A stretch of DNA of 62,435 nucleotides, counting the filler, from Sphingomonadaceae bacterium (GTDB taxonomy: Bacteria > Chloroflexota > UBA6077): the NCBI GenBank assembly GCA_050261575.1. It is 7 parts of 7 records of this genome, joined end to end, with 100 filler letters (N's around TTAATTAATTAA, not from the genome) between each part and the next. Parts side by side here need not be neighbours in the genome. Positions count along the whole stretch, not along the records: positions 1 to 22,057 come from JBLNDL010000001.1; 6 more parts are not named here. The stretch is one strand, 5' to 3'. The notes beneath the pieces are model-generated. The model saw only the letters and a program-made list of their open reading frames with translations, did not search any database and had not been told where the DNA came from. Shown here piece by piece: positions 1 through 62,435 of this stretch (positions within the stretch are counted from its first letter, which is position 1; each line of letters begins with the position of its first letter). The translations under genes and the position numbers were made by a program.

Positions 1-741
1 CGGACCATAGGGCGGCCAGGTGGTCGTTGCCTCGTTGGAGGGGATCGCCAGCACGTAGGCCTGCCTTCGGTCCTCCAGAGCCCTGCGGAGCTTCCCATCG
101 CTGCCGTAGACCTCGTCCCCGACGACCCAGGCTGCCATCACTCCAGCATCCAGGGCTCGCTGGACCATCTGGAGAGCCAGCTCGGGCTTGGTACGGTACT
201 CGGTTTCGTTTGGGATCCCTGCCGCCTTGCACCTGTCCGGGGCATCCGCCCACCCCTTGGGCAGGTAGAGGGCGCGATCGATCCCAGCGTGCCCTTTGGA
301 GCTGGCATAGCTGAGAAAGACGCCGACTTGGCAGTTGGCGATCTTGCCGAGGGTCCCACAGTACTGGCGTGCCACCCCAACCGAGTGGTTGCCCTGCTTG
401 GGAAAGCCGCTCTCATCGATGACCAGAACCCCCTCCGGGCCGCCCAACTCGCCGACAACCCACCCTCGCAACTCGTCACGGACAGCATCGGCGTCCCAGG
501 CGTAGCGGTCGAGGGTGCGCTGGATTCCGCGAGGATGGGAGTACCCAAGGTACTCGGCCAACTGCCAGCCGTTCTTGCGCTCGATGTCGGCGAGCAGCCC
601 GCGCAGGTAGTCGGCGGCGTGGCGAGCTGCCTCCCGAGGGCGAACGTGCCGGCCGAGCCGCCTCAGCGCTTCGTCCACTGTAAGCGCGGCTTCCTCGGCC
701 ACCTTGACATCACTCTCACAATTGCATCTCGGGGTTATCAT
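1..741 (-). CDS. IS701-family DDE transposase, runs off the left edge of the window
   Basis: Manual minus-strand translation from ATG 741 (SD AGGAGG) is open to position 1 and contains RKNGWQLAE, LVIDESGFPKQGNHSVGVARQYCGTLGKIANCQVGVFL and WVVGDEVYG. It is absent from the ORF track because it has no stop in the window. Confidence 0.9.
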   Translation of the reverse strand, partial: MITPRCNCESDVKVAEEAALTVDEALRRLGRHVRPREAARHAADYLRGLLADIERKNGWQLAEYLGYSHPRGIQRTLDRYAWDADAVRDELRGWVVGELGGPEGVLVIDESGFPKQGNHSVGVARQYCGTLGKIANCQVGVFLSYASSKGHAGIDRALYLPKGWADAPDRCKAAGIPNETEYRTKPELALQMVQRALDAGVMAAWVVGDEVYGSDGKLRRALEDRRQAYVLAIPSNEATTTWPPYGP

Positions 742-805
742 GGCAGTGAGCCTCCTGACTACCCTGAGTAGCAAGATCCGTGTCAAAAGGGAACTGTAAT
801 ACTAG
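1..805 (-). mobile_element. IS701-family insertion sequence, one end visible
   Basis: Transposase plus terminus ...ACTGTAATACTAG ending in CTAG (802-805). Confidence 0.75.
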
Positions 806-887
806 CTCCGCGATGACCAGCCGCTACTTGGGGAACGCCAGAAAGGTCCAGGCAGCCAAAGAGATGCCCCGCTTCTCCCCGTTTTAG
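804..887 (+). pseudogene. C-terminal remnant of a tyrosine recombinase interrupted by the IS701
   Basis: Reads SSAMTSRYLGNARKVQAAKEMPRFSPF*, resembling the MTxxY catalytic-Tyr tail of XerC/D-like integrases. It begins exactly at the IS CTAG. Confidence 0.6.
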
Positions 888-998
888 TCCCCTGCTTCAA
901 GAATCCGAAGTCCCCTGCTTAGGCTAAGTCGAGGGCGCCGGTGGAGTGATAATGGGGATAATCAGAATGGGGTGACAGTAGAAGAGGGCACAAAAAAG

Positions 999-1103
999 TG
1001 GCGGGGGTCAGATTTGAACTGACGACCAAGGGCTTGTGAGTATCGTGTACGTCTTGCTTCGCAATACGCACACTCCCCTGCTCTGCCGCTGAGCTACCCC
1101 GAA
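999..1103 (-). pseudogene. tRNA-Met-like copy at the att site: 33-nt insertion, CAC anticodon, first two acceptor pairs broken
   Basis: Aligns with both halves of the tRNA at 6262-6333. Insertion at 1041-1073. Confidence 0.85.
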
Positions 1104-1196
1104 CCCCAATATGTTGTGCTTGTGGGCATTCACATACACAACATACTGGTATGACAGCAAAGGGCAGGCTGCGCTGGAGTGACGGCAGGAAGGCTG

Positions 1197-1216
1197 TACA
1201 GCATCAATACAGCATC
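1197..1216 (+). repeat. Putative integrase arm-type sites, 2 x TACAGCATC
   Basis: Copies at 1197 and 1208 (11-bp period). The same 9-mer occurs three times at 6150-6180. Confidence 0.8.
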
Positions 1217-1239
1217 GACCAGGGCTGTGGGAGGAAGAG

Positions 1240-2364
1240 ATGTCCCGACGCAGCCCAGGCGAAGGTTCCATCACCCAGCGAAACAACGGTCTCTGGCAGG
1301 GCGCCCTACAGATCAACGGCAGGAGAAAGACGGTCTACGGCAAGACCAGGAGCGAAGTAGCTGAGAAGCTACGCTCGCTCACTGCTCAGGTTGCCACCTC
1401 CGGCAGGCTTCCAGACTCAGGGAAGCTCACTCTCTCCAGCTACTTCAGCGAATGGCTGAGCCAAGCCGAGGCCAGGCTACGGCCTGGCACCGTGTACAGT
1501 TATCGCGCCCTGGTGCGCTGCCACGTTCTACCGCAGCTTGGCAGCGTGAAGCTCTCCCGCCTCCAGGCTCTACACCTCACTAGGCTCTATGCTGATCTGC
1601 GACAGAAGGGGCTGAGCCCCCGCAGGGTGCAGATGGTGCACCGGCTGCTGCATAAAGCCCTTGGTGACGCCGCAAGGTGGGGGCTGCTTGCTACCAACGT
1701 GGCCGGTCTGGTGGACGGCCCCACGTGTCCCACTGAAGAGCCCGAGTTGTGGTGCCCCGAGAAGGTATCTGGCTTCGTGTCGGCACTGGAAGAGGGGAGC
1801 GGCGGGCAGTATGGTATGCTGTTCGGCTTCCTGCTGGCTTCTGGCTGCCGCGAGGGGGAAGCCTTGGGGCTACGGTGGAGCGATGTGGATTGGGAAAAGT
1901 CCGCTGTGCGAGTGGAGCGGCAGGTAACATGGGTGGACAACCAACCGGTGGAACTGCTGCCGAAGACCAGGAGCGGTGTCCGCGCTGTTTCCATCCCTTC
2001 GTGGGGCATTGGGCTGCTGCGCAAGCAGAAAGCCCAAGTGGCAGAATGGAGGTTGCGGGCTGGGGAAGGCTGGCAGGGTGGGGAGCGCGTGTTCACCACA
2101 GCCAACTGTCGTGTGCCCAGCCCCTCAAACTTGCGCAGGGCTTTCCTGGGGCTCTGCCAACGGCTGGAATTGCCAGCGGTCAGGCTGCACGATCTGCGGC
2201 ACCTTCACCTCTCCCTGCTCGCCATGAACGGAGTGCCCGTGAAAGTCGCTCAGGCGAGGGCGGGGCATTCCAGCCCCATACTTACGCTGCGAGTCTATCA
2301 GCACGTTCTCGGTGAGCCCGATAGGGAAGCGGCAGCCGCCATAGAGCGGCTGGCACTGCGGTAG
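1240..2364 (+). CDS. Tyrosine integrase (phage/ICE type)
   Basis: N-terminal RRxxGEGSI arm-binding motif. Catalytic residues in GCREGEALGLRW, PKT, HDLRH, AGHS and VYQH. Confidence 0.97.
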   Translation: MSRRSPGEGSITQRNNGLWQGALQINGRRKTVYGKTRSEVAEKLRSLTAQVATSGRLPDSGKLTLSSYFSEWLSQAEARLRPGTVYSYRALVRCHVLPQLGSVKLSRLQALHLTRLYADLRQKGLSPRRVQMVHRLLHKALGDAARWGLLATNVAGLVDGPTCPTEEPELWCPEKVSGFVSALEEGSGGQYGMLFGFLLASGCREGEALGLRWSDVDWEKSAVRVERQVTWVDNQPVELLPKTRSGVRAVSIPSWGIGLLRKQKAQVAEWRLRAGEGWQGGERVFTTANCRVPSPSNLRRAFLGLCQRLELPAVRLHDLRHLHLSLLAMNGVPVKVAQARAGHSSPILTLRVYQHVLGEPDREAAAAIERLALR

Positions 2365-2686
2365 AAAATAACTTACACTTTCGCAGAGAGGAGAAGAAAG
2401 GGCAATGACAGTCACAGCGGCCAACGAGTGCTTCATTGAGGCGACATTCAACAATGGCGTGGTTTTGATCTGCGACAACCGGGGCTTCAACTCTTCTGGC
2501 AGGACGCCGTAGGCGACCTCGCACCTTTGCATCTCGGCTTGATGTGGGCTGATCTGGCGGAGATGCAGCAGCTTGTTGCCCCCCCGTCTGCGGGCTCTCG
2601 GCTAGCATCGTAGGGTAACAGCCTGTTGATACCCTGCCCTGTGCGGGTGACAGAAGCTCGCACGGGCAGGGTACCGGCTGTGCGGT

Positions 2687-3505
2687 TTACTCTTCGCTGT
2701 ATGGTCCGCCAATGAAGCACGAGTCTTCTACAATGCCATCCAGAACGTCCAGCAGGAACGTTAGACCGGCAGCCTTGGCTTCCGCTACTCGCCGCTCTCG
2801 CTCAACTCGCTCCCTCTCTTCGGCCTGTTTCACACATTCCGGCTCCATGTCCTTCCGGCATTCTGGGCACAGTGAAGCGAACCAGGGCATGTGCCAGATA
2901 TTCCCCTTCTTGTCCATCATCTCCTTCCCGCGCCTAAAGATTCTCCGCGTTTTGCACTTGGTGCATAGCGAGCCTTCGCACAGGCACAGTACGCGGGTGA
3001 TGCTCTTTGACTCGGGGTAGTAGACTTCCCCCCTGAACTCTCCGCACATCTCGCAGACCTTCACCTTAGCGATAGCGCGATGCTCGCCATGCTGAGCCAC
3101 CCTGATCTCCACCTTTCCAGCGTCCACCTCGGTACCCTCCTGCTGGTTGCTGTTGCGGCGCAGCGTCAGTGACGGAAAGCTTAGCCTACGGCTATCAACT
3201 CGGGCTGAGAGTCTGTAAGGTCTTCTGAATACCGCCTCTTTTGGTAGGGCGGCCTGATCGCCGCTGTTGTACACATGTACGGGGTGCCTAAATCGTGTCT
3301 TGCTCCCCGCTTGTGCGAGAGCCCGCGCCCACGGCGCATGGGCCTGGATGTATGCCTTCTCCACATTGTCGGTATCGCCCGCCCAACCTCGGATCAACAG
3401 CTTCCTCCGGTAGAGCGCGAGCAAGTACGGGTCTGTTGCATACCGTTCGGCAAGCGCCTGACAAGGCGGGCAATTGCAGAACGGTTCGCTGGGGGAGGAT
3501 GCCAC
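2687..3505 (-). CDS. Hypothetical Cys-rich (multi-CxxC, probable Zn-binding) protein
   Basis: 272-aa ORF, SD AAAGGAG before GTG. Motifs CNCPPC, CEMC, CLC, CTKC, CPEC. A possible internal start near 3127 also has an SD. Confidence 0.6.
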   Translation of the reverse strand: MASSPSEPFCNCPPCQALAERYATDPYLLALYRRKLLIRGWAGDTDNVEKAYIQAHAPWARALAQAGSKTRFRHPVHVYNSGDQAALPKEAVFRRPYRLSARVDSRRLSFPSLTLRRNSNQQEGTEVDAGKVEIRVAQHGEHRAIAKVKVCEMCGEFRGEVYYPESKSITRVLCLCEGSLCTKCKTRRIFRRGKEMMDKKGNIWHMPWFASLCPECRKDMEPECVKQAEERERVERERRVAEAKAAGLTFLLDVLDGIVEDSCFIGGPYSEE

Positions 3506-3544
3506 GCTTCGACTCCTTTCTGAGCCATCAAGCGCGGCACAGCA

Positions 3545-3570
3545 GAAAACCTCCGCGCAAGTCGGAGGTT
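3545..3570 (-). terminator. Intrinsic terminator, expression platform of the riboswitch
   Basis: AACCTCCG-ACTTGCG-CGGAGGTT followed by TTCT, directly after the aptamer. Confidence 0.7.
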
Positions 3571-3670
3571 GCGCGACCTTGGTTCCCTTTCGGGCCTATC
3601 TCCCTTTCGGGACAGACACCTTGCCGTCGCAGGCAGGTTGTCGGGCGCCAGGAGCGCCGCTCTTGATAGC
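3571..3670 (-). ncRNA. SAM-I/IV riboswitch aptamer
   Basis: P1 CUAUC/GAUAG; J1/2 AAGAG; short P2 GGCGC/GCGCC; P3 GACAACCUGCC...GGCAAGGUGUC; P4 UCCC-GAAA-GGGA; P5 CCC-GAAA-GGG; PK2 between L3 UGCGAC and the 3' tail GUCGCG. Confidence 0.88.
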
Positions 3671-3741
3671 TGGTATCAGTTTGTAGGGGAAGAATACCGG
3701 CTTCCTAGTTGTGCGTCAAGCCGCCGAAAGGCGGGCCTTTG

Positions 3742-3918
3742 TTATTCGCTTTGGTCGGGGTGTCTCGCGCCCCAGATGCCGAGGGCGATGAAGGCACCGA
3801 TCACCCCAAGGCTGATCCAGTTGGGCTTGCCCTGGAAGACCTCCATGACGGTCCAAATCAGCCAAACGATGACGATGCGGCTCACCCATGGCCTTACGAT
3901 ATACCACAGAACTCTCAT
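3742..3918 (-). CDS. Small two-TM membrane protein (58 aa)
   Basis: MRVLWYIVRPW... with two hydrophobic stretches. ATGA overlap with the upstream ORF. Confidence 0.6.
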   Translation of the reverse strand: MRVLWYIVRPWVSRIVIVWLIWTVMEVFQGKPNWISLGVIGAFIALGIWGARHPDQSE

Positions 3919-4151
3919 TGCGACCTCCGGTTCTTGAGCCACCACTTCAGGTACTCGTCCTGCACTTCCGACTCCGGCTCTTTCTTGTGCAGGCACGCGG
4001 CAAGGAGCAGCCAGGCCGCAGGGACCAGTATCCAGGGTTGAGTAAGAAGCTCTCCGAAGCGGCCCCAGTCTCCTCCCAGGAAGTAGACGAAGGCCAGACC
4101 GACGAGCCACCCGATACACAGCCGAGTAATGACTTGGCCCAAGTCGTTCAT
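3915..4151 (-). CDS. Small two-TM membrane protein (78 aa)
   Basis: Strong SD AAAGGAGGT before ATG 4151. Two hydrophobic segments and a charged tail. Confidence 0.7.
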   Translation of the reverse strand: MNDLGQVITRLCIGWLVGLAFVYFLGGDWGRFGELLTQPWILVPAAWLLLAACLHKKEPESEVQDEYLKWWLKNRRSQ

Positions 4152-4514
4152 GAACTTACCTCCTTTCGACCTAATTATGTCTCCCTCTGTCAAGCGGTCG
4201 TGGCGCGTATGAGCCAGAAGATGCGCAGGCCACCAGGAACCGCTGCACGACAACCATACTTGGGTAGATCTGTTCCTCAACTGGCAGTGGTGCGCACCAT
4301 GCACCCTTCTCCCTCCTGTCTCAGAAGGCGCCTGCTGTGTCTTCGTCGAGCAGCAAAGCGGCGTGAGAAGCTCTTAGCCACGGGCTCTACTGGGTATTCC
4401 GTACCCTTTTCCATCCGTTTTCCAACAGAAATGGGGAGGATTTGAGACCTGGCTTCCCCTCGGCTGCTGGAACCGGTAAACTAAGATGCTGATGAACCTG
4501 GTGGAGGTGATGCG

Positions 4515-5081
4515 ATGCCACGATACCTGGCGATGCTGGCGCTGGCAGCGGCCACGTTCGCGGTGGGCATTGTGGTGGGGCAGGGCGGCCTGCCCGCCAA
4601 AGCCCAAGCTCCCTCTGTGGAGGAAAAGGCGGCGGCGATCAAGGCTCATCTGTTGGAGAAGATCACGGCGGTAAACGCGGAGGTGCCGCCCGAAAGGTGG
4701 AGACACATCAACGGCACCCACACGACCTATGAGCAGTATAGGGCGGAATACCTCTACAGACTCGCCTATGCTGCCAAGGATGACGCTGTATTGGGCCACT
4801 ACCTCCGGTACATGGCCCCAGCACTGCGGTACTTCTTCATCAGCGAGGACACGCTGCTGGGAGAGCGATTCGTGGATTACTTCGCTCAGCAGATGGCTGC
4901 CACCGGCGTGCCTCCGGTGGTGCCCAACTTCACTGACGAGGATTTCAAGAGGCTGGCGCCATCGGCTATGACGTTTGAGGATTTCAAGAGCTTACTACCG
5001 TGGCCGGGGACGATGTTCTACCCCAAGGTGAGCAACTGGCCGTACAGTGCTGGAGGGGCAGCCGTCTTCGGTGAGTGGTAG
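4515..5081 (+). CDS. Hypothetical exported protein
   Basis: SD GGAGGTGA and signal-peptide-like N-terminus, 188 aa. Confidence 0.75.
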   Translation: MPRYLAMLALAAATFAVGIVVGQGGLPAKAQAPSVEEKAAAIKAHLLEKITAVNAEVPPERWRHINGTHTTYEQYRAEYLYRLAYAAKDDAVLGHYLRYMAPALRYFFISEDTLLGERFVDYFAQQMAATGVPPVVPNFTDEDFKRLAPSAMTFEDFKSLLPWPGTMFYPKVSNWPYSAGGAAVFGEW

Positions 5082-5262
5082 GGCAATCTGTGGGCTTCTT
5101 AACTCCATGAGGGTAGGTACGTTCATGTTCGGCAAAGGCGAGAAAGGGAGGCCAGGGGGAGTGGTGGGCGCAAGCGCGGTCAGCCAGAGCGGAGGGCGCA
5201 AGCGCAGGTGCGGGGCCAGGCAAGCCCTGGCCCCGCTCGCCCCACACACTCCCCCACACGTG

Positions 5263-5436
5263 CTACTTCTCAAGTCTGATGTGAACTATCGAGCCCTCCA
5301 ACCGGCCTTCCGGCATCTCCTTGAGCAGCCTCCGGCCCCGCTCCAGGTACTCCGGCGGCAGCTCCTTCTGGCCCGACCAGATCTCGCGCGCTTCCTTCAG
5401 GAACGCCTCCCAGTCTTGACGCTCGGTATCATCCAT
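5263..5436 (-). CDS. Small hypothetical protein (MDDTERQDW...)
   Basis: SD GAGAGG before ATG. Charged, helical-looking 57 aa. Confidence 0.45.
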   Translation of the reverse strand: MDDTERQDWEAFLKEAREIWSGQKELPPEYLERGRRLLKEMPEGRLEGSIVHIRLEK

Positions 5437-5527
5437 TGCGCAACCTCTCCGGCATGGTCGGCGGGCGCGCCCACCCGCGCTGCCCCGCCCGTGCATGTGT
5501 CTGTGTATATGCCTTCCGTAACAGCGA

Positions 5528-5672
5528 AGCTCCCTGCTGGGAGCTGAGCTGTACATGTATCTATATCAGCCCTATCCCTATAGGGATAGGGCTGTAATGT
5601 ATATACAGTATTACCCAGTACCCTATGGGTACTGGGTATATAGTACCTGTACTGGATATATATACTATATAG
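5528..5672. repeat. AT-rich cluster of palindromes
   Basis: Perfect 28-bp palindrome 5567-5594, 12-bp stem 5612-5638, 7-bp stem 5528-5545, and TGTATATACA 5598-5607. Confidence 0.85.
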
Positions 5673-5937
5673 GGCTCTCCACAGCCCCCGCCTTGGTCGG
5701 GCGGCCTGGGCGGGGCTGATCGTACAGCCCAGCCATTCCCTCTGCCTCAAACCTCCGCAGCCAGAACCGGACGGTTACGGGAGTTGTGTCGAAGATGGCC
5801 GCAATCTCCGGCACAGTCTTTCGCTGGGCAGAGAGCAGGATCATGTGCGCCCGCTGGCTCACCCTGCCCACCTCCCGCCGCATTACTCGTCTCAATTCGC
5901 GCTGTTCCTCAGCTGTCAGCTCCCGCACGTAGATCAT
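5665..5937 (-). CDS. IS630-type helix-turn-helix protein (transposase N-terminal part only)
   Basis: RAHMILLSAQ..VPEIA..TVRFWLRRFEAEGMAGLYDQPRPGRP, with no DDE domain following. Confidence 0.75.
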   Translation of the reverse strand: MIYVRELTAEEQRELRRVMRREVGRVSQRAHMILLSAQRKTVPEIAAIFDTTPVTVRFWLRRFEAEGMAGLYDQPRPGRPTKAGAVESPI

Positions 5938-6149
5938 GGCAAAAGTGTAAGTTATTTTTCAAGCTTGGGGCTTGAAGGTGGTGTGGGCTTCTGATACCAT
6001 CTGGGTAGATCATTACCAAGTCAAGAGCCCTGGCGATGCTGTGACACTCCAGGGGCACGTCTACCAGGCTAGGGGCTGGCGACAGGCTGAGTGTAACACG
6101 GAAAAGCCCACCAGACTACTACCTGGTGGGCTCGTTTGCCTCTGGGCTG

Positions 6150-6180
6150 TACAGCATCCGTACAGCATCACTACAGCATC
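6150..6180 (+). repeat. Putative integrase arm-type sites, 3 x TACAGCATC
   Basis: Copies at 6150, 6161 and 6172. Confidence 0.8.
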
Positions 6181-6261
6181 AGGGAAGCTCGGTAGAGCGC
6201 GCTGGAGAGGCCCGATAGGGCCAACAGCGCTACTGCGAGCCCGAAAAATGCCACAAAATAG

Positions 6262-6333
6262 TGGCGGGGGTCAGATTTGAACTGACGACCAAGGGCTTAT
6301 GAGTCCCCTGCTCTACCGCTGAGCTACCCCGCC
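6262..6333 (-). tRNA. tRNA-CAT, probably elongator Met (CCA not encoded)
   Basis: GGCGGGG/CCCCGCC acceptor stem, CTCATAA loop, TTCAAAT T-loop. Extended -10 TGGTATAAT upstream. Confidence 0.93.
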
Positions 6334-6484
6334 ACGGACGGGACATATTATACCAAGGCTGGGCGGGCCGCGCAAGGAGATGAGCAGCGCGGCCCGCCCA
6401 GCCTCGCCAGAGTCAGTCTGAGGTACGCCTCCGCATCGCTCCCACCGATCTACGGCGGAATGCGAGCGCACCGCTACGCGGGCC

Positions 6485-8365
6485 CTACCTCATGAGGGTC
6501 GCGTTGGGGACGTCGCTCCCCGTGAGATCCTTGTAGGAGAGCTGCAGCAGGGCCACGCTGCGCTTGAAGTTGTGCACAGCGGCGGCCTTGCCGTCGCTGC
6601 CCTCCAGGCCGCGGACGAACAGGTAGTTGTAGATCGCGTTCTTCTGCTTGTCGTTGGCCTTGGCCACGTCGGCCCGGTCGAAGTAGGGGTGACCCTGCAC
6701 TGGCTTCACACCGGAGTCGGCGATCGCCTTCTGCAGCGTGATCAGCAGGCCCTTCACCTCGGCCTGGACGCTCTCGACCTTGCCGTTGCCGTCGTAGTCG
6801 AACCTCGACTGCAGCGCGAAGTCCTTCACTCCAGCGTGGCAGGGCTGGCAAGAGGCGGTGTACTGGAACTTGCCGTCCGGGCTCACGGTGTTGAAGCTGT
6901 GGGACCCGACCTTCAGCTTGTTGGGATCCTTGGCGTCCAGGGTGTCCGGCCACATGTGGCAGACCACGCAGGGGCCGGGCGCCGCGCCGCCGAAGAGAAC
7001 CGGGGTCTCACCGCCCTCGGGGTTGGCCACCGGTATCGTGCCGATGATCATCCCGTGGGGCGAGTTGGGCACCGGCTGGCCGTAGGTCACGCCGCCCGTG
7101 TCGGCCAGCATCTCCCCGGCCGCGCTGTAGTGCGGGAAGGAGCCCTTAACGGCGTCCTCGGCCTTGGTGCGGGCGTTGTGGCACTCGACGCAGGTTGCGG
7201 AGAGGCCGAAGTCCTTGCTCAGCCCCGCTGCCTCGACGGGCTTCCCGACGATACGGAGCTGGAACTTGTTGGCATCGCTGTGGGGATCGTGGCAGACGGA
7301 GCAGCCCACGGTGTGGGCCTCGTTGTTCCAGGCCGCCGCGTTGGTGGGGTTCTGGATGAAGGAAACGTAGCCCGCGCCGGAGTGGCACCGGACGCAATCC
7401 TGCCGGCTGGGCCCCACAGGGTAGGTCCAGGACTGCGACTCGGCGTCGGTGTGCTTGGCGGACTTGATCTCCGTGCCCTTGGTGTGGTGTCCGCCCGCGT
7501 CGTGGCACTGGCCGCACACGCCGTCGTCGAGGCTTGCCGCCATGGGCGCCCCCTTCAGGACGTGGTCCTTGGCGGGCCCGTGGCACGCCTCGCACTGGAT
7601 GTTGGCCATCTGCTGCAGGTCGACCGGCACCTTGTCCCACAGCCCGCCCTTCTGAATCTCCTTCAGGTCCGGGAACTTCCAGCCGGTCTTGGCCTGCAGG
7701 TCGCCGAATCCGCCGTTCTCGGCGCCGGGGTAGTAGCCGGTGACGTGGCAGCGGATGCACCGCTCGCCGTAGTGGCTGATGGAGGGGTTCTCGCCGCCGT
7801 TGATCTCAGCGAAGAAGATGTCGGAGTGGCCGGTCTTGGACCACTCGTGGGTGATGGTGGGATGGCACTTGAAGCAGTTCCCGGCGCCGGCGCCGATGTA
7901 CTCGCCCGCGTGGATCTGCACTGAGGCCATCGGGCTGCTGCCCGCGTCGTTGGCCAGGACGAGGTCCAGCTTGTAGGTGCCGGAGACGTCTGGGGTGAAC
8001 TTGACCACCTCGGCATCCTTGGCACTCAGAGCGGCTTTGGACGCCTTGGGGGTCGATAGGGTCCAGGTGTACTTGGTCACCGCAGCCTTGTTGGTTGCCA
8101 CGGCCCGCAGGGTGACGGGTACGGCGACGGGGACGTTGTTCAACCCGGTGGTCATCCCCTGGACCTTGGTCTCACCGTCGGCCAGGGTCCACTCCAGGAC
8201 GTTGGGATCGGTGGCCTTCGCCGTCACCGCGGCGATCTCGACGGCCGCTACCGGCTTTACCGGCTGGGGTTGCGCCTGCTGGGCCAGCACCGTTCCCGCA
8301 GAAAGGGCAAGACCCAGCAGCGTCAAGCCGGCGATGGCCAGGAGCCCTCTCGGCTTCGCTGCCAT
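6485..8365 (-). CDS. Exported nonaheme cytochrome c, paralog 1
   Basis: 9 CxxCH motifs, signal peptide, Ig/PKD-like N-terminal region. SD GGAGG places the start at 8365. Confidence 0.92.
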   Translation of the reverse strand: MAAKPRGLLAIAGLTLLGLALSAGTVLAQQAQPQPVKPVAAVEIAAVTAKATDPNVLEWTLADGETKVQGMTTGLNNVPVAVPVTLRAVATNKAAVTKYTWTLSTPKASKAALSAKDAEVVKFTPDVSGTYKLDLVLANDAGSSPMASVQIHAGEYIGAGAGNCFKCHPTITHEWSKTGHSDIFFAEINGGENPSISHYGERCIRCHVTGYYPGAENGGFGDLQAKTGWKFPDLKEIQKGGLWDKVPVDLQQMANIQCEACHGPAKDHVLKGAPMAASLDDGVCGQCHDAGGHHTKGTEIKSAKHTDAESQSWTYPVGPSRQDCVRCHSGAGYVSFIQNPTNAAAWNNEAHTVGCSVCHDPHSDANKFQLRIVGKPVEAAGLSKDFGLSATCVECHNARTKAEDAVKGSFPHYSAAGEMLADTGGVTYGQPVPNSPHGMIIGTIPVANPEGGETPVLFGGAAPGPCVVCHMWPDTLDAKDPNKLKVGSHSFNTVSPDGKFQYTASCQPCHAGVKDFALQSRFDYDGNGKVESVQAEVKGLLITLQKAIADSGVKPVQGHPYFDRADVAKANDKQKNAIYNYLFVRGLEGSDGKAAAVHNFKRSVALLQLSYKDLTGSDVPNATLMR

Positions 8366-8644
8366 GTATGGTTCCTCCCTCTCAGTTCTCCAGATGGGTG
8401 CAGGGTCGCCCTTCTGGGGTGCCGATCCCCGGCCCGGCAATGGGCGTCCCTCCTCGACGCCCATCGGGGTGTGCAGATTCAGGCGGCGGCTACGCGCTCG
8501 TGGCGGCGCTCCTCCTTTCCAAGAGGATCAGGGCTCGTCGCGTGAAGCTGTCTTCGGATCCGGGCGATAACGTCGCTGTTCTGTCTGTCGAAGGGTTCAG
8601 GGGTGCTCGTTCGCTGGGGGAGAGGACGGTGCCGACCGAATGTC

Positions 8645-8702
8645 CTCTCATCTGATTCTAATGAACCAGCAGCATGTTAGCGTGGCCAATCCCTCGAGTC
8701 AA
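8645..8702 (-). promoter_or_regulatory. Sigma70 promoter plus 18-bp operator for cytochrome 1
   Basis: TTGACT-17 nt-TAACAT, with ATTAGAATCAGATGAGAG just downstream. Confidence 0.7.
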
Positions 8703-8732
8703 GAGGTTGATCCTGCCGCGCGACGGACGAGA

Positions 8733-8760
8733 GTAGGGGCGACCCGCGGGTCGCCCCTAC
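8733..8760. repeat. GTAG-type REP-like palindrome
   Basis: GTAGGGGCGACCCGCGGGTCGCCCCTAC. Related copies near 12003, 16750-16806 and 38550. Confidence 0.7.
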
Positions 8761-8812
8761 CGATGGCTCCAATATGCAGGTGACTGCACCCCGAATGCGC
8801 GGGGACGCGCAC

Positions 8813-10696
8813 CTACTGCATCAGGGTCGCGTTGGGGACGTCGCTCCCCGTGAGGTCCTTGTAGGAGAGCTGCAGCAGGGCCACGCTGCGCTTGAAGTTG
8901 TGGATCGCGTTGGCCTTGCCGTCGCTGCCCTCCAGGCCGCGGACGAACAGGTAGTTGTAGATCGCGTTCTTCTGCTTGTCGTTGGCCTTGGCCACGTCGG
9001 CTCGGTCGAAGTAGGGGTGACCCTGCACTGGCTTCACACCGGAGTCGGCGATCGCCTTCTGCAGCGTGGTCAGCAGGCCCTTCACCTCCTCCTGCACGCC
9101 CTCGACCTTGCCGTTGCCGTCGTAGTCGGCCTTGGCGGCAAGATTGAAGTCCTCCATGCCCTTGTGGCAGGACTGGCAGGACTCGGTGTACTCGAACTTG
9201 CCGTCGGGGCTGACGAGGTTGAAGGAGTGGTCGCCGACCTTGAAGCGGTTGGGATCCTTGGCGTCCTCGGGGGTCGGCCACATGTGGCAGGCCACGCAGG
9301 CGCCAGGGGTGGCCCCGCCGAAGAGGTCGGTGCCGTCGGCCGCCTTGATCGGGGCGTTGCCCACGACCATGGTATGGAAGGAGTTGGGGACGTTCCGCCC
9401 GTAGGTGACGCCGCCGATGCCGCTCAGCATCTCCCCGGCCGCGCTGTAGTGCGGGAAGGAGCCCTTAACGGCGTCCTCGGCCTTGGTGCGGGCGTTGTGG
9501 CACTCGACACAGGTTGCGGAGAGGCCGAAGTCCTTGGTTATCCCCGCTGCCTCGACCGGCTTCCCGACGATGCGGAGCTGGAACTTGTTGGCGTTGGAAT
9601 GCGGCTCGTGGCAGACGGCGCAGGAAGCGGTCTGCATGCTGTTGTCCCAGGAGGCCGGCTCCGTCGGGTTGTTGATGAAGGAGATGTAGCCGGCACCGGA
9701 GTGGCAGCGGACGCAATCCTGTCGCGACGGACCGGTGGGGTAGGTCCAGGCCTGGGAATCCTCGTCCGAGTGCTTGGCGTTCTTGAACATCTCGCCCTTG
9801 ACGTGATGCCCGCCCCCGTTGTGGCAGACGTTGCACACGCCTTCGTCGAGGCTGGCGGCCATCTTGGCGCCCTTGGTCACGTGGTCCTTGGCGGGGCCGT
9901 GGCAGTCCTCGCACTGGATGTTGGACATGTTGGCCAGCAACTCGGGAACGGCTTCCCACTGGCCCTTGCCGGTCTGGATCGCCTCGAGGGCTGGGAAGGT
10001 CCAGCCTACCTTCGCCTGGACGTCGGCGAACCCGCCGTTGCTCACGCCGGGGTTGTAGCCGGTGGTGTGGCAGCGGATGCAGCGCTCGCTGTAGTGGCTG
10101 TTGGCCGGATCGGCGCCGCCGTTGATCTCCTCTTTGAAGATCTGCGCGTGGCCGGTCTTGGACCACTCGTGGGTGATGTTGGGATGGCACTGGAAGCAGT
10201 TGCCCAACCCGGTTCCGATGTACTCGCCGGCCTGGATCTTGACGGAGGCCATCGGGCTCGCGCCGGCCTCGTTGCTGATCACCAGGTCGACCTTGTAGAT
10301 GCCGGAGACATCAGGGGTAAACTTGACCAGGGGTTCGCTGTTCGTGGTGAGGGTGGCCTTGGACTCCCGGGGTTTGGTCAGCGTCCAAGCGTACTTGGTG
10401 ACCGAGACCTTGGGGTCCGTAGGCGCGCCCTGCAGCGTTACAGGGACGCCGATGGAAACGTTGGGCAGCCCCGTGGTTCCGATCTGGACCTTGGTCTTGC
10501 CGTCGGCTAGCGTCGCCTCGATGACGTTGGGATCGGCCGGATTCGCTGCCACCGGCACGATCTCGATGGTGGCTACCGGCTTGCCGGCCTGCTGTTGCTG
10601 CGTGGTCTCGGCCGCCACCAACGTTCCCGCAGTGACGCCGAGGGCCAGCACCGTCAGACCTGCCAGGGTCAGTAGCCCTCTGGGCTTCAGTGCCAT
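8813..10696 (-). CDS. Exported nonaheme cytochrome c, paralog 2
   Basis: 9 CxxCH motifs, signal peptide, collinear with paralog 1. Confidence 0.92.
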   Translation of the reverse strand: MALKPRGLLTLAGLTVLALGVTAGTLVAAETTQQQQAGKPVATIEIVPVAANPADPNVIEATLADGKTKVQIGTTGLPNVSIGVPVTLQGAPTDPKVSVTKYAWTLTKPRESKATLTTNSEPLVKFTPDVSGIYKVDLVISNEAGASPMASVKIQAGEYIGTGLGNCFQCHPNITHEWSKTGHAQIFKEEINGGADPANSHYSERCIRCHTTGYNPGVSNGGFADVQAKVGWTFPALEAIQTGKGQWEAVPELLANMSNIQCEDCHGPAKDHVTKGAKMAASLDEGVCNVCHNGGGHHVKGEMFKNAKHSDEDSQAWTYPTGPSRQDCVRCHSGAGYISFINNPTEPASWDNSMQTASCAVCHEPHSNANKFQLRIVGKPVEAAGITKDFGLSATCVECHNARTKAEDAVKGSFPHYSAAGEMLSGIGGVTYGRNVPNSFHTMVVGNAPIKAADGTDLFGGATPGACVACHMWPTPEDAKDPNRFKVGDHSFNLVSPDGKFEYTESCQSCHKGMEDFNLAAKADYDGNGKVEGVQEEVKGLLTTLQKAIADSGVKPVQGHPYFDRADVAKANDKQKNAIYNYLFVRGLEGSDGKANAIHNFKRSVALLQLSYKDLTGSDVPNATLMQ

Positions 10697-10988
10697 GGTT
10701 GGTTCCTCCCTCCCAGTTTCCAGATGCGCGCGTGCTTGCGCCTTCGGGGTGCCGAACCCCCTGCCGGACCCGGAGGTCACCCGCGACCTCCCGCCGGGAG
10801 CGTTCCTGGAGCGGCTATGGGCTGCGCCTTCGGGCGCGTCTCCTTTCTAGATCCATTCCGGCTCTTCACGCGCTCCGGCGGGGTCGCCGGGATGGGCTTC
10901 GAGCCGGAGGATAGCCGGGGATTGGGGGATCCTTGCGTTGCCGGGACGCCGTTGCGGGATTATTCCCCTGGTTCAGCAAGGTGGTGCC

Positions 10989-11017
10989 ATCGTAGATTAG
11001 AATCAGATGAGAGTCAA
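10989..11017 (-). promoter_or_regulatory. Sigma70 promoter with the same operator inverted in its spacer
   Basis: TTGACT-CTCATCTGATTCTAATC-TACGAT. Confidence 0.7.
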
Positions 11018-11035
11018 GCCTTTTTGTGCGGGAAT

Positions 11036-11743
11036 TCACGGATCTTGGGCCAGGAACTCCTCCCGGCTCCATCGCTTGTAGGACTCGATCCTGCGCACCA
11101 TCTCCGGAACCGACTTGGCCCCGCTGTTCCGCAAGAACATGTCGTGCTGGCTCCTGTGGCACATCTGTGCCGCCACCTTTTTGTCGAACCAGGGGGAAAC
11201 GTCCAGGACGAGATCCGCCCGGTCGTTCCGGTTGGTGAGCCGGTCCTCGGCGTTGTCGCCCGTATTGGCGCACCAGGTGAGCACCTCGCCGGGGTACCAG
11301 GGGGCCAGCCGCCGCAACGCCTCCCGCACCGCCTGGAAGGTGTAGACGTGTTGGGGGTGGCCGTACTCACCGTTGGAGCCGTGGGTGATGACGATGTCCG
11401 GGCGGACCTCGGCGAGCTGCTGGACCACCGCCGAGGCTAGTTCGTCCATGCTGGCCTCCACGGGCTTGGGTGGCTCGCCTATCTCGATGGAGGGGTCGAT
11501 GAACCCCAGGAATCGCAGCTCCTTGGCGCCCAGGGCTGCCGCCGCGCACTCCATCTCCTTCTGCCGGTACTCCCCCAGCCTGCTCTTGGGGCCCACCGGC
11601 GGGACCCCCACCTCCCCGCCCTCGCCCCTGGTGACCTCGACGATGTAGACGTCGTTCCCCTCCTGGGCCAGCCTTGCCAGGTAGCCGCCGGCGAAGCCGG
11701 ACTCGTCGTCTGGATGGGAGGAGACCACCATTACCTTTGCCAT
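11036..11743 (-). CDS. PIG-L/LmbE-family deacetylase
   Basis: SHPDDE, TRGEGG, GEYGHPQH and HRSQ motifs. Confidence 0.93.
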   Translation of the reverse strand: MAKVMVVSSHPDDESGFAGGYLARLAQEGNDVYIVEVTRGEGGEVGVPPVGPKSRLGEYRQKEMECAAAALGAKELRFLGFIDPSIEIGEPPKPVEASMDELASAVVQQLAEVRPDIVITHGSNGEYGHPQHVYTFQAVREALRRLAPWYPGEVLTWCANTGDNAEDRLTNRNDRADLVLDVSPWFDKKVAAQMCHRSQHDMFLRNSGAKSVPEMVRRIESYKRWSREEFLAQDP

Positions 11744-12201
11744 GACTCTTCGACCTCCAAAGCTGTCTTCGCCTCGTGGTTGTTGATCTACATTCTCCGC
11801 CGAATGCAATCTGCCTGCCAGCCGCCCCCGATGCTATAATCCCTCTAGAGTCGTGCAGCGGGTGCCCGAACGGTCGCTCCTGTGCCCGAAAAACGCCTGT
11901 CGCTTCCCTGCAGGGGCGCAACACGCAGCGTGTCGCGAGCGAGCACGTGAGGCGAGCGAGCGCAGCCTCACCGGCGCGGCCCACACCGGGCGACGGCGGA
12001 ACCGTAGGTGCAGACCTGTGTGTTTGCCCAGGGCGCACATGCGGGTGCGCACCCACCCTTTCGTGGGGCGCCGTAACTGCAGCTTGTGAGAGCCCGGGAC
12101 CCGGGACGCAGGACTCAGGACTACCCAGGGCTGGCGCAAACCCGACCGCGCTAGCAGCGCGATCGGGCCGGCAGCTCGGCAAGAGGCAACGGGAGATCTG
12201 C

Positions 12202-14634
12202 TTGCACGTACTTGAAGGATTGAACCCCGCCCAGCGGGAGGCGGTCACTGTCCCCTCGGGCCCACTGTTGATCCTCGCGGGGCCCGGCTCCGGCAAGACC
12301 CGAGTCATCACCCACCGCATCGCCTTCCTGATCCAGCAACACGGGGTGAGCCCCGGTCGCATCATGGCGGTCACCTTCACCAACAAAGCCGCTCGGGAGA
12401 TGAAGGAACGGCTGCAGCGGCTCGTGGGTCGCGGGTCGGATGCGCTGACGGTGGGGACCTTTCACGCCACTTGCGCCCGCATACTCCGCCGTGACGGCCA
12501 CCATCTGGGGGTGGATCCCAGCTTCGTGATATACGACGACGACGACCAGTTGAGCCTGGTGAAGAGCGTCCTGAAGGAGATGGAGCTGGACGAGAAGCGC
12601 TATCCCCCCCGTCCGTTTCTGAACGCCATCTCCTCAGCAAAGAGCGAGTTGAAGGACCCCCAGCAGTACGGCGAGATCACCACCAGCTACTGGCAGGAGG
12701 TGGCGGCGCGTGTCTATCGCCGCTACCAGGAGCTGTTGGAGCTGAACCGGGCCATGGACTTCGACGACCTGCTGATGGCGACGGAACGGCTCTTCCGCTC
12801 CTGCCCCGAGGTGCTGGAGCAGTACCAGGAGCGCTACCTCCACCTGCTGGTGGACGAGTTCCAGGATACCAACGTGGCCCAGTACGGCATCGTCAAGCTG
12901 CTGTCGGCCAAGCACCGGAACGTATCGGTGGTGGGCGATCCGGACCAATCGATCTATAGCTGGCGGTCCGCCGACATCCGGAACATCATGAACTTCGAGC
13001 GAGACTTTCCCGATGCCAAGGTGGTGATGCTGGAGCAGAACTACCGCTCCACCGGCACCATACTGGCGGTGGCCGAGGGGGTCATCAACGCCAACACCAT
13101 CCGGAAGCCGAAGAAGCTGTGGACCGAGAACGGCAAGGGGCAGCCAGTCACCGTCTTCGAGGCGTACGACGAAGGCGAGGAGGCAACCTACGTGGCCCGG
13201 GAGATCGAGAGGCTCGTGTCCAGGGAGGGGTATGCCCTCAAGGACTTTGCCGTGATGTACCGGACCAACGCCCAGTCCCGGGCGCTGGAGGATGCCTTCC
13301 TGCGGTACGGTCTCCGCTACAAGCTGGTGGGAGGCACACGCTTCTACGAGCGGCGGGAAGTGAAGGACGTGGTGGCCTTCCTCCGCCTGGTGCAGAACCC
13401 GGGGGACGGCGTCTCGATGAGTCGGGTGGTGAACGTGCCCCCGAGGGGGATCGGCGCCAAGACCATGGCGGAGCTGGACAGGCTGTCCCGGCGCAGGAAC
13501 GTGTCGCTGTTCGGTGCGGCGCGCCTGGCGGTGAGCGAGGAGACACCCGACGGCCAGCCGCTGCTGCATCTGACCCCCAAGGTACGGAACGCGGTGGCCG
13601 CCTTCGTGGAGACCGTGGACTACCTGGTGCAGCGAAAGGCGGACCTGGGGATAGTGGATCTGCTGGACCTGGTGCTGGAGCGCACCGGCTATCGATCCTT
13701 CCTGCTGGACGGCACCGAGGAGGGCCAGGAGCGGTGGGAGAACGTGCTGGAGCTCCGCACCGTGGCTCGGGACCACGAGCATCTCAACCCCTCGGCGGCA
13801 CTGGACTCCTTCCTGGAGGGGATGGCGCTCATGTCCGACGTGGACGGGCTCCGGGAGGAGGAAGAGGGGGTGACGCTCATCACCCTCCACGCCGCGAAGG
13901 GCCTGGAGTTCCCGTGCGTCTTCATCGTCGGGATGGAGGACGGGGTCTGCCCGCACTCGCGCTCCTTCGACGACCCCCAGGCCATGGAGGAGGAGCGGCG
14001 GCTCTGCTACGTGGGGATCACTCGGGCGATGCAGCGGCTCTGGCTGGTGTATGCCACCAGGCGAACCCTCTACGGCAACGTGAACTACAACGAGCCATCC
14101 CGCTTCTTGGGGGACGTGCCTCCCCACTTGACGACCGGAAACGGGGCGGTGGGCCCCGCGTTGAAGAGACGGGACGGGCCGAGCATCGGCGTGCCCCAGC
14201 GGCCGGAGTTCAGGTCGCCCACCCCCATCAGGGGGAGGTTCCAAGGGGATGGCCGGCCGTCCACGCCCTTTGGAAGCGGCCGCCAGGTGGAGAGCCGGCC
14301 GCCCATACCCTTTAGGCCGAGGAACGTGGGGGAGAGCAAGGCGCGCCCCGGCTCGGAGAAGGGCCCCGAGCGACCGCAGTCCGTGCCGGAGACGCCGTCT
14401 CGGCGAGACCGCGGATCGAGCGGACGGGAGATTCCTATCGGCCAGCGGCAGGCGGAGGACGTCGACCGGGAGCCCACCTTCAAGGCGGGGGATCGGGTGT
14501 ACCATCCCGCCTTCGGGAACGGCGTGGTGGTGTCGTGCAAGGTGACTCGATCCGACGAGGAGGTCACGGTGGCCTTCGAGCAGCGAGGGGTGAAGAAGCT
14601 GGCACTCAGCTTCGCGCCCTTGCAGAGAGCGTAA
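12202..14634 (+). CDS. pcrA: ATP-dependent DNA helicase PcrA/UvrD
   Basis: AGPGSGKT, DEFQDTN, VGDPDQSIY, TLHAAKGLEF, EEERRLCYVGITRA and a C-terminal Tudor-like domain. TTG start assumed. Confidence 0.96.
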   Translation: MHVLEGLNPAQREAVTVPSGPLLILAGPGSGKTRVITHRIAFLIQQHGVSPGRIMAVTFTNKAAREMKERLQRLVGRGSDALTVGTFHATCARILRRDGHHLGVDPSFVIYDDDDQLSLVKSVLKEMELDEKRYPPRPFLNAISSAKSELKDPQQYGEITTSYWQEVAARVYRRYQELLELNRAMDFDDLLMATERLFRSCPEVLEQYQERYLHLLVDEFQDTNVAQYGIVKLLSAKHRNVSVVGDPDQSIYSWRSADIRNIMNFERDFPDAKVVMLEQNYRSTGTILAVAEGVINANTIRKPKKLWTENGKGQPVTVFEAYDEGEEATYVAREIERLVSREGYALKDFAVMYRTNAQSRALEDAFLRYGLRYKLVGGTRFYERREVKDVVAFLRLVQNPGDGVSMSRVVNVPPRGIGAKTMAELDRLSRRRNVSLFGAARLAVSEETPDGQPLLHLTPKVRNAVAAFVETVDYLVQRKADLGIVDLLDLVLERTGYRSFLLDGTEEGQERWENVLELRTVARDHEHLNPSAALDSFLEGMALMSDVDGLREEEEGVTLITLHAAKGLEFPCVFIVGMEDGVCPHSRSFDDPQAMEEERRLCYVGITRAMQRLWLVYATRRTLYGNVNYNEPSRFLGDVPPHLTTGNGAVGPALKRRDGPSIGVPQRPEFRSPTPIRGRFQGDGRPSTPFGSGRQVESRPPIPFRPRNVGESKARPGSEKGPERPQSVPETPSRRDRGSSGREIPIGQRQAEDVDREPTFKAGDRVYHPAFGNGVVVSCKVTRSDEEVTVAFEQRGVKKLALSFAPLQRA

Positions 14635-14964
14635 GACGTGGAGTGCGGAGCGTGAGAGACGGCTTCGCAGGCCGGCGGCCCCGGCGCAGAGGCCGGCTCC
14701 CGGCGGCGGCCCGGGCGCCAGTTGCCGTGTGCCTCTGGGAAAGAGGGCGGCGGGGGACACGTGCCGCGAGCGTGCGCGGCGCCACGCCACCCTGCGCCGG
14801 GCGAGCCGGCAGGGGCGCCGTCCCAATGCTGCGGACGGGCGCTTGGGCAGGGCGCCCTTCGGTCGTCGCAACCGTCGCCCCGATCAATAGGGGACGTCCC
14901 AATGCTGCGGAGGGGCGCTTGGGCAGGGCTCCCCGCCCTGCGGTTCGACGGAGTGAGGGCACTC

Positions 14965-15669
14965 GTGCTGGTTAGAGTGGCACCCACGATCCTCGCGGTC
15001 ATGGCTCTGGTTGCCATCGTGGCAACCGGATGTGCCTCCACGTCCGCCGACCCCAACCCGCCCGCGGCCACAACCGCCGCGGGCAAGCCTTCCATCTCCA
15101 CCCCGGCCGTCGCTGGGGGGACTCCAGCCGCGACCTCCGTCGTGCCGGTGGGTGCCGCGGCGACACCCACGGTCGCCAGGACAACGCCCACGGTGCCCGT
15201 CGCGTCGCTGGCCGACTCCACGCCCGGTCCCACCGCGGCCGACCCCGTGGGGGGCGCGACGCCCACTGCCGCCCGGGCAGGGTCGGGGTTGGCAGTGTCC
15301 TCCGCCCGGATCACCACCGCGTCAGGGAGGCAGGTGCAGGTGAGGCTGGAGGTGGCGGACACGCCGGAGTCCAGGGCGATGGGCCTCTCACGCCGACCCT
15401 CGCTTGCCGAGGATGCCGGCATGCTGTTCGTCTTCCCATCCGATGGGGTGGCCGCTTTCTGGATGAAGGACACCCTGGTTCCCCTCTCCATCGCCTTCAT
15501 CTCGGCCGACGGGAGGATACTGGAGATCCAGGATATGGAGCGCCTGTCGGAGGAGCTGCACCGGCCGGCGCAGCCGTATCGTTACGCCCTGGAGGTGAAC
15601 CAGGGCTTCTTCGACAAGAACGGAATCAAGGCTGGAGACAGAGTGGAGTTCCAGCTAGGAGGAAGGTAG
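14965..15669 (+). CDS. DUF192-domain lipoprotein
   Basis: Lipobox ATGC, Pro/Thr linker, EVADTPESRAMGLS..GMLFVF..FWMKDT..PLSIAFI. Start uncertain. Confidence 0.85.
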   Translation: MLVRVAPTILAVMALVAIVATGCASTSADPNPPAATTAAGKPSISTPAVAGGTPAATSVVPVGAAATPTVARTTPTVPVASLADSTPGPTAADPVGGATPTAARAGSGLAVSSARITTASGRQVQVRLEVADTPESRAMGLSRRPSLAEDAGMLFVFPSDGVAAFWMKDTLVPLSIAFISADGRILEIQDMERLSEELHRPAQPYRYALEVNQGFFDKNGIKAGDRVEFQLGGR

Positions 15670-16589
15670 TGAAGATACTGGTAACTGGGGGCGCGGGATT
15701 CATCGGCTCGAACGTGGTGGACGCGTACGTGGAGGCCGGGCACCAGGTGGTGGTGGTGGACGATCTCTCGTCCGGGAATCGGGCGAACCTGAACCCCGCG
15801 GCCACCTTCTATCAGGTCGACATAAGATCGCCACAGTTGTTGGAGGTAATGGAGAGGGAAAGGCCAGAGGTGGTGAACCACCATGCCGCGCAGATCGACG
15901 TGCGGCGCTCGGTGGCGGACCCCCGCTACGACGCCTCCATCAACGTGGATGGCTCCATAGCCCTGCTTGAGGCGTGCCGGAAGACGGGTGTTCGCAAGGT
16001 GATCTACATCTCCTCGGGAGGGGCTATGTACGGCGAGCCGGAGTACCTGCCATGCGACGAGGATCACCCGGTGAAGCCGCTCTCGCCCTACGGTGCCAAC
16101 AAGCACACCGTCGAGCACTACGTATACATGTATCGGGAGAACTTCGGTATCTCCTACACCGTTCTGCGCTACCCCAACGTGTATGGGCCGCGGCAGGATC
16201 CGTTCGGCGAGGCGGGGGTGATCGCCATCTTCACTGAGCGGATGCTGAGGGGGGAGCCGGTGACCATCAACGGCACCGGCGAGCAGGAGAGGGATTTCAT
16301 CTACGTTGGGGACTGCGTGTCCGCCAACCTGCTCGCCCTGGAGGGGGGCGACGGGCGGGAGTACAACCTGGGTTGGGGGGTCGGGGTGACCGTGAACCAG
16401 ATCTTCCGGAGCCTCAAGGCGGCCACCGGCTACATGCTGGAGGCCAACTACGGCCCCGCCAAGACGGGGGAGACGTTCCGGATCTACCTGGACACGACCC
16501 GCATCCGGAGGGAGCTGGGGTGGGAGCCGAAGGTCCCGCTGGAGGAGGGCATTTCCCGCACCGTGCGCTTCTTCCTCGAGCAGGGGTGA
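15669..16589 (+). CDS. NAD-dependent epimerase/dehydratase (UDP-glucose 4-epimerase-like)
   Basis: GGAGFIGS, YGANK and NVYGPRQ. Confidence 0.93.
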   Translation: MKILVTGGAGFIGSNVVDAYVEAGHQVVVVDDLSSGNRANLNPAATFYQVDIRSPQLLEVMERERPEVVNHHAAQIDVRRSVADPRYDASINVDGSIALLEACRKTGVRKVIYISSGGAMYGEPEYLPCDEDHPVKPLSPYGANKHTVEHYVYMYRENFGISYTVLRYPNVYGPRQDPFGEAGVIAIFTERMLRGEPVTINGTGEQERDFIYVGDCVSANLLALEGGDGREYNLGWGVGVTVNQIFRSLKAATGYMLEANYGPAKTGETFRIYLDTTRIRRELGWEPKVPLEEGISRTVRFFLEQG

Positions 16590-16826
16590 GACCGCTGCAA
16601 GGGCGGGGAAGGCCCCTGCGTACGTGGCTGCAGGCTTTACGCCTGCGCGTGCCATGGGGCGAACCGCCACCCTGTCCCGCGAGGTGCGCGCACGGGTAGA
16701 ACGGGTGGTGCACATTGGCGCATAGCGCAAACAGAGCCCGCGGGTGGTTGTGGGGGCGGACCTGCATGCCCGCCCGCCCGGCCCCGTTGTAGGGGCGAAC
16801 CTGCATTTCCGCGCCCTGATGACGAG

Positions 16827-18272
16827 ATGAGATTCCCCACTCGCCGAGTCGTCCTGATTGCCATTTTGGCCCTTCTGGCCCTGGTGCCGGGATCCGAGGG
16901 GTGGTCCGGCTCGGTCGCGGATGGGGACCGGCTGGCCTCCCAGCATCGACTCCAGTCCGCCCTCCAGCGGTACCACGATGCTGCTCGGTTCCCGGGTGGC
17001 GAGGCCGCCGCCGGGCTTCGCGTGGGCCGCACCCACCTGCGACGGTGGCAGCCCCTGGAGGCGGCGGAGGCATTCCGGCGGGCCGAGGAGGCCGGTGGTG
17101 GCGCGGAGGCGTTGCTGGGGCTGGCGGAGGCTCTGGAGCAGGTGGGGGATCGCCAGGCGAGCCTCGGCGCGCTGGCGCGTGCGCTGGAGTTGCGCCCGCA
17201 CGACGCGACGGCCTGGACTCGGGTGGTAGAGCAGGCCGCGCGCTCCGGCCTGCCGCGTGCCGAGATCGAGGGACTGCTGCCTGTGGCGGCACCGTCCGGT
17301 GTGCACGGGGCTCTCGGGCAGAGGGTGGACTACCTGCTCGGGGCCTGTCTTCTAGGGCCCGCCTCGCAGGAGGGGGAGGCCGCGCTTCGTCGCGCCGCCG
17401 CCGGCCCCGATCGAGTGTTGAGGGAGAGGTCGGAGGAGCTGTTGCTGGCGGCCCGCGCGGCCGGCTCGCCCGAAGGCAGGGCTATCGCGGCTGCGCGAGC
17501 GCTGCTGGCCCAGGGACTGGCGGGTCCTGCCCTCGACGATCTGGAGAAGGTGACGGCCGACGGATCTGGGGAGGCGGAGGTCTGGGCGTTGCGGGGCTGT
17601 GCACTGAGGCTCGCCGGCCGCACGGACGAGGCAGAGGAGGCGCTGCGGCGATCCCTGGAGCTATCGCCGAACGATCCACTGAGCGGCCTTCTGCTGGCCT
17701 CCCTGCTGCGTGCACGGGGCGACACCGGGGCGGCGGCTCGTCTGCTGACTGGGATCGTGGAGACGGCTCCGCCCGAGCCCGCCCTCTACGCGGAACTGTG
17801 CAATCTGCTGGTCGAGCGTGGGGAGTACGGAGAGGCGGAGCGCGCACTTCGGCGGGCAGTGGAGGCGGCGCCGGAGAGCGCGGAGCTGAGGCTGGCCCTG
17901 GCACGTTTCCACGTGGATCGGCAGTATCGGGTGGATGCCGGCCTGCCGGAGGCGCGCGAGGCGGTCCGCCTATCGGGCGGCTCTGCCGAGGCTCTGGGGA
18001 CGCTGGCCTGGGCCCTGCACTTGACGAGCAGGTCGGAGGATGCGCTCGGTCCCGCACGCGAGGCCGTGGAGAAGGCGCCGGAGTCCCCCATGCTGCCGTA
18101 TCGTCTCGGCTCCATCCTCGAGGCGCTGGGGCAGCGGGATGAAGCTCGCGAGCAGTTCCTGATGGTGTGGGAGTTGGATGGGCAGGGGGAGCAGTGGCGA
18201 CGGGCCAGAGCGGCACTGGAGGAGATGCAGGATCCGGCGGGCGCGTGGCGCCGCCGTTTGAGTGTACAATAG
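16827..18272 (+). CDS. TPR-repeat protein
   Basis: Signal-like N-terminus and repeated TPR-pattern helices. Confidence 0.8.
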   Translation: MRFPTRRVVLIAILALLALVPGSEGWSGSVADGDRLASQHRLQSALQRYHDAARFPGGEAAAGLRVGRTHLRRWQPLEAAEAFRRAEEAGGGAEALLGLAEALEQVGDRQASLGALARALELRPHDATAWTRVVEQAARSGLPRAEIEGLLPVAAPSGVHGALGQRVDYLLGACLLGPASQEGEAALRRAAAGPDRVLRERSEELLLAARAAGSPEGRAIAAARALLAQGLAGPALDDLEKVTADGSGEAEVWALRGCALRLAGRTDEAEEALRRSLELSPNDPLSGLLLASLLRARGDTGAAARLLTGIVETAPPEPALYAELCNLLVERGEYGEAERALRRAVEAAPESAELRLALARFHVDRQYRVDAGLPEAREAVRLSGGSAEALGTLAWALHLTSRSEDALGPAREAVEKAPESPMLPYRLGSILEALGQRDEAREQFLMVWELDGQGEQWRRARAALEEMQDPAGAWRRRLSVQ

Positions 18273-18327
18273 GGTACCGCTGCGGCGGCCCCACGTGTGG
18301 CCGCCGCGCCCCGAATTCGGAGGGGTT

Positions 18328-19071
18328 ATGAGTCGCATCGATGGCCGGGCCATGGACCAGTTGCGCCCGGTGGAGTTGATTCCCGGCTACCTGGAGTTGC
18401 ATCCTGCATCCTGCCTGATCAGAATGGGCCGCACCTGGGTGCTGTGCGCGGCCAGCGTCGAGGAGAAGGTGCCCCCCTTCCTGGACGGCAAGGGCCAGGG
18501 CTGGGTCACCGCCGAGTACGCGATGCTTCCGGCCTCGACCGACCGACGGACCCCTAGGGAGCGCCAGGCCAGCGGGAGGTCCCAGGAGATCAGCCGCCTG
18601 ATCGGCCGTTGCCTGCGGGCAGCCGTGGACCTACGAAGCCTGGGGCCGCGAACCATCACCGTCGACTGCGACGTGCTCCAGGCGGACGGGGGCACGCGCA
18701 CCGCTTCCATTACCGGCGGCTACGTGGCCCTGGCGCTGGCGTTGCGCCAGTTGGAGTCTTCCGGGCTCGTGGCAACGAGCCCCATTAGGAAAGCGGTGGC
18801 GGCGGTGAGCGCCGGCGTGGTGGACGGGGACCCGATGTTGGACCTGGACTACAGCGAGGACTGTCGGGCCGACGCCGACCTGAACGTCGCGATGAACGAG
18901 GCGGGGGAGATGGTAGAGGTGCAGGGCACGGCCGAGGGCTACCCCTTCGCGCGGACGGTGCTGCACCAACTGCTGGACCTGTCGCGAAAGGGGATCGACG
19001 AGTTGCTGGAGGCGCAGCGGGTGGCGCTGTCGCTCGCGCCGACCATGCCCGAGGAGCCCGGTGACGCCTAG
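18328..19071 (+). CDS. rph: Ribonuclease PH
   Basis: GWVTAEYAMLP, DCDVLQADGGTRTASITG and EVQGTAEG. Confidence 0.96.
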   Translation: MSRIDGRAMDQLRPVELIPGYLELHPASCLIRMGRTWVLCAASVEEKVPPFLDGKGQGWVTAEYAMLPASTDRRTPRERQASGRSQEISRLIGRCLRAAVDLRSLGPRTITVDCDVLQADGGTRTASITGGYVALALALRQLESSGLVATSPIRKAVAAVSAGVVDGDPMLDLDYSEDCRADADLNVAMNEAGEMVEVQGTAEGYPFARTVLHQLLDLSRKGIDELLEAQRVALSLAPTMPEEPGDA

Positions 19072-19232
19072 CGCGGGAGGCTGGCGGGGACGGCGCAGAT
19101 CACCCGGAGGGTGTCCCGTTTCCTGGCGCAGGGACGAAGCATCCGCTGGAGATGACGATGAGTGAGCCCTGCTCGCCGCGCACCCTCAGTTGTGGCCTCT
19201 CCCGCGCGTTCGGTATAATATGGGGTAGACGT

Positions 19233-19307
19233 GGGCCCATAGCTCAGCGGCAGAGCGGGCGGCTCATAACCGCTTGGTCCCTGGTTCGAATCCGGGTGGG
19301 CCCACCA
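19233..19307 (+). tRNA. tRNA-CAT, probably Ile2 (lysidine type)
   Basis: Cloverleaf with GGCGG-CTCATAA-CCGCT and encoded CCA. TATAAT at 19214. Confidence 0.93.
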
Positions 19308-19415
19308 GACGAGAATAGCTCTGAGTAAGCCTCAGAGCTATTCTTTTTGCTCCAGTATCAGGCTGTATCGGGCCTTCCGAAAACTGACCCCAACGCTGCC
19401 CCCTGCGTGTCTTCT

Positions 19416-19490
19416 CTACTCCCTCAGAGCGGCCTCCATGTCGGCCGTGGCCTCGCGCTGCATGTCCGGCAGAACATGGGCGTAAACCAC
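19416..19490 (-). pseudogene. Tyrosine integrase C-terminal remnant
   Basis: VYAHVLPDMQREATADMEAALRE*, similar to the tail of the integrase at 1240. Confidence 0.75.
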
Positions 19491-19494
19491 CAGG

Positions 19495-19790
19495 GGGTTG
19501 GCAATCCACTCCCAATCCTTCACTTTGGTCTTGCGACCGGGGATGGCCTCGATGTGATGGGCGTTGACCAGCAGAAGCTCGAAGCTGCCCTCCTGCAGGT
19601 CGAACACGGGCTTTCAGCAGACTCCTGTCGACTCCATCGCCACCTGAGTCACCCCCTTGGAGACCAGCCAGTCCGCCAGATTGAGAAGGTCGTCGGTCAT
19701 GGAACGAAAGCTCCTGACCTCCTTGCGGGCAGAGCCCCAGCCTCCGGAGTGATCATGCAGGCGAGAATCAGCCTCTTGTGAGTATCCAAA
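19495..19790 (-). pseudogene. IS110-family recombinase N-terminal remnant
   Basis: MTDDLLNLADWL..VTQVAMESTGV, internal stop, then LLVNAHHIEAIPGRKTKVKDWEWIA. Confidence 0.85.
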
Positions 19791-20250
19791 CCGCAGCAGC
19801 GTTCGCAGATAACCTTCATTGTGGATACCCCTATTGTTGAGATACCTCCCGGTGGTGCACCCGAACCTCAAAAGGTCTGCTTCGTGTGCTCAGGGCAACA
19901 ATCTGTGGTTCTAAGTGGTGCAAAGGTCAGACTGTCCACCGATCTCGGGGGGCCAAGCTCTCTCGGCCCTCTGCGCCCGAGTGGGCTGTACTAAGAGACT
20001 GACACTCTTCGGATCAAGCCATTTTCATCCCATGATGGTGACCTCCAGGGCATGGGCAACTGAAGAAAAGCCGCTGGGCGACCGATGATTGGTATGACAT
20101 GTGCTGTACTAGCGGCAGGTGAGCCTCTCTACTTGACAAGCCCTTACGAGGTGCCCTAGCATGAGCGACAGCTACTCACAGGAGGACCAACCCCCGGTGG
20201 TCTCTGCTTTCACCCCCGAAGGCAGCGGTAGTGAGGAGGAGAGGGGCACA

Positions 20251-20436
20251 ATGACGAAGGAAGAGCGACTGGCGAAGCTTGCTCGAAACGCCATCACAAG
20301 GCCGACCCGCGGAGAGGCAAAGCCGCCTCGCGAGAGCTTCGAAGACATGGTCGCGAAACCGCTTCTGCGGAGGCCTGTGGACTCCGAGAAGATCCTCGGA
20401 TGCCGTGGCGGGGGCTGCCAGTTCGTGCACGGGTAG
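20251..20436 (+). CDS. Small protein, possible antitoxin
   Basis: Short basic ORF with SD, overlapping the PIN gene. Confidence 0.45.
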   Translation: MTKEERLAKLARNAITRPTRGEAKPPRESFEDMVAKPLLRRPVDSEKILGCRGGGCQFVHG

Positions 20437-20999
20437 GGCCCGTGTCGAGGTTTCGGCCGCTTACTCACGGCCATCTGCCCGAGTTCATCTACTTCGACAC
20501 AAGCTTCTTGATCCTCGCCGCCATAGGCGACCAGGATCAGCGGCTTGAGGCCGCCCGCTTCCTTCGCAGGCTCCTGGAACACGGAACCCACATGATCGTT
20601 AGCAACTTGGTGCTTCTGGAGAGTTGGCATGCTGCGCTTCTGTCCGCTGCCGAGGACTACGCAGGAGAGGGCTGGGAGGAAGACTTCAAGCGGCCAGACT
20701 TCCGGAAGGAGGTCCTCCCACACGCGGAGCCCATCATGCGCCGCGTTGATCAGATCCTCGATAGCTTCGTCGATCGGACCCAGGGGCAGATCGTGGCCAT
20801 CGGCACTGAGGACATGGACAATGCTGCTCGCTGCATGAGGGCCTATGGCCTGGACAGCTACGATGCATCCCACGCTGGCGTGATGATGACCTACGACATC
20901 CATGACATAGCCACCAACGATCGCCACTTCAGGGAAGTCCCTGACTTCAACCTGTGGCTCTTTGAAGGCCTATGTCGCGATCTCCGGGACAACTACTAA
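20400..20999 (+). CDS. PIN-domain (VapC-like) nuclease
   Basis: YFDTSFL, LLE, YDASHA and ATNDRHF. Start uncertain. Confidence 0.85.
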   Translation: MPWRGLPVRARVGPVSRFRPLTHGHLPEFIYFDTSFLILAAIGDQDQRLEAARFLRRLLEHGTHMIVSNLVLLESWHAALLSAAEDYAGEGWEEDFKRPDFRKEVLPHAEPIMRRVDQILDSFVDRTQGQIVAIGTEDMDNAARCMRAYGLDSYDASHAGVMMTYDIHDIATNDRHFREVPDFNLWLFEGLCRDLRDNY

Positions 21000-21299
21000 G
21001 CATCACCTTCTCGGCAGCCGTTGACCCCAACCCGGGCAACCGATGGCAGACGCCCACCGACGTTGATGGGCAGGGGGCAGAGAGGCGGCAAAGGAGGTAC
21101 TACGGCTAGGCTAAAAGCGGCTAAACCAGCAAGCGGCCACGACCGACCATAGACAGCCGAATCGGAGCCGTTTTCCCTCTGCTGCCTGGCTCATAACCGC
21201 TTGGTCCCTGGTTCGAATCCGGGTGGGCCCACCAGACGAGGGCAAAAGGGGAGGCCAGTCTCGCAGGCTGGCCTCCCTCGTTGCATCTCGCCTGGAATG

Positions 21300-22057
21300 C
21301 TAGCGGAAGTCGCCTACCGCGAACTCCAGCCCCAGTTCCACCAGCTTCTCTTTCGTGGGGTTGCCCGTCTCCAGGTCCCACCCTCGGTAGCTGTAGTAGT
21401 CGTTCTTCAGCCGCTCCAGGGTTTCCCTGGGCATCACGGCGCCCTTCATCGGTCCCTCGGGGATCGGCTCCTCCATGATTCGAGCAGGCAGGGTGTCGTC
21501 CTTGCGGGAGAAGCCCTCTCTGGCGGAGAAGCAACGGATCATGTTCCACTGCCGCTCTGCGATCTTCCGAGCCTGCTCTTTGCTCAGTTCCCATCCGGTG
21601 ACGACGTTCAACGCTTCGATCGCGTTGTCGGTGATGCCGATAGGCCCCCACACCGTCTCGGCCAGGTGGCAGAGGATGACGGAGTCGTTGAAGATCAGGA
21701 AATGGTTTACCTCCGCCGCGAGGGCGCCCTTGTCGTCCAGGACCTTTCGATCGGACAGGCCCATCTTCTCCGCGGTGGTGCGGGCGTCGTGGTGGCTGCC
21801 ACCCCTCGGCCCCGTGGCGTAGCCCACGGCCGCGCTGGCGAAGGGTCTCGGGGTGTGGCCGGCCAACTCCAGCCCCTTTACGTGCACCGCGAAGCGCTCG
21901 CTGCCCTTCCCCACGATTCTGGATGCCTCCCTGACTCCCTTGGCCAGGAGGGCGCCCAGCCCCTCCCGCTTGCCGATCTTCTCCGTCATCTCCAGCATCG
22001 CATCGGCGTTACCGAAGCGCAGGTCGATGCCGTCGGTGTCGGCCTTGGTGAAGATCC
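21300..22057 (-). CDS. Aldehyde:ferredoxin oxidoreductase, C-terminal part
   Basis: HVKGLEL, YATGPRGGSH, DDTLPARI and YYSYRGWD..G.P. Truncated by the gap. Confidence 0.92.
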
Positions 22058-22157
22058 NNNNNNNNNNNNNNNNNNNNNNNNNNNNNNNNNNNNNNNNNNN
22101 NTTAATTAATTAANNNNNNNNNNNNNNNNNNNNNNNNNNNNNNNNNNNNNNNNNNNN
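22058..22157. other. Artificial contig linker (also 36754-36853, 48015-48114, 54424-54523, 58757-58856, 60201-60300)
   Basis: N-runs flanking TTAATTAATTAA, which stops all six frames. Confidence 0.99.
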
Positions 22158-22394
22158 GGCGCGGGGTACGCCTCGAGGTTCCGACGCGAGGGCCCCCTCG
22201 CGTGCGCCTCGAAAGGGTCTCCCTTCCGGCAAGCTGAGGCGCACCCCGACGAGCGGCTGCTGGGAATGGCAGTGGCGAAGGAAGGCATGGCAAATGGGTT
22301 CAGGGGTATGGAGGAGGGCGAAACCAGCGCGCCTCGACCGGGATCGAGGACCGAGAGCGCCGAGACTCGGTCCTCGATCCCGGTCAGCCCCGAC

Positions 22395-23381
22395 CTACGG
22401 TCGCAGGCGGGACAGCACCTCCGGGTTGACCGGGGTCAGCGGCGGCCGGCCCTGCAGCACCGCCATGGCGTTGTCCGCCGCCAGCTCGGCCATGGCCCGT
22501 CGGGTGGCGATGGTGGCGCTGCCGATGTGGGGCACGGCTACCACGTTCTCCATCTTCAGCAGCGGGTTCTCCGGATCGGTCGGCTCACGGTCGAAGACGT
22601 CCAGCCCCGCGCCTGCGATCCGCCCCTCCCGCAGGGCGGCGATCAGGGCTCGCTCGTCCACTATCGGCCCCCGAGCAGCGTTGATCAGGAAGGCGGTGGG
22701 CTTCATCAGGGCGAACTGCGCGGCGCCCATCATCCCCCTGGTGCTCGGCATGAGGGGCACGTGGAGCGACACGAAATCCGACTCCCGCAGCAGGCTGTCG
22801 AAGTCCACGTACTGGTAGCCAAAGCGCTGCTCCAGATCCTCCCGCCGGACGAAGTCGTAGTAGAGCACCCTCATCTTGAAGCCCAGGGCCCGCTCGGCCA
22901 CCGCCGCACCGATTCGGCCGAGACCGACCACACCCAGCGTGGAGTGATGGACGTCCCGGCCCAGGAAGCTCGCGGCACCTCCGACCTTGCCCCACAGGCC
23001 AGCGCGCACGTGGCGCTCGGCCTCCCCGATCCTCCTGGCAACCGCCAGCATCAGGGCAAACGCCAGGTCAGCGGTGGTGTCGGTGAGGACGTCTGGCGTA
23101 TGGGTGACCACTATCCCTCGCTCCGTGGCGGCCGCCACGTCGATGTGGTCGAAGCCCACGGAAGGTGTGGCGATGACCCGCAGCCTGGGCGCCTTGTCCA
23201 TGAGGGACGCCGGAAAAGGCGTGTAGCCCACCACCGCATGGGTGTCGGCCACCTCCCTCTCCACCACGTCGGCGGGGCAGCCGCCATCCCCTGTCCAACG
23301 GCTGACCTCGCACACCTCGGCCAATCGAGCGAGGAGCCGATCGTCTAGAGGGACAGTGGCGAATACCTTCGGTTTTGCCAT
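22395..23381 (-). CDS. D-2-hydroxyacid dehydrogenase (glyoxylate reductase-like)
   Basis: GLGRIG, INAARG, AGLDVF and PHIGSAT. Confidence 0.95.
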   Translation of the reverse strand: MAKPKVFATVPLDDRLLARLAEVCEVSRWTGDGGCPADVVEREVADTHAVVGYTPFPASLMDKAPRLRVIATPSVGFDHIDVAAATERGIVVTHTPDVLTDTTADLAFALMLAVARRIGEAERHVRAGLWGKVGGAASFLGRDVHHSTLGVVGLGRIGAAVAERALGFKMRVLYYDFVRREDLEQRFGYQYVDFDSLLRESDFVSLHVPLMPSTRGMMGAAQFALMKPTAFLINAARGPIVDERALIAALREGRIAGAGLDVFDREPTDPENPLLKMENVVAVPHIGSATIATRRAMAELAADNAMAVLQGRPPLTPVNPEVLSRLRP

Positions 23382-23565
23382 CGTGTGCTCCTTTCTCACG
23401 CGGGCGGCAGACGAAGCGATGAAATGGCGGAAGATGGCCCCACGGATAGAAGCCGCCCCCACAGGTAGAACAAGGATACGACATCCGGCTGTCTAAAGGC
23501 GAGAGGGCAACCGGGCCATCAATGCACGCGGATGTAGCTCGGTGACGGCCTGGAAGGCATTACCC

Positions 23566-23650
23566 GTCATCCTGAGCATCCCAACTGTCATCTTGAGCGT
23601 CAGGCGAAGGATCTCCAGTCGGGGAGATGCTTCGCTGCGCTCGGCACGAC
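23566..23650. repeat. GTCATCCTGAGC-type palindromic intergenic repeat
   Basis: GTCATCTTGAGCG..GCGAAGGATCTCC..GGAGATGCTTCGC..CGCTCGGCACGAC. Confidence 0.65.
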
Positions 23651-23678
23651 CGTCGTACTGGACTTGCCGGACGGGACG

Positions 23679-23888
23679 TTAGGTCGGCCGGACGGCCAGG
23701 ACAGACATCCCCAGCTTCTCCTCCAGCCCCTTCAGACACTCCATCTGGCTCTCACTCAACTGGGCCGGCTCCACCTTCCCCTCCTGGAAGGCCAGCAGGA
23801 TGCCGCCTCCCAGGGTGGCCTCGGCCTCCTTCAGCAGCCGCTCCTGCTCCGCCGTGAGGCGGCCCAACGTGTATACCTTTCCGGCCAT
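23679..23888 (-). CDS. Small hypothetical protein (69 aa, internal duplication)
   Basis: SD GGAGG. Two related units: LTAEQ..LKEAEATLG..LLAF and LSESQ..LKGLEEKLG..VLAV. Confidence 0.75.
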   Translation of the reverse strand: MAGKVYTLGRLTAEQERLLKEAEATLGGGILLAFQEGKVEPAQLSESQMECLKGLEEKLGMSVLAVRPT

Positions 23889-24083
23889 CTCCCAACCTCC
23901 GTACGTGACTCGGGTGAAGAGCCTACCCGGCAGGGGCAAATCCCATACCGACCGGGCGGGGACTGGCATGTACAGTGCAGAAGAGCAACACATCGCGGAG
24001 GTCCCGCCCTGTAGCAGACGCAGGCGGTGGCGAGGCATGGTTCGCGAGAGCGCGGACCGTTCGATCGAAAGGAAGTGCCAATC

Positions 24084-24923
24084 ATGCGGCGTCTGGCCGT
24101 AGGTCTGGTCCTCGCCGTTGCCGTGGCCGCGGCCGGCGGCGACATCACTCTAGCGCAGACGGTGCCCGAGTTCCGAATGGGCTTCGCTGCGCTCGCCTCC
24201 CTCATCTCCGAGGTGGTGGGACAGCCGATCAGCGACGAGCAGTTCAACCCCCAGACCGGTGAGTCCTCTCAGCTCACGACCGAAGGCCTGATGGTGTGGC
24301 GGAAAGCGGACAACGTCACCGCTTTCACCGACGGCCACACGACGACCCTGCAGGGGCCATTCGGCCTGCAACAGCGGCCCAACGACACGCTCTTCGCCTG
24401 GGAGCGGCCCGCGGCGCTGGTCGAGCTGCCCACCACGGCCCACTTCACCCCGGATATCTCAATCGGAGTGGCCATCCAGCAGCTCTCCACCACACCCGCC
24501 GGACAGGAGCTTCTGACCTCGGCTACCGAGAGCGGCGTCCTGATCGCTCGGGAGTTCTTGCCCCGCGGTGTCCTCGGGGCCTTCATCGGCGAGCAGAACC
24601 TGGCGATCCTATCGGCGCAACTGGACCCAACCCCATCCCAGGTGAGAGCGGCGGTGCTCGCCCACGAACTCCAGCACGCATCCGATGCAGCGAGCCAGGG
24701 CACGCCACAGACGGCGGCCCAATGCTTCGATTTCGAGTTCCGGGCCTTTTCACGCCAGGCCCAGGTGTGGAACCAGCTTTGGCAGGGGAATCTGCCGCCC
24801 GACGAGAACGTCTACTTCACTGAGCTGAACGACATCACGCGAACCGTGCAGAGCAACCCGGAGGCATTCGTCACGGATCTGGTGCGGCGGTATCGCTCGG
24901 AGTGCGGGCTCCTGCCGTCGTGA
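24084..24923 (+). CDS. Secreted protein with HEXXH motif (putative metallopeptidase)
   Basis: Signal peptide, VLAHELQHA and a downstream E. Confidence 0.75.
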   Translation: MRRLAVGLVLAVAVAAAGGDITLAQTVPEFRMGFAALASLISEVVGQPISDEQFNPQTGESSQLTTEGLMVWRKADNVTAFTDGHTTTLQGPFGLQQRPNDTLFAWERPAALVELPTTAHFTPDISIGVAIQQLSTTPAGQELLTSATESGVLIAREFLPRGVLGAFIGEQNLAILSAQLDPTPSQVRAAVLAHELQHASDAASQGTPQTAAQCFDFEFRAFSRQAQVWNQLWQGNLPPDENVYFTELNDITRTVQSNPEAFVTDLVRRYRSECGLLPS

Positions 24924-24968
24924 GGCTCGGGGAAAGGCGGAGGAGGAAGGATCGGGCATCGAGGGGCC

Positions 24969-25364
24969 CTATCCCTCCTCCTCCTGTTCCTCCTCCAGGT
25001 TCGGCAGCGGCCCGGGGCTCACCGATCGTACGGTGAAGCCGAACTGGCGATTCGACGCCATGTCGGAGGTGCGGTCGTCCAGGTCCCGAGACCACTGCCG
25101 CAGTGTCACGTTCAGCGCATCCTGCAGCTCTCGGGCCCGGTCGGGGGAAGCGTTCACCCACAGGGTGAGGGTCAATTCGCGAGTGCCGGGCTCGACATCC
25201 AGTACCACCCGGCTCACGGGCGCGGAGCCACTCCTGGGGGTGGCCCGAAAGCGATCTACTAGATCGCGGATAGCCACGTCGAGGGGCCGGGGCAGCAGCT
25301 TGGTGGCGGCGGGGGTCACCTCAAGCGAGGGCCATCCGCCGGTCACTCGATCAGGTTGGTCCAT
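24969..25364 (-). CDS. Hypothetical protein
   Basis: SD GGAGG before ATG, ~131 aa. Confidence 0.6.
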   Translation of the reverse strand: MDQPDRVTGGWPSLEVTPAATKLLPRPLDVAIRDLVDRFRATPRSGSAPVSRVVLDVEPGTRELTLTLWVNASPDRARELQDALNVTLRQWSRDLDDRTSDMASNRQFGFTVRSVSPGPLPNLEEEQEEEG

Positions 25365-25591
25365 ACAGTCCTCCACGTGTAGTCATCAGGCTGCGCGGGG
25401 CGGCCGACCGGAGGGGGAGCAGGGCGAGCCGTGGCCCCGAGCCGCGCCCCAGTATACACCGTTGCACCACGGGGCATCCCTCCAGGCGCCGTATGGATCA
25501 CACGACGCTGAGGCAGGGTGCAGTGGACCGGCGCGAGCCGCTGCTCTTGAAACGGACTCCGGTATCGGGCTATCATGCCGGTAGATAATAG

Positions 25592-27007
25592 ATGGTCAGA
25601 GATGCGGGTCCCGTCGGGTTAGCCGATCCGCGGGGAAGCCTCTGCCAGGAAGAGCCGAATAGTGTTCGAGCTGTTGGGATGCCGCCTTCCGATTTCGCAG
25701 CGGTTTCTCCCCATGCCCCTACAGTGACCGGCATCTACGCCGGCCATAGGCCGGCATCGTCAGTCACCTCCTCCAGAGGGCGCATTCTCCTACTGACAAC
25801 AGACACAGGGAGCGGACACAGGTCCATCGCGTCGGCCATCGCCAAGGACTTCCTCAGGCGGCCCTTGCCGGAGACCGACGTGGTGCTGATCAATCCGTTC
25901 GTGCCCGCCTACTTCAACGGTCTGCTGAGAGAGATTCTAGACCTGTACGGCCCTGTGATCAGGAACGTGCCGTCCCTGTACGGCGCCTTCTGGCGGTTCC
26001 TGCTGTCGTCTCGTCGATTCGCCTACGCGATGCGGTTCGCCAACAGCCTGGTGCGGTCCACCTTTCGGGACCTGATCGCCGATCCCGCCAATCGGGCGAT
26101 CATCACCACCCACGCGATCCTGCCCGCACTCGTCGCCTCGACCATCCGGAGCGATCAGGACTGCGTCACCGTGTCGGTGGCCACCGACCTTCAGATCGCC
26201 GAACCTGGATACCGTTGGCCAGGTATGACGAGGTACGCGGCCATGACCCAGGAGGTCGCCAACGACCTGCTGAGACAGGGGGTCAGCCCGGAACGGGTAG
26301 TGGTGGCCGGCCACATCATCGACAGGCAGGCGATAGACAGGGCAGTGAGACGGCGCCGCGAAACCCGCCAGAGGCTGGGACTCGACGACGCGCAGAGGCT
26401 GATACTTCTGGCCGGTGGCAGAGAAGGCGCCGGGCACATCCGAGGCATCGTGGACGGTCTGCTGGCCAGAGAGGTAGACGCGGTTCTGATGGTGGTGTGC
26501 GGCACGAACCTGCGTCTCCTCAGGTTGCTGCAGTCCTCACCTCAGTACCGCTCGGTGAAGGCCGTCGGGTGGAGTTCCGACTTCCTCGACCTGCTAGCCG
26601 CTGCGGATCTACTGGTGACCAAGGCCGGAGCAGTGACCATCATGGAGGCGCTAGCCGCGGGAACGAAGTTCGTTGTCACGGGCTACATCGGCGGCCAGGA
26701 GACTGGTAACGTCCACTACGTCAAGAAACACGGCCTCGGCGTCGTGGCCGACACCGTGGACGAGGCGGTGGAGGCGATCCTGACGACGCTACCGGAGGTC
26801 GATGGGCACGACGCAAGGGTGCCGGAAGCGGTGGCCAGTGGATCTCTGTCGATGTCGCTGCTCCACAGCCCCAGCATCGGAGGCGCCGACACCTCGGTTC
26901 CCCTCTCAGGCGGGAGGACCCTCTCCACCACGGGGAACCACACGGCCGATGTCGCCCCGGCCCTCTCCAAGATCTTGCTCCCCGAGCTGTACGGACGGGA
27001 GGACTGA
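25592..27007 (+). CDS. MGDG synthase/UgtP-like glycosyltransferase (GT28)
   Basis: TGSGHRS, VVCGTN, LVTKAG and GQETGN. Start uncertain. Confidence 0.88.
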   Translation: MVRDAGPVGLADPRGSLCQEEPNSVRAVGMPPSDFAAVSPHAPTVTGIYAGHRPASSVTSSRGRILLLTTDTGSGHRSIASAIAKDFLRRPLPETDVVLINPFVPAYFNGLLREILDLYGPVIRNVPSLYGAFWRFLLSSRRFAYAMRFANSLVRSTFRDLIADPANRAIITTHAILPALVASTIRSDQDCVTVSVATDLQIAEPGYRWPGMTRYAAMTQEVANDLLRQGVSPERVVVAGHIIDRQAIDRAVRRRRETRQRLGLDDAQRLILLAGGREGAGHIRGIVDGLLAREVDAVLMVVCGTNLRLLRLLQSSPQYRSVKAVGWSSDFLDLLAAADLLVTKAGAVTIMEALAAGTKFVVTGYIGGQETGNVHYVKKHGLGVVADTVDEAVEAILTTLPEVDGHDARVPEAVASGSLSMSLLHSPSIGGADTSVPLSGGRTLSTTGNHTADVAPALSKILLPELYGRED

Positions 27008-27022
27008 CCCCGCCCGGCTTCC

Positions 27023-27670
27023 CTACAGCCCCAAGTCCTCCCCAACCAGCACCACGGTGACGTCCAGGCCACGGGTCCTGCGATGGAGGATCACGGTGGC
27101 TTTGCAGATCCTGTCGCGGCAGTCGCAGTCGGAGCAGACGCCAGTGGTGGTGCAGGGGGTGTCGCAGTTGAGCCGTCTGGCGTTGGCAGGGGCGGCCAGG
27201 TTGGCGGCTCGATCCAGTGCCTCCTCCAGCGTCGGCACCACCTTGTTGGCTCCGGCAACCACGATGGTGCGGCCCGGTCCGAACAGCGTCGCCGCGGCCC
27301 GGTTGCCGTTGGAGTCCAGGATCACCAGCCTGCCGTCCATGGTGACGGCGTTGGTCCCCGTCAGGAAGAAGTCGGCCAGCAGGGCCTCGCGGCGCAGAGG
27401 GCGTCGCTCCTCCCAGGCCACCGCCCTCTCCACCCAGGGAGGGTTGATCAGTCGATACGGCCCGTCGCGCAGCGCCTCCATCAGCCCCGTCTCGTCCAGA
27501 GTGAGCGAGCCCCCGAAGCCGACGGCTGCCCCGGCTGGGATCATGTCCAGGATCGTCCTGCGCGCCGAAGCCGAGTCCTCGGCGTACAGGGAATCGAAGC
27601 CGTTGCGCCGCAGCGCCTCGACGGCCGCCCTGGCACGGGTTTCTTGAAGCCACTGTTTGGATGGGTGCAT
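27023..27670 (-). CDS. LUD-domain protein
   Basis: GFGGSLTL, GTNAVTMDG..D.NGNR, NKVV and a Cys cluster. Confidence 0.9.
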   Translation of the reverse strand: MHPSKQWLQETRARAAVEALRRNGFDSLYAEDSASARRTILDMIPAGAAVGFGGSLTLDETGLMEALRDGPYRLINPPWVERAVAWEERRPLRREALLADFFLTGTNAVTMDGRLVILDSNGNRAAATLFGPGRTIVVAGANKVVPTLEEALDRAANLAAPANARRLNCDTPCTTTGVCSDCDCRDRICKATVILHRRTRGLDVTVVLVGEDLGL

Positions 27671-27749
27671 GGATAGCCTCCGGCCGGATCGAATCGGTCC
27701 ACCATCGTGTCGTGTGCGAGGCTGGTCGAGCCGACGGGCGCACCGCCTC

Positions 27750-30158
27750 TCAGGCGAGCGCGATCCCCTCCGGGCGGTCGTCCTTGGCCAGGCCGGGCAC
27801 GCGGGTCCCCTTGCGGTCGCGGCCGGCGGTGGGGATCGCCTTCGCCTCCAGCCGCAGCACCTGCCTCCCGACCGTCCACACCAGGATCTCCTCCCGCCCC
27901 TCCACGACTACGCCACCCACGAGGCTGTCCGTCGGCGCCATTCCGGCCGCCTGGACGCCGCCCGTGGCTCGCCCCTTCAGGGGGTATTCCTCCAGCGAGG
28001 TCTTTTTGGCCAGGCCGGACGTGGTGACGGTCGCCAGGTAGCGGCGATCCTTCGCCGCAACCTGGAACGCCGCCACGACGTGCGCGCCCTTCCCCAGGTT
28101 GATGGCCTGGACCCCCTGCCCGACGCGACCCGACGCGCGCACCTCCTCGTCCAGGAAGCGCAGCGCCTTGCCTTCGGATGTGAGCACGAGATACTGGTCA
28201 CCTCCGTCGCTCGCCATCGCCGTCTGAAGCTGGTCGTCCTCCAGTAGCTTGAGGTCGGAGAGACCGGAGGTGTCCGCGCTGCGATACTCGTACAGGGCGG
28301 ACTTCTTCACCCGGCCGTTGCGGGTGAACTGCACCAGGTAGCGATCCTGGGGGAAGCCGTCGGCGGCGAAGGCCGCCACGATCCGCTCCTGGGCCCCCAG
28401 GCTGAGGATGCGGCGGATCGACTCGCCCTTGCCATCGGTCTCTGGCAGGTCGTTGGCGCGCACGGCGAAGACCTGCCCCAGGTTCGACACGAAGAGCACG
28501 TAGTCCATCGTGCTGGCCACGAAGGAAGCCTGCAACGGATGGTCCTTTCGGCTCCGACGCTTGCCCTCCGGGATCACTCGCAACTGCCCATCGGGCGTAA
28601 GCTGAATCTGGAGGTTCTTCACGTCGATGATGTTCCGAACCTCGGTCACCTCGACCGCACCCTCGCGGTCGATGACCGTCCGGCGGGCATCGCCGAACCG
28701 CTCCTTCACCGATCGATACTCGCTCTTCAACAGGTCGATCAGCCTGGCTGGGTCTCCCAGGATCGCCTGAAGCTCGGCTATGCGCGCCTCCAGGCTCTTC
28801 CGCTCCTCCTCGTAGCGACCGGCGTCCAGCTTGGTGACCTGAGATAGGGTCATGTTGGCGATCACTTCGGCCTGGATCTCGGAGAGCTTGTACTTCTTCT
28901 GGATCTCCAGCTTCGCCTCCTGCCGGTTCGCCGCCTGCTGGAAGATCCGCACGATCTGCTGGGCGTTGGCCGCCCCGATGATCAGCCCCAGCACGATGTG
29001 CAGCCGATCCTGAGCCTTCCTCAGCTCGTGCTGGAGCCGCTTGGTCAGCACGTCCCTCTGGTGATCGTTCCAGTGGACCAGCAAGTCCACCATCCCCACC
29101 TGCCGAGGTTCCACGGCCGGTTTGCCAGGCTCGCCGATCAGGAAGACCATCTGAGCGGTGTAGTTCTGCTGCAGCTCGGTGTGGGCGTACAGGGCGTTCA
29201 GCACCGCGGCAGGGTCGGCGTCCTTGCGGAGTGTGAGGACCACCCTCAGGCCGTGATCCTCGTCGGACTCGTCCCGTATCTCCGTGACCCCCTCGATCCT
29301 CCGCTGGTTGATCGCATCGGCCACGGAACCCTTGATCCTGTCCTTGGTGGTGTACGGGATCTCGGTGATCACCAGCGCCTGGCCTCGGGGGCTCTCCTCC
29401 AGGCGGACGGTGCCCCGGATCGTGAAGCGCCCCTTCCCCGTCTCCAGGTACTCCCTGATACCGTCCTCGCCCAGGATGTGGCCGCCCGTGGGGAAGTCCG
29501 GCCCCTGGATGTAGCGCATCAACTGCTGCGTGGTCATCTCCGGCCTGTCCAGCAGGGCTGTGGCGGCGTTCAGCACCTCGGTCAGGTTGTGGGGAGGCAC
29601 GTTGGTGGCTATGGCCACGGCCACGCCGCTGATGGGGTTCACCACCGGCGGGAGGTGTCCGGTGAGGTAAAGGGGCTCGGTGATCCTGGGGTCCTGCAGG
29701 TAGGTGGGAACCAACGGGACGGTCTCCTGATCCACGTCGGCCAGCAGCACCTCGGCAAGGGCGGACAGCCGGGCCTCCGTGTATCGGGCTGCGGCCGGCG
29801 GGTCGTTGTCGATGGAGCCCATGTTTCCCTGCCCCTCGATGAGGGGATAGCGCAGCGTGAAGTCCTGGGCCATGCGGGCGAGGGTCTGATAGATGGCCGC
29901 GTCCCCGTGAGGGTGGAAATCGCCCGTGACCTGGCCGACGATCTTGGCCGACTTGATGGTGGGCTTGTTGGAGCGGTAGCCGTTGACGTACATGCAGTAG
30001 AGGATGCGCCGCTGCACCGGCTTCATGCCGTCGCGAGCATCCGGAATGGCCCGGTCTACGATGGTGGCCGCCATGTATTGGGCGTAGTTCCGCGGGAAGA
30101 TGACCGCGAAGTCCTCTTCGCGGATCTCTTGTTCTGGTGTGAGTACCTCGTTAGACAT
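27750..30158 (-). CDS. parC: Type IIA topoisomerase subunit A, ParC-like
   Basis: RDGMKPVQRRI, HPHGD, AARYTEAR and a beta-pinwheel CTD with no intact GyrA-box seen. Confidence 0.85.
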   Translation of the reverse strand: MSNEVLTPEQEIREEDFAVIFPRNYAQYMAATIVDRAIPDARDGMKPVQRRILYCMYVNGYRSNKPTIKSAKIVGQVTGDFHPHGDAAIYQTLARMAQDFTLRYPLIEGQGNMGSIDNDPPAAARYTEARLSALAEVLLADVDQETVPLVPTYLQDPRITEPLYLTGHLPPVVNPISGVAVAIATNVPPHNLTEVLNAATALLDRPEMTTQQLMRYIQGPDFPTGGHILGEDGIREYLETGKGRFTIRGTVRLEESPRGQALVITEIPYTTKDRIKGSVADAINQRRIEGVTEIRDESDEDHGLRVVLTLRKDADPAAVLNALYAHTELQQNYTAQMVFLIGEPGKPAVEPRQVGMVDLLVHWNDHQRDVLTKRLQHELRKAQDRLHIVLGLIIGAANAQQIVRIFQQAANRQEAKLEIQKKYKLSEIQAEVIANMTLSQVTKLDAGRYEEERKSLEARIAELQAILGDPARLIDLLKSEYRSVKERFGDARRTVIDREGAVEVTEVRNIIDVKNLQIQLTPDGQLRVIPEGKRRSRKDHPLQASFVASTMDYVLFVSNLGQVFAVRANDLPETDGKGESIRRILSLGAQERIVAAFAADGFPQDRYLVQFTRNGRVKKSALYEYRSADTSGLSDLKLLEDDQLQTAMASDGGDQYLVLTSEGKALRFLDEEVRASGRVGQGVQAINLGKGAHVVAAFQVAAKDRRYLATVTTSGLAKKTSLEEYPLKGRATGGVQAAGMAPTDSLVGGVVVEGREEILVWTVGRQVLRLEAKAIPTAGRDRKGTRVPGLAKDDRPEGIALA

Positions 30159-30241
30159 GAGTCACACTGCTTCCAAGGGAGAGATGTGAGGAGACTCTTG
30201 GGGACACCCCAAACCCCGCCAGGGGCCGCGCTCTGGACCCG

Positions 30242-32926
30242 CTACACATCGAGGTTGCCGGCCGCGGCGAGATGCCTGGCCTGCTTGCGCAGCAAGGCGC
30301 GGCGGGCCTCGGCGTTCTCCTTCGCCATCAGGTCGCTCACCCACTTGCTCGCCAGGGCCGAGTCCTCCATGGTCACCCGCTTCAGCACCCGCTTGGCGGG
30401 ATCCATGGTCGTCTCCCGCAGCTCCGAGGCGTTCATCTCACCCAGCCCCTTGTACCGCTTGAACTCCAGTCCCGCGGCGTCGGGGTGCTCCCTCAGGAAC
30501 TTCTTCCGGGCTTCGTCGTCTGTGAGCCAGATCGTCTTGCCCTTGTACTTCACCGAGTAGAGGGGCGGGCAGCCCAGATAGACGTGCCCGGCCTCGATCA
30601 GCCCCGGCATCTCCTGGTGGAAGAGGGTCAGCAGCAGGCAGACGATGTGGCTCCCGTCCACGTCGGCGTCGGAGAGTATGATGATCTTGTGGAACTTCAG
30701 CTTCTCGATGTCGAAGAGGTGGCGCGTGCCCGTCCCTATCACCGAGATGATGGTCCGGATCTCCTCGTTGTCCAGGATCCGCTGCAGAGAGGCGTTGGCC
30801 ACGTTCAGCGGCTTCCCCTTGAGCGCCAGGATCGCCTGAAACTCGCTCTTTCGCGCCTGCTTCGCGCTGCCGCCAGCGCTCTCACCCTCCACCAGGAACA
30901 GCTCGTTCCGTTCGGGATCGTTTCCGTTGCAGGCGGCGAACTTCTTCGACAGCACCACGTCCACCAGCTCGGAGCCCCTCTTCTGCCCGGTGCGAGCGAG
31001 CTCCTCGGCCATCTGGGCCTCGTTGCGTGCCTTCTGGGCCAGATGGATCTTCTTCAGCCACTCTCTTGCCTGGCTCTGATTGGTCTCGAACCACTCGGCC
31101 AGTCCCTCGGACACCACGGACCGGACTATCCCCTCGACCGGCGCGTTGTTCAGCCGGTTCTTGGTCTGGCCCTGGAACTGCGGATCGGCCAGCTTCACCG
31201 AGATGACCACCGCCAGACCTTGCTGGATCACGTCGGGCTTCAGGGCGTCCTTGGAGCGGTCCTTGATCAGGTTCCACTTGAGGGCGTAGTCGTTGACCAT
31301 CTTGGTCAGGGCAGCCCTGAAGCCGATCTCGTGGGTGCCGCCATCGGGGGTGCGGACACCATTGGCGAAGGAGAGCATCTGCGTCTTGTAGCCCTTGTCG
31401 GGCTGCAGCACCACCTCCACGAAGACGTCGTCCTTCGTCTTGACGATGGAGATCGGGTGGCGGAAGAGGGCACCCGGGCCGGCGGTCTCCAGCATCTTCA
31501 GGTAGTCGGCCAGGCCATTCTGGGAGTGGAGGACGTGGCGAGCCATCCTCCTGGTCTCCTCGTCCCAATAGGACAGCTCGATCCGCAGGCCGCGATTGAG
31601 GCAGGCGGTGGCCTGCAGGCGAGAGACCAGCGTCTCCACATCGTAGGTCGCATCCTCGTCGAAAACCGCGGGGTCCGGCATCCAGCGGATCTGCGTCCCG
31701 TGGAGCGCCGGATCGCACGGCTCGAAGCGGTAGTCCAGCGCCTGCCCCTCCCGGAACCGCTGCTGAAAGTGCTGGCCGTCCCGCCAGATATCCACCTCCA
31801 GCTCGGCGGACAGGGCGTTGATCACCGTGAGGCCAACACCGTGGAGGCCGCCGGCCTGCTTGTAGGCTCCGGGCTCGAACTTGCCGCCGGTGAAGGGCTT
31901 GATGAAGATCCACGTGGCGGTCGGCAGGGTGGCACCACCCCATTCTTTCATGTCGATCGGGATGCCCCGAGCCTCGTCCCGAACGGTCACCCGCCCGTCC
32001 CGGTCGATGGTGATCCACATCTGGCTGCCGAAACCAGCGTTGAACTCGTCGACCACGTTGTCGATGGCCTCGTAGATGAGGTGGAGGAGTCCGGAGGTGG
32101 AGGTGGTGCCGATGTACATGCCCGGCCGCTGCCGGATGTGCTGGACCCCCTCCAGGATCTGGATCTGGTCGCCGGTGTACTCGCCAGAGTCCACGGAGCC
32201 GTTTCCGCTGCCGTGGCCGTTCCGGCCGCTCCCGTTGCCGCTGGGCAGGCCGGCTCCGTTCGCGGGGATCGACGATGGGGCCGCGAGCCGGATCGTGGCA
32301 CCAGCGAAGCCATCCGCCGCCGGGCCTGAGGTCTCGACGGAGACCGGATCGAGGGCCGGGGCGATGGCGGCGCCGCGCCGCGCGCCGGCGGGCTTGCGGG
32401 TTTTCGGGGACTCCGCATCGAGGAGGTCGAGGGACCGTTGGGCCGCTCGGGAAGCGGCGGGCATCCGGCCCGTCGGCTCGACGGCGGAGCGGGTCCGAGG
32501 CGTCTTCTCGGCGGGCGCCGCCTTGCGTCTGGGGGCCTTGGGCGCGACCTTGGTGGAGGGCTCGGCAGACGACGCCTTGGCCGCGGGCTTGGCCGGCGAT
32601 GTCTTGGCCGCGGGCTTCGCTGGCGATGCCTTGGCTGCGGGCTTGGAAGTCGAGCCCTTTCCGGCCGGGCTCTTGACGGCGGGCTTGGCAGCCGAGCCGG
32701 TGGCCCTCGGGGCCTTCTTCGACTCAGCGGGCGAAGATGCCTTCCTCGCCCCCGCGGCCTCCGTGCCCGCCTTCGCGGCCTTGCCCGCTGCCTTGGCCTT
32801 GGCCGCGGCGCGCTTCAGGCGCGCCTCCTGGTCCCAGGACATGACCAACTGCTGCGGATCAGGGTCCTCCAGGACGCTCGGTGCCCTGCGAACCACCCTT
32901 CCCTCGCCAACCACCTTGACGACCAC
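30242..32926 (-). CDS. parE: Type IIA topoisomerase subunit B, ParE-like, with a long Ala/Lys-rich N-terminal extension
   Basis: RPGMYIG, GGLHGVG, VEGESAGG, DADVDG and RYKGLGEM. Start is GTG 32926 (SD GGAGG) or ATG 32842. Confidence 0.85.
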   Translation of the reverse strand: MVVKVVGEGRVVRRAPSVLEDPDPQQLVMSWDQEARLKRAAAKAKAAGKAAKAGTEAAGARKASSPAESKKAPRATGSAAKPAVKSPAGKGSTSKPAAKASPAKPAAKTSPAKPAAKASSAEPSTKVAPKAPRRKAAPAEKTPRTRSAVEPTGRMPAASRAAQRSLDLLDAESPKTRKPAGARRGAAIAPALDPVSVETSGPAADGFAGATIRLAAPSSIPANGAGLPSGNGSGRNGHGSGNGSVDSGEYTGDQIQILEGVQHIRQRPGMYIGTTSTSGLLHLIYEAIDNVVDEFNAGFGSQMWITIDRDGRVTVRDEARGIPIDMKEWGGATLPTATWIFIKPFTGGKFEPGAYKQAGGLHGVGLTVINALSAELEVDIWRDGQHFQQRFREGQALDYRFEPCDPALHGTQIRWMPDPAVFDEDATYDVETLVSRLQATACLNRGLRIELSYWDEETRRMARHVLHSQNGLADYLKMLETAGPGALFRHPISIVKTKDDVFVEVVLQPDKGYKTQMLSFANGVRTPDGGTHEIGFRAALTKMVNDYALKWNLIKDRSKDALKPDVIQQGLAVVISVKLADPQFQGQTKNRLNNAPVEGIVRSVVSEGLAEWFETNQSQAREWLKKIHLAQKARNEAQMAEELARTGQKRGSELVDVVLSKKFAACNGNDPERNELFLVEGESAGGSAKQARKSEFQAILALKGKPLNVANASLQRILDNEEIRTIISVIGTGTRHLFDIEKLKFHKIIILSDADVDGSHIVCLLLTLFHQEMPGLIEAGHVYLGCPPLYSVKYKGKTIWLTDDEARKKFLREHPDAAGLEFKRYKGLGEMNASELRETTMDPAKRVLKRVTMEDSALASKWVSDLMAKENAEARRALLRKQARHLAAAGNLDV

Positions 32927-33122
32927 TATCAGCAACCTCCGTGAACGGTCCGCACCGGAAACTCGCCACGCTACGCCGCTTCCCCACCGGTGGGATTCCC
33001 GTTCTGCGCGACGCGCGCATATTACCAGAAGCGGCCGCGCGACAACACCCTCTTTGCTCGGGAGAGCGGGCACCACCCCTCCGCATCCGCCCTCTCCGCG
33101 CCCATCCCCAGGCAGGCCCAGC

Positions 33123-33176
33123 ATAGAACAACCGTTCTATCTGCGACATTATGTAACACCGCCCCGGAAAGCGCAA
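33123..33176 (-). promoter_or_regulatory. Promoter with LexA (SOS) box upstream of parE
   Basis: ATAGAAC-AACC-GTTCTAT (33123-33140) just downstream of TTGCGC-17 nt-CATAAT. Confidence 0.8.
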
Positions 33177-33323
33177 GGGCCCCGGACACTGCCGCGTGGG
33201 CTGTCCCGAGGGGGCGGTGGAGACGATCTTCACCCCGCCGTACCGGTGAGGGTCGATTCGTTATACAATCGGGCCCGGCCGGGCTGCCGGCCGGACCCTC
33301 ATTTCATCTCCAGGAGGCACCAG

Positions 33324-33749
33324 GTGAACCCTCAGATCTTGGCCCTCTTCACCTCTCTGGCGTGGGGAGTCGGCGGCTTCTTCGAGAAGAAGGGGCTAGC
33401 CCTGGGACACCTCTCGCCCCAGATGGGGATCACCATCCGCACGGCGGTGGCGCTCGTCATCCTCTCCCTCGTCAGCTTCCCAGAGTGGAAGAACCTTCCG
33501 AAGGCCGGACCCCAGGCGCTGACCATGATGGTCGTGGGCGGCGGCGTCGTGGCCGGAGCCTTGGGGATGCTCTGCTTCTACGCCGCGATCAAGGGCGCGC
33601 CGCTCGGCCGCGTCATGCCCATCGCCTTCACCTCCCCCCTGTGGGGCGCCCTCCTGGGCATCCTGCTCGGAGGCGAGCCCCTGACCTGGAAGGTGATCGC
33701 CGGCACCGCAATGACCATCGCGGGCATCGTGATCCTCACCGTGGAGTAA
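33324..33749 (+). CDS. EamA/DMT-family small transporter
   Basis: Five hydrophobic helices and LGGEPLTW. SD AGGAGG. Confidence 0.9.
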   Translation: MNPQILALFTSLAWGVGGFFEKKGLALGHLSPQMGITIRTAVALVILSLVSFPEWKNLPKAGPQALTMMVVGGGVVAGALGMLCFYAAIKGAPLGRVMPIAFTSPLWGALLGILLGGEPLTWKVIAGTAMTIAGIVILTVE

Positions 33750-33820
33750 GCATACATCTCACGATAGAGTGCACGTTTCCCGCGAGAGAAGTCGACATGA
33801 ACTAGAGATACCCGCTTAGG
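33747..33820. repeat. 74-bp dispersed element, copy A
   Basis: Ungapped 59/74 identity to 45857-45930. Confidence 0.8.
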
Positions 33821-34192
33821 TTACCGCCAGCTTCGTGGCTTCGGACCCACGGCATCCACGTCGACCCCCGAGGAAGGGTGCCTCACCCGATTGGAGTCGC
33901 AAACGGCTTAGAAAACGAGGGAATCCGTTCTCTTGCATTGCACCACTCAGGGCACGGAGTAGCCATCTACACCGTCGTAGTTGGGACGGCTCTTCCGCAG
34001 GGAGTGAGGCTATGCTCGATGCTACCGCTGTGTTTAAACGACGTTAGCGCCGGCCAAAGGCCAAGGTTAGTCGAAAACGGACCGCACACCGCGAGAAGAA
34101 CGGTCGAATAACGCCAGGACGCGAGTCTTGCGTTATCAGTTGGCCTGGGTTATGATGCTCTACGATACAATCGAGGGGTGGAGACGAGGACG

Positions 34193-34495
34193 ATGCCCAA
34201 GCTCAATAAGGTGCTCACAGAGGCGGATCTTAGCGCTGCACGGGCCCCGGCGATTATGGACCTAACGCCCTATCTGATGATTATCGACGAAATCAACACC
34301 AAAGGGGGCGTTGGTGGTGAGATCGTGCTCGCGCCTGGCGAAAGCCAGCGAACCGAAAAGAGAAGGCTTAGCCTGGCGGCCAAGCAGCGTGGGTTGAAGC
34401 TTACCTGGCGGAAGTCGCCCCCCGGCGAGCTGAGGTTCGTGCTCTCCTCCCCCGGCCAGCCGGCCCCGGGTGGACGGCGGCGACGAGGCGCCTGA
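34193..34495 (+). CDS. Small basic hypothetical protein
   Basis: 100 aa, SD GAGGA. Confidence 0.7.
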   Translation: MPKLNKVLTEADLSAARAPAIMDLTPYLMIIDEINTKGGVGGEIVLAPGESQRTEKRRLSLAAKQRGLKLTWRKSPPGELRFVLSSPGQPAPGGRRRRGA

Positions 34496-34580
34496 CCCCA
34501 GGAGCTGTCATCGCGAAGCAGCGCGCACCGGCGCCCGCGCGAGTCGCGCGGGCGCCGCTCGATTCCTGGCACCGTGCCGG

Positions 34581-35099
34581 CTAGAGCACCACCTGGACCC
34601 GCAATGGCCGGTCTCCCCGGACGAGCACCAGCGCGAGGTGGGAGCCCGCGGCGAGCCCCTCCAGCACCTTCTCCAGGTCCGCCGCGCTGCTGATCGAGCG
34701 GAAGTTCGCCTCGGTGATGATGTCGCCGGGCTTGATCCCGGCCCGCTCGCCCGGCGACGACGGGGCGACCTTCCCGACGAAGGCCCCGAACACCGGCACC
34801 CCACCGGCCTTCATCGACATCCGGCTGGCGTCGGCGATGGCCAGTCCCAGCGAGGGGCGCCGCTGCGCCGCCTTGCGGATCAGCATCTCCAGCCTCGGCC
34901 TGTCGAACCCCACCACCACCTGGCCGTCCACGGTGATGACCGGCACCCCACGCTGTCCCGACTTCCGCACCATCTCGGCGGCGGCCACGGGGTCTCGCGT
35001 CACATCGATCTCGTCGTACCGAACGCCCATCTGCGAAAGGAACTCTTTCGCTTTGGTACACCAGGGTCAGGTCGGTGTGGTGTATACCGTCACGTCCAT
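34581..35099 (-). CDS. Selenocysteine-containing glutaredoxin (UPWC) fused to a PDZ domain
   Basis: MDVTVYTTPT-UGA-PWCTKAKEFL continues in frame into SGQRGVPVITVDG..VGFD and a PDZ domain (SPGERAGIKPGDII). Hairpin after the UGA. Confidence 0.88.
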
Positions 35100-35349
35100 C
35101 TTTTTACCTCGCAACCCGAGGGGCCGAGCCCCCCCATCTTCCATATGGAATCGTAGCAGTTGCGCGCGGTTCTGCAACTGGGCACCAGGGCTGAGAGAGC
35201 ATCCTTCAGCGCCCAGCACTCAGCACCTCTGGTCGTTGGCACGGCCGCTGCATTTCCTCCTCTCGAGAGACGAGGGGCCGCCGGGCTTCCGAATCCATGC
35301 CCCGCGGGCGCGTAGCGATCCCAACATCAGCAGAACGGACCGAGAGGCG

Positions 35350-36492
35350 ATGAGGCTGAGGCACAGGAGAACGGTATTGGCCGTGGTGGCAGCCCTCACC
35401 CTGCTTGCGCTGCTGGGTCCGCCGCCGACGCCACGCCACGCCTCCGCCGCCCCGCCGCCCGCCGAGGGCTGGACGACCGATCCCACCTATACCCTGGTCC
35501 TCCTCGGTCGAGACGCGGAGAACGGCACCGATCGCTACCTGGCCACGCTGGACTGGGGCGGCAGCTTCTTCGCCATAGGTGCCCAGTCGATGCCGCTGAC
35601 GCCCACGGAGCAGGCCGTGAACCTGGTGATGGACGGGTTCCGCAACGCCTTCCCGGGCCGCCCGCTGGAAGACATCCAACCGGGGGATAGCTGGGACTTC
35701 TACGTGCCGGCGGGGACCTTCGTGACCGCCGAGTGGCGGCAGACCCCGACTTACGTCGAGTATCGATCGCTGCGGGGCGACTCCCTGCTAGTCTACACCA
35801 ACCCCCGAGCCCCCCTTATCCACCGGCTGATCAGAGCGGAGGTCCCCGGCAAGGCCGAGGCGAAGATCAACCTGCAGGCCAACCTCACCCCTCAAGCGCT
35901 TGCCGAAGCCCTCTACGGAGGTGAGGATCCGAACTTCAGTCCGGATTTCCTCCAGCTCACGCGGGCCAAGGGTCTGATAGAGAGCAAGGCCGAGACGGTG
36001 ACGGTCGACCTCTCGCGGACGCACCTGGACGACCTTCGGGAGCTTCGGGCCAACGCTGAGGCAGGGGGCAAGACCGAAGACGGCATGGACGTCTACTGGT
36101 TCCGGAGCGGGGAGCAGGCGCAGCCGCTCTTTCGGGTGGACGACTCGATCGGGGACAGGACCGATCCCACCGGGCTCCCCTCCTTGACGCGGGTCTACTA
36201 CTACAAGAACGGCACGGTGAGGACCTACCAGCGGGCCAGCGAGGCGGTGTTCCTGAGCGGCAGGCAGCCGAGGAATGACGCGTGGTCGAAGGTGTACTCC
36301 GAGTGGGGCCGGCTGGAGCCCTCTCCGACGCGGTGGGAGATCGGCCAGCCGGAGCAGGACGATCTGGCCAACGAGCTGAACAATCTTGGGATCGTGGTGC
36401 TGCGCTTCGAGCCGAAGGATCCGCCGCGGGGCAACTTCTTCACCCATCTGCTGGACATGCTGATGGCGATGATGAAGCGCAAGCAGACTTGA
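35350..36492 (+). CDS. Secreted hypothetical protein
   Basis: Signal peptide, 380 aa. Confidence 0.75.
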   Translation: MRLRHRRTVLAVVAALTLLALLGPPPTPRHASAAPPPAEGWTTDPTYTLVLLGRDAENGTDRYLATLDWGGSFFAIGAQSMPLTPTEQAVNLVMDGFRNAFPGRPLEDIQPGDSWDFYVPAGTFVTAEWRQTPTYVEYRSLRGDSLLVYTNPRAPLIHRLIRAEVPGKAEAKINLQANLTPQALAEALYGGEDPNFSPDFLQLTRAKGLIESKAETVTVDLSRTHLDDLRELRANAEAGGKTEDGMDVYWFRSGEQAQPLFRVDDSIGDRTDPTGLPSLTRVYYYKNGTVRTYQRASEAVFLSGRQPRNDAWSKVYSEWGRLEPSPTRWEIGQPEQDDLANELNNLGIVVLRFEPKDPPRGNFFTHLLDMLMAMMKRKQT

Positions 36493-36568
36493 CCTCAGGA
36501 GCGGGGCTTGGTTATAATAGGTCGTGGCCGAGGCGAGGAGGGGTAGACGGAGAGTCTGCCCGTGTTGC

Positions 36569-36654
36569 GCCGAAGTGGCGGAATCGGCAGACGCGACGGT
36601 CTCAAAAACCGTTGGGTGGCGACACCCGTGGGGGTTCGACCCCCCCCTTCGGCA
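36569..36654 (+). tRNA. tRNA-Leu(CAA)
   Basis: ACGGT-CTCAAAA-ACCGT anticodon arm and long variable arm. Confidence 0.95.
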
Positions 36655-36670
36655 CTGGACAGCCTCACAT

Positions 36671-36745
36671 TCCCTGATAGCTCAACGGTAGAGCGGGCGG
36701 CTGTTAACCGCTAGGTTCGAGGTTCGAATCCTCGTCAGGGAGCCA
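36671..36745 (+). tRNA. tRNA-Asn(GTT)
   Basis: CTGTTAA loop, G discriminator, encoded CCA. Confidence 0.95.
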
Positions 36746-36874
36746 TTTCCCCCNNNNNNNNNNNNNNNNNNNNNNNNNNNNNNNNNNNNNNNNNNNNTTA
36801 ATTAATTAANNNNNNNNNNNNNNNNNNNNNNNNNNNNNNNNNNNNNNNNNNNNCGGCCCCCCGCGCCTCCCGTC

Positions 36875-38515
36875 TCACAGCAGCAGCGACAACAGGACTT
36901 GAGCCACCAGGATCTTGGCGATCATCGCCATGGGGTAGACGGTGGCGTAGCCCACGTTGGGCAGATCGTTGCGGGTCTGCTCCAGCGAGAAGCCGAGCAC
37001 AGCGGGCTGGGTCTGTAGCCCGGAGAGCATGCCGATCAGCACCCCCATGGGAACCCTCATCAGCCTGTAGCCCACCCAGAGGGTTCCGAGCGCGGTGATG
37101 GTGGTGATCGCGGTGCCGGCCAGGAAGATTGGCAGCCCCCCGCCCTGGACAAGCGTGGTGACGAAGGCGTAGCCCGATCGGGTGCCGATACCCGCCAGGA
37201 AGAGCACCAGCCCGATCTGGCGCAGCAGCAGGTTGGCGCTATAGGGCAAGCTCCACACCAGGGGGCCTGTCCGCCCTACCGACCCCAGCACCAGCGCCAC
37301 CACCAGCGGCCCGCCGGCGAACCCCAGCCTGAAGACCACCCCGCCGGGCAGGGGCACCGGGATGATTCCCACCAGCAGCCCGAGCGCCACCCCCAGGCTG
37401 AAGCTGAGGATATCGATCTCGCTCAGCGCCCGGTAGGAATCCCCGAACACGCTGCGCACCTGCTCCAACTCTTCCCGACGGGTCAGCACTCGCACCTGGT
37501 CGCCCAACTCCAGCGTCGTTTCGCCCCGAGGAACATACTCGAAATCGCCGCGCCGGATCCGAGTCACCAGTGCCCCGTAGCGCCGCAGCAGGTCGAGATC
37601 CCGCAGCCGACGGCCGGCCAGCTCGGGATTGGAAACGAACATCCGCCGGTAGTCGAACTCGCTTCGATCGAAGTCGAGTCGATCAGCGAAGGTCTCCCCC
37701 AGATACTGGGTCACCCTGTCCAACTCGTCGAGTGGACCCACTACGCTCAACAGGTCGCCCGGCCGCAGGCGAATCGCCCCTCGAACCAGCATCACGTGGT
37801 CCCCACGCTTCAGCCGGGTGAAGATCACCCCCCACTTCTCCCGGTTGAGCAACTGCTCGATCGTCATGCCCGAGAGGTCGGTGCGGGTAACCCTGACCGT
37901 CCGCGTGTGGAGCCGCTTCTGCTGGGCGAACTCGGGGAGCCCGCGCGCCTCGGCGGCGTAATCCACCCGCCAAAGCCGCTGGGTGAAGATGATGGCCAGG
38001 ATCATGGCGACCACACCCATGGGATAGGTGATGGAGTAGCCGATCACCGGCTCGGCCAGCAGTTGCTCTCTAGCCGCCTCCGGCGCGACGCTCCGGACGT
38101 GCTCCACCACCGCAGCGAGAGCGGGGGTGTTGGTGAGGCTGCCGGCGAACATCCCCGCCGTCACCGCGGGCCCCAGCCCCAGCAGGAAATGGGCGCCCGC
38201 GGCGATGGCCGCCGCGAGGAGGATCATCGCCAGCACCAGCAGGTTGTAGGGTATCCCCTGGCGTTGGAGGGAGGTGAGGAAGCCAGGACCACTGGTCAGG
38301 CCAACGGTGTAGACGAACAGCACCAGCCCCAGGGCGTAGATGATCTCGGGTAGTCTGAGGTTGGGATCCAGTGCCCCTATCGCCAGCCCCACGAACAAGA
38401 CGGTAGCCACCCCCAGATTGACCCCATAGACCTTGACCTGACCAAGGGGATAGCCGATGGCAGCCACCACGAACAACAGCAGCAGCGGGTTGTCGATCAG
38501 GACCTGAATCATCAC
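36875..38515 (-). CDS. AspT/YidE/YbjL-family transporter with TrkA-C domains
   Basis: GSLTNTPAL and GLQTQPAVL duplicated membrane domains. Confidence 0.93.
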   Translation of the reverse strand: MMIQVLIDNPLLLLFVVAAIGYPLGQVKVYGVNLGVATVLFVGLAIGALDPNLRLPEIIYALGLVLFVYTVGLTSGPGFLTSLQRQGIPYNLLVLAMILLAAAIAAGAHFLLGLGPAVTAGMFAGSLTNTPALAAVVEHVRSVAPEAAREQLLAEPVIGYSITYPMGVVAMILAIIFTQRLWRVDYAAEARGLPEFAQQKRLHTRTVRVTRTDLSGMTIEQLLNREKWGVIFTRLKRGDHVMLVRGAIRLRPGDLLSVVGPLDELDRVTQYLGETFADRLDFDRSEFDYRRMFVSNPELAGRRLRDLDLLRRYGALVTRIRRGDFEYVPRGETTLELGDQVRVLTRREELEQVRSVFGDSYRALSEIDILSFSLGVALGLLVGIIPVPLPGGVVFRLGFAGGPLVVALVLGSVGRTGPLVWSLPYSANLLLRQIGLVLFLAGIGTRSGYAFVTTLVQGGGLPIFLAGTAITTITALGTLWVGYRLMRVPMGVLIGMLSGLQTQPAVLGFSLEQTRNDLPNVGYATVYPMAMIAKILVAQVLLSLLL

Positions 38516-38755
38516 GACCGTCCGCAGTCGAAGCCAAAAGCCGCACGACGGGAGCGCATCTGCGAGTGCACCCTACGGGGTATCGATAACCGCACTCAGC
38601 AAGGGTGGTGCCGGGGACGTGCTGCCGGACAGTTGCACCCCGAGCAGGCATCTTCGATCCACGTCGACTCTTCTGCCGGAACGGCTCTTGGCTGATGACG
38701 GAGAGTGAAATGGTGAGTCTCGAATCAGGCCGTAGGCGCGGGTGCGGCTCGCCCG

Positions 38756-39709
38756 CTACTCCGGCATACGTCGCTGCCCCGCCAGGGTGACCATCTCCCC
38801 AGCCATCGCTTTCCCCGGGGAAGCCTTGACCACGCTGACCTGGTGTGGATAGGGGATCTCGATCCCCTCCCGATCGAACGCCTTCTTCACCCTCGCTCGC
38901 AGCGCCCTGGCCACGGCCCACTGCTTGGAGGGGAGGGTCTTCGCCAGCATCCGAAGGGTCACCTGATACTCACCCAACGACTCAACACCCAGCACCTCGG
39001 GGGGCTCGAGCAGCAGCTTCCCCACCTCCTCGTCGGTGGAGAGATCCTCTCCCACCTGCCGCAGCACCTCCAGCGCCCTGTCGATGTCCTCGTCGTAGGA
39101 GATCCCCACGTCCATCACCACCCGCGACCACTCCTTGGTAAAGTTGGTGACCGCCCGCACCTCCCCGTTCGGGATGACGATGATCGATCCATCCAGGGTC
39201 CTGAGGACGGTCCGGCGGAGTTCCAGCCTCTCCACCGACCCCGAGTACTCCCCCACCTTGATGACGTCGTCCACCGAGTACTGGTTCTCCAGCAGGATGA
39301 AGAAGCCGCCCAGCCAGTCCTTGACCAGGTTCTGCGCGCCGAGACCGATGGCGACACCGGCGATGCCTGCGCTGGCCAGCAGGGGAGTGACGTCCCGCCA
39401 AAGCAGGGAGACTAGAGAGAGGGCGGCTATGGTAAAGATGGCGATCCGTCCCGTGGTCTCCACCACCTGGGAGAGGGTCTTGGCCTTCTGGGCCAGCTCT
39501 CGGGCCGGCTCCTTGTCTCGCTGCAACATCATCCGGGCGGTACCTCGCACCGCCAACTGCAGCAGCCATAGGGCCACACCCGTCGTGACGATGATCGCGG
39601 CTATGGACGTCAAGATGGGCCAATTGACCTGCATCGCGGAGATCAGGGCACCCAAGTCCAATAAGACACCTCCGTGGAAAGCTGTCAGCAAGGATATCGT
39701 AGAGGCCAA
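38756..39709 (-). CDS. MscS mechanosensitive channel
   Basis: AGIAGVAIGLGAQNLVKD, IPNG and GIEIPYP. Start uncertain. Confidence 0.93.
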   Translation of the reverse strand: MASTISLLTAFHGGVLLDLGALISAMQVNWPILTSIAAIIVTTGVALWLLQLAVRGTARMMLQRDKEPARELAQKAKTLSQVVETTGRIAIFTIAALSLVSLLWRDVTPLLASAGIAGVAIGLGAQNLVKDWLGGFFILLENQYSVDDVIKVGEYSGSVERLELRRTVLRTLDGSIIVIPNGEVRAVTNFTKEWSRVVMDVGISYDEDIDRALEVLRQVGEDLSTDEEVGKLLLEPPEVLGVESLGEYQVTLRMLAKTLPSKQWAVARALRARVKKAFDREGIEIPYPHQVSVVKASPGKAMAGEMVTLAGQRRMPE

Positions 39710-39801
39710 GCGTGCTACCAGTAGGGCAGCGCGGAGAATGAGCGCCAGAAGCCCGGGCGCCTACGGCCAACCGCTGAAAGCTGACGGCTGGTGGCTAGCT
39801 G

Positions 39802-40827
39802 CTATGCACTGCCAAACCTGGCGCGTGCCTCCAGCGCCGCCTCCAGCATCTCCCTCTTGACCCGAGTGGAATAGGTGCACCCCGGGGCGATCACGAAGCC
39901 TCGGCCTCCGGTCTCCTGGATCGCACGCATCACCTCCGCCACCACCATCTGCGGGCTACCCTTCTCCAGGGTATGGGTGTGGCTCACTCCACCGACCACC
40001 ATCTTTCCAGATCTCTCCTTCCCTTCCCTCAGGCTCGGGTTGCCGGGGAGTGTAGCATCCCAACTGATGGCGTCCACCGGGTACTTCATCAGCCTGTCGA
40101 AGAAGACCTTGTCGCCGCAGAGGTGAAGCAGGTTGAAGCCGGGGCGGCCCTGGATTGCCTCCAGCAGCCGCAGGTCGTAGGGCACGCCGTACTCCTGGTA
40201 CTGCTGCTCCGTCATCACGTCGGAGGAGGCCAGCTTGGTGGGCGTGAAGAAGATGCCGCTGGCGCCCGCGTCGATGCACGCCTTGACGTAATTGGTGAAG
40301 GTCTCCGCGATCGCCTCCAGGGCGGCGTGGAGTTCCCTCCCCTCCTGCTCCATCGCCTGGGCCAGCCTCTCCTTGGAGTGACCGGCCAGCCGATAGGCGA
40401 CGGCCAGCGGAGAGAAGACGGTCTGGAGGAAGTAGACCTTCTCCCCCTGGAGCCCCTCCTTCATCAACTCCAGCAGCACCAGTTGCTGTTTAAGCGGTTC
40501 GGCGCTGAATGCGTCCAGCACCCCGATCTTTGCCCAGTCGTCGCGGGAGTGCACCACCTGATCGATCAGGGCGGGGGGAGTGTGCGGGTCGTCGCTGTAG
40601 CGGTATCGATTGCCCCATGCCTCCGCGTGATAGGTGGCGCGAGGGTTGACCTTGACGAAATCCCACTGGTAGTCCCTCTGGAAGGCGAGCAGGGCATCTG
40701 CCAGCAGTTCCGCGTCCCTCTCCTGGAGGTAGAAGTGGCGCCAGAAGCTGATGGGGACTAAGTCGACGGCTTCACCCTTGAGGGCGGCGTCGATGCGTTC
40801 GATCTTGGTCATGCTGCGCATGGTCAT
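39802..40827 (-). CDS. Uroporphyrinogen decarboxylase-family protein
   Basis: ERIDAALKGE.VD.VP.SFWRH, LHLCG and APGC. Confidence 0.88.
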   Translation of the reverse strand: MTMRSMTKIERIDAALKGEAVDLVPISFWRHFYLQERDAELLADALLAFQRDYQWDFVKVNPRATYHAEAWGNRYRYSDDPHTPPALIDQVVHSRDDWAKIGVLDAFSAEPLKQQLVLLELMKEGLQGEKVYFLQTVFSPLAVAYRLAGHSKERLAQAMEQEGRELHAALEAIAETFTNYVKACIDAGASGIFFTPTKLASSDVMTEQQYQEYGVPYDLRLLEAIQGRPGFNLLHLCGDKVFFDRLMKYPVDAISWDATLPGNPSLREGKERSGKMVVGGVSHTHTLEKGSPQMVVAEVMRAIQETGGRGFVIAPGCTYSTRVKREMLEAALEARARFGSA

Positions 40828-40895
40828 CCCCTTCTCTCGGCGGGAGCATCGGCCCAACCGTGCACCAATAGCCAGTATATCACGATAATAACGCG

Positions 40896-40924
40896 CTATC
40901 AGCCGTCAGCCATCAGCTATCAGC
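40896..40924. repeat. Heptamer tandem repeat (NNTCAGC)n; related tracts near 35205, 39773 and 48433
   Basis: CTATCAGCCGTCAGCCATCAGCTATCAGC. Confidence 0.75.
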
Positions 40925-41051
40925 AAGGTGCAATCCAAGCGGGAGGGCCGGTGAACGGCCGGCAAGGCAAGACGGGGAGCATCCCTTACCTCAGCAGACG
41001 AGTGGTATAATCGCATAATCCCGTAGACTCCGTTCGACAAAGGCGAGCCCG

Positions 41052-42218
41052 ATGAGAATCCTGCTGTACACCGGTAAAGGGGGCGTTGGGAAGACCACCG
41101 CGTCGGCCGCGACTGCGCTGCGGGCCGCGCGACTGGGGTATCGGACCATCGTCCTCAGCACCGACGCCGCCCACAGCCTGGCCGATTCGTTCGACCTGCC
41201 CCTAGGGCCGGAGCCCACCCTCATCACCGAGAACCTCTGGGGCCAGGAGGTAGACGTCTACCACGAGGTGGGCAGCCACTGGGGCACCATCCAGAAGTAT
41301 CTCCAGACCCTCCTCTCCTGGCGGGGGATCGACGGCATCGTGGCCGAGGAACTCACCGTCCCGCCGGGGATGAGCGAGCTTGCGAGCCTGCTGCAACTGG
41401 TGCGGCTGCACGAGAGCGGCCAGTACGACGCCATCGTCGTCGACTGCGCCCCCACCGCCGAGACCCTGGAACTGCTGACCTTTCCGGAGATAGCTCGCTG
41501 GTGGATGGACAAGATCTTCCCGATCCAGCGCAGGCTGCTACAGGTCACCCGCCCCATCGTGAAGGGCGTCGTCGGGATGCCCCTCCCCGGCAACGAGGTG
41601 TACGACACCGCCGAGGATCTCTTCCGGCAACTGGACACGATGCAGAAGCTGTTGACCGACCCCTCCCTCTCCTCCATCCGGCTGGTGATCAACGCCGAGA
41701 AGATGGTGATCAAGGAAGCGATGCGCACGGCAGCCTACCTGAATCTGTACAACTACCCCTGCGACTTGGTGGTGTGCAATCGGGTCATCCCCGACCTTGT
41801 CACCGACAGCTACTTCGACACCTGGAAGGCCTCCCAGGCGCGCTACATCCGGATGGTGGAAGAGGGGTTCGCGCCAACCCCGATCCGCTACGTGCCGCTA
41901 CTGGATCGGGAGATCGTGGGCATCGAGGCCCTGGAGTTGGTCGCCGAGAAGCTGTACGGCGCCCAGGATCCCCTGGCGGTCCTCCATCGAGGGCGAGGCT
42001 ACAGTTTCGAGAAGACGGAGAAGGGTTACGAGCTTCTGCTACCGCTTTCGTTCACTCACAGGGAAGACGTGGATCTCAGACACATAGGCGACGAGCTGGT
42101 GATCCAGGTGGGCAACCAGAGGCGAGTCCTGATCCTCCCCAGAGCACTGATCGGGATGGATGTCCGCGGAGCCAAGATGGATGGCGACACTCTGAAGATC
42201 CGATTCGAGCCCAACTGA
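41052..42218 (+). CDS. ArsA/GET3-family ATPase with C-terminal HSP20-like domain
   Basis: GKGGVGKTT, STDAAHSL and DCAPT. Confidence 0.93.
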   Translation: MRILLYTGKGGVGKTTASAATALRAARLGYRTIVLSTDAAHSLADSFDLPLGPEPTLITENLWGQEVDVYHEVGSHWGTIQKYLQTLLSWRGIDGIVAEELTVPPGMSELASLLQLVRLHESGQYDAIVVDCAPTAETLELLTFPEIARWWMDKIFPIQRRLLQVTRPIVKGVVGMPLPGNEVYDTAEDLFRQLDTMQKLLTDPSLSSIRLVINAEKMVIKEAMRTAAYLNLYNYPCDLVVCNRVIPDLVTDSYFDTWKASQARYIRMVEEGFAPTPIRYVPLLDREIVGIEALELVAEKLYGAQDPLAVLHRGRGYSFEKTEKGYELLLPLSFTHREDVDLRHIGDELVIQVGNQRRVLILPRALIGMDVRGAKMDGDTLKIRFEPN

Positions 42219-42262
42219 CCGGGGTCTGGGGCTTGCTCACTGCTCAGACAGGGAGGTGCGAA

Positions 42263-42568
42263 ATGGCCGAGAGGGAAACGAGGGAGACGAGGTTCGACGA
42301 GGACGAAGAGGAAAGGATCCTCACCCTCAAGATCAGCCTGGAGGGTCCGGCCGAGCTGATACAGTTGATCCGAGAGAGCACCCCCGGGATGATGGGGAAG
42401 CGACTCTCCGGCCTCCTGCCACGGGAGTTCCGCGAGCACATGATGGCGGCTCAGCGGGAACAGATGCTGGCGTTCCGGAGTCTTCTGGACGCAGCGATAA
42501 GCCGGATGGAGCCGAGGAAGAGGGAAGAGAAGCCTCGCCGCCAGTCGACGCGGGTCGAGGTCGAGTAG
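42263..42568 (+). CDS. Hypothetical protein
   Basis: SD GGAGGTG, 101 aa. Confidence 0.7.
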   Translation: MAERETRETRFDEDEEERILTLKISLEGPAELIQLIRESTPGMMGKRLSGLLPREFREHMMAAQREQMLAFRSLLDAAISRMEPRKREEKPRRQSTRVEVE

Positions 42569-42602
42569 AGACGGGGGAGCACCCCCGTCTCCCGGCCCCA
42601 TC

Positions 42603-42971
42603 CTAGGCTCGCTCCAGGGTGATCCTCGCCCCCGAGGGAACGTTTTTGAACAGCTTGGGATCACCCTCGACCTTGCCGAAGACGGTGACCTCGCTGGCCG
42701 GCCGGATCTCGTTGCCCCGGCTGGCCGGCGTTGGCCCGAAGAAGATGCAGAAGGCGTTGCCTGGCGACCAGTAGGCCAGGTCGCCCATCGCCACCACCTC
42801 CTGCCCGCGCTCGGTGCCGAGCCGCACGGGAATGGAAAAGTAGATTTCGTCCCCCCAGGTGCTGGCCCGCGCCTCGATGGGCAGGGCCGACCAGATGGCC
42901 TCCGCCGTCTTCGTGTCGTTCAACTCCGCCGTTGCGGAAACGTCGCCCGCCTTGATGAGGATCTTCTTCAT
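42603..42971 (-). CDS. Cyclophilin-like fold protein (DUF369/TM1367 type)
   Basis: TWGDEIYF and GDLAYWSPGNAFCIFFGPTP. Confidence 0.9.
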   Translation of the reverse strand: MKKILIKAGDVSATAELNDTKTAEAIWSALPIEARASTWGDEIYFSIPVRLGTERGQEVVAMGDLAYWSPGNAFCIFFGPTPASRGNEIRPASEVTVFGKVEGDPKLFKNVPSGARITLERA

Positions 42972-43021
42972 TCCCTTCCCCTCACCCCAACCCTCTCCCT
43001 CTGGGAGAGGGGGATTCGAGA

Positions 43022-44119
43022 TCACACGTTAAAGAGGATGTTCATGATGTCGCCGTCCTGGACCGGGTAGGTTTTCCCCTCCAGCCGGAGCAGCCCCCGC
43101 TTGCGAACTTCGGCCATGCTTCCGGCGGCCATCAGGTCGGTGTAGCGCACCACCTCGGCACGGATGAAGCCCCGCTCCAGGTCGGAGTGGATCTCCCCCG
43201 CGGCCTTCTGTGCTGGGGTGTTCCTGCGGACGGTCCAGGCCCGCACCTCGTCGGGTCCCACCGTCAGGAAGGAGACGTAGTCCAGCAACTGGTAGGACAG
43301 CGCGATCACCCTGTCCACCCCGGGCTGGGCGATCCCCATGGCCTCCAGGAACTGGCGCCTCTCCTCCGAGTCGAGTTCGGCCACCTCCGCCTCCACCTTG
43401 CCACATAGGGTGGTGAAGGCGGTTCCAGGCACCTCGTACCCCCGACTCACCTCCGCCTGGATCCTCTCGCGCTCGGGATACTGCTCTTCGTCCAGGTTGA
43501 GGACGTGGAGCAGAGGCTTGGCCGTGAGGAACTGGAATGCCTTGATGGCCTGCCTCTCCTCCTCGGTGAGCTGCTGGGCGCGGATGGGGATCTCCTTCTC
43601 CAGATCCACCTTGATCCTGGACAGAAGCTCCATCTCCCGCTCGCCGGCCTCGCGCTCCTGCACCTTCACCTTGTGCACCGACTCCTTCAGCCGCTCGAGC
43701 CGCCGCTCGATGATGGCGAGGTCGGAGTAGGCCAGCTCCAGATCCATGGTCGCCACGTCGCGGGCGGGGTCCACGCTGTCCTCGGGATGGGGAACGGAGT
43801 CGTCTCGGAACGCCCTGACCACGTTCAACAGGGCGTCGGCCTTGCTGATCTGATTCAGCAGCCGCCCCGAGATCCCCTCCTCCTTGGAGGCGCCCTTCAC
43901 CACGCCGCCAGCGTCCACGTACTCCACGATGGCATGGGTGACCTTCTTGGGGTTGAAGATCTTGGCCAGCTCCTCCAGCCGATGGTCGGGAACCTGCACG
44001 ACCGCGACGTTCGCGTCGGCAGAGGAGGAGTAGGCGCCGGTTCTGGCCCGGGCGCCGGTTAGGGCGTTGAAGACGGTGGTCTTGCCCGACAAGGGCAAGC
44101 CGATGATGGCGATCTGCAC
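43022..44119 (-). CDS. ychF: Ribosome-associated ATPase YchF
   Basis: GLPLSGKTT, AAGEIHSDLERGFIRAEV and EGKTYPVQDGD. Confidence 0.95.
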   Translation of the reverse strand: MQIAIIGLPLSGKTTVFNALTGARARTGAYSSSADANVAVVQVPDHRLEELAKIFNPKKVTHAIVEYVDAGGVVKGASKEEGISGRLLNQISKADALLNVVRAFRDDSVPHPEDSVDPARDVATMDLELAYSDLAIIERRLERLKESVHKVKVQEREAGEREMELLSRIKVDLEKEIPIRAQQLTEEERQAIKAFQFLTAKPLLHVLNLDEEQYPERERIQAEVSRGYEVPGTAFTTLCGKVEAEVAELDSEERRQFLEAMGIAQPGVDRVIALSYQLLDYVSFLTVGPDEVRAWTVRRNTPAQKAAGEIHSDLERGFIRAEVVRYTDLMAAGSMAEVRKRGLLRLEGKTYPVQDGDIMNILFNV

Positions 44120-44193
44120 TTGAGCGGTACCCCCTGGTAGTCTAACTCCAATGATAGCACAGGGGGAGCGAGCCATCAGCGGGCAGCGGGTCG

Positions 44194-45816
44194 CTACTCG
44201 GCCCAGAAGGTAGGGCCTCTGCTCCGCGACCGGGTAACGTCTTGTTGCCCCTTCGCGGTCTGGAGTTGGCCGTCCCGCAGCGTGAGCAGCTTGGCGGGAT
44301 CCACCACGTGGATCAGTTCCTCGGCCACCAGCCCAATCCTCAAACCGCCCTCCACGATCCTCCGCGCCGTCGTGTAGACGTCCCACGCGGGCGAGTCGCC
44401 CCCCGCTACCTGGCCCACCTCTGTGCTCGGCCACACCAAGAAGAGATCGGGCCGGGGCACGGGCGCCTTCACCAGACTCTCCTCCTTACTCCTCAACCAC
44501 CGCACGGTGGAGGAGAGAGCGCCGTACTGGGGCTTCCTTCTGCCATTCTCGTCCAGCACCCCGTAGTTGCCGCCGTCCCGCCAGTCGTCCCTCCACTGGA
44601 AGTAGAAGACGCCGCTGGCTCCCCCCTCGAGGGCCTGGGAGACGAAGCGCTGAGTCTCCTCGCCCGTGGGGTCGCCGTCCTTCCTGTTCAGCTCCATCAC
44701 CCAAACCGGCTTCTCCCAGAGGCGGGACAGCATGTCGGAGGTGAGGAGGAAGTAGCTCGCATCCTCCACGCTGTCGGGATAGAGGTCGTAGCCGACGATG
44801 TCGGCGTCACGGTATATGTGGAGGGGTGAGACCCCGGAGTAGGGCTGCTCGCCCCACCACCACCACGCCATCTCCGCAACGATCACCGGGTGTCCAGAGT
44901 CGACGGTCTTGATGGCACGGGCTAGCTCTCCCGTGAAGTCAGCCAGATTGTCGTAGCCGAACTGCCGCCAGTCCGACCACTGCCTCACGAGCGGATCGTC
45001 CTTCTGCCCGTAGGCCGGTTCGCGGATCGGCTCCACCTCGTCGAGAGATGTGTAGGTGGTGGACCAGTACTTGTTCAGCCGCTCCACCGAGCCGTACTTC
45101 TGCTGAAGCCATTGGCGGAAGGCCGCGACGGAGTATGGATTGTAGTCGTAGAGCCGCCCGGGATCGTATCTGGGTTCGTTGAGCACCTGGTAGGCAAGGA
45201 TGGCAGGATGTCCCTTGATGTGACGCACCGTGGCCTCGATGTAGTCACGCAACTGCTGGCGGTAGCCAGGGTAGTTGATGCTCGGCAGGTCGTCCAACGC
45301 TATGCGCCCCTCCTGGTCTCTCGCGATCCACTCGGGAAAGCGGGGCCAGTACCACAGCGGGGTGTTGAAATCTCGGGTAGTGTGAGAAAATACGGGGACG
45401 ATGTAGAGTCCATGCTTGGCAGCCCGGTCTAGGAACTCGTCAAGGAAGCCGAAGCGGTAGTGCCCCGGGAAGAGAGGCACCACATCCCGCCAGGAGAGAT
45501 CGATCCGCACGCTGTTCAGACCCAGGCTGCGCATCGCCTGCAGGTCGTCGTCCCAGGTGTCTCTGTGGTAGGTGAAGTGGTAGCTGACCCCCACTGGAAC
45601 GAAAGGCTCGCCTTCCACCAGCAACAACTTCTTGCCAGCGCCGCCGCCCGACGCGTCGCCCACGCTGCCCACTTGCACGTCGAGAGGGCCGGCGAGGTTG
45701 GGGGCAGCGAGAGACGGCATCAGGGGGTTGAGCAACGAGGCCAACAGCCCCAGACGGAGAAGCGGTCCCACGACGACCATCGGAAAGGCCATGGTGACCT
45801 CCGCCAGCAGGCGCAT
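44194..45816 (-). CDS. Clan GH-A glycoside hydrolase (GH42 beta-galactosidase-like)
   Basis: GLNSVRI, YQVLNEP, FRQWLQQKYGSVERLN..W and PVWVME. Confidence 0.85.
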   Translation of the reverse strand: MRLLAEVTMAFPMVVVGPLLRLGLLASLLNPLMPSLAAPNLAGPLDVQVGSVGDASGGGAGKKLLLVEGEPFVPVGVSYHFTYHRDTWDDDLQAMRSLGLNSVRIDLSWRDVVPLFPGHYRFGFLDEFLDRAAKHGLYIVPVFSHTTRDFNTPLWYWPRFPEWIARDQEGRIALDDLPSINYPGYRQQLRDYIEATVRHIKGHPAILAYQVLNEPRYDPGRLYDYNPYSVAAFRQWLQQKYGSVERLNKYWSTTYTSLDEVEPIREPAYGQKDDPLVRQWSDWRQFGYDNLADFTGELARAIKTVDSGHPVIVAEMAWWWWGEQPYSGVSPLHIYRDADIVGYDLYPDSVEDASYFLLTSDMLSRLWEKPVWVMELNRKDGDPTGEETQRFVSQALEGGASGVFYFQWRDDWRDGGNYGVLDENGRRKPQYGALSSTVRWLRSKEESLVKAPVPRPDLFLVWPSTEVGQVAGGDSPAWDVYTTARRIVEGGLRIGLVAEELIHVVDPAKLLTLRDGQLQTAKGQQDVTRSRSRGPTFWAE

Positions 45817-45856
45817 GTACTGGGGAATGGCAGCGCGGAAAGGAGCCCTCGATGGC

Positions 45857-45930
45857 TAAGCAGGAATCTCTAGAAAGAGAACGCGTTTCCCGCTAGAGGA
45901 GTTGACACGAACTGGAGATACCTGCTTAGG
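45857..45930. repeat. 74-bp dispersed element, copy B, with terminal inverted repeats
   Basis: CTAAGCAGGaATCTCTAG ... CTGGAGATaCCTGCTTAG. Confidence 0.8.
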
Positions 45931-46263
45931 GGTTGTTGCCGTACGATAATAGCAGGGGGTTGGCGCTGATTCAAGTCCGCATCTTTAGTCCCGTCTTAAC
46001 TTGAACAACGCGCCAGCATCTGCTCTTTCGCGGTCGCGCGTGACACAACAAAGTGGCACATTTCTTGCCCCGTCCCTCCACAATGCAGCCTAACCGCAGT
46101 TGTTCCACAGCCCCTGGGACCGCCGGCAACGGGGATGGGGAGCGGAGAAGTCACCGCGGTTGTCAAACCCCGTGACGCACTACTGGCCGGCAGACGCCCT
46201 GACTTAGGGGTCCAAGGCTGGACTCTCCCATCCACACCCCACGCAGAGCAGTTGGAGTAAGCT

Positions 46264-47811
46264 ATGCTACGCGACAGGCTTGGCCAGTTGGAGGCCGTTC
46301 ACACCCTTCCGGAGAGGTTACCCGGCACGGCCGACGCCGTGTGGGAGCGGGTTCCGGGGGTCGTGAGCTGGCTGGTAGCTTTGGCCCCAATCTGGCTTAC
46401 CTCGATGTCTCCCTCGCTGGGACTCGCCATGGTGGCTCTGGCCACCGTCTACTTCGCGGTTCGGGCCTCGCTCTACGGCCCGCGAGCACTGATCAACCGC
46501 AGGCGAGTCCTGGCTGCACGTGAAGAGGATTGGCTAGGACACCTCGAGACGCTGCACCAGGACATACCCGACTGGCGCGCTTGCAAGGTGACCCTGATGA
46601 TTCGCGCCTACCGAGAGAAGAACCTGAAGATGCTGCGGGACACCCTGAACTCGATCGCGGCATCCAACTGGCCGAGAGTTCGAGGCAAGCTGGCCAATCT
46701 CGAGGTGGTGTTCGCCACCGAGGAGGACGATCCGTTCACCCCGCCCCTGGTGGATAGGCTCTCCAGGGAGTTCGCGTCGCGGCTGGCGGTGCGCCAGATC
46801 AGGCATCCCGAGGAACCCAACACCCTGCCCGGTCCCTCCACGGCGATGAACTTCGTGGGTAGAGTGCTCTATCGCGAGGCGGTTCGCGATGGCATCGATC
46901 CGCGATTGTGGATCGTCGCCGACTTCGACGCGGACACCCTATTCGACCCTCAGTACGTGCCCTGCCTCGTCTACCACTACGTCACCGATCCCAACCGGGA
47001 TACGAGGGTCTACCAGCCGGTCGTGATGTTCACCACCGACTACTGGAAGGCCCCGCTCCACAGCCGCCTATCCGCCATCGGCACCTCGGTCCTGACCCTG
47101 GGTTGGAACAAGCGGCCGGAGATCGCCTTCACGGGCGCGGCCGCCAGCCTGGCTCTGCTGCACAGCGTCGGCTTCTGGCCCACCAACTCCCACAGCCAGG
47201 ACTCGGGGATAGAGCTGCGGCTCCGGATGCGGTACGGCAGGCGCTTCCGGGTGAAGGGGTTGCCCGTGCCCCTCTGGGTCTACCCGGTGATGCCGATCGG
47301 GCCCCAGACCACGTTCGAACAGAAGCTCAGGGCCTACTGGCGCAGCTACAAGGCCCTTTTCCGGCAGAGCGCGCGGTGGCGAGAGGGTCCCCTGGACGAG
47401 TTCGTGGAGGCGTCGACCCGCGGGCGGCCGTTGCTGGCCTTCCAGCGGCTGTGGAACGGCCTGGAGAGGGACACGCTGACACTCATGCCCAGCTACGGGA
47501 TGATCGTGGCAACCGCCCTGGTGGGGACCGAGGTCCTGGCCTTCGCCGACAACTACCTGAAGCCGGCCGCCGGAGTCGGGCTCACCTTCGTCAGCCTTCT
47601 GGGTCTGGTGGTGTTCTGGAAGATGCTGGGCACCCCGGAGCTGGTGCTGGGTGAGAGGAAACGAGGGCAGCGGGTGCGCGAGTTGCTCCTCTTCTGGCTG
47701 GTGTTCAGTATCTACGTGCCGATCTTCACCTCGCTGGCGGGGTTGAAGACCTCCACGGCCTACGCCCTGGGGAAGAGGCCCAGGGGGCACTTCGTGCCGA
47801 CACCGAAGTAG
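46264..47811 (+). CDS. Membrane GT2 glycosyltransferase
   Basis: DAD, QD and QSARW motifs with flanking TM helices. Confidence 0.85.
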   Translation: MLRDRLGQLEAVHTLPERLPGTADAVWERVPGVVSWLVALAPIWLTSMSPSLGLAMVALATVYFAVRASLYGPRALINRRRVLAAREEDWLGHLETLHQDIPDWRACKVTLMIRAYREKNLKMLRDTLNSIAASNWPRVRGKLANLEVVFATEEDDPFTPPLVDRLSREFASRLAVRQIRHPEEPNTLPGPSTAMNFVGRVLYREAVRDGIDPRLWIVADFDADTLFDPQYVPCLVYHYVTDPNRDTRVYQPVVMFTTDYWKAPLHSRLSAIGTSVLTLGWNKRPEIAFTGAAASLALLHSVGFWPTNSHSQDSGIELRLRMRYGRRFRVKGLPVPLWVYPVMPIGPQTTFEQKLRAYWRSYKALFRQSARWREGPLDEFVEASTRGRPLLAFQRLWNGLERDTLTLMPSYGMIVATALVGTEVLAFADNYLKPAAGVGLTFVSLLGLVVFWKMLGTPELVLGERKRGQRVRELLLFWLVFSIYVPIFTSLAGLKTSTAYALGKRPRGHFVPTPK

Positions 47812-48114
47812 CGGCTGGGTATCCCTTCTCCCTCTGAGAGCTGCGCGAACATGTCAAAGGGCCGAGGTGAGGACCCTCACCCCGGCCTCTCCCAGAGACG
47901 GGCAATTCGCATCGGAAACGCTGGCATCTCGGTAGGGGTCGTGGGCGGGTGGGGGGGGCGCGGCCGCGCCCCCGGCCCCCCCCCGCCCGCCCACGGGGGG
48001 GGCCCGTCGGGGCCNNNNNNNNNNNNNNNNNNNNNNNNNNNNNNNNNNNNNNNNNNNNTTAATTAATTAANNNNNNNNNNNNNNNNNNNNNNNNNNNNNN
48101 NNNNNNNNNNNNNN

Positions 48115-48421
48115 CGGCGTAGAGCCGCCCCAGGAACGCCATCATGGCCACGAAGCGGGATTCCGTGGAGACGTACGAAGAGGTGAGCGCCGGCCCCAGC
48201 GCGAGCCGCCCCGCCCCCCCGACGTCCACCCCGTGGCCGGTCTTCCAGCGGCCGGGCTCCCCCTGCACCCGCTGGCCCTCGCCGCGGCGCCAGTCCGCCT
48301 GGGCCCACTTCCGCCAGCCCCAGCCGCCCAACCCTCTGGCGGCCGCCACCCGCCGGTAGGAACCCTCCCGGATCAGGTATCCCGCCCCGTCGATCCGCAC
48401 GTGGTACCTGCCCCCAGCCAT
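48115..48421 (-). CDS. Putative virion protein, truncated by the gap
   Basis: SD GGGGGAG, follows the capsid genes. Confidence 0.55.
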
Positions 48422-48476
48422 CTCCCCCACCCGTGAGGGCTGAGGACCGGCTACTCGGTCCTCAGCCCTCAGTCCT

Positions 48477-48851
48477 CTACAGCACCGTCGCCGGCTCTAT
48501 CCTCACCACGATCGCCGCCGGCCCCACGGCGCAGCCCACCACCTGCTTCAGGTTGCCCATGCCGCTAGGCGGAGTGGACTGGACGTCGCCGGGCGTCGTG
48601 ATGCTGAGGTACTGGACGTCCCCCTCCACCAGATCGACGAAGCCCGAGACCTCGCCCATCAGGTGGAGCGCCCCCGTGTCGCCGTCCTTGTAGGCTGCAG
48701 CCGCCACCCCCACGGCGGGGATCGGGCTGCCGGCGCCGCCGAAGGCTCGCACCAGCCTGCCGTTGCTCCAGCCCACCAGGTCTCCCGCCCGCACGTCCTC
48801 TCCGAAAGGCACTCCAGACACGGTCAGTCCCGTCGTCGCCACCTTCGCCAT
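48477..48851 (-). CDS. Putative capsid decoration/cement protein
   Basis: 124 aa, Gly/Val-rich (GEDVRAGDLV..AVGVA), directly after the capsid gene. Confidence 0.6.
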   Translation of the reverse strand: MAKVATTGLTVSGVPFGEDVRAGDLVGWSNGRLVRAFGGAGSPIPAVGVAAAAYKDGDTGALHLMGEVSGFVDLVEGDVQYLSITTPGDVQSTPPSGMGNLKQVVGCAVGPAAIVVRIEPATVL

Positions 48852-48903
48852 GCCACACCTCCCGCTTCCGAGCAGGTATCTCTAGCTCACGCCAACATCC
48901 CTT

Positions 48904-49797
48904 CTAGCTTCCCAGCACCCCGACGAGCTTGGCGCAGCGCAACTGGTTGAAGAGCGCGAGGCCGCAGTACCAGCGGATGCGCACCCTGCTCGCGTCCTTC
49001 GTCTCGAGCTGCCCCACGTCGATCACCTCGATGCCGCCGTTCTGCAGCCCGCACAGGGCCTCCTCGGCCCCGAAGCTCAGGGCGTAGATCGTCGAGCAGG
49101 CGTTGGAGCTGCCCTGGGTCTCGTTGTCGGGAACGAAGTCGCTCACCTCCACCGGGATCCCGTCGTAGAGCATCACCTGCCGGCCGAAGCTGCTCTCGCC
49201 CCGCTCCACGTAGTGGGCGCTCGCCTGCAGCAGGCTCTTCAGCTTCCGCCGGCTCCGCTTGCTCATCAGCAGGATGTCCGGCTTGCCGCCCTTCACCCTG
49301 TCGATCAGGTCGTCCAGCATCGCCGTGGTCAGGGCCGCCCCGTTGGCCCCCGCCGTCACGACCTGGTCGCTGTTGGTGATCAGGTTCTTGACGCCGTTGA
49401 AGGCGTTGGGGTCGGCGAAGACGTCGCCCTCGACGAAGGTCTGCTCGAACTTGTGGGCGACCGCCTTCGACTTCTTGGCCACCTGGACGGCCCGCTGGTC
49501 CTGCACGTTGGACATGGTCCTCTGGATGAAGTTGTCGACGTCGGCGTCCCCGCCCAGGATGGCCAGCGTGGCCGACTGCTGGGTGAAGGTCGCCGCCGAC
49601 TCGCTCCAGGTGGCGTTGACCGCGTAGAAGTCGGCCGAGCCCAGGGTGTTCTCCTGGGTGTACTTGTAGCTGTTGCCCTCGATGGTCATGAAGGGCAGCA
49701 TCTGGAGGATCGGCGAATCCTTCACGATCGCCTCGATCACCCCGCGCTGCAACACGTCTGTGGAAAGCTTGGCCGCATCCTCGATCAGTAGGGCCAT
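48904..49797 (-). CDS. Phage major capsid protein
   Basis: SPILQMLPF..IEGNSYKY, LGGDADVDNFI and RVRIRWYCGLAL. 297 aa, SD GAGGAGG. Confidence 0.88.
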   Translation of the reverse strand: MALLIEDAAKLSTDVLQRGVIEAIVKDSPILQMLPFMTIEGNSYKYTQENTLGSADFYAVNATWSESAATFTQQSATLAILGGDADVDNFIQRTMSNVQDQRAVQVAKKSKAVAHKFEQTFVEGDVFADPNAFNGVKNLITNSDQVVTAGANGAALTTAMLDDLIDRVKGGKPDILLMSKRSRRKLKSLLQASAHYVERGESSFGRQVMLYDGIPVEVSDFVPDNETQGSSNACSTIYALSFGAEEALCGLQNGGIEVIDVGQLETKDASRVRIRWYCGLALFNQLRCAKLVGVLGS

Positions 49798-49907
49798 CTC
49801 GACCTCCTCACTCTCCTGGCCTTGCCCCAGGTTGGCCCTGGGTCTGGGTCCCGGGTCCTGAGTGGTACTGGGAAGACCACACTCGATCACTCAGGACCCA
49901 GGGCTCA

Positions 49908-50339
49908 TCACTCGTTACTTCGCTTGAGTCCGAACGCGATCTTCTCGATGGGGCTCATCGTCTCGACGTTGGGGCTCTGGCGAACCGGGTTGCCGGCCGG
50001 AACGCGGGCCGATGCCAGCTCCGCCAGGGCCGCGGCCTTGGCCGCCTCGAAGGCGCCTCTGGCCACCTCCACCGAGGCCTCCAGCGCCTCGATGGTGCCG
50101 CCCTGCACCAGCTCGGGCACCACCCTTCCCGCGTTCTCCGCCAGCAGCGCCCGCCGGTGGGACTCCAGCCATCGGGCCCGTGCCCCCTCCAGCTCCCCGC
50201 GCAGCCGTTCCAGTTCCGCCTGGGGGTCGGGGGCAGGCTCGAGTTCCGGGGTCTGGGTGCCGGGCGCTGAGCTCTCCGCATCCCCGCGCCCTCCCGTCTC
50301 CGCGTCCATCGCTACCTCGCCTCGCTCGTCTTCCTCCAT
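49908..50339 (-). CDS. Putative scaffolding protein
   Basis: Acidic coiled-coil protein upstream of the capsid gene, ending MSPIEKIAFGL. Confidence 0.65.
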   Translation of the reverse strand: MEEDERGEVAMDAETGGRGDAESSAPGTQTPELEPAPDPQAELERLRGELEGARARWLESHRRALLAENAGRVVPELVQGGTIEALEASVEVARGAFEAAKAAALAELASARVPAGNPVRQSPNVETMSPIEKIAFGLKRSNE

Positions 50340-50412
50340 CGTGCCTCACCTCCTTTCGTCAGCGTTCGGCTGTGGCCCCGCCGCCCAGGCTGGCAGAGCT
50401 TCGGGAACCGCA

Positions 50413-51027
50413 CTAAGGGATCGGGATCAGTCTCCTAGACCCCACACCCGATCTCCTCGCCCTGATGCCCCTCTCGTACTGCTGGCGGTAGAGGGCTGCC
50501 ACCATCCCGGCGGCCTGCCCCGTCCGCTGGGCGAAGCGCTGTCGCTTGCCCTCCTCCGCCGATAGCCCCTGCAGGGCTCGGGCGCAGGCGAAGGCCAGCA
50601 GCAGGTCCTGGTCGGCGGCCGGCACCGTCGAGATATCCCCGTCGTCGACCAACTCTGCATGGGGCGCCAGGTAGCGCAGATTCAGGGAGAGGCCCGACTC
50701 CGTGGGGGTGGGGTGCAGGATCAGCTTCCCTCCGTACAGCTCGTACCCCGATTCGTTGGCGTCGTGGCATTCCACCATCTCGTGGGGGATAGGGCCCGAC
50801 GTCACGACCCCCGCTACCGCCAGGCAGTCGGCCGGCAGGTCGTACTCCCGCTGGCCCGCCACGGTGGTTACCGTGGACTCCCGCTGGCGTGGGAGCGAGC
50901 GGCTGTAGTCCCGGACGGCGTCGTTCAGGTGAAGGTTCAGGGTGGCGTCGCTCCAGAGGTAGCCCTGCGCGGCGTTATCGTTCAACAGCACGCGCAGAAT
51001 GCTTCGCAGCTCAGCTAGAGTCGACAT
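50413..51027 (-). CDS. Putative head-tail adaptor
   Basis: TLAELR..LND..WSDATLN, GQREYDLP and LILHPTP. Confidence 0.65.
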   Translation of the reverse strand: MSTLAELRSILRVLLNDNAAQGYLWSDATLNLHLNDAVRDYSRSLPRQRESTVTTVAGQREYDLPADCLAVAGVVTSGPIPHEMVECHDANESGYELYGGKLILHPTPTESGLSLNLRYLAPHAELVDDGDISTVPAADQDLLLAFACARALQGLSAEEGKRQRFAQRTGQAAGMVAALYRQQYERGIRARRSGVGSRRLIPIP

Positions 51028-51136
51028 GGCGAACCTCCATATCGTAGTAACACGGGTGATGCACATTGGCATCACCGGCCCATCGGTAGAGGCCGGGCAC
51101 GTGAGGCTGCGTCCCTCCCAATAGGGAAAGGCATGC

Positions 51137-52567
51137 TCAACGTCCCCGCGTCCCCCCGTCCGTGCTCCCCGCCTCTTCGCCGATCCTCCGAAGCTCCTCC
51201 TCCGGGTTCTCCTCCCCCAGCCGATCCATGGCCGTGCGTCGGGAGCGCAGTCCGGCGGCCACCAGGGCCACGTTGTTGCGTACCTCCACCTCGTCGTCGG
51301 CGGGCAGCAGTGGAGGCCAGATCACCCTGGAGCGGTAGGGGGCGAAGCTGCCCAGCCCCTTCAGCTCGGCGATCCGGAGGATCTGTCGGTTCCGCTGCCG
51401 CAGCCCGGCGTTCCACCAGGTGCGCTTCCGCAGCGTCTTCTGGATAAGCGGCTGCAGTTCCGTCTCCAGGGCCACCCCGCTCAGCAGCCTGCCCGAGTCG
51501 CCGAAGGCCGTCTTGGGGGTCTCCGTCACGTCGTGGATCGCCCTCATCACCCGCTCGATGTGCTCGTGGACGGCTGGGGCCTGCCCCCGCCACTCCAGCA
51601 ACTCCACCTCCGCCCCCTCGGGTACGTCCCAGACGGTCCCCGGCCCCACTGCCAGGTTGCTGTGCTCGGTCACCCCTTTGAAGATCACCGGCGGGTCGCA
51701 GTGGAAGCGGATCACGTCGGCCACGTCGCTCATCCGCTCGTTCAACTCCCGATTGAGTGGCATCAGGTCCTTCAGATCCGAGGTGCCCCAGAACTCGTTC
51801 GCGGGCCGGACGTTCGGGATGTGGACGAAGGGGATGAAGCCGTAGGGATTGGGGGCGCGCAGCACCTCTCGATCCCCCACCGCCAGGACGAACTGGGAGG
51901 GGGTCCACTCCTCCACCACCTCCACTTCCTCCCCGACGTGCCGGCACGGAGACGCGGAGGCGCGGGGAAAGGCCCCCCTCTCCGTGCCCCCGTGTCCCCG
52001 CGGCTCCGCGTCTGCCCAGCGGCGCTCGGCCTCCTCCGCGGACAGCCGATAGACCAGGGAGACGGACAGGAGGGTGGAGGGGTCGTCGCTGGCCCAGCGG
52101 GGGAAGAAGGTGAAGGGGTCGATATTCACCACCCTTATCCCCTCCGTTCCCTGGCTCCAGCCCCCCGACCTCTGGCCCCAGAAGACCTTGAACACCGTGT
52201 CTCCCAGGATCGCCCCGTTCAGTGCCCCCTGGATGTCCACCGCCTCCAGGTCGTTCCCCTCGTAGACGCGGTAGAGCAGCTCCTCGGCGGCCGAGGCCCG
52301 GGCCTGCTCCTCGCTGGAGGGGCCGGCGGGGGGCACGGCGAAGTTGATCCCGCGCCCCAACAGGTACGACACCCCCTTATCCACGATGGCTCGGGCGTAG
52401 TTCAGCACCAGGTTGCTGCGACCGTGGCGGGGCTTCGCCCACTGCTTGCCGTCGTAGAACTCCAGGTACTCGGCATAGCGACGGAGGCGGGCCTTGTCGG
52501 CCGCCGCCAGGACCGCAGCCCGAGTGGCCGGGGCGGAAGCGGGGTTGGGCAGGGGGCGGAGGGCCAT
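51137..52567 (-). CDS. Phage portal protein (SPP1 gp6-like)
   Basis: FYDGKQW, NYARAIVDK, NPYGFIPFVH.PN and SGVALE. Confidence 0.88.
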   Translation of the reverse strand: MALRPLPNPASAPATRAAVLAAADKARLRRYAEYLEFYDGKQWAKPRHGRSNLVLNYARAIVDKGVSYLLGRGINFAVPPAGPSSEEQARASAAEELLYRVYEGNDLEAVDIQGALNGAILGDTVFKVFWGQRSGGWSQGTEGIRVVNIDPFTFFPRWASDDPSTLLSVSLVYRLSAEEAERRWADAEPRGHGGTERGAFPRASASPCRHVGEEVEVVEEWTPSQFVLAVGDREVLRAPNPYGFIPFVHIPNVRPANEFWGTSDLKDLMPLNRELNERMSDVADVIRFHCDPPVIFKGVTEHSNLAVGPGTVWDVPEGAEVELLEWRGQAPAVHEHIERVMRAIHDVTETPKTAFGDSGRLLSGVALETELQPLIQKTLRKRTWWNAGLRQRNRQILRIAELKGLGSFAPYRSRVIWPPLLPADDEVEVRNNVALVAAGLRSRRTAMDRLGEENPEEELRRIGEEAGSTDGGTRGR

Positions 52568-52764
52568 CACAGCCCTCCGGCGAGGAAGAGGAGGAATAGG
52601 GTGGAGCCGACACACAGCAGCAGCCCCAGCAGGCCCTCCGCCATCTCTCGGATCTGGTAGCCGGCCTCTTCAGCGATCGGGATCTCGCCGTATTGCCTCA
52701 TCCTGTTCCATCTCCTTTCGGTAGGTAGCAGCCCGTGACATCGGAACCACAGCTCTTGGTTCAT
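52567..52764 (-). CDS. Small protein with C-terminal TM helix
   Basis: SD AGGAG and TGATG coupling to the portal gene. Confidence 0.65.
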   Translation of the reverse strand: MNQELWFRCHGLLPTERRWNRMRQYGEIPIAEEAGYQIREMAEGLLGLLLCVGSTLFLLFLAGGL

Positions 52765-52823
52765 GGATGGCTCCTGGGATCGTTCCGCCCTTCCCGGGTC
52801 GCGCGGCGTCGGCCGCTCGGGTA

Positions 52824-52839
52824 TAGAACGTTTGTTCTA
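52824..52839. promoter_or_regulatory. LexA (SOS) box inside the phage-like cluster
   Basis: TAGAAC-GTTT-GTTCTA in the terminase-portal intergenic region. Confidence 0.8.
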
Positions 52840-52992
52840 GTAGCTTCCGAAGGTATACGCCAGCGCGGGGTGGCTTTTGTCCGGCAGTTGGAGCGCGATC
52901 GGCCGGAGGTGCACTACGACGCCACGAACGGCACGATGCAGGGGATCCCGTTGGGAGGCGGGCTGAAGGAGCTGCTGGATCGAACTATCAAG

Positions 52993-54423
52993 CTACATCG
53001 TGGGCTGCGCCCTCCGCCCCGTGGCCCTGCGGACGGCGGCCATCCCCGCTGCCTGGACGGCCAGCGCCGCCGACATCAGGAAGTCGTCGTGGCCACGCTC
53101 GGGCGGGACGTAGAAGTCCATCGCCTGGTTCGCCCCCACGGTGTAGCGGGCCTGCTCCGCCTGCAGCCAGAACTCCCGGCTCTCAGGGGAGCCATCCTCG
53201 CGGTACAGCTTGAAGCGGCCGGCGTTGACCGCGCCCAGGAAGTCGTAGGCCAGCCTCGACTTGCTGGGGGCGGAGAAGACGAAGGGCACCACCACCTGCC
53301 GCCCGAGGGCCGAGACGAGGAAGCCCGCCACCCCGGCTCCCACGCCCGTGGCGTCCACCACCACCTTGCGGCAGTCCCAGACGTTCCGCAGCAGGTCCAC
53401 CATCTGGACGTACTGGTCGCGGTGCTTCCGGCCCGTCCAGTAGTAGTGCTCCACCACCTTCAGCCGCGGCTCCAACACCAGGTTGGAGACGAGGGACCAG
53501 TCCAGCTCCGCGACGGTGATGACGGTGGAGTCCTTGCGAGGCTTGAGGGCCCGGAGGGCGGCGTCGGCCGCCTCCTCGTCCTCCCCGGCGAGGTCGATCC
53601 CCGCCACGTACTCCCGCCCCGCCGTGGCGCTGTGCTGGCGGGGGTGGTCGCCCCGCATCTGGGCCCGCTGCTGGTCGCTCAGGAAGCCTGAGGCCCCGGC
53701 GATGGTCTCGAGCAGGTACTGGGTGCGGAGGATCGGATGGCCGTCCCCCAGGCGGGCGATCTCCGCCTCCACGTAGCGGCGGTAGTCCGGGTTGAAGGCG
53801 GCGACCCTCCGCCAGTCGTACTGGAAGTGGCGGCGTACCCCGTCCTGGGCCTCCATGGCGAGGTTCACCTCCTTCTGCTGCTCGAGCAAGGTGTCGGCGG
53901 TCCACGCCGTCCCGTAGAGGACGGTGGTGACGTTGGTGGTCGCGCCCATGGGGCGGAACTCTTTGGCGTACTTCTCGGCGCTCACGTCCTGCGCCTCGTC
54001 CACCTCCAGCAGCAGGTGCGCGGTTGCGCCCACCACGTTGGCCGACTCCTCCGCCGAGAAGAACATCACGGATGCGTTCCCCAGGGAGACGATGTAACCG
54101 TAGCTGGACCTCCACCTGCCGCGGTTCCATTCGTTCTCCAGGGCCTGCTGCAGCCGCAGCTTGGAGTTGACGATCTGGGGTTTGAAGGTGGGGGCGCACT
54201 TGACGATGTTTCCGCCCCGCCGCTGGAAGAGGTTGAGGAGGTACAGCTCCAACTGCGCGCTCAACTCGTTCTTCCCCGCCTGCCTGGCCATCATGACGGT
54301 GAAGGTGAGCCCCTTGCGGTGGAGGACCGAGTCCAGGATTGCCCGTGCCGGCTCCAGTTGGTAGGGACGCAGGGGCCTGCCGACCACGTAGCGGCTGAAC
54401 AGGCCTAGGTCGGTGAGCAGCCG
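52993..54423 (-). CDS. Terminase large subunit (5' end cut by the gap)
   Basis: ARQAGKNE, LLEVDEAQ, AGIDLAG, DATGVG and HDDF. Confidence 0.9.
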   Translation of the reverse strand, partial: RLLTDLGLFSRYVVGRPLRPYQLEPARAILDSVLHRKGLTFTVMMARQAGKNELSAQLELYLLNLFQRRGGNIVKCAPTFKPQIVNSKLRLQQALENEWNRGRWRSSYGYIVSLGNASVMFFSAEESANVVGATAHLLLEVDEAQDVSAEKYAKEFRPMGATTNVTTVLYGTAWTADTLLEQQKEVNLAMEAQDGVRRHFQYDWRRVAAFNPDYRRYVEAEIARLGDGHPILRTQYLLETIAGASGFLSDQQRAQMRGDHPRQHSATAGREYVAGIDLAGEDEEAADAALRALKPRKDSTVITVAELDWSLVSNLVLEPRLKVVEHYYWTGRKHRDQYVQMVDLLRNVWDCRKVVVDATGVGAGVAGFLVSALGRQVVVPFVFSAPSKSRLAYDFLGAVNAGRFKLYREDGSPESREFWLQAEQARYTVGANQAMDFYVPPERGHDDFLMSAALAVQAAGMAAVRRATGRRAQPTM

Positions 54424-54523
54424 NNNNNNNNNNNNNNNNNNNNNNNNNNNNNNNNNNNNNNNNNNNNTTAATTAATTAANNNNNNNNNNNNNNNNNNNNN
54501 NNNNNNNNNNNNNNNNNNNNNNN

Positions 54524-54711
54524 GCCTCGTTGGTGATGGAGTAGCCGGTGGGGCTGGTGCCTAGGGGCGAGCCGTTGGCCTGGGTGTAGAAGTGGCCGCC
54601 GGGGATGTCGTAGTCCAGGTCGCCGGGGGCCGCCCCGACGGGCGATGGGGCCGCCAGCATGAGGGGTAGCGCCAGGATGAGGGTGAGCAGTAGGTGAAGT
54701 CTCTTCAAAGC
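54524..54711 (-). CDS. Secreted protein, N-terminal fragment
   Basis: SD AAGGAG, TTG start and signal peptide. Confidence 0.6.
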
Positions 54712-54872
54712 ATTCTCCTTTCCAGTGATGTCTGAGGGTAGGTCGCGGACCGGGCGGGCGAGAGGCCTGCGCTTCCGGGACATCGGGGCCGGGTCGCAGC
54801 GGACGGCCGACCCGAGCGAGCGAAGCCGTACGGGTGGCCCACCCTACAGCATCGAATTGCGGTACGAAGCAG

Positions 54873-56849
54873 TCAGGGTTCTGCGACGCCTGGCGTCGGT
54901 GTCGGCGTCTCCACGCCTTCCGGAAAGCTCTGCCAGCTACCGTCCCGATAGAGGACGTAGATGACCCGGTCGCTCGTCCGCAGCATGTGGCCGTCCGTGA
55001 ACTCCTGAGCGGCTCCCGGCAAGCGCTGCTCGACAGCCGTCGCCCAGCCAAAGGACTGGCGAAGGTCTGGCTGCTGGCGCCACAGTTTGCCGAAACCCCT
55101 GAGGGGCGCCAGCAGCCCGATGGGAGCCGCTTCCTCGCTCAGTGGCTCGCCTTCCTCCCAGCTATCGCGGTAGAGCAGCCAGCTTCCGTCTCGACGGAGG
55201 GCGAAGATCTCCCGCGTGTCGGCACGCGACAGCAGCATCCCCCGCTCGAAGGTTTGTCGTGCCACCCGGACCGGGACCTCCGGCGTTCTGGCTGCGCCGA
55301 GGCGTATGGCCACCTCGGGATTGACTCGGAAGACGGAGTCGAGGGCAGGGGCCGGCCCGACGGTGGGAGTGGCCGTGGCCGGCGACGGCGTAGGTATCAC
55401 CGCTTGGGGTGTGTCTGTGGCCGACGGAACGGGTGTTGGCGTCGTGGTGGCCTCGGCCGGCGTGCCCGCGGAGGTAGCAGATGGTTCGGCAGTCGCCGTG
55501 GGGCTGGGCGTCGCCGGCACCGTCGCCGTCGGCGACGCCGGTGTGGGTGTGGCATCGGTCGGCGTGGGCGTGGCCGACGCCGTGGGCGACGCGGTGGGTG
55601 TCGCCTCCTGGTAGGTATCCGGATACTGTTCCCAGGTCATGTCCTCGAACAGGACGACGATCGTACGCTGCGCGGTCCGGAGCATCGTGCCTCGCTCGAA
55701 CCTCTGCTCCGCGCCCTCGAACTGCTGCTCGGGTGCCGTGGGCATCCCTAGAGCCTGGCGAAGATCGGTCTGGTCCCGCCACAGCTTGCCGAAGGAGCGG
55801 ACCGGCTCACCCGAGCCTGGCGTCCAGCTCTCGGTGCCATCGTAGGTGTCGGGATAGCTGCGCCACTGCGAACCCTCCAGTAGCGCCACGATCTCCTTGC
55901 GGTCGGCTCGCGATATCAACTGGCCTCGCTCGAAGGTCTGGGCCAGTAGAGTTACGGGCCGCTCGGGATCGTAGGCGGGGCCGAGCCTCGCCGCCACGTC
56001 GGGCTGGAGCAGGTACAGGGCTCCGAAGCCCCTGGCGGGCAGCACGGTCGGGCGCGGTGTGGCCGTGAGGGCCGGAGCGCCCCCGGGCGAAAGCGTGGCC
56101 GCGGCGGTAGCCGATGCGGTGGCCGATGCCTTGGGTGTGGCCGTGCCGGTCCCGACGACTCTGCTCGCGGGAGGGCTGGTCGGGGCAGGCTGAGTGGCCA
56201 GGGGCACGGGGGTGCTCGGCACCTCTCCTTGGAACTGCAGCGCGACCGGAGTCGCGGCACTCTGCTCCCCCTTGGGCTTCAGGCTGAGGGTGTACTTCTT
56301 GGAGGGCTGCAGTAGCTGAGGCTGGCGGGGCTTCACCACCATAGTCCTGTCGTTCCGCCAGGTGACCTCCATCTCGACCCCCGGATCGACCTGGAGCGAG
56401 CGGGCCACGCTGTCCCTGTCTACCGGGGCGGTGAACTGCACCTCGATGGCCGGCTCGCCATGCTCCTCGTAGAGGTAGGCGGCGGCGACAAGCGGGCCGG
56501 AGCCGCTGTCGAGGATGGGTATACCCGCTAGCAGCAGGGTCATCGCCAGGCCCGCCAGCACGGCCGCGGCCATCGCCGGCCGGGGCAGCCAGAGTTGGGG
56601 AAGTGGCAGCCGGCGCCGCGGGGCCGAATGCTCCCGCAGCAGCGCGCGGACCCGGACGTCCAGGGTGAGTGGGACCGGCACATCCTCGCCCTCCCGAAGG
56701 GCGTCGCCGAGCCAGCCGTAGTCCTCCAGCCGCTCCCGGCAGGAGCGGCAGACGGACAGGTGCTCCTCGACCCGGCGACGGTCCGCTTCATCCAGGGCGC
56801 CGTCGTGGTAGGCCGAGAGATCGACTGGATCGATGGGGTGCGGAGTCAT
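54873..56849 (-). CDS. Zinc-binding anti-sigma factor with TM helix, Ig-like domain and extracellular repeats
   Basis: LSAYHDGAL..HLSVCRSC (ZAS motif), repeated FGKLWR and xQxFERG units, Pro/Thr linkers. Confidence 0.88.
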   Translation of the reverse strand: MTPHPIDPVDLSAYHDGALDEADRRRVEEHLSVCRSCRERLEDYGWLGDALREGEDVPVPLTLDVRVRALLREHSAPRRRLPLPQLWLPRPAMAAAVLAGLAMTLLLAGIPILDSGSGPLVAAAYLYEEHGEPAIEVQFTAPVDRDSVARSLQVDPGVEMEVTWRNDRTMVVKPRQPQLLQPSKKYTLSLKPKGEQSAATPVALQFQGEVPSTPVPLATQPAPTSPPASRVVGTGTATPKASATASATAAATLSPGGAPALTATPRPTVLPARGFGALYLLQPDVAARLGPAYDPERPVTLLAQTFERGQLISRADRKEIVALLEGSQWRSYPDTYDGTESWTPGSGEPVRSFGKLWRDQTDLRQALGMPTAPEQQFEGAEQRFERGTMLRTAQRTIVVLFEDMTWEQYPDTYQEATPTASPTASATPTPTDATPTPASPTATVPATPSPTATAEPSATSAGTPAEATTTPTPVPSATDTPQAVIPTPSPATATPTVGPAPALDSVFRVNPEVAIRLGAARTPEVPVRVARQTFERGMLLSRADTREIFALRRDGSWLLYRDSWEEGEPLSEEAAPIGLLAPLRGFGKLWRQQPDLRQSFGWATAVEQRLPGAAQEFTDGHMLRTSDRVIYVLYRDGSWQSFPEGVETPTPTPGVAEP

Positions 56850-57484
56850 ATCGATGCCCTCACCAGGGACTCCCCTTCCGTCTGCAGCGGGTTCGCGTCG
56901 GCCCGAGTCCCCTTGCCTTTGGACCCGATCGGGGGCTCGCCCCCGATCTGCAGGTAGGCGTTGCGCAGCTTCTCCCGAGCGCGGAACAGGGTCATCTTGG
57001 CGCCGTCGCGAGTGGTGCCCAGCGCTTTGCCCACCTCCTCGTTCGATAGGCCGTAGCACTCCCGCATAACCAGCGCGGCCCTATCCCGAGGTGACAGCTT
57101 GGCCAATGCGGCCTGCACCAGATCAGCCTTCTCGTGGCGAAGCACTTCTTTCTCCGGGTCGTCGGGCGCCACCTGGCTGGGATGGAAAAGGTTGACGAAC
57201 GCCTCCCACGGTCGCCACTGGACCCGCTGCCGCTTTCGCAGCTCATCCAGGCAGCAGTTCGTGGCGATCCGAAACAGCCAGGGTCGCAGCTCGTTTTCGG
57301 GCGGCCTTCGCTCCCATGCGCGCAGCGCCTTCTCGAAGACTGTCACGGTCAGGTCCTCGGCGTCGGTCTCGTTGCCGATCATCCGCTGGACGTGGCCGAA
57401 TATGGCCGTTCGATAGGTGAGGTATGCCTCTTCGAAGCCCTCGTGCCTGGAGGTGTCGTTGTCACGCCGATCTTTCGGGACCAG
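56846..57484 (-). CDS. ECF sigma factor, probable CTG start
   Basis: DAEDL, WLFRIATNCCLDELRK and region-4 HTH. ATGA coupling to the anti-sigma gene. Confidence 0.92.
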   Translation of the reverse strand: MVPKDRRDNDTSRHEGFEEAYLTYRTAIFGHVQRMIGNETDAEDLTVTVFEKALRAWERRPPENELRPWLFRIATNCCLDELRKRQRVQWRPWEAFVNLFHPSQVAPDDPEKEVLRHEKADLVQAALAKLSPRDRAALVMRECYGLSNEEVGKALGTTRDGAKMTLFRAREKLRNAYLQIGGEPPIGSKGKGTRADANPLQTEGESLVRASI

Positions 57485-58019
57485 TCTCGATGCTCCTCCA
57501 GTCGAAGTGATGGACCTCCCCGAGGAGCCGCCTCACTCCTACGCAGACGACGCCGTGCCGGAAACCCGCGTGCACACCCACAACGAAGGAGGGGGCAAAA
57601 GGGTAACACTCCGTCGTCTTTCCCGGCGGTGCGCTGCCCGTGGAGCCCACTCGAGGACCCTTACCACGAAGACACGAAGGACACGAAGAAGCACGCTCAG
57701 GGATCCCGGATGCTGACAGGGTATGCTCCCGTGTCGTGGTGTCTCGGCGGTTGACGGGCAGGCTATTCGAGGAGATGCCTCCGATGCAGATGACCTAGCC
57801 TAACTTGCAGGGCTGGGCCAGTCAAGCTGGATAACGGGGCGACCCCGCTCCCGTTACGCTGGGTTCAGGGTTCCGCACGCCGTCGAGTGGCGGCGTTCCG
57901 AATTCCTCGCGCGCCCGACTTCGCGGTCGGTTTTCCCGAAACGCTTCTGCTATCGCTGCGTTGTCTCGGGTGAAGCAACGCTGTGGCGTCGCGATCATCA
58001 GCGGAAAGGAGTCGAGAGG

Positions 58020-58756
58020 ATGAGAAGGAGACTCGGAAGGTGGCGGCCCCGACGCCTTCTGGGAGCGTTGGGGATGGCCGCCGCGGTTGTCGTCCTGGGA
58101 GCCTCCGTCAGCGCCCAGGTAGCCGTGATGGAGTGGGGTGTGCCCACGGCCAATAGCCAACCATCGAATCTGGCCACCGATCTGGCCGGCAACGTGTGGT
58201 TCACGGAGGCGGCAGGCAACAAGATCGGCAGGGTCAGCCCTAACGGGGTGTTCCAGGAGTTCGAGGTCCCCACGGCAGCGAGCCAGCCTTGGGGCATCGC
58301 CGTCGATGCCAACGGAAGGATCTGGTTCACCGAGCACGCCGGCAACAAGATCGGCAACATGACCCCTCAGGGGGTCTTCGGCCAGGACAACATCCACACC
58401 GCCAACGCCAAGCCGACGGGCCTCGCGATCGATAGCTCCGGCAACGTCTGGTTCGCCGAGTCCGGCGCGAACAAGATCGGCAAGTTCAACGTCTCCAACT
58501 CCAGCTTCGAGGAGAAGGAGATCCCCACGTCCGACAGCCAGCCCTGGGCCGTGGCGGTGGACTCCTCCGGCAACGTGTGGTTCACCGAGCGCTCCGCAAA
58601 CAAGATCGGCCGGCTCAGCCCCTCCGGACAGTTCGCCGAGTACGGGATCCCCACCTCGGGGAGCGGACCCACCGGCATCGCCATCGACGGCTCGGGGAAC
58701 GTGTGGTTCGCGGAGTACGACGGGAACAAGATCGGGATGATGACCCCCGGCGGGAG
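58020..58756 (+). CDS. Secreted Vgb-like beta-propeller protein (partial)
   Basis: Repeats of P.GIA.D..GNVWF.E...NKIG. Confidence 0.88.
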
Positions 58757-58856
58757 NNNNNNNNNNNNNNNNNNNNNNNNNNNNNNNNNNNNNNNNNNNN
58801 TTAATTAATTAANNNNNNNNNNNNNNNNNNNNNNNNNNNNNNNNNNNNNNNNNNNN

Positions 58857-58926
58857 GCCCCACGAAGCAGGGTGGTAGCACGAGCCGGGCTCCTCGTCCC
58901 TAGCGGGACGGGAGCCCTTGTTGTTG
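58857..58926 (+). promoter_or_regulatory. T-box antiterminator/terminator upstream of metX (partial)
   Basis: AGGGTGGTAGCACGAG..CTCGTCCCT plus hairpin GGGCTCCTCGTCCC/GGGACGGGAGCCC followed by TTGTTGTT. Confidence 0.8.
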
Positions 58927-58947
58927 CAGTCCCATTGGAAGGCAGGC

Positions 58948-60156
58948 GTGATGATAGCTGAAGCAGGATCCGCGGGAATAGTCAGAACCCGATACTTCAC
59001 CTTCGGCGAGCCGCCCAACGAGATGCTGCTGGACTCGGGAGAGAAGCTAGGCCCCATCACCCTGGCCTACGAGACCTACGGACAGCTCGATCCGGACAGG
59101 AGCAACGCCATCCTCATCTGCCACGCTCTCTCCGGCGACGCCCACGCCGCTGGCATCAGCGCCGACGACGACGGCGTGAGCGCCGCGGACACGGGTTTCG
59201 GCGCCAAGCAGGACGGCTCCGTCGATCGAAAGAGACTCGGCTGGTGGGACAACGTCATCGGCCCGGGCAAGGCGTTCGACACCGACCGCTACTTCGTGAT
59301 TTGCTCGAACGTCCTGGGTGGCTGCCGGGGGTCCACTGGGCCCAGCTCCATCAACCCGGCCACTGGCCGGCCCTACGGCCTCAGCTTCCCTGTTGTGACC
59401 GTGGGCGATATGGTGCGCGCCCAGAAGAAGCTGCTGGAGCACCTGGGGATCGAGCGGCTGCTGGCAGTCGCCGGGGGCTCGCTGGGCGGCATGCAGGCCC
59501 TCCAGTGGGCCGTGGCTTACCCCGACGCGGTTCGGGCCTGCATTCCCATCGCCACCACCGCGCGGCTCTCCGCCCAGGGCATAGCGTTCAACGAGGTGGG
59601 CCGGCAGGCGATCATGGCCGACCAGAACTGGCATGGGGGCGACTACTACGGCAGGAACTCCCCCCTGCCCGGCCTGGCCGTGGCCCGCATGCTCGGCCAC
59701 ATCACCTACCTGAGCGACGAGGCGATGCACCTCAAGTTCGGGCGAAGGCTGCGCAACCGAGAGCGGTACGGCTTCGACTTCTCCACCGATTTCGAGGTGG
59801 AGAGCTACCTGCGATATCAGGGCGACAGCTTCGTCCGCCGTTTCGACGCAAACAGCTACCTGTACATCACGAAGGCGATAGACTACTTCGACCTCGCCAA
59901 CGGCCACGGCGGGCTGGGAGTGGCATTCAGGAACGTTCGCGCCCGCTTCCTGGTGATCTCCTTCAGCTCGGACTGGCTCTACCCGCCCTACCAGTCCAAG
60001 GAGATCGTGAAGGCTCTCAAGGTGAACGGCATCGACGTCAGCTACTGCGAGATCCCCTCCACCTACGGCCACGACGCCTTCCTGCTGGAGGAGGAGGCCC
60101 AAACCCCGCTGATCCGAGGGTTCCTCGCCTATACGAAGAGTGGAAAGGCACGCTAG
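58948..60156 (+). CDS. metX: Homoserine O-acyltransferase
   Basis: [24 protein letters not shown] and GHDAFL. Confidence 0.96.
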
Positions 60157-60553
60157 CCGATGGTGACTAAACTGGACGACGAGATTGCGATACCGGTTCT
60201 NNNNNNNNNNNNNNNNNNNNNNNNNNNNNNNNNNNNNNNNNNNNTTAATTAATTAANNNNNNNNNNNNNNNNNNNNNNNNNNNNNNNNNNNNNNNNNNNN
60301 GGTGGTCCATCGCCAACGCCGACGGCTCCGATCGGCCAGCCTACACCCAGCTAAAGCAGGCCCGCCAGAGCGGCTACCTCCCCTAGCCCCCCACCTAACA
60401 GCAAGGGCGAAGCTTCCCGGCCGTGCCGGGAAGCTTCGCCCTAAGGGCTGCCCGGAGTGCGGCGCCCAGCGCCCCCCCCCCCGCCCCCGCCCCCCCCCCC
60501 CCCCCCGCGCGGCCGGCCCGCGGCGCCCCCCCCCCCCCCGGGACTCTGTCGGG

Positions 60554-62272
60554 CTACTCTTTGGCGGCCACCTGGGCGAGCAGCATCTGCTGGATCTCGG
60601 ACAGGGGCTTCGGCCCCAGGTCGCCCCGGGAGCGAGACCTCACCGCGAGGCTGCCGGACTCCACCTCCCGATCGCCCACCACCAGCATGTAGGGGACCTT
60701 CTGGACCTGGGCCTCGCGGATCTTGAAGTTGACCTTCTCTCGCCGTCCGTCCACCTCTACCCTGAGCCCGGCGGCCTTGAGCTGCTGGGCCGCATGGCGA
60801 GCGTAGTCCAGGTGCCGGTCGGCGATGGGGATCACCACGGCCTGGACCGGAGCCAGCCACAGGGGGAAGGCCCCGGCGTACTGCTCCACGAGGATGGCGA
60901 AGAAGCGCTCCAGGGAGCCGAGCAGGGCCCGATGGACCATGAAGGGGCGGTGCTCCTTCCCGTCCTCTCCCACGTAGGTGATGTTGAACCTCTCCGGCTC
61001 GTTGAAGTCGAACTGCACCGTAGTGCACTGCCACGACCGGCCCAGGGCATCCTTGATCTTGATGTCGATCTTGGGACCGTAGAATGCTCCTCCACCCTCG
61101 TCGACGTGGTACTCGAGTCCCTGCTTCTGTACGGCGCGCCGCAGCGCCTCGGTGGCCTTCTCCCAGTCGGCCGGGTCGCCCACGTACTTCTCCGGCCTAG
61201 TGGACAGGTACACCTCGTACTCGTGGAAGCCGAAGGAGCGCAGAAGGTAGAGGGCAAGGTCCAGTGCCCCTATGACCTCGTCCTCCATCTGATCCGGACG
61301 GCAGAAGATGTGGGCGTCGTCCTGGGTGAAGCCCCTCACCCGCAGGAGACCGTGGAGGACGCCGCTTCGCTCGAAGCGGTACACGGTCCCCAGTTCCGCC
61401 CACCGGAGCGGGAGATCCCGGTAGCTGCGCAGCCTCGTTCGGTAGATCTCGATGTGGAAGGGGCAGTTCATCGGCTTGGTGAAGTAGCGCTGTCCCTCCA
61501 ACTCCATGGCGGGGTACATGTTTTCCGCGTAGAAGCCCAGGTGGCCACTGGTCTCCCATAGCTCCCCTCGACCGACGTGGGGGGTGAACACCAGCTCGTA
61601 CCCGGCGTCGAAGTGGGCCTGGCGCCAGAACTCCTCGATGGCCACCCTGATTCGCGCCCCCTTCGGGTGCCACAGGATGAGCCCCGGTCCCACATCCTCG
61701 GAGACGCTGAACAGATCCAACTCCGTGCCAAGCCGCCGGTGGTCGCGCCGCTTCGCCTCCTCCTGCCTCCAGAGGAACTCGTCAAGCTCCTCCTTCGTGG
61801 GGAAGGCGGTGCCGTAGATGCGCTGAAGCATGGGCCGCTTCTCGTCGCCACGCCAGTAGGCACCGGCCACGCTCAGCAGCTTGAAGGCGCCGATTTCCCC
61901 GCTGCTGCTCACGTGCGGTCCCCGGCAAAGGTCGATGAAGTCCCCCTGCTGATAGATGGAGATGCTGCCGTCCTCCAGCTCGTCGATGATCTCCACCTTG
62001 TAGACCTGGCCCCGCTTGGCGAAGAAGTCCCGTGCCTCTGCCTTGCTCATTTCCGAGCGAACGAAAGGCTGATTCTCCGCGGCGATCCGCTGCATCTCCG
62101 CCTCTATCTTCTCCAGATCCTCCGGAGTGAGTGGTCGAGGTAGATCTATGTCGTAGTAGAAGCCGTTCTCGATGGCGGGGCCGATGCCGAACTTGGCTTC
62201 GGGGAACAGATGCTGCACCGCCTCGGCCATCACGTGGGACGCGCTGTGACGCATCGTCTCCAGATCTGCCAT
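60554..62272 (-). CDS. thrS: Threonine-tRNA ligase (lacks the N-terminal TGS domain)
   Basis: RHSASH, DLCRGPH, KPMNCPFH, RVRGFTQDDAH and HRALLGSLERF. Confidence 0.97.
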   Translation of the reverse strand: MADLETMRHSASHVMAEAVQHLFPEAKFGIGPAIENGFYYDIDLPRPLTPEDLEKIEAEMQRIAAENQPFVRSEMSKAEARDFFAKRGQVYKVEIIDELEDGSISIYQQGDFIDLCRGPHVSSSGEIGAFKLLSVAGAYWRGDEKRPMLQRIYGTAFPTKEELDEFLWRQEEAKRRDHRRLGTELDLFSVSEDVGPGLILWHPKGARIRVAIEEFWRQAHFDAGYELVFTPHVGRGELWETSGHLGFYAENMYPAMELEGQRYFTKPMNCPFHIEIYRTRLRSYRDLPLRWAELGTVYRFERSGVLHGLLRVRGFTQDDAHIFCRPDQMEDEVIGALDLALYLLRSFGFHEYEVYLSTRPEKYVGDPADWEKATEALRRAVQKQGLEYHVDEGGGAFYGPKIDIKIKDALGRSWQCTTVQFDFNEPERFNITYVGEDGKEHRPFMVHRALLGSLERFFAILVEQYAGAFPLWLAPVQAVVIPIADRHLDYARHAAQQLKAAGLRVEVDGRREKVNFKIREAQVQKVPYMLVVGDREVESGSLAVRSRSRGDLGPKPLSEIQQMLLAQVAAKE

Positions 62273-62303
62273 TGTCACTACCTCCTTGGTCAACCGTCGC
62301 AGA

Positions 62304-62435
62304 CAAAGAAAGGAGCCCCTCGCCATGGGACGAGGGGCCCTCGTGGTTCCACCCAGATTCCGGCCAGCCGGTGCCGGCCGCTCCTTTGGCCGATAACGGG
62401 GCCGCCGTGAACCCCTAGGGTGCAGGACCTTCAGG
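62304..62435 (-). promoter_or_regulatory. T-box leader of thrS (3' part)
   Basis: AATCTGGGTGGAACCACGAG..CTCGTCCCA, terminator GCCCCTCG/CGAGGGGC followed by TCCTTTCTTT. Confidence 0.88.

Follow-up and report, generated by a model that had tools for sequence, protein, structure and literature searches.

Organization of the locus

The stretch of DNA analysed here, termed the window, is 62,435 nucleotides long. Its positions 1–22057 belong to contig C1 of a 3.7-Mb, 103-contig genome, and positions 22058–62435 are N or lie off C1 and are not contiguous with the locus. An element of ~5.3 kb extends from about 1000 to about 6300, between two copies of tRNA-Met. The copy at the integrase-distal junction (6261..6333, minus strand) is an intact tRNA-Met(CAT) that is called by ARAGORN, scores 68 bits in Rfam, and keeps its chromosomal promoter, TTGGTATAAT. 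The copy at the integrase-side junction (999..1103, minus strand) is an interrupted tRNA-Met look-alike whose 105 nt are a 72-nt tRNA body and a 33-nt insert. Next to it, at 1240..2364 on the plus strand, lies an intact gene for a tyrosine integrase of 374 aa (PF00589, PF14659; phrog_1 at 3e-58), which is divergent from the look-alike, with 137 nt between its start and the 5′ end of the latter.

Both outer flanks are chromosomal, because they are common to the tRNA-Met loci or fragments of relatives. Relatives G002 and G004 have the promoter TTGGTATAAT, and the sequence that precedes the copy starting at 6333, at their own tRNA-Met loci, and the flank that follows 999, CACTTTTTTGTG, is also the flank 3′ of displaced tRNA-Met 3′ fragments in G003 and G004. 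The copy at 6333..6261 is a working tRNA-Met gene; the window's own genome has three tRNA-CAT genes, this one included, and also a normal tRNA-Val(CAC). A DDE_5 transposase (3.4e-58), cut by the contig start, occupies 1–786 on the minus strand. The original downstream neighbour of tRNA-Met is hidden, because the chromosomal side runs into this insertion sequence.

Short direct repeats lie just inside both ends of the element. Two copies of GATGCTGTA with an 11-nt period are found at 1197..1216 (minus strand) in the integrase-proximal arm, and three with the same period at 6150..6180 (minus strand) in the integrase-distal arm, 81–111 nt past tRNA-Met. The exact 9-mer occurs six times in the 62 kb, and the five that lie just inside the two junctions are all on the minus strand. 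With at most one mismatch there are 24 matches where 6.8 are expected, and none of 100 shuffles has as many. A looser motif, ATGYTGTR, has nine matches in the window, eight of which are at the element ends. Arm-type repeats flank the core of lambda-type att sites on both sides, and the GATGCTGTA and ATGYTGTR repeats are best read as putative arm-type sites of the integrase. Arm-to-core distances were rejected as a guide to the crossover, because they differ between the window, G020, and L063.

Two of the ATGYTGTR matches are the arms of an inverted repeat at 1106..1149, which carry the arm-type variant ATGTTGTG. An earlier reading of the sequence alone (the sequence-only reading) had noted this repeat at 1110–1146, beside the divergent integrase; it is real and slightly wider (fold z −4.47, reached by 0/200 shuffles). 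Similar inverted repeats occur at L006 and L063. The repeat is probably two inverted copies of the arm-type motif, which would serve as Int-binding sites, as an operator of the int promoter, or as both. With a tyrosine integrase adjoining it, a tRNA repeat whose far-end partner is an intact tRNA, and arm repeats at both ends, 999..1103 is the att junction of an integrase element.

No second recombinase was found inside the element. A small helix-turn-helix protein of 90 aa (5665..5937, minus strand) matches the first 56 positions of an IS630-family transposase model at 4.7e-12, and may be a regulator, an excision factor, or a transposase fragment. The element also contains a SAM-I/IV riboswitch at 3569–3674 on the minus strand (60.2 bits, with a gathering score of 41.1), which is unusual for an integrative element of 5 kb. 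A 272-aa open reading frame (2687–3505, minus strand) lies 64 nt downstream of the riboswitch; it matched no Pfam, NCBIfam, or PHROGs family and gave no Atlas lead, and its Atlas model has a pLDDT of 0.40.

Contigs from other sequencing runs cover parts of the locus. In three runs from three other studies (X5, X6, X7), the junction is identical in contigs with a depth of about 2, which looks like the same strain rather than independent conservation. In X2, another sample of the same study, a contig over 1037–5207 has no differences and one gap, and a contig over 5528–6284 has 11 differences and one indel; the integrase-distal arm thus seems to vary, or to have recombined, within the population. 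No excision joints were seen over 600–6700 in the contigs of the four runs, which drop rare forms.

The interrupted tRNA-Met copy

Sequence comparison shows the look-alike to be a copy of the tRNA-Met(CAT) gene at 6333..6261. The 5′ part, tRNA nt 1–30, lies at 1074..1103 (minus strand) and comprises the 5′ strand of the acceptor stem, the D arm, and the 5′ arm of the anticodon stem; compared with 6333..6304, it differs at three bases, and its 28-nt block of likeness is identical at 27/28 positions. Nucleotides 1–2 are TT where the true gene has GG, which places T opposite C at pairs 1:72 and 2:71, and nt 19 in the D loop (window position 1085) is C in place of T. After the insert comes the anticodon loop CTCACAA (1034..1040, minus strand), in which CAT has become CAC through a single changed base at 1036 (C for T). 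The 3′ part with 10 nt of downstream sequence (989..1033, minus strand) corresponds to 6252–6296 with one mismatch, the match being exact over 1033..999 and the likeness continuing to 989. The two copies therefore share a perfect block of 39 nt that begins immediately 3′ of the anticodon and ends one base beyond the gene, and all three internal differences between them lie 5′ of this block. BLAST against the window's own genome returns two blocks only, of 28 nt and 53 nt, each at 96%.

These comparisons bear out the description, in the sequence-only reading, of a full-length tRNA mimic with a 33-nt hairpin, an altered anticodon, and broken acceptor pairs 1–2. How the locus is called depends on the tool. 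Default ARAGORN makes no call at 999..1103, and the Rfam tRNA model RF00005 has no match there even at E ≤ 10, while the true tRNAs in the window score 55.9–69.4 bits; neither tool thus recognises a contiguous cloverleaf. With introns allowed, ARAGORN -i reports a tRNA-Val(cac) at 998–1103 with a 34-nt intron. Its drawing leaves acceptor pairs 1–2 unpaired, so that the seven-pair acceptor stem is absent, and retains five of the seven acceptor pairs, the T arm, and the D arm. The locus is most likely a broken spare copy of tRNA-Met, a tRNA pseudogene at the att junction, and not a working RNA. For annotation, this means that intron-tolerant tRNA finders would report a dead tRNA-Met copy at an island end as tRNA-Val(CAC).

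The palindromic insert

The insert, GTGTGCGTATTGCGAAGCAAGACGTACACGATA, occupies 1041..1073 (minus strand) and consists of a 29-nt imperfect palindrome (1045–1073) followed by GATA. It separates the 7-nt loop from the 5′ strand of the anticodon stem, and its ends may slide by one A. The hairpin has 12 pairs and two bulges, the fold that had been proposed from sequence, with a DNA folding energy of −10.0 kcal/mol (z −3.51) that is equalled by 2 of 200 shuffles. The palindrome can also be read as two 11-nt inverted arms, symmetric at 9/11 positions, around 7 nt. The length of the insert, about three helical turns, is phase-neutral. So strong a palindrome at so specific a spot is odd for random decay.

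The insert is unique at every scale searched. BLAST finds no second copy in the window's own genome, where blastn-short gave only chance 8–12-mers, and a search of 401 genomes of the phylum with at most three mismatches found it in one, namely the window's own, and in 0 of the 400 others. Nor is it present at the same place in the upstream tRNAs that ARAGORN calls in relatives. The sequence-only reading had looked to close integrase homologs for a conserved or covarying hairpin, and none has one; in the closest relative, L063 (59% identity), the tRNA-Met copy is uninterrupted. None of the relatives found is close enough to the integrase element for a comparison of hairpin covariation.

Several origins of the insert were considered and set aside. 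A dispersed repeat, such as a REP or MITE-like hairpin, does not agree with a single copy in the genome and one positive among 401 genomes of the phylum. A remnant of another anticodon-loop element was rejected because, in G003 and G004, the sequences on the left side of the tRNA-Met fragments are unlike the insert, and a footprint with target-site duplication because there is no clean duplication at the flanks. The zone that the insert occupies, the stem/loop boundary, is also where the elements at tRNA-Met in G003 and G004, and a repeat in G014, begin their tRNA identity. This boundary is believed to be the cutting place of anticodon-loop integrases. To judge from their positions, the insert and the anticodon change to CAC may have crippled excision or recombination at the integrase-side junction.

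As RNA, the whole 108 nt folds at −40.9 kcal/mol (z −2.67). The minimum-energy structure is not the hairpin of the sequence-only reading but a longer arm that includes pairing between UGUG in the insert and CACA in the loop. An archaeal-type intron was rejected on two grounds. The tRNA splicing endonuclease PF01974 has no match in the window's own genome, which is 100% complete, and the same search is positive in four archaea as a control; and the minimum-energy fold has no bulge-helix-bulge at the insert ends, the 3′ end being inside a helix and the 5′ end having a 2-nt internal loop. Bacterial tRNA group I introns are about 200 nt or more and have a group I core. At 33 nt, the insert is too short for such a core, and there is no Rfam match, so a group I intron was rejected as well. 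A simple scan of 780–1300 for promoter-like or terminator-like sites found none; the scan is weak, as it detected no sigma-70-like site for int either.

tRNA copies beside related integrases

Relatives of the integrase were gathered from 66 genomes of the class and from metagenome contigs, and were rescored in one script after removal of duplicates. Most are from Chloroflexia MAGs. The best identity is 36% in a genome-contig scan with the single protein and 59% in a metagenome scan with an alignment of four integrases; a scan of viral contigs gave one match at 39%, which has no tRNA. At the eight loci with at least 50% identity to the window's integrase, ARAGORN places a tRNA 98–148 nt upstream of int in every case (divergent from int in six, co-directional in two). 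The 22 loci at 38–50% identity have a divergent upstream tRNA in 11 cases, a co-directional one in three, and none in eight. Below 38%, 56 of 64 loci have no upstream tRNA, the rest being divergent (two) or co-directional (six), and 20 loci of this group have the classical arrangement, a convergent tRNA downstream of int. An upstream tRNA or look-alike that faces away from int is thus the rule in the window's integrase clade. A full tRNA with its 5′ end at the integrase side implies either that the element supplies the 5′ sequence or that the crossover is at the extreme 5′ end.

The three elements that can be seen at both ends (the window, G020, and L093) repeat almost the whole tRNA. In G020 (55% identity), the repeat is 86 nt and comprises a whole tRNA-Arg(CCG) and about 10 nt upstream. 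In L093 (39%), it is 84 nt, 100% identical, and starts at nt 3 of tRNA-Leu, the same boundary as in the window. The integrase-side copy of L093 scores 49.7 bits in Rfam and has a broken pair 2:71, and the far copy scores 58.2 bits. Searches for far tRNA copies at 18 divergent loci (blastn-short) and at 12 loci (exact words of at least 11 nt) found that of L093 only; at the other loci the contigs are too short, or the elements exceed 7 kb. The closest relative, L063, has the same arm motif upstream of int, a similar inverted repeat, and the uninterrupted tRNA-Met, which is of another species. The premise of the sequence-only reading, that island ends repeat only the 3′ part of a tRNA, therefore fails in this clade, given the upstream tRNA rule and the whole-tRNA repeats of G020 and L093.

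In the sister element on G020 contig C88 (L011, 2680–2724; L039, 1583–1610), the tRNA-Arg copy of the inferred attP is flanked on both sides by a 20-nt, palindrome-bearing sequence, GCTTGATATATCAGCGTTTT. A locus with the same tRNA-Arg(CCG) and a similar flank after it (AAAAGCT..GAT.TATCA) is L066 (839–1011); the integrases of L066 and of L011/L039 are 54–55% identical to that of the window. An intact tRNA is co-directional with int in L066, and the copy adjoining int is divergent in G020. The att cassette thus seems, from these arrangements, to have been inverted relative to int between the two.

Origin of the 5′ half and place of exchange

The integrase-proximal tRNA copies differ widely in preservation. 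In Rfam, 12 of 19 score at least 58 bits, four score 32–50, and three are below threshold, so that 7/19 are poor. In the six weak copies that were drawn, pairing is complete in the anticodon, variable, and T arms, and mismatches are found nowhere but in the D arm and acceptor stem. At L070 (47% identity), the tRNA is kept only from model position 9, nt 1–8 being gone, and at L073 (41%) only from the D loop, nt 1–18 being gone. A 7,225-nt contig of G014 (C21; L154 and L155) encodes an integrase that is adjoined by a degenerate tRNA-Trp 5′ half, and arm-type repeats AATGGGCATC lie at each end of the contig. Its first and last 56 nt are identical and start in the tRNA-Trp anticodon loop, and the contig may represent a complete element, assembled as a circle or between repeats. 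Because the mismatches of the weak copies, the truncations in L070 and L073, the degenerate half in G014, and the differences in the window all fall on the 5′ side, the 5′ part is best explained as element-borne, with the exchange at or 3′ of the anticodon stem. As the sequence-only reading had proposed, then, the 5′ half of 1103..999 was very probably supplied by the element side, to judge from the decay pattern in relatives.

The likely explanation is that 999..1103 is the integrase-side att junction of a ~5.3-kb element that targets tRNA-Met, and is a dead copy derived from a whole-tRNA attP. In elements of this clade, attP would contain all or nearly all of the target tRNA, between the arm-type sites, and integration would leave a tRNA-length sequence at both ends. 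The integrase-distal copy (6333..6261) would retain the chromosomal promoter and 5′ part and remain the working gene. The integrase-proximal copy (1103..999) would join the 5′ part of the element to the displaced chromosomal 3′ part, and its function would not be required. With strand exchange presumably at or 3′ of the anticodon stem, the element-borne 5′ part would be free to decay, and the copy would now be dead, with pairs 1–2 unpaired, a CAC anticodon, and a palindrome placed between the stem and loop of the anticodon arm. The locus would then act as DNA, an att junction, and not as RNA. The suggestion that it is a relic is right in spirit, but the relic would be a decayed version of the clade's whole-tRNA attP and not one of an earlier integration. 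The further suggestion that the structure also forms at attP is reasonable in that the same sequence would be present there, unless the insert arose after integration.

The geometry could also be reversed, with exchange at about nt 3, the element bringing a replacement tRNA-Met (6333..6261), and 999..1103 being the original host gene, left without a promoter and altered by the insert and CAC after integration. This is an unlikely reading, and if true it would mean that the host depends on the tRNA-Met of the element. The identity block of a tRNA-targeting element usually starts at the crossover, and here it starts at nt 3 in both the window and L093, which have different target tRNAs, and about 10 nt upstream of the tRNA in G020; the common nt-3 start hints at a mechanistic boundary at the tRNA 5′ end. 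The copies of G020 and L093 are, moreover, 99–100% identical along the whole tRNA. Such identity is unexpected for a 5′ part that is not under selection, so these two elements fit exchange near the tRNA 5′ end, or gene conversion, better. Since 12/19 integrase-proximal copies look like normal tRNAs, the 5′ part may be under selection in many elements. The D-loop base also agrees with displacement, since the integrase-proximal copy has the C of the G002 and G004 orthologues and the working copy has T. Recombination with the 5′-distal part of a tRNA gene is described as known but rare in the accessible part of PMC6563490. Decay of a displaced host gene should nevertheless hit any part of it, and in the six drawn copies it is found only in the acceptor stem and D arm; the window's own three internal differences likewise all lie in the 5′ half, with none in the 3′ 39 nt. 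The 56-nt repeat of G014 starts in the anticodon loop, and the losses of nt 1–8 in L070 and nt 1–18 in L073 indicate that the boundary can lie elsewhere than at the 5′ end.

Two further readings give the insert itself a role, one as RNA and the other as DNA. A functional tRNA-like RNA (a decoy, regulator, or processing substrate) made from the junction and from attP, as had been suggested from sequence, is highly improbable. Its stable fold, the pairing of the insert with the anticodon in the manner of pre-tRNA introns, and the retained T arm, D arm, and five of seven acceptor pairs are set against the broken pairs 1–2, the missing Rfam match, the missing PF01974 endonuclease and bulge-helix-bulge, and a genome that already has a normal tRNA-Val(CAC). 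The identity of the locus in contigs from three studies is what the same strain would give, the hairpin is confined to the window's own genome among the 401 of the phylum and is missing from the upstream tRNAs of relatives, and the weak scan of 780–1300 offers no promoter-like or terminator-like site. The insert thus appears to have no RNA function. As DNA, the hairpin might be a new protein-binding site between the arm sites and the core, or the scar of an abortive Int cleavage, and together with CAC it would lock the element in place; this is rather unlikely, and is compatible with the whole-tRNA attP explanation. The insert lies exactly at the boundary of the 5′ stem arm and the 7-nt loop, in the zone where the G003 and G004 elements and the G014 repeat begin their tRNA identity, and its two 11-nt arms around 7 nt are arranged like a tyrosine-recombinase core site. 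The presumed core holds two of the three internal differences, and the contigs, which drop rare forms and so carry little weight here, contain no excision joint. The element, on the other hand, has no second recombinase and an intact integrase gene, neither the rest of the genome nor the relatives have a similar site, and the palindrome is unrelated to its flanks and so is not a simple hairpin-opening product.

A broader synthesis may be put forward tentatively, though it is on balance unlikely. A Chloroflexota-centred clade would keep a whole target-tRNA look-alike in attP, between the arm sites and divergent from int, and integration would create a second, often intact tRNA gene (12/19 with normal scores). 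The att cassette could flip, as between L066 and G020 at the same tRNA-Arg, and the 33-nt palindrome at the predicted strand-exchange boundary, with CAC in the overlap, would be a recombination scar or lock that fixes the element; under the reversed geometry, the host would live on the element's tRNA-Met.

Relation to known systems

Classical tRNA-targeting elements and prophages (P4-like islands, HP1, pSAM2, and actinomycete elements) have the same tyrosine integrase, tRNA target, terminal tRNA repeats, and working tRNA at one end. The window and its close relatives differ from them in repeating nearly the whole tRNA instead of the 3′ part, and in an integrase gene that lies beside the 5′ end of the second copy and is divergent from it. 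In Streptomyces, the att sequence of SLP1 is said to span the whole tRNA-Tyr gene. The resemblance to SLP1 lies in an att identity as long as the tRNA gene and in full-length tRNA sequence at both junctions; the host phylum differs. To our knowledge, SLP1 has no interrupted tRNA copy.

In elements that recombine with the 5′-distal part of a tRNA gene, the copy rebuilt with 5′ sequence from the element is the working one. Here, by contrast, the working copy keeps its chromosomal promoter and 5′ end, and the copy on the element side is dead. The two share an integrase at the tRNA 5′ end and 5′ sequence supplied by the element, as such elements are cited in the accessible part of PMC6563490. Intron-bearing tRNAs, whether archaeal with a bulge-helix-bulge or bacterial with a group I intron in the anticodon loop, resemble the look-alike in that their anticodon arm is interrupted by sequence able to pair with the anticodon. 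They differ in the place of the insert, which is at 31/32 here and not at 37/38, and the acceptor stem is broken here.

Fragments of tRNA genes left by mobile elements can be miscalled as genes, an example in the accessible part of PMC9897764 being a 90-bp Gln-TTG call on a 44-bp repeat. Like those fragments, as that part presents them, the look-alike lies at the far end of an element, is tRNA-like but non-functional, and may be reported as an odd or intron-bearing tRNA. The cases given there are partial 3′ repeats extended by chance flank, whereas here there is a true 5′ half (27/28) and a discrete palindromic insert. For the AICEs, the accessible part of a review places attB over the tRNA 3′ end (PMC2440964). 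The usual rule, under which restoration by the element is limited to the 3′ part, does not account for the 5′ half that this clade keeps in attP. A literature search for an attP with an entire tRNA gene and an integrase, whose coverage excluded older primary work on att sublocation, found no paper.

As a single locus, the junction is ordinary. The more interesting part, of modest novelty, is the clade-wide retention of the 5′ half of the target tRNA in states from perfect to decayed. The places at which these integrases cut would show why the 5′ half is kept, and whether these elements duplicate or replace tRNA genes of the host. Junction damage like the 33-nt insert is, in addition, a possible route to fixing an element in a chromosome.

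The same tRNA-Met is also the target of another type of element in related genera (L145, L147, and L149, on contigs G003:C142, G004:C70, and G004:C75). Their tRNA 3′ fragments start in the anticodon stem or loop and are preceded by repeats such as GACCAAGGGACT, which resembles the reverse complement of CCCTTGGTC in the tRNA.

Follow-up and report, generated by a model that had tools for sequence, protein, structure and literature searches.

Control of methionine and SAM genes is the textbook role of SAM riboswitches, and in Firmicutes and other bacteria the S-box or SAM-I regulon (RF00162) comprises genes for methionine, cysteine and SAM. The OFF logic of that regulon, exerted via a terminator or via masking of the SD sequence, is shared by the locus described here, and actinomycete relatives of its cargo gene carry the SAM-I class itself (loci L017 and L031); to our knowledge, the Cys-rich cargo family is not among the members of the S-box regulon. 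A riboswitch-controlled defence gene carried by a prophage has reportedly been found in Clostridioides difficile, namely phage-encoded AbiF (bioRxiv 10.1101/2025.04.15.648962). At the level of the title of that report, to which the comparison is confined, it sets a precedent for a defence gene on a prophage being controlled by RNA; the regulatory RNA and the protein are different ones. Also relevant in this context are lambda Ral and Rac Lar, the restriction-alleviation proteins of prophages, and T3 SAMase, a phage SAM lyase. The likeness may be one of idea only, in that these are small accessory proteins of phages and prophages acting on SAM-dependent DNA modification, and they illustrate why a signal of SAM shortage could matter to mobile DNA.

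Closely comparable is the SAM-I/IV riboswitch on metK (RF01725), a variant of SAM-I and SAM-IV described by Weinberg et al. (2010, PMC2864571), whose P2, according to that article, is without the internal loop of SAM-I and SAM-IV. A riboswitch of this class was found in the window, i.e., the whole stretch of DNA analysed (62,435 nucleotides). In the following, C1 denotes the window locus, C6 the second Cys-rich locus and C37 the metK locus of the same genome (G000); L-numbered loci are those of relatives, and L008a and L008b are the metK aptamer and the Cys-gene aptamer within L008. The leader in the window resembles the SAM-I/IV leader of its own metK in promoter, plain P2, PK-2, terminator and post-terminator segment, but it differs in its cargo, not a SAM or methionine gene but an unannotated zinc-type protein together with a phage-type domain, both carried by an integrative element, and in its aptamer, which is nearer to that of an orthologous cargo elsewhere (L008b, 85% identity) than to that of its own metK (72%). 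Overall, we read the locus as a SAM-I/IV OFF switch on the cassette of a tRNA-Met element, with a zinc protein made at low SAM that probably takes part in phage-host conflict, and assign to this reading as a whole a probability of roughly 0.5.

The Leader and Its Expression Platform

The elements of the leader, in the order of transcription, are the following.

3691..3719, minus strand: promoter-like site TTGACG-17 nt-TATTCT, sigma-70-like, about 17 nt before the aptamer
3569..3674, minus strand: SAM-I/IV aptamer, from covariance model, covariation and sequence reading
3543..3576, minus strand: expression platform, two overlapping hairpins and a U-tract
3523..3540, minus strand: post-terminator segment GUGCCGCGCUUGAUGGCU, 18 nt, complementary to the 5' half of the aptamer, with the SD/start region as alternative partner
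3503..3519, minus strand: SD AAAGGAG and GTG start of the first frame, N-domain homology beginning at residue 5-9 of the frame

The promoter-like site agrees with the consensus at 9 of 12 positions; one such site was found versus 0.7 expected in shuffles, and TTGAC(G/A) stands at the equivalent place in the metK and C6 leaders. The initial annotation had claimed a complete SAM-I/IV fold with a compensatory change in P3, and had named a search with the Rfam SAM-I/IV model as a check. With cmscan, RF01725 (clan CL00012) matched the minus strand of the window at 3569-3674 with 60.2 bits, the gathering score being 41.1, along model positions 1-99 of 99 and not truncated (E 1.9e-7 for the whole window, 1.8e-9 in a 601-base sub-search), which bears out the assignment. 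The aptamer consists of P1, a plain P2 hairpin (GGCGC..GCGCC in the alignment to the model), P3, an extra UCCC-GAAA-GGGA hairpin and, after P1, a GCCC-GAAA-GGG hairpin, and the joining regions of P1, P2 and P3 are the conserved ones. PK-2, which lies outside the covariance-model score, was read from the sequence as six pairs, one of them G-U, between the P3 loop (UGCGAC) and the 3' tail (GUCGCG); the same complementarity is present in the C37, C6 and L008 leaders. In the alignment of eight aptamers, the P3 pair at columns 53 and 63 is G-C in four and C-G in two, the window and L008b, so that the compensatory change is indeed there, and double changes occur at 14 of the 30 predicted pairs.

The platform comprises an antiterminator-type hairpin, CGCGCAA/UUGCGCG at 3576-3553, and a terminator hairpin, AACCUCCG/CGGAGGUU at 3570-3548; the latter borders directly on UUUUCUG and is the one selected in the MFE structure. 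A GC-rich hairpin with a U-tract, as found here, is the hallmark of a terminator-type OFF platform; that the two hairpins would exclude each other, and how they would be linked to PK-2, is deduced from the overlap of their coordinates. Terminator and alternative hairpin are common to the leaders of metK (C37), C6, L008a and L008b, L009 and L011. The SD core GGAG occupies 3516-3513, and the start codon GTG (3505-3503) follows the U-tract at a distance of about 38 nt, in agreement with the earlier description of a terminator followed some 40 nt later by SD and start. In the centroid fold, the post-terminator segment pairs with the aptamer; the duplex has a dG of -30.4 kcal/mol, reached by 0 of 300 shuffles, and it is conserved in five of six leaders, with values from -22 to -30 kcal/mol that 0-2 of 300 shuffles reach. 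This architecture favours the view, put forward at the outset, that the gene is expressed when SAM falls. As judged from sequence, control of the cassette by a SAM OFF switch is very likely, and the riboswitch may be expected to respond to SAM.

One Frame or Two Genes

Downstream of the leader, the window holds a single long frame that spans the features below.

2687..3505, minus strand: 272-aa open frame as in the window, consisting of N-domain, linker and C-domain
3281..3493, minus strand: N-domain, residues 5-75, with CxCxxC and then LLxRGWAG...AYxxAHAxWA, four helices
3228: base absent in the contigs of three other runs, from a contig comparison of four runs
3125..3141, minus strand: internal SD AGGAGG, 8 nt, and GTG, the Cys-rich protein's own start and the start of P0001
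2687..3127, minus strand: Cys-rich C-domain gene, 146 aa, from core motif and model

The frame had been described initially as a 272-aa multi-CxxC ORF. It does exist in the window, but it hinges on base 3228, and the preferred reading of the ORF is a pair of genes or the product of their recent fusion. An exhaustive homologue search resolved it into two unrelated domains; that search also found relatives, and a standard homologue search with the whole 272-aa ORF returned none because the relatives are half its length. The base at 3228 is absent in X5 (2.3/2.3), X6 (6.3/6.3) and X7 (3.2/3.2), which come from three other studies, as against X4 (0/6.36); the difference is seen in a single contig of low depth (2.3-6.3) for each run. 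Without this base, the first frame stops at 3181-3183 after 107 aa and leaves the Cys-rich gene on its own, the products being a phage-type helical protein of 107 aa and an 8-Cys/1-His protein of 146 aa. Also indicative of two genes are the stand-alone ortholog of the C-domain and the public gene call P0001, which is 146 aa long and starts at GTG 3127.

The N-domain, modelled with a pLDDT of 90-96 in 10-residue blocks covering residues 11-70, occurs elsewhere as a stand-alone protein of 60-130 aa, in one case in a phage early operon. The C-domain has the core CxxCGE(F/Y)RG...CLC(E/D)GxxCxxC...WHxPWF...CxxC, after which come a long helix and, at the C terminus, a GGPYSEE tail; its nearly invariant residues are C25, C28, C48, C50, C55, C58, H79, C87 and C90. 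It is probable from this sequence that the 146-aa protein binds two zinc ions.

No resemblance to methionine, sulfur or SAM enzymes had been noticed before, and in line with this the 272-aa ORF matched no family in Pfam-A, PHROG or NCBIfam. The relatives gave sub-threshold rows at chance level when compared with profile families, and none of the eight relatives in databases has a Pfam domain or a name beyond 'hypothetical protein'. Structure prediction, another check that had been suggested, yielded a confident model of the C-domain (pLDDT 87.3) and no clear fold match. Foldseek returned nothing at E <= 0.001 for this model against PDB and BFVD, nor for the N-domain model against PDB. A wide PDB fold search with the C-domain model had a best Z of 4.9, covering the C-terminal helix only, and a narrower one a best Z of 4.4 with no clear match; leads from the ESM Atlas all stayed below 0.9. 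Profile comparison with PDB produced weak matches to the zinc-ribbon region of Cas12g (E 0.0015) and to bL32 (E 0.02), and the fold searches gave no enzyme-like fold match for the Cys-rich protein. A literature search, with subscription journals outside its range, revealed no report of the Cys-rich family and none of defence islands with SAM riboswitches. By these sequence comparisons, the Cys-rich family is an undescribed one.

Recurrence of the Cys-Rich Cargo behind SAM Riboswitches

Four SAM-clan riboswitches are present in the genome, located at metK (C37), at the mtnA/MTA-phosphorylase operon (SAM-I, 81.8 bits) and at two Cys-rich genes. The second of these genes, a paralog at C6:31468-31938 with 36% identity over 137 columns (E 5.5e-17), is thus likewise placed behind a SAM riboswitch. 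Overall, in a family with 234 representatives, a SAM-clan aptamer is directly upstream of the Cys-rich gene in 9 of 15 judgeable loci (C1, C6, L008, L009, L011, L015, L017, L018 and L031), a tally that includes both G000 loci and excludes L010 and L012, which have less than 170 nt of upstream sequence. That homologs keep the aptamer, as had been anticipated, is therefore seen at these nine loci; the available upstream DNA of the other six (L013, L014, L029, L030, L032 and L033) has no riboswitch, and the gene of L014 follows lepA in an unremarkable part of the chromosome. L019 and L020 were dropped as relatives, their matches extending over 16-30 residues only (E 6e-4). Before the relatives in actinomycetes, the aptamer belongs to the SAM-I class (L017, 52.4 bits; L031, 50.8 bits). 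Only the Cys-rich part, not the N-domain, is linked to riboswitches elsewhere.

The aptamers group by downstream gene and not by genome: as the window aptamer goes with L008b, so the metK aptamer of C37 is 85% identical to the metK aptamer L008a. A conserved unit of riboswitch and cargo is highly probable. It could be argued that the leader is a mere passenger, copied from metK and driving whatever landed behind it without a selected link to the cargo. In this respect, the C1 and L011 leaders retain a terminal SD and start codon that closely resemble those of metK (MATS.. in metK, MASS.. in C1, a 10-codon MATPTLPRAP-stop in L011), and because of this resemblance part of either leader is taken to be a copy of a metK leader. 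As an account of the C1 aptamer, recent copying from the metK leader of the same genome was discarded (72% vs 85%); for the SD/start end of the C1 leader it was kept. The passenger explanation is nevertheless hard to credit, given that the link holds in 9 of 15 loci and for two aptamer classes, SAM-I/IV and SAM-I, that there are several types of platform, mostly terminators, with the SD next to P1 in L017, and that the aptamers sort with their cargo across organisms. Small as the sample is, it already suggests that the family stands behind SAM aptamers much more often than chance would have it.

In L008 and L009, the Cys-rich gene follows directly on metK, each with its own SAM-I/IV aptamer; the metK genes concerned are of the housekeeping type and 82-83% identical to metK of this genome. 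Such an arrangement would suit a factor of SAM homeostasis, i.e., a zinc protein that works with MetK or with the methionine/SAM pathway as regulator, protector or assembly factor, and that would be a little-known member of the SAM regulon, sometimes carried by mobile elements. The position after metK fits a function in conflict equally well. Also in keeping with homeostasis are the terminator, post-terminator segment and metK-like SD and start that the leaders share, and the fact that all other SAM-clan riboswitches here control SAM or methionine-salvage genes. On the other hand, the family is sporadic, with an occurrence in 1 of 401 sampled genomes of this phylum and in 6 of 401 from the class to which G401 belongs, unlike a core part of a pathway; neither copy in this genome is near metK, and both are in integrase-bearing islands; and even in L008, fragments of an integrase, IstB and a recombinase surround metK. 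On balance, a homeostasis factor appears unlikely, and a cargo of mobile DNA that probably serves in phage-host conflict is preferred.

The tRNA-Met Element and Related Islands

The cassette is part of an element of about 5.2 kb (approximately 1042-6245) with a tyrosine integrase and tRNA-Met repeats at its flanks, which are defined as follows.

1240..2364, plus strand: tyrosine integrase (PF00589 1.9e-14, PF14659 2e-10, phrog_1 3e-58)
982..1101, minus strand: left repeat, tRNA-Met copied almost in full but decayed, with an insert of 33 nt and the anticodon CAT>CAC
6245..6333, minus strand: right repeat and intact tRNA-Met (CAT), the tRNA-Met itself at 6261-6333
1192..1216, plus strand: TACAGCATC-type repeats, family D2, also at 6145-6180, three copies of 84-100%

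Direct repeats bound the element, 982-1041 with 6245-6304 (60 nt, 92%) and 1074-1101 with 6304-6331 (28 nt, 96%), and no tRNA was called by the tRNA scan in the left copy. An integrase with direct repeats at both ends is what characterizes tRNA-targeting elements of the tyrosine-recombinase type, and the initial placement of the element in tRNA-Met is confirmed by it. The TACAGCATC-type repeats, which lie immediately within the left end (1192..1216) and within the right end (6145-6180), are candidate arm sites of the integrase. Neither excision joints nor an empty site were seen in the contigs of four runs, contigs being prone to drop rare forms.

Integrases are located beside the Cys-rich gene in C1, C6 and L017. 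L018 is flanked by SoFic (6e-117) and PDC-S41 (4.9e-241), and in C6 there are Type ISP R-M, GmrSD and DUF4062 at 8-17 kb upstream of the gene. The expectation that homologs lie in mobile or defence DNA is borne out by these integrases, tRNAs, SoFic, PDC-S41 and Type ISP R-M, and the family is an accessory gene of such DNA. No DNA methyltransferase is found beside the gene in C1, L008, L017, L018 or L029-L032; among nine loci scanned for such enzymes, C6 is the only one with a methyltransferase in the vicinity, at a distance of about 8 kb. IMG/VR yielded no relative with the patterns used, and a further pattern detected no related locus in genome contigs. In PADLOC-DB 2.0.0 (2023) neither the ORF nor its paralog was matched, nor were P0002 and P0111, and P0125 gave a weak DrmC row (E 0.0032, 15.9 bits). 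The proposal of a defence or toxin module, or of a trigger for the element, drew no support from the analysis, PADLOC included.

Such a trigger would mean that the N-domain, the zinc protein or both act as antirepressor, excision or early-gene factor responding to SAM starvation. The N-domain does occur in a phage early operon in L026, where it directly follows genes for a CI-like repressor and a Cro-like protein; in L022 its neighbour is a sigma-like phage regulator, and in L023 an integrase; the cassette adjoins int in C1 and L017, and the element retains both repeats and the candidate arm sites. However, the riboswitch-linked C-domain is found also behind metK and flanked by defence genes, with no integrase in the vicinity, and N-domain genes elsewhere are without a riboswitch; the failure to see an excision junction in the four runs counts against a trigger as well but proves little. 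Taken together, a role in the life cycle of the element is decidedly improbable, and the reading of the zinc protein as a product of SAM shortage engaged in conflict is retained.

Proposed Mode of Action and Its Significance

With SAM bound, P1 and PK-2 (UGCGAC with GUCGCG) would hold the tail, whereby the CGCGCAA/UUGCGCG hairpin would be blocked and the terminator AACCUCCG/CGGAGGUU-UUUUCUG would then halt transcription. At low SAM, the tail would build the alternative hairpin and transcription would read through; the 18-nt post-terminator segment GUGCCGCGCUUGAUGGCU would then pair with the 5' half of the aptamer and not with the SD/start region, and since it leaves this region, translation would be freed as well. 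A second, translational layer of control is suggested by this arrangement, and the two-layer platform, terminator plus long-range anti-aptamer, would be common to the cassette and to metK. The cassette is predicted to yield a phage-type helical N-domain protein and the 146-aa zinc protein with eight Cys and one His, which one extra base would fuse into the 272-aa frame in this genome. The conserved cargo is the zinc protein, recurrent as it is behind SAM riboswitches of two classes.

We judge the zinc protein to be a non-enzymatic binding or regulatory protein that would be made only at SAM shortage. Its role probably lies in phage-host conflict over SAM, either in connection with methylation-based immunity or with phage SAM depletion; assigning it a conflict or defence-related function in general is done here tentatively. 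A bolder and unlikely extension is that the SAM riboswitch serves mobile and defence islands as a sensor of infection or counter-defence, opened by the collapse of SAM. A phage SAM lyase would then disarm methylation-based immunity, the switch would open and the small zinc protein would be made, which might block the invader's SAM-degrading or MetK-inhibiting protein, halt restriction of unmethylated host DNA, or stop the infected cell.

What is new is that the SAM riboswitch clan, which is among those understood best, is tied, in several lineages and with two aptamer classes, to an unannotated family of zinc proteins found in the company of integrases, tRNA sites and defence genes. At its most modest, the finding would extend the SAM regulon by a new member that can be tested. 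A functional link, if there is one, would represent a new response to low SAM, provide a ready inducer for experiments on the family, and join riboswitch biology to current research into methylation-based immunity and the SAM lyases of phages. Should the sensor reading be true, a metabolite riboswitch would act as an immune trigger, with the zinc proteins as a new family of effectors.

The C1 element and its aptamer

C1, the window's first 22,057 bases, is one contig of a genome of 3.72 Mb in 103 contigs. The features described in the initial annotation are all present on it, well beyond chance: the integrative element in tRNA-Met is bounded by tRNA-Met repeats at both ends and carries a tyrosine integrase, the SAM-I/IV fold is matched over the full length of the RF01725 model (cmscan: 60.2 bits, where the gathering score is 41.1; E 1.9e-7), and the aptamer is followed by the terminator, SD and 272-aa ORF that had been proposed.

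Features of the C1 element and its leader
982-1041 and 1074-1101 (-): left tRNA-Met repeats
1240-2364 (+): tyrosine integrase
GTG 3505 to 2687 (-): 272-aa frame, the ORF behind the riboswitch
3516-3513 (-): SD GGAG, serving the GTG at 3505
3523-3540 (-): post-terminator segment, complementary to the aptamer 5' half
3570-3548 (-): terminator hairpin AACCUCCG/CGGAGGUU running into UUUUCUG, 3' of the aptamer
3576-3553 (-), scan coordinates: hairpin CGCGCAA/UUGCGCG, 3' of the aptamer, overlapping the terminator hairpin
3569-3674 (-): SAM-I/IV aptamer (RF01725 match)
3719-3691 (-): promoter-like TTGACG-17-TATTCT, 5' of the aptamer
6245-6331 (-): right tRNA-Met repeat
6261-6333 (-): intact tRNA-Met

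The compensatory change noted in P3 holds up in an alignment of eight aptamers, where the pair is G-C in four and C-G in two, and compensatory (double) changes occur at 14 of 30 pairs. The C1 riboswitch itself belongs to a known class and is unremarkable within it.

The left repeat (982-1101, minus strand) is almost a whole second tRNA-Met, with 33 nt inserted immediately 5' of the anticodon, the anticodon CAT altered to CAC and the 5' acceptor end changed; neither ARAGORN nor Rfam calls a tRNA there, and the repeat is a displaced copy that has decayed or else a gene with an unusual interruption. Just inside both element ends (1192-1216 and 6145-6180) lie short direct repeats of the TACAGCATC type, candidate arm-type integrase binding sites, which, if so, would suggest that the element is still recombination-competent. 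A 90-aa IS630-type HTH fragment (5665-5937, minus strand) lies within the element, and a DDE_5 transposase (3.5e-58; 1-786, minus strand) is cut by the contig start. Just outside the element sit tandem paralogs of ~655 aa (6485-8464 and 8813-10780, minus strand) with many CxxCH motifs and, by eye, the look of multihaem cytochromes, and C1 has a second tRNA-Met at 19233-19307. The window is made up of C1, C2, C3, C4, C9, C11 and a piece matching C13/C39; from 22058 on it consists of separate contigs joined by N runs, and features there are unlinked to the C1 element.

Recurrence of the riboswitch with the Cys-rich gene

The link between riboswitch and Cys-rich gene is far above chance, since the genome has just four SAM-clan aptamers in 3.7 Mb, yet it is not universal. 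That homologs would keep the aptamer was borne out at 9 of the 15 judgeable loci, or 8 of 14 if the near-duplicates L008 and L009 are counted once. The positive loci comprise both loci of this genome (C1 and contig C6, SAM-I/IV), the metagenome loci L008, L009, L011 and L015 with SAM-I/IV upstream of the relative, L018 with SAM-I/IV, the actinomycete MAG locus L017 with a SAM-I aptamer (52.4 bits) whose end is 18 nt upstream of the match, and L031 (SAM-I, 50.8 bits), one of five further loci from 400 sampled genomes of the actinomycete class. Both credible relatives in the species-genome collection (L017, L018) are thus positive. Six loci (L013, L014, L029, L030, L032, L033) show no SAM aptamer in the sequence available and were judged negative; the relative in L032 has in-frame stops, and that in L033 is half a domain within a long frame. 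L010 and L012, with less than 170 nt upstream, stood outside the tally, and L019 and L020 were dropped from it.

By their sequences, the aptamer and its cargo have travelled together: the aptamer of C1 shares 85% identity with the Cys-gene aptamer of L008, in another organism, versus 72% with that of its own genome's metK; the two metK aptamers are 85% alike. That the leader is a mere passenger without meaning is considered highly improbable. The leaders of C1 and L011 resemble that of metK at their 3' ends, over the SD, the start and the first codons, which suggests that the Cys-gene leader first arose as a copy of a metK leader. In L011, an SD and GTG behind the SAM-I/IV leader (1650-1685) open a 10-codon frame, MATPTLPRAP-stop, which resembles a metK start, and the Cys-rich gene, split over two frames, follows ~370 nt further on. 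In L008 and L009 the Cys-rich gene lies directly 3' of metK. A role of the protein as a helper of MetK or of SAM homeostasis is an alternative that we regard as unlikely. The genome has three MetK-like genes, on C37, C93 and C70, the latter two 49% and 40% identical to the first, and of these the C37 gene alone carries a SAM-I/IV leader.

Leader design and control logic

The inventory of the genome comprises three SAM-I/IV aptamers and one SAM-I aptamer, with no SAM-IV aptamer found. The SAM-I aptamer precedes methylthioribose-1-phosphate-isomerase-like and MTA-phosphorylase-like genes (named by eye from translations), and the SAM-I/IV aptamers precede metK on C37, the ORF studied here on C1 and a paralog of its C-terminal domain on C6. 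One design is common to all three SAM-I/IV leaders: the 3' tail GGUCGCGCA, which has two possible partners, the P3 loop (PK-2) and UUGCGCG in the terminator region, is followed by the terminator and then by a segment complementary to the aptamer 5' half. The duplex of this segment with the aptamer has a dG of -30.4 kcal/mol (C1) or -29.1 kcal/mol (metK leader). Shuffled sequences reached the observed value in 0-2 of 300 cases for five of six leaders tested, and in 32 of 300 for the weaker C6 leader. In the minimum-free-energy fold of the C1 leader the segment pairs with the SD and start codon, and in the centroid fold with the aptamer. The segment is common to the metK and Cys-gene SAM-I/IV leaders of the lineage (also the L016 metK leader, L008 and L011), and it may constitute a second, translational layer of these riboswitches.

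Judged from these alternative pairings, SAM-bound leader RNA would terminate transcription and unbound RNA would allow read-through, after which the long-range pairing would hold the aptamer open and keep the ribosome site free. The control logic encoded in the leader is clear: the cassette would be made when SAM is low.

One frame or two genes

Searched exhaustively with HMMER, 1.84 billion representatives yielded 234 relatives of the 272-aa ORF at E <= 0.001. In the listed 150, matches confined to the N-domain (residues ~5-95) number 108 and those confined to the Cys-rich C-domain (~125-250) 42, and none covers both. A two-gene operon is the likely ancestral state on sequence grounds, because a stand-alone C-domain ortholog exists (148 aa, 66% identical, with the identical terminus NSCFIGGPYSEE), the public gene call for the C1 locus, P0001, comprises just the 146-aa C-domain, an internal GTG at 3127 has an AGGAGG 8 nt upstream, and some contigs lack base 3228. 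Contigs of four public runs were compared with the element. Three of the runs, which come from three further studies, each have one contig without this base and with 0, 0 and 3 other letter differences; the remaining run, which shares its study with the likely source, agrees with the window. Without the base, the first frame is 107 aa long with its stop at 3181-3183, which leaves the Cys-rich part as a gene of its own, 54 nt further on. The 272-aa frame is likely a local fusion, and an error is ranked as less likely; fusion or error alike, both parts sit behind the riboswitch.

The N-domain, with the motifs CxCxxC, LLxRGWAG and AYxxAHAxWA, is predicted to form four helices, with pLDDT at 90-96 for the 10-residue blocks across residues 11-70, and elsewhere occurs as a stand-alone protein of 60-130 aa. 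Of 400 other genomes in the phylum, two have it, adjoining sigma-like and HTH phage genes in L022 and an integrase in L023, with no riboswitch at either locus. On a 90-kb IMG/VR phage contig (L026) it lies in an early operon, downstream of a CI-like repressor gene and a Cro-like gene. As the cassette's role, triggering the element's life cycle is a further alternative, and a rather improbable one.

Gene neighbourhoods

The C-domain family occurs sporadically: 1 of 401 sampled genomes of this phylum has it, as do 6 of 401 from the actinomycete class. Its neighbours are as follows.

Neighbours of C-domain loci
C1: integrase, tRNA-Met, IS630-like fragment
C6: integrase, M23 peptidase, 693-aa unknown protein, tRNA-Pro; further upstream a Type ISP restriction-modification gene, GmrSD, DUF4062, transposases
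L017: integrase, terminase-like fragment
L018: SoFic (6e-117) and PDC-S41 (4.9e-241), one on each side
L008: tRNA cluster; integrase, IstB and recombinase fragments (named by eye from translations)
L032: tRNA, T5orf172-type gene
L014: ordinary chromosomal DNA after lepA (by eye, from translation)

Among the nine loci scanned for DNA methyltransferases, C6 alone has one nearby. There, ~12001-32166 (L004, L005) form an island adjoining tRNA-Pro with the riboswitch-controlled paralog at its end; it also holds an AAA_25/primase-like gene and DUF4145, and its Type ISP gene encodes 1250 aa.

The Cys-rich protein and its putative role

Eight cysteines and one histidine are nearly invariant in the C-domain (CxxCGE(Y/F)RG...CLC(D/E)GxxCxxC...WHxPxF...CxxC). 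Its AlphaFold model is confident (pLDDT 87.3), with six short strands, a 33-residue helix and a less well predicted tail, and close relatives have GP(Y/F)xE(E/G/D) at or near the C-terminus. The family has no match in Pfam, PHROGs, NCBIfam or PADLOC, no named member among the database relatives checked and no clear fold match; its profile makes weak contact with the zinc ribbons of Cas12g and bL32. One relative, P0008, ends in ...GPFSEGWPSPGAKNDDPDDIPF, with a final DDIPF that resembles the acidic DDDIPF tip of bacterial SSB; in this single member it hints, as a lead only, at docking onto genome-maintenance proteins that bind the SSB tail. The small size, the cysteine-built core and the terminal tail conserved in the close subfamily favour a binding or regulatory role over an enzymatic one.

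The supplements of PMC2864571 list genes adjoining SAM-I/IV examples and may be relevant here; these aside, neither the cargo family nor a recurrent association of it with SAM aptamers in mobile and defence DNA was found in the literature searched. Since integrases and defence genes accompany the gene and it would respond to SAM, the role we favour, with a probability of roughly 0.45, is one in phage-host conflict over SAM.
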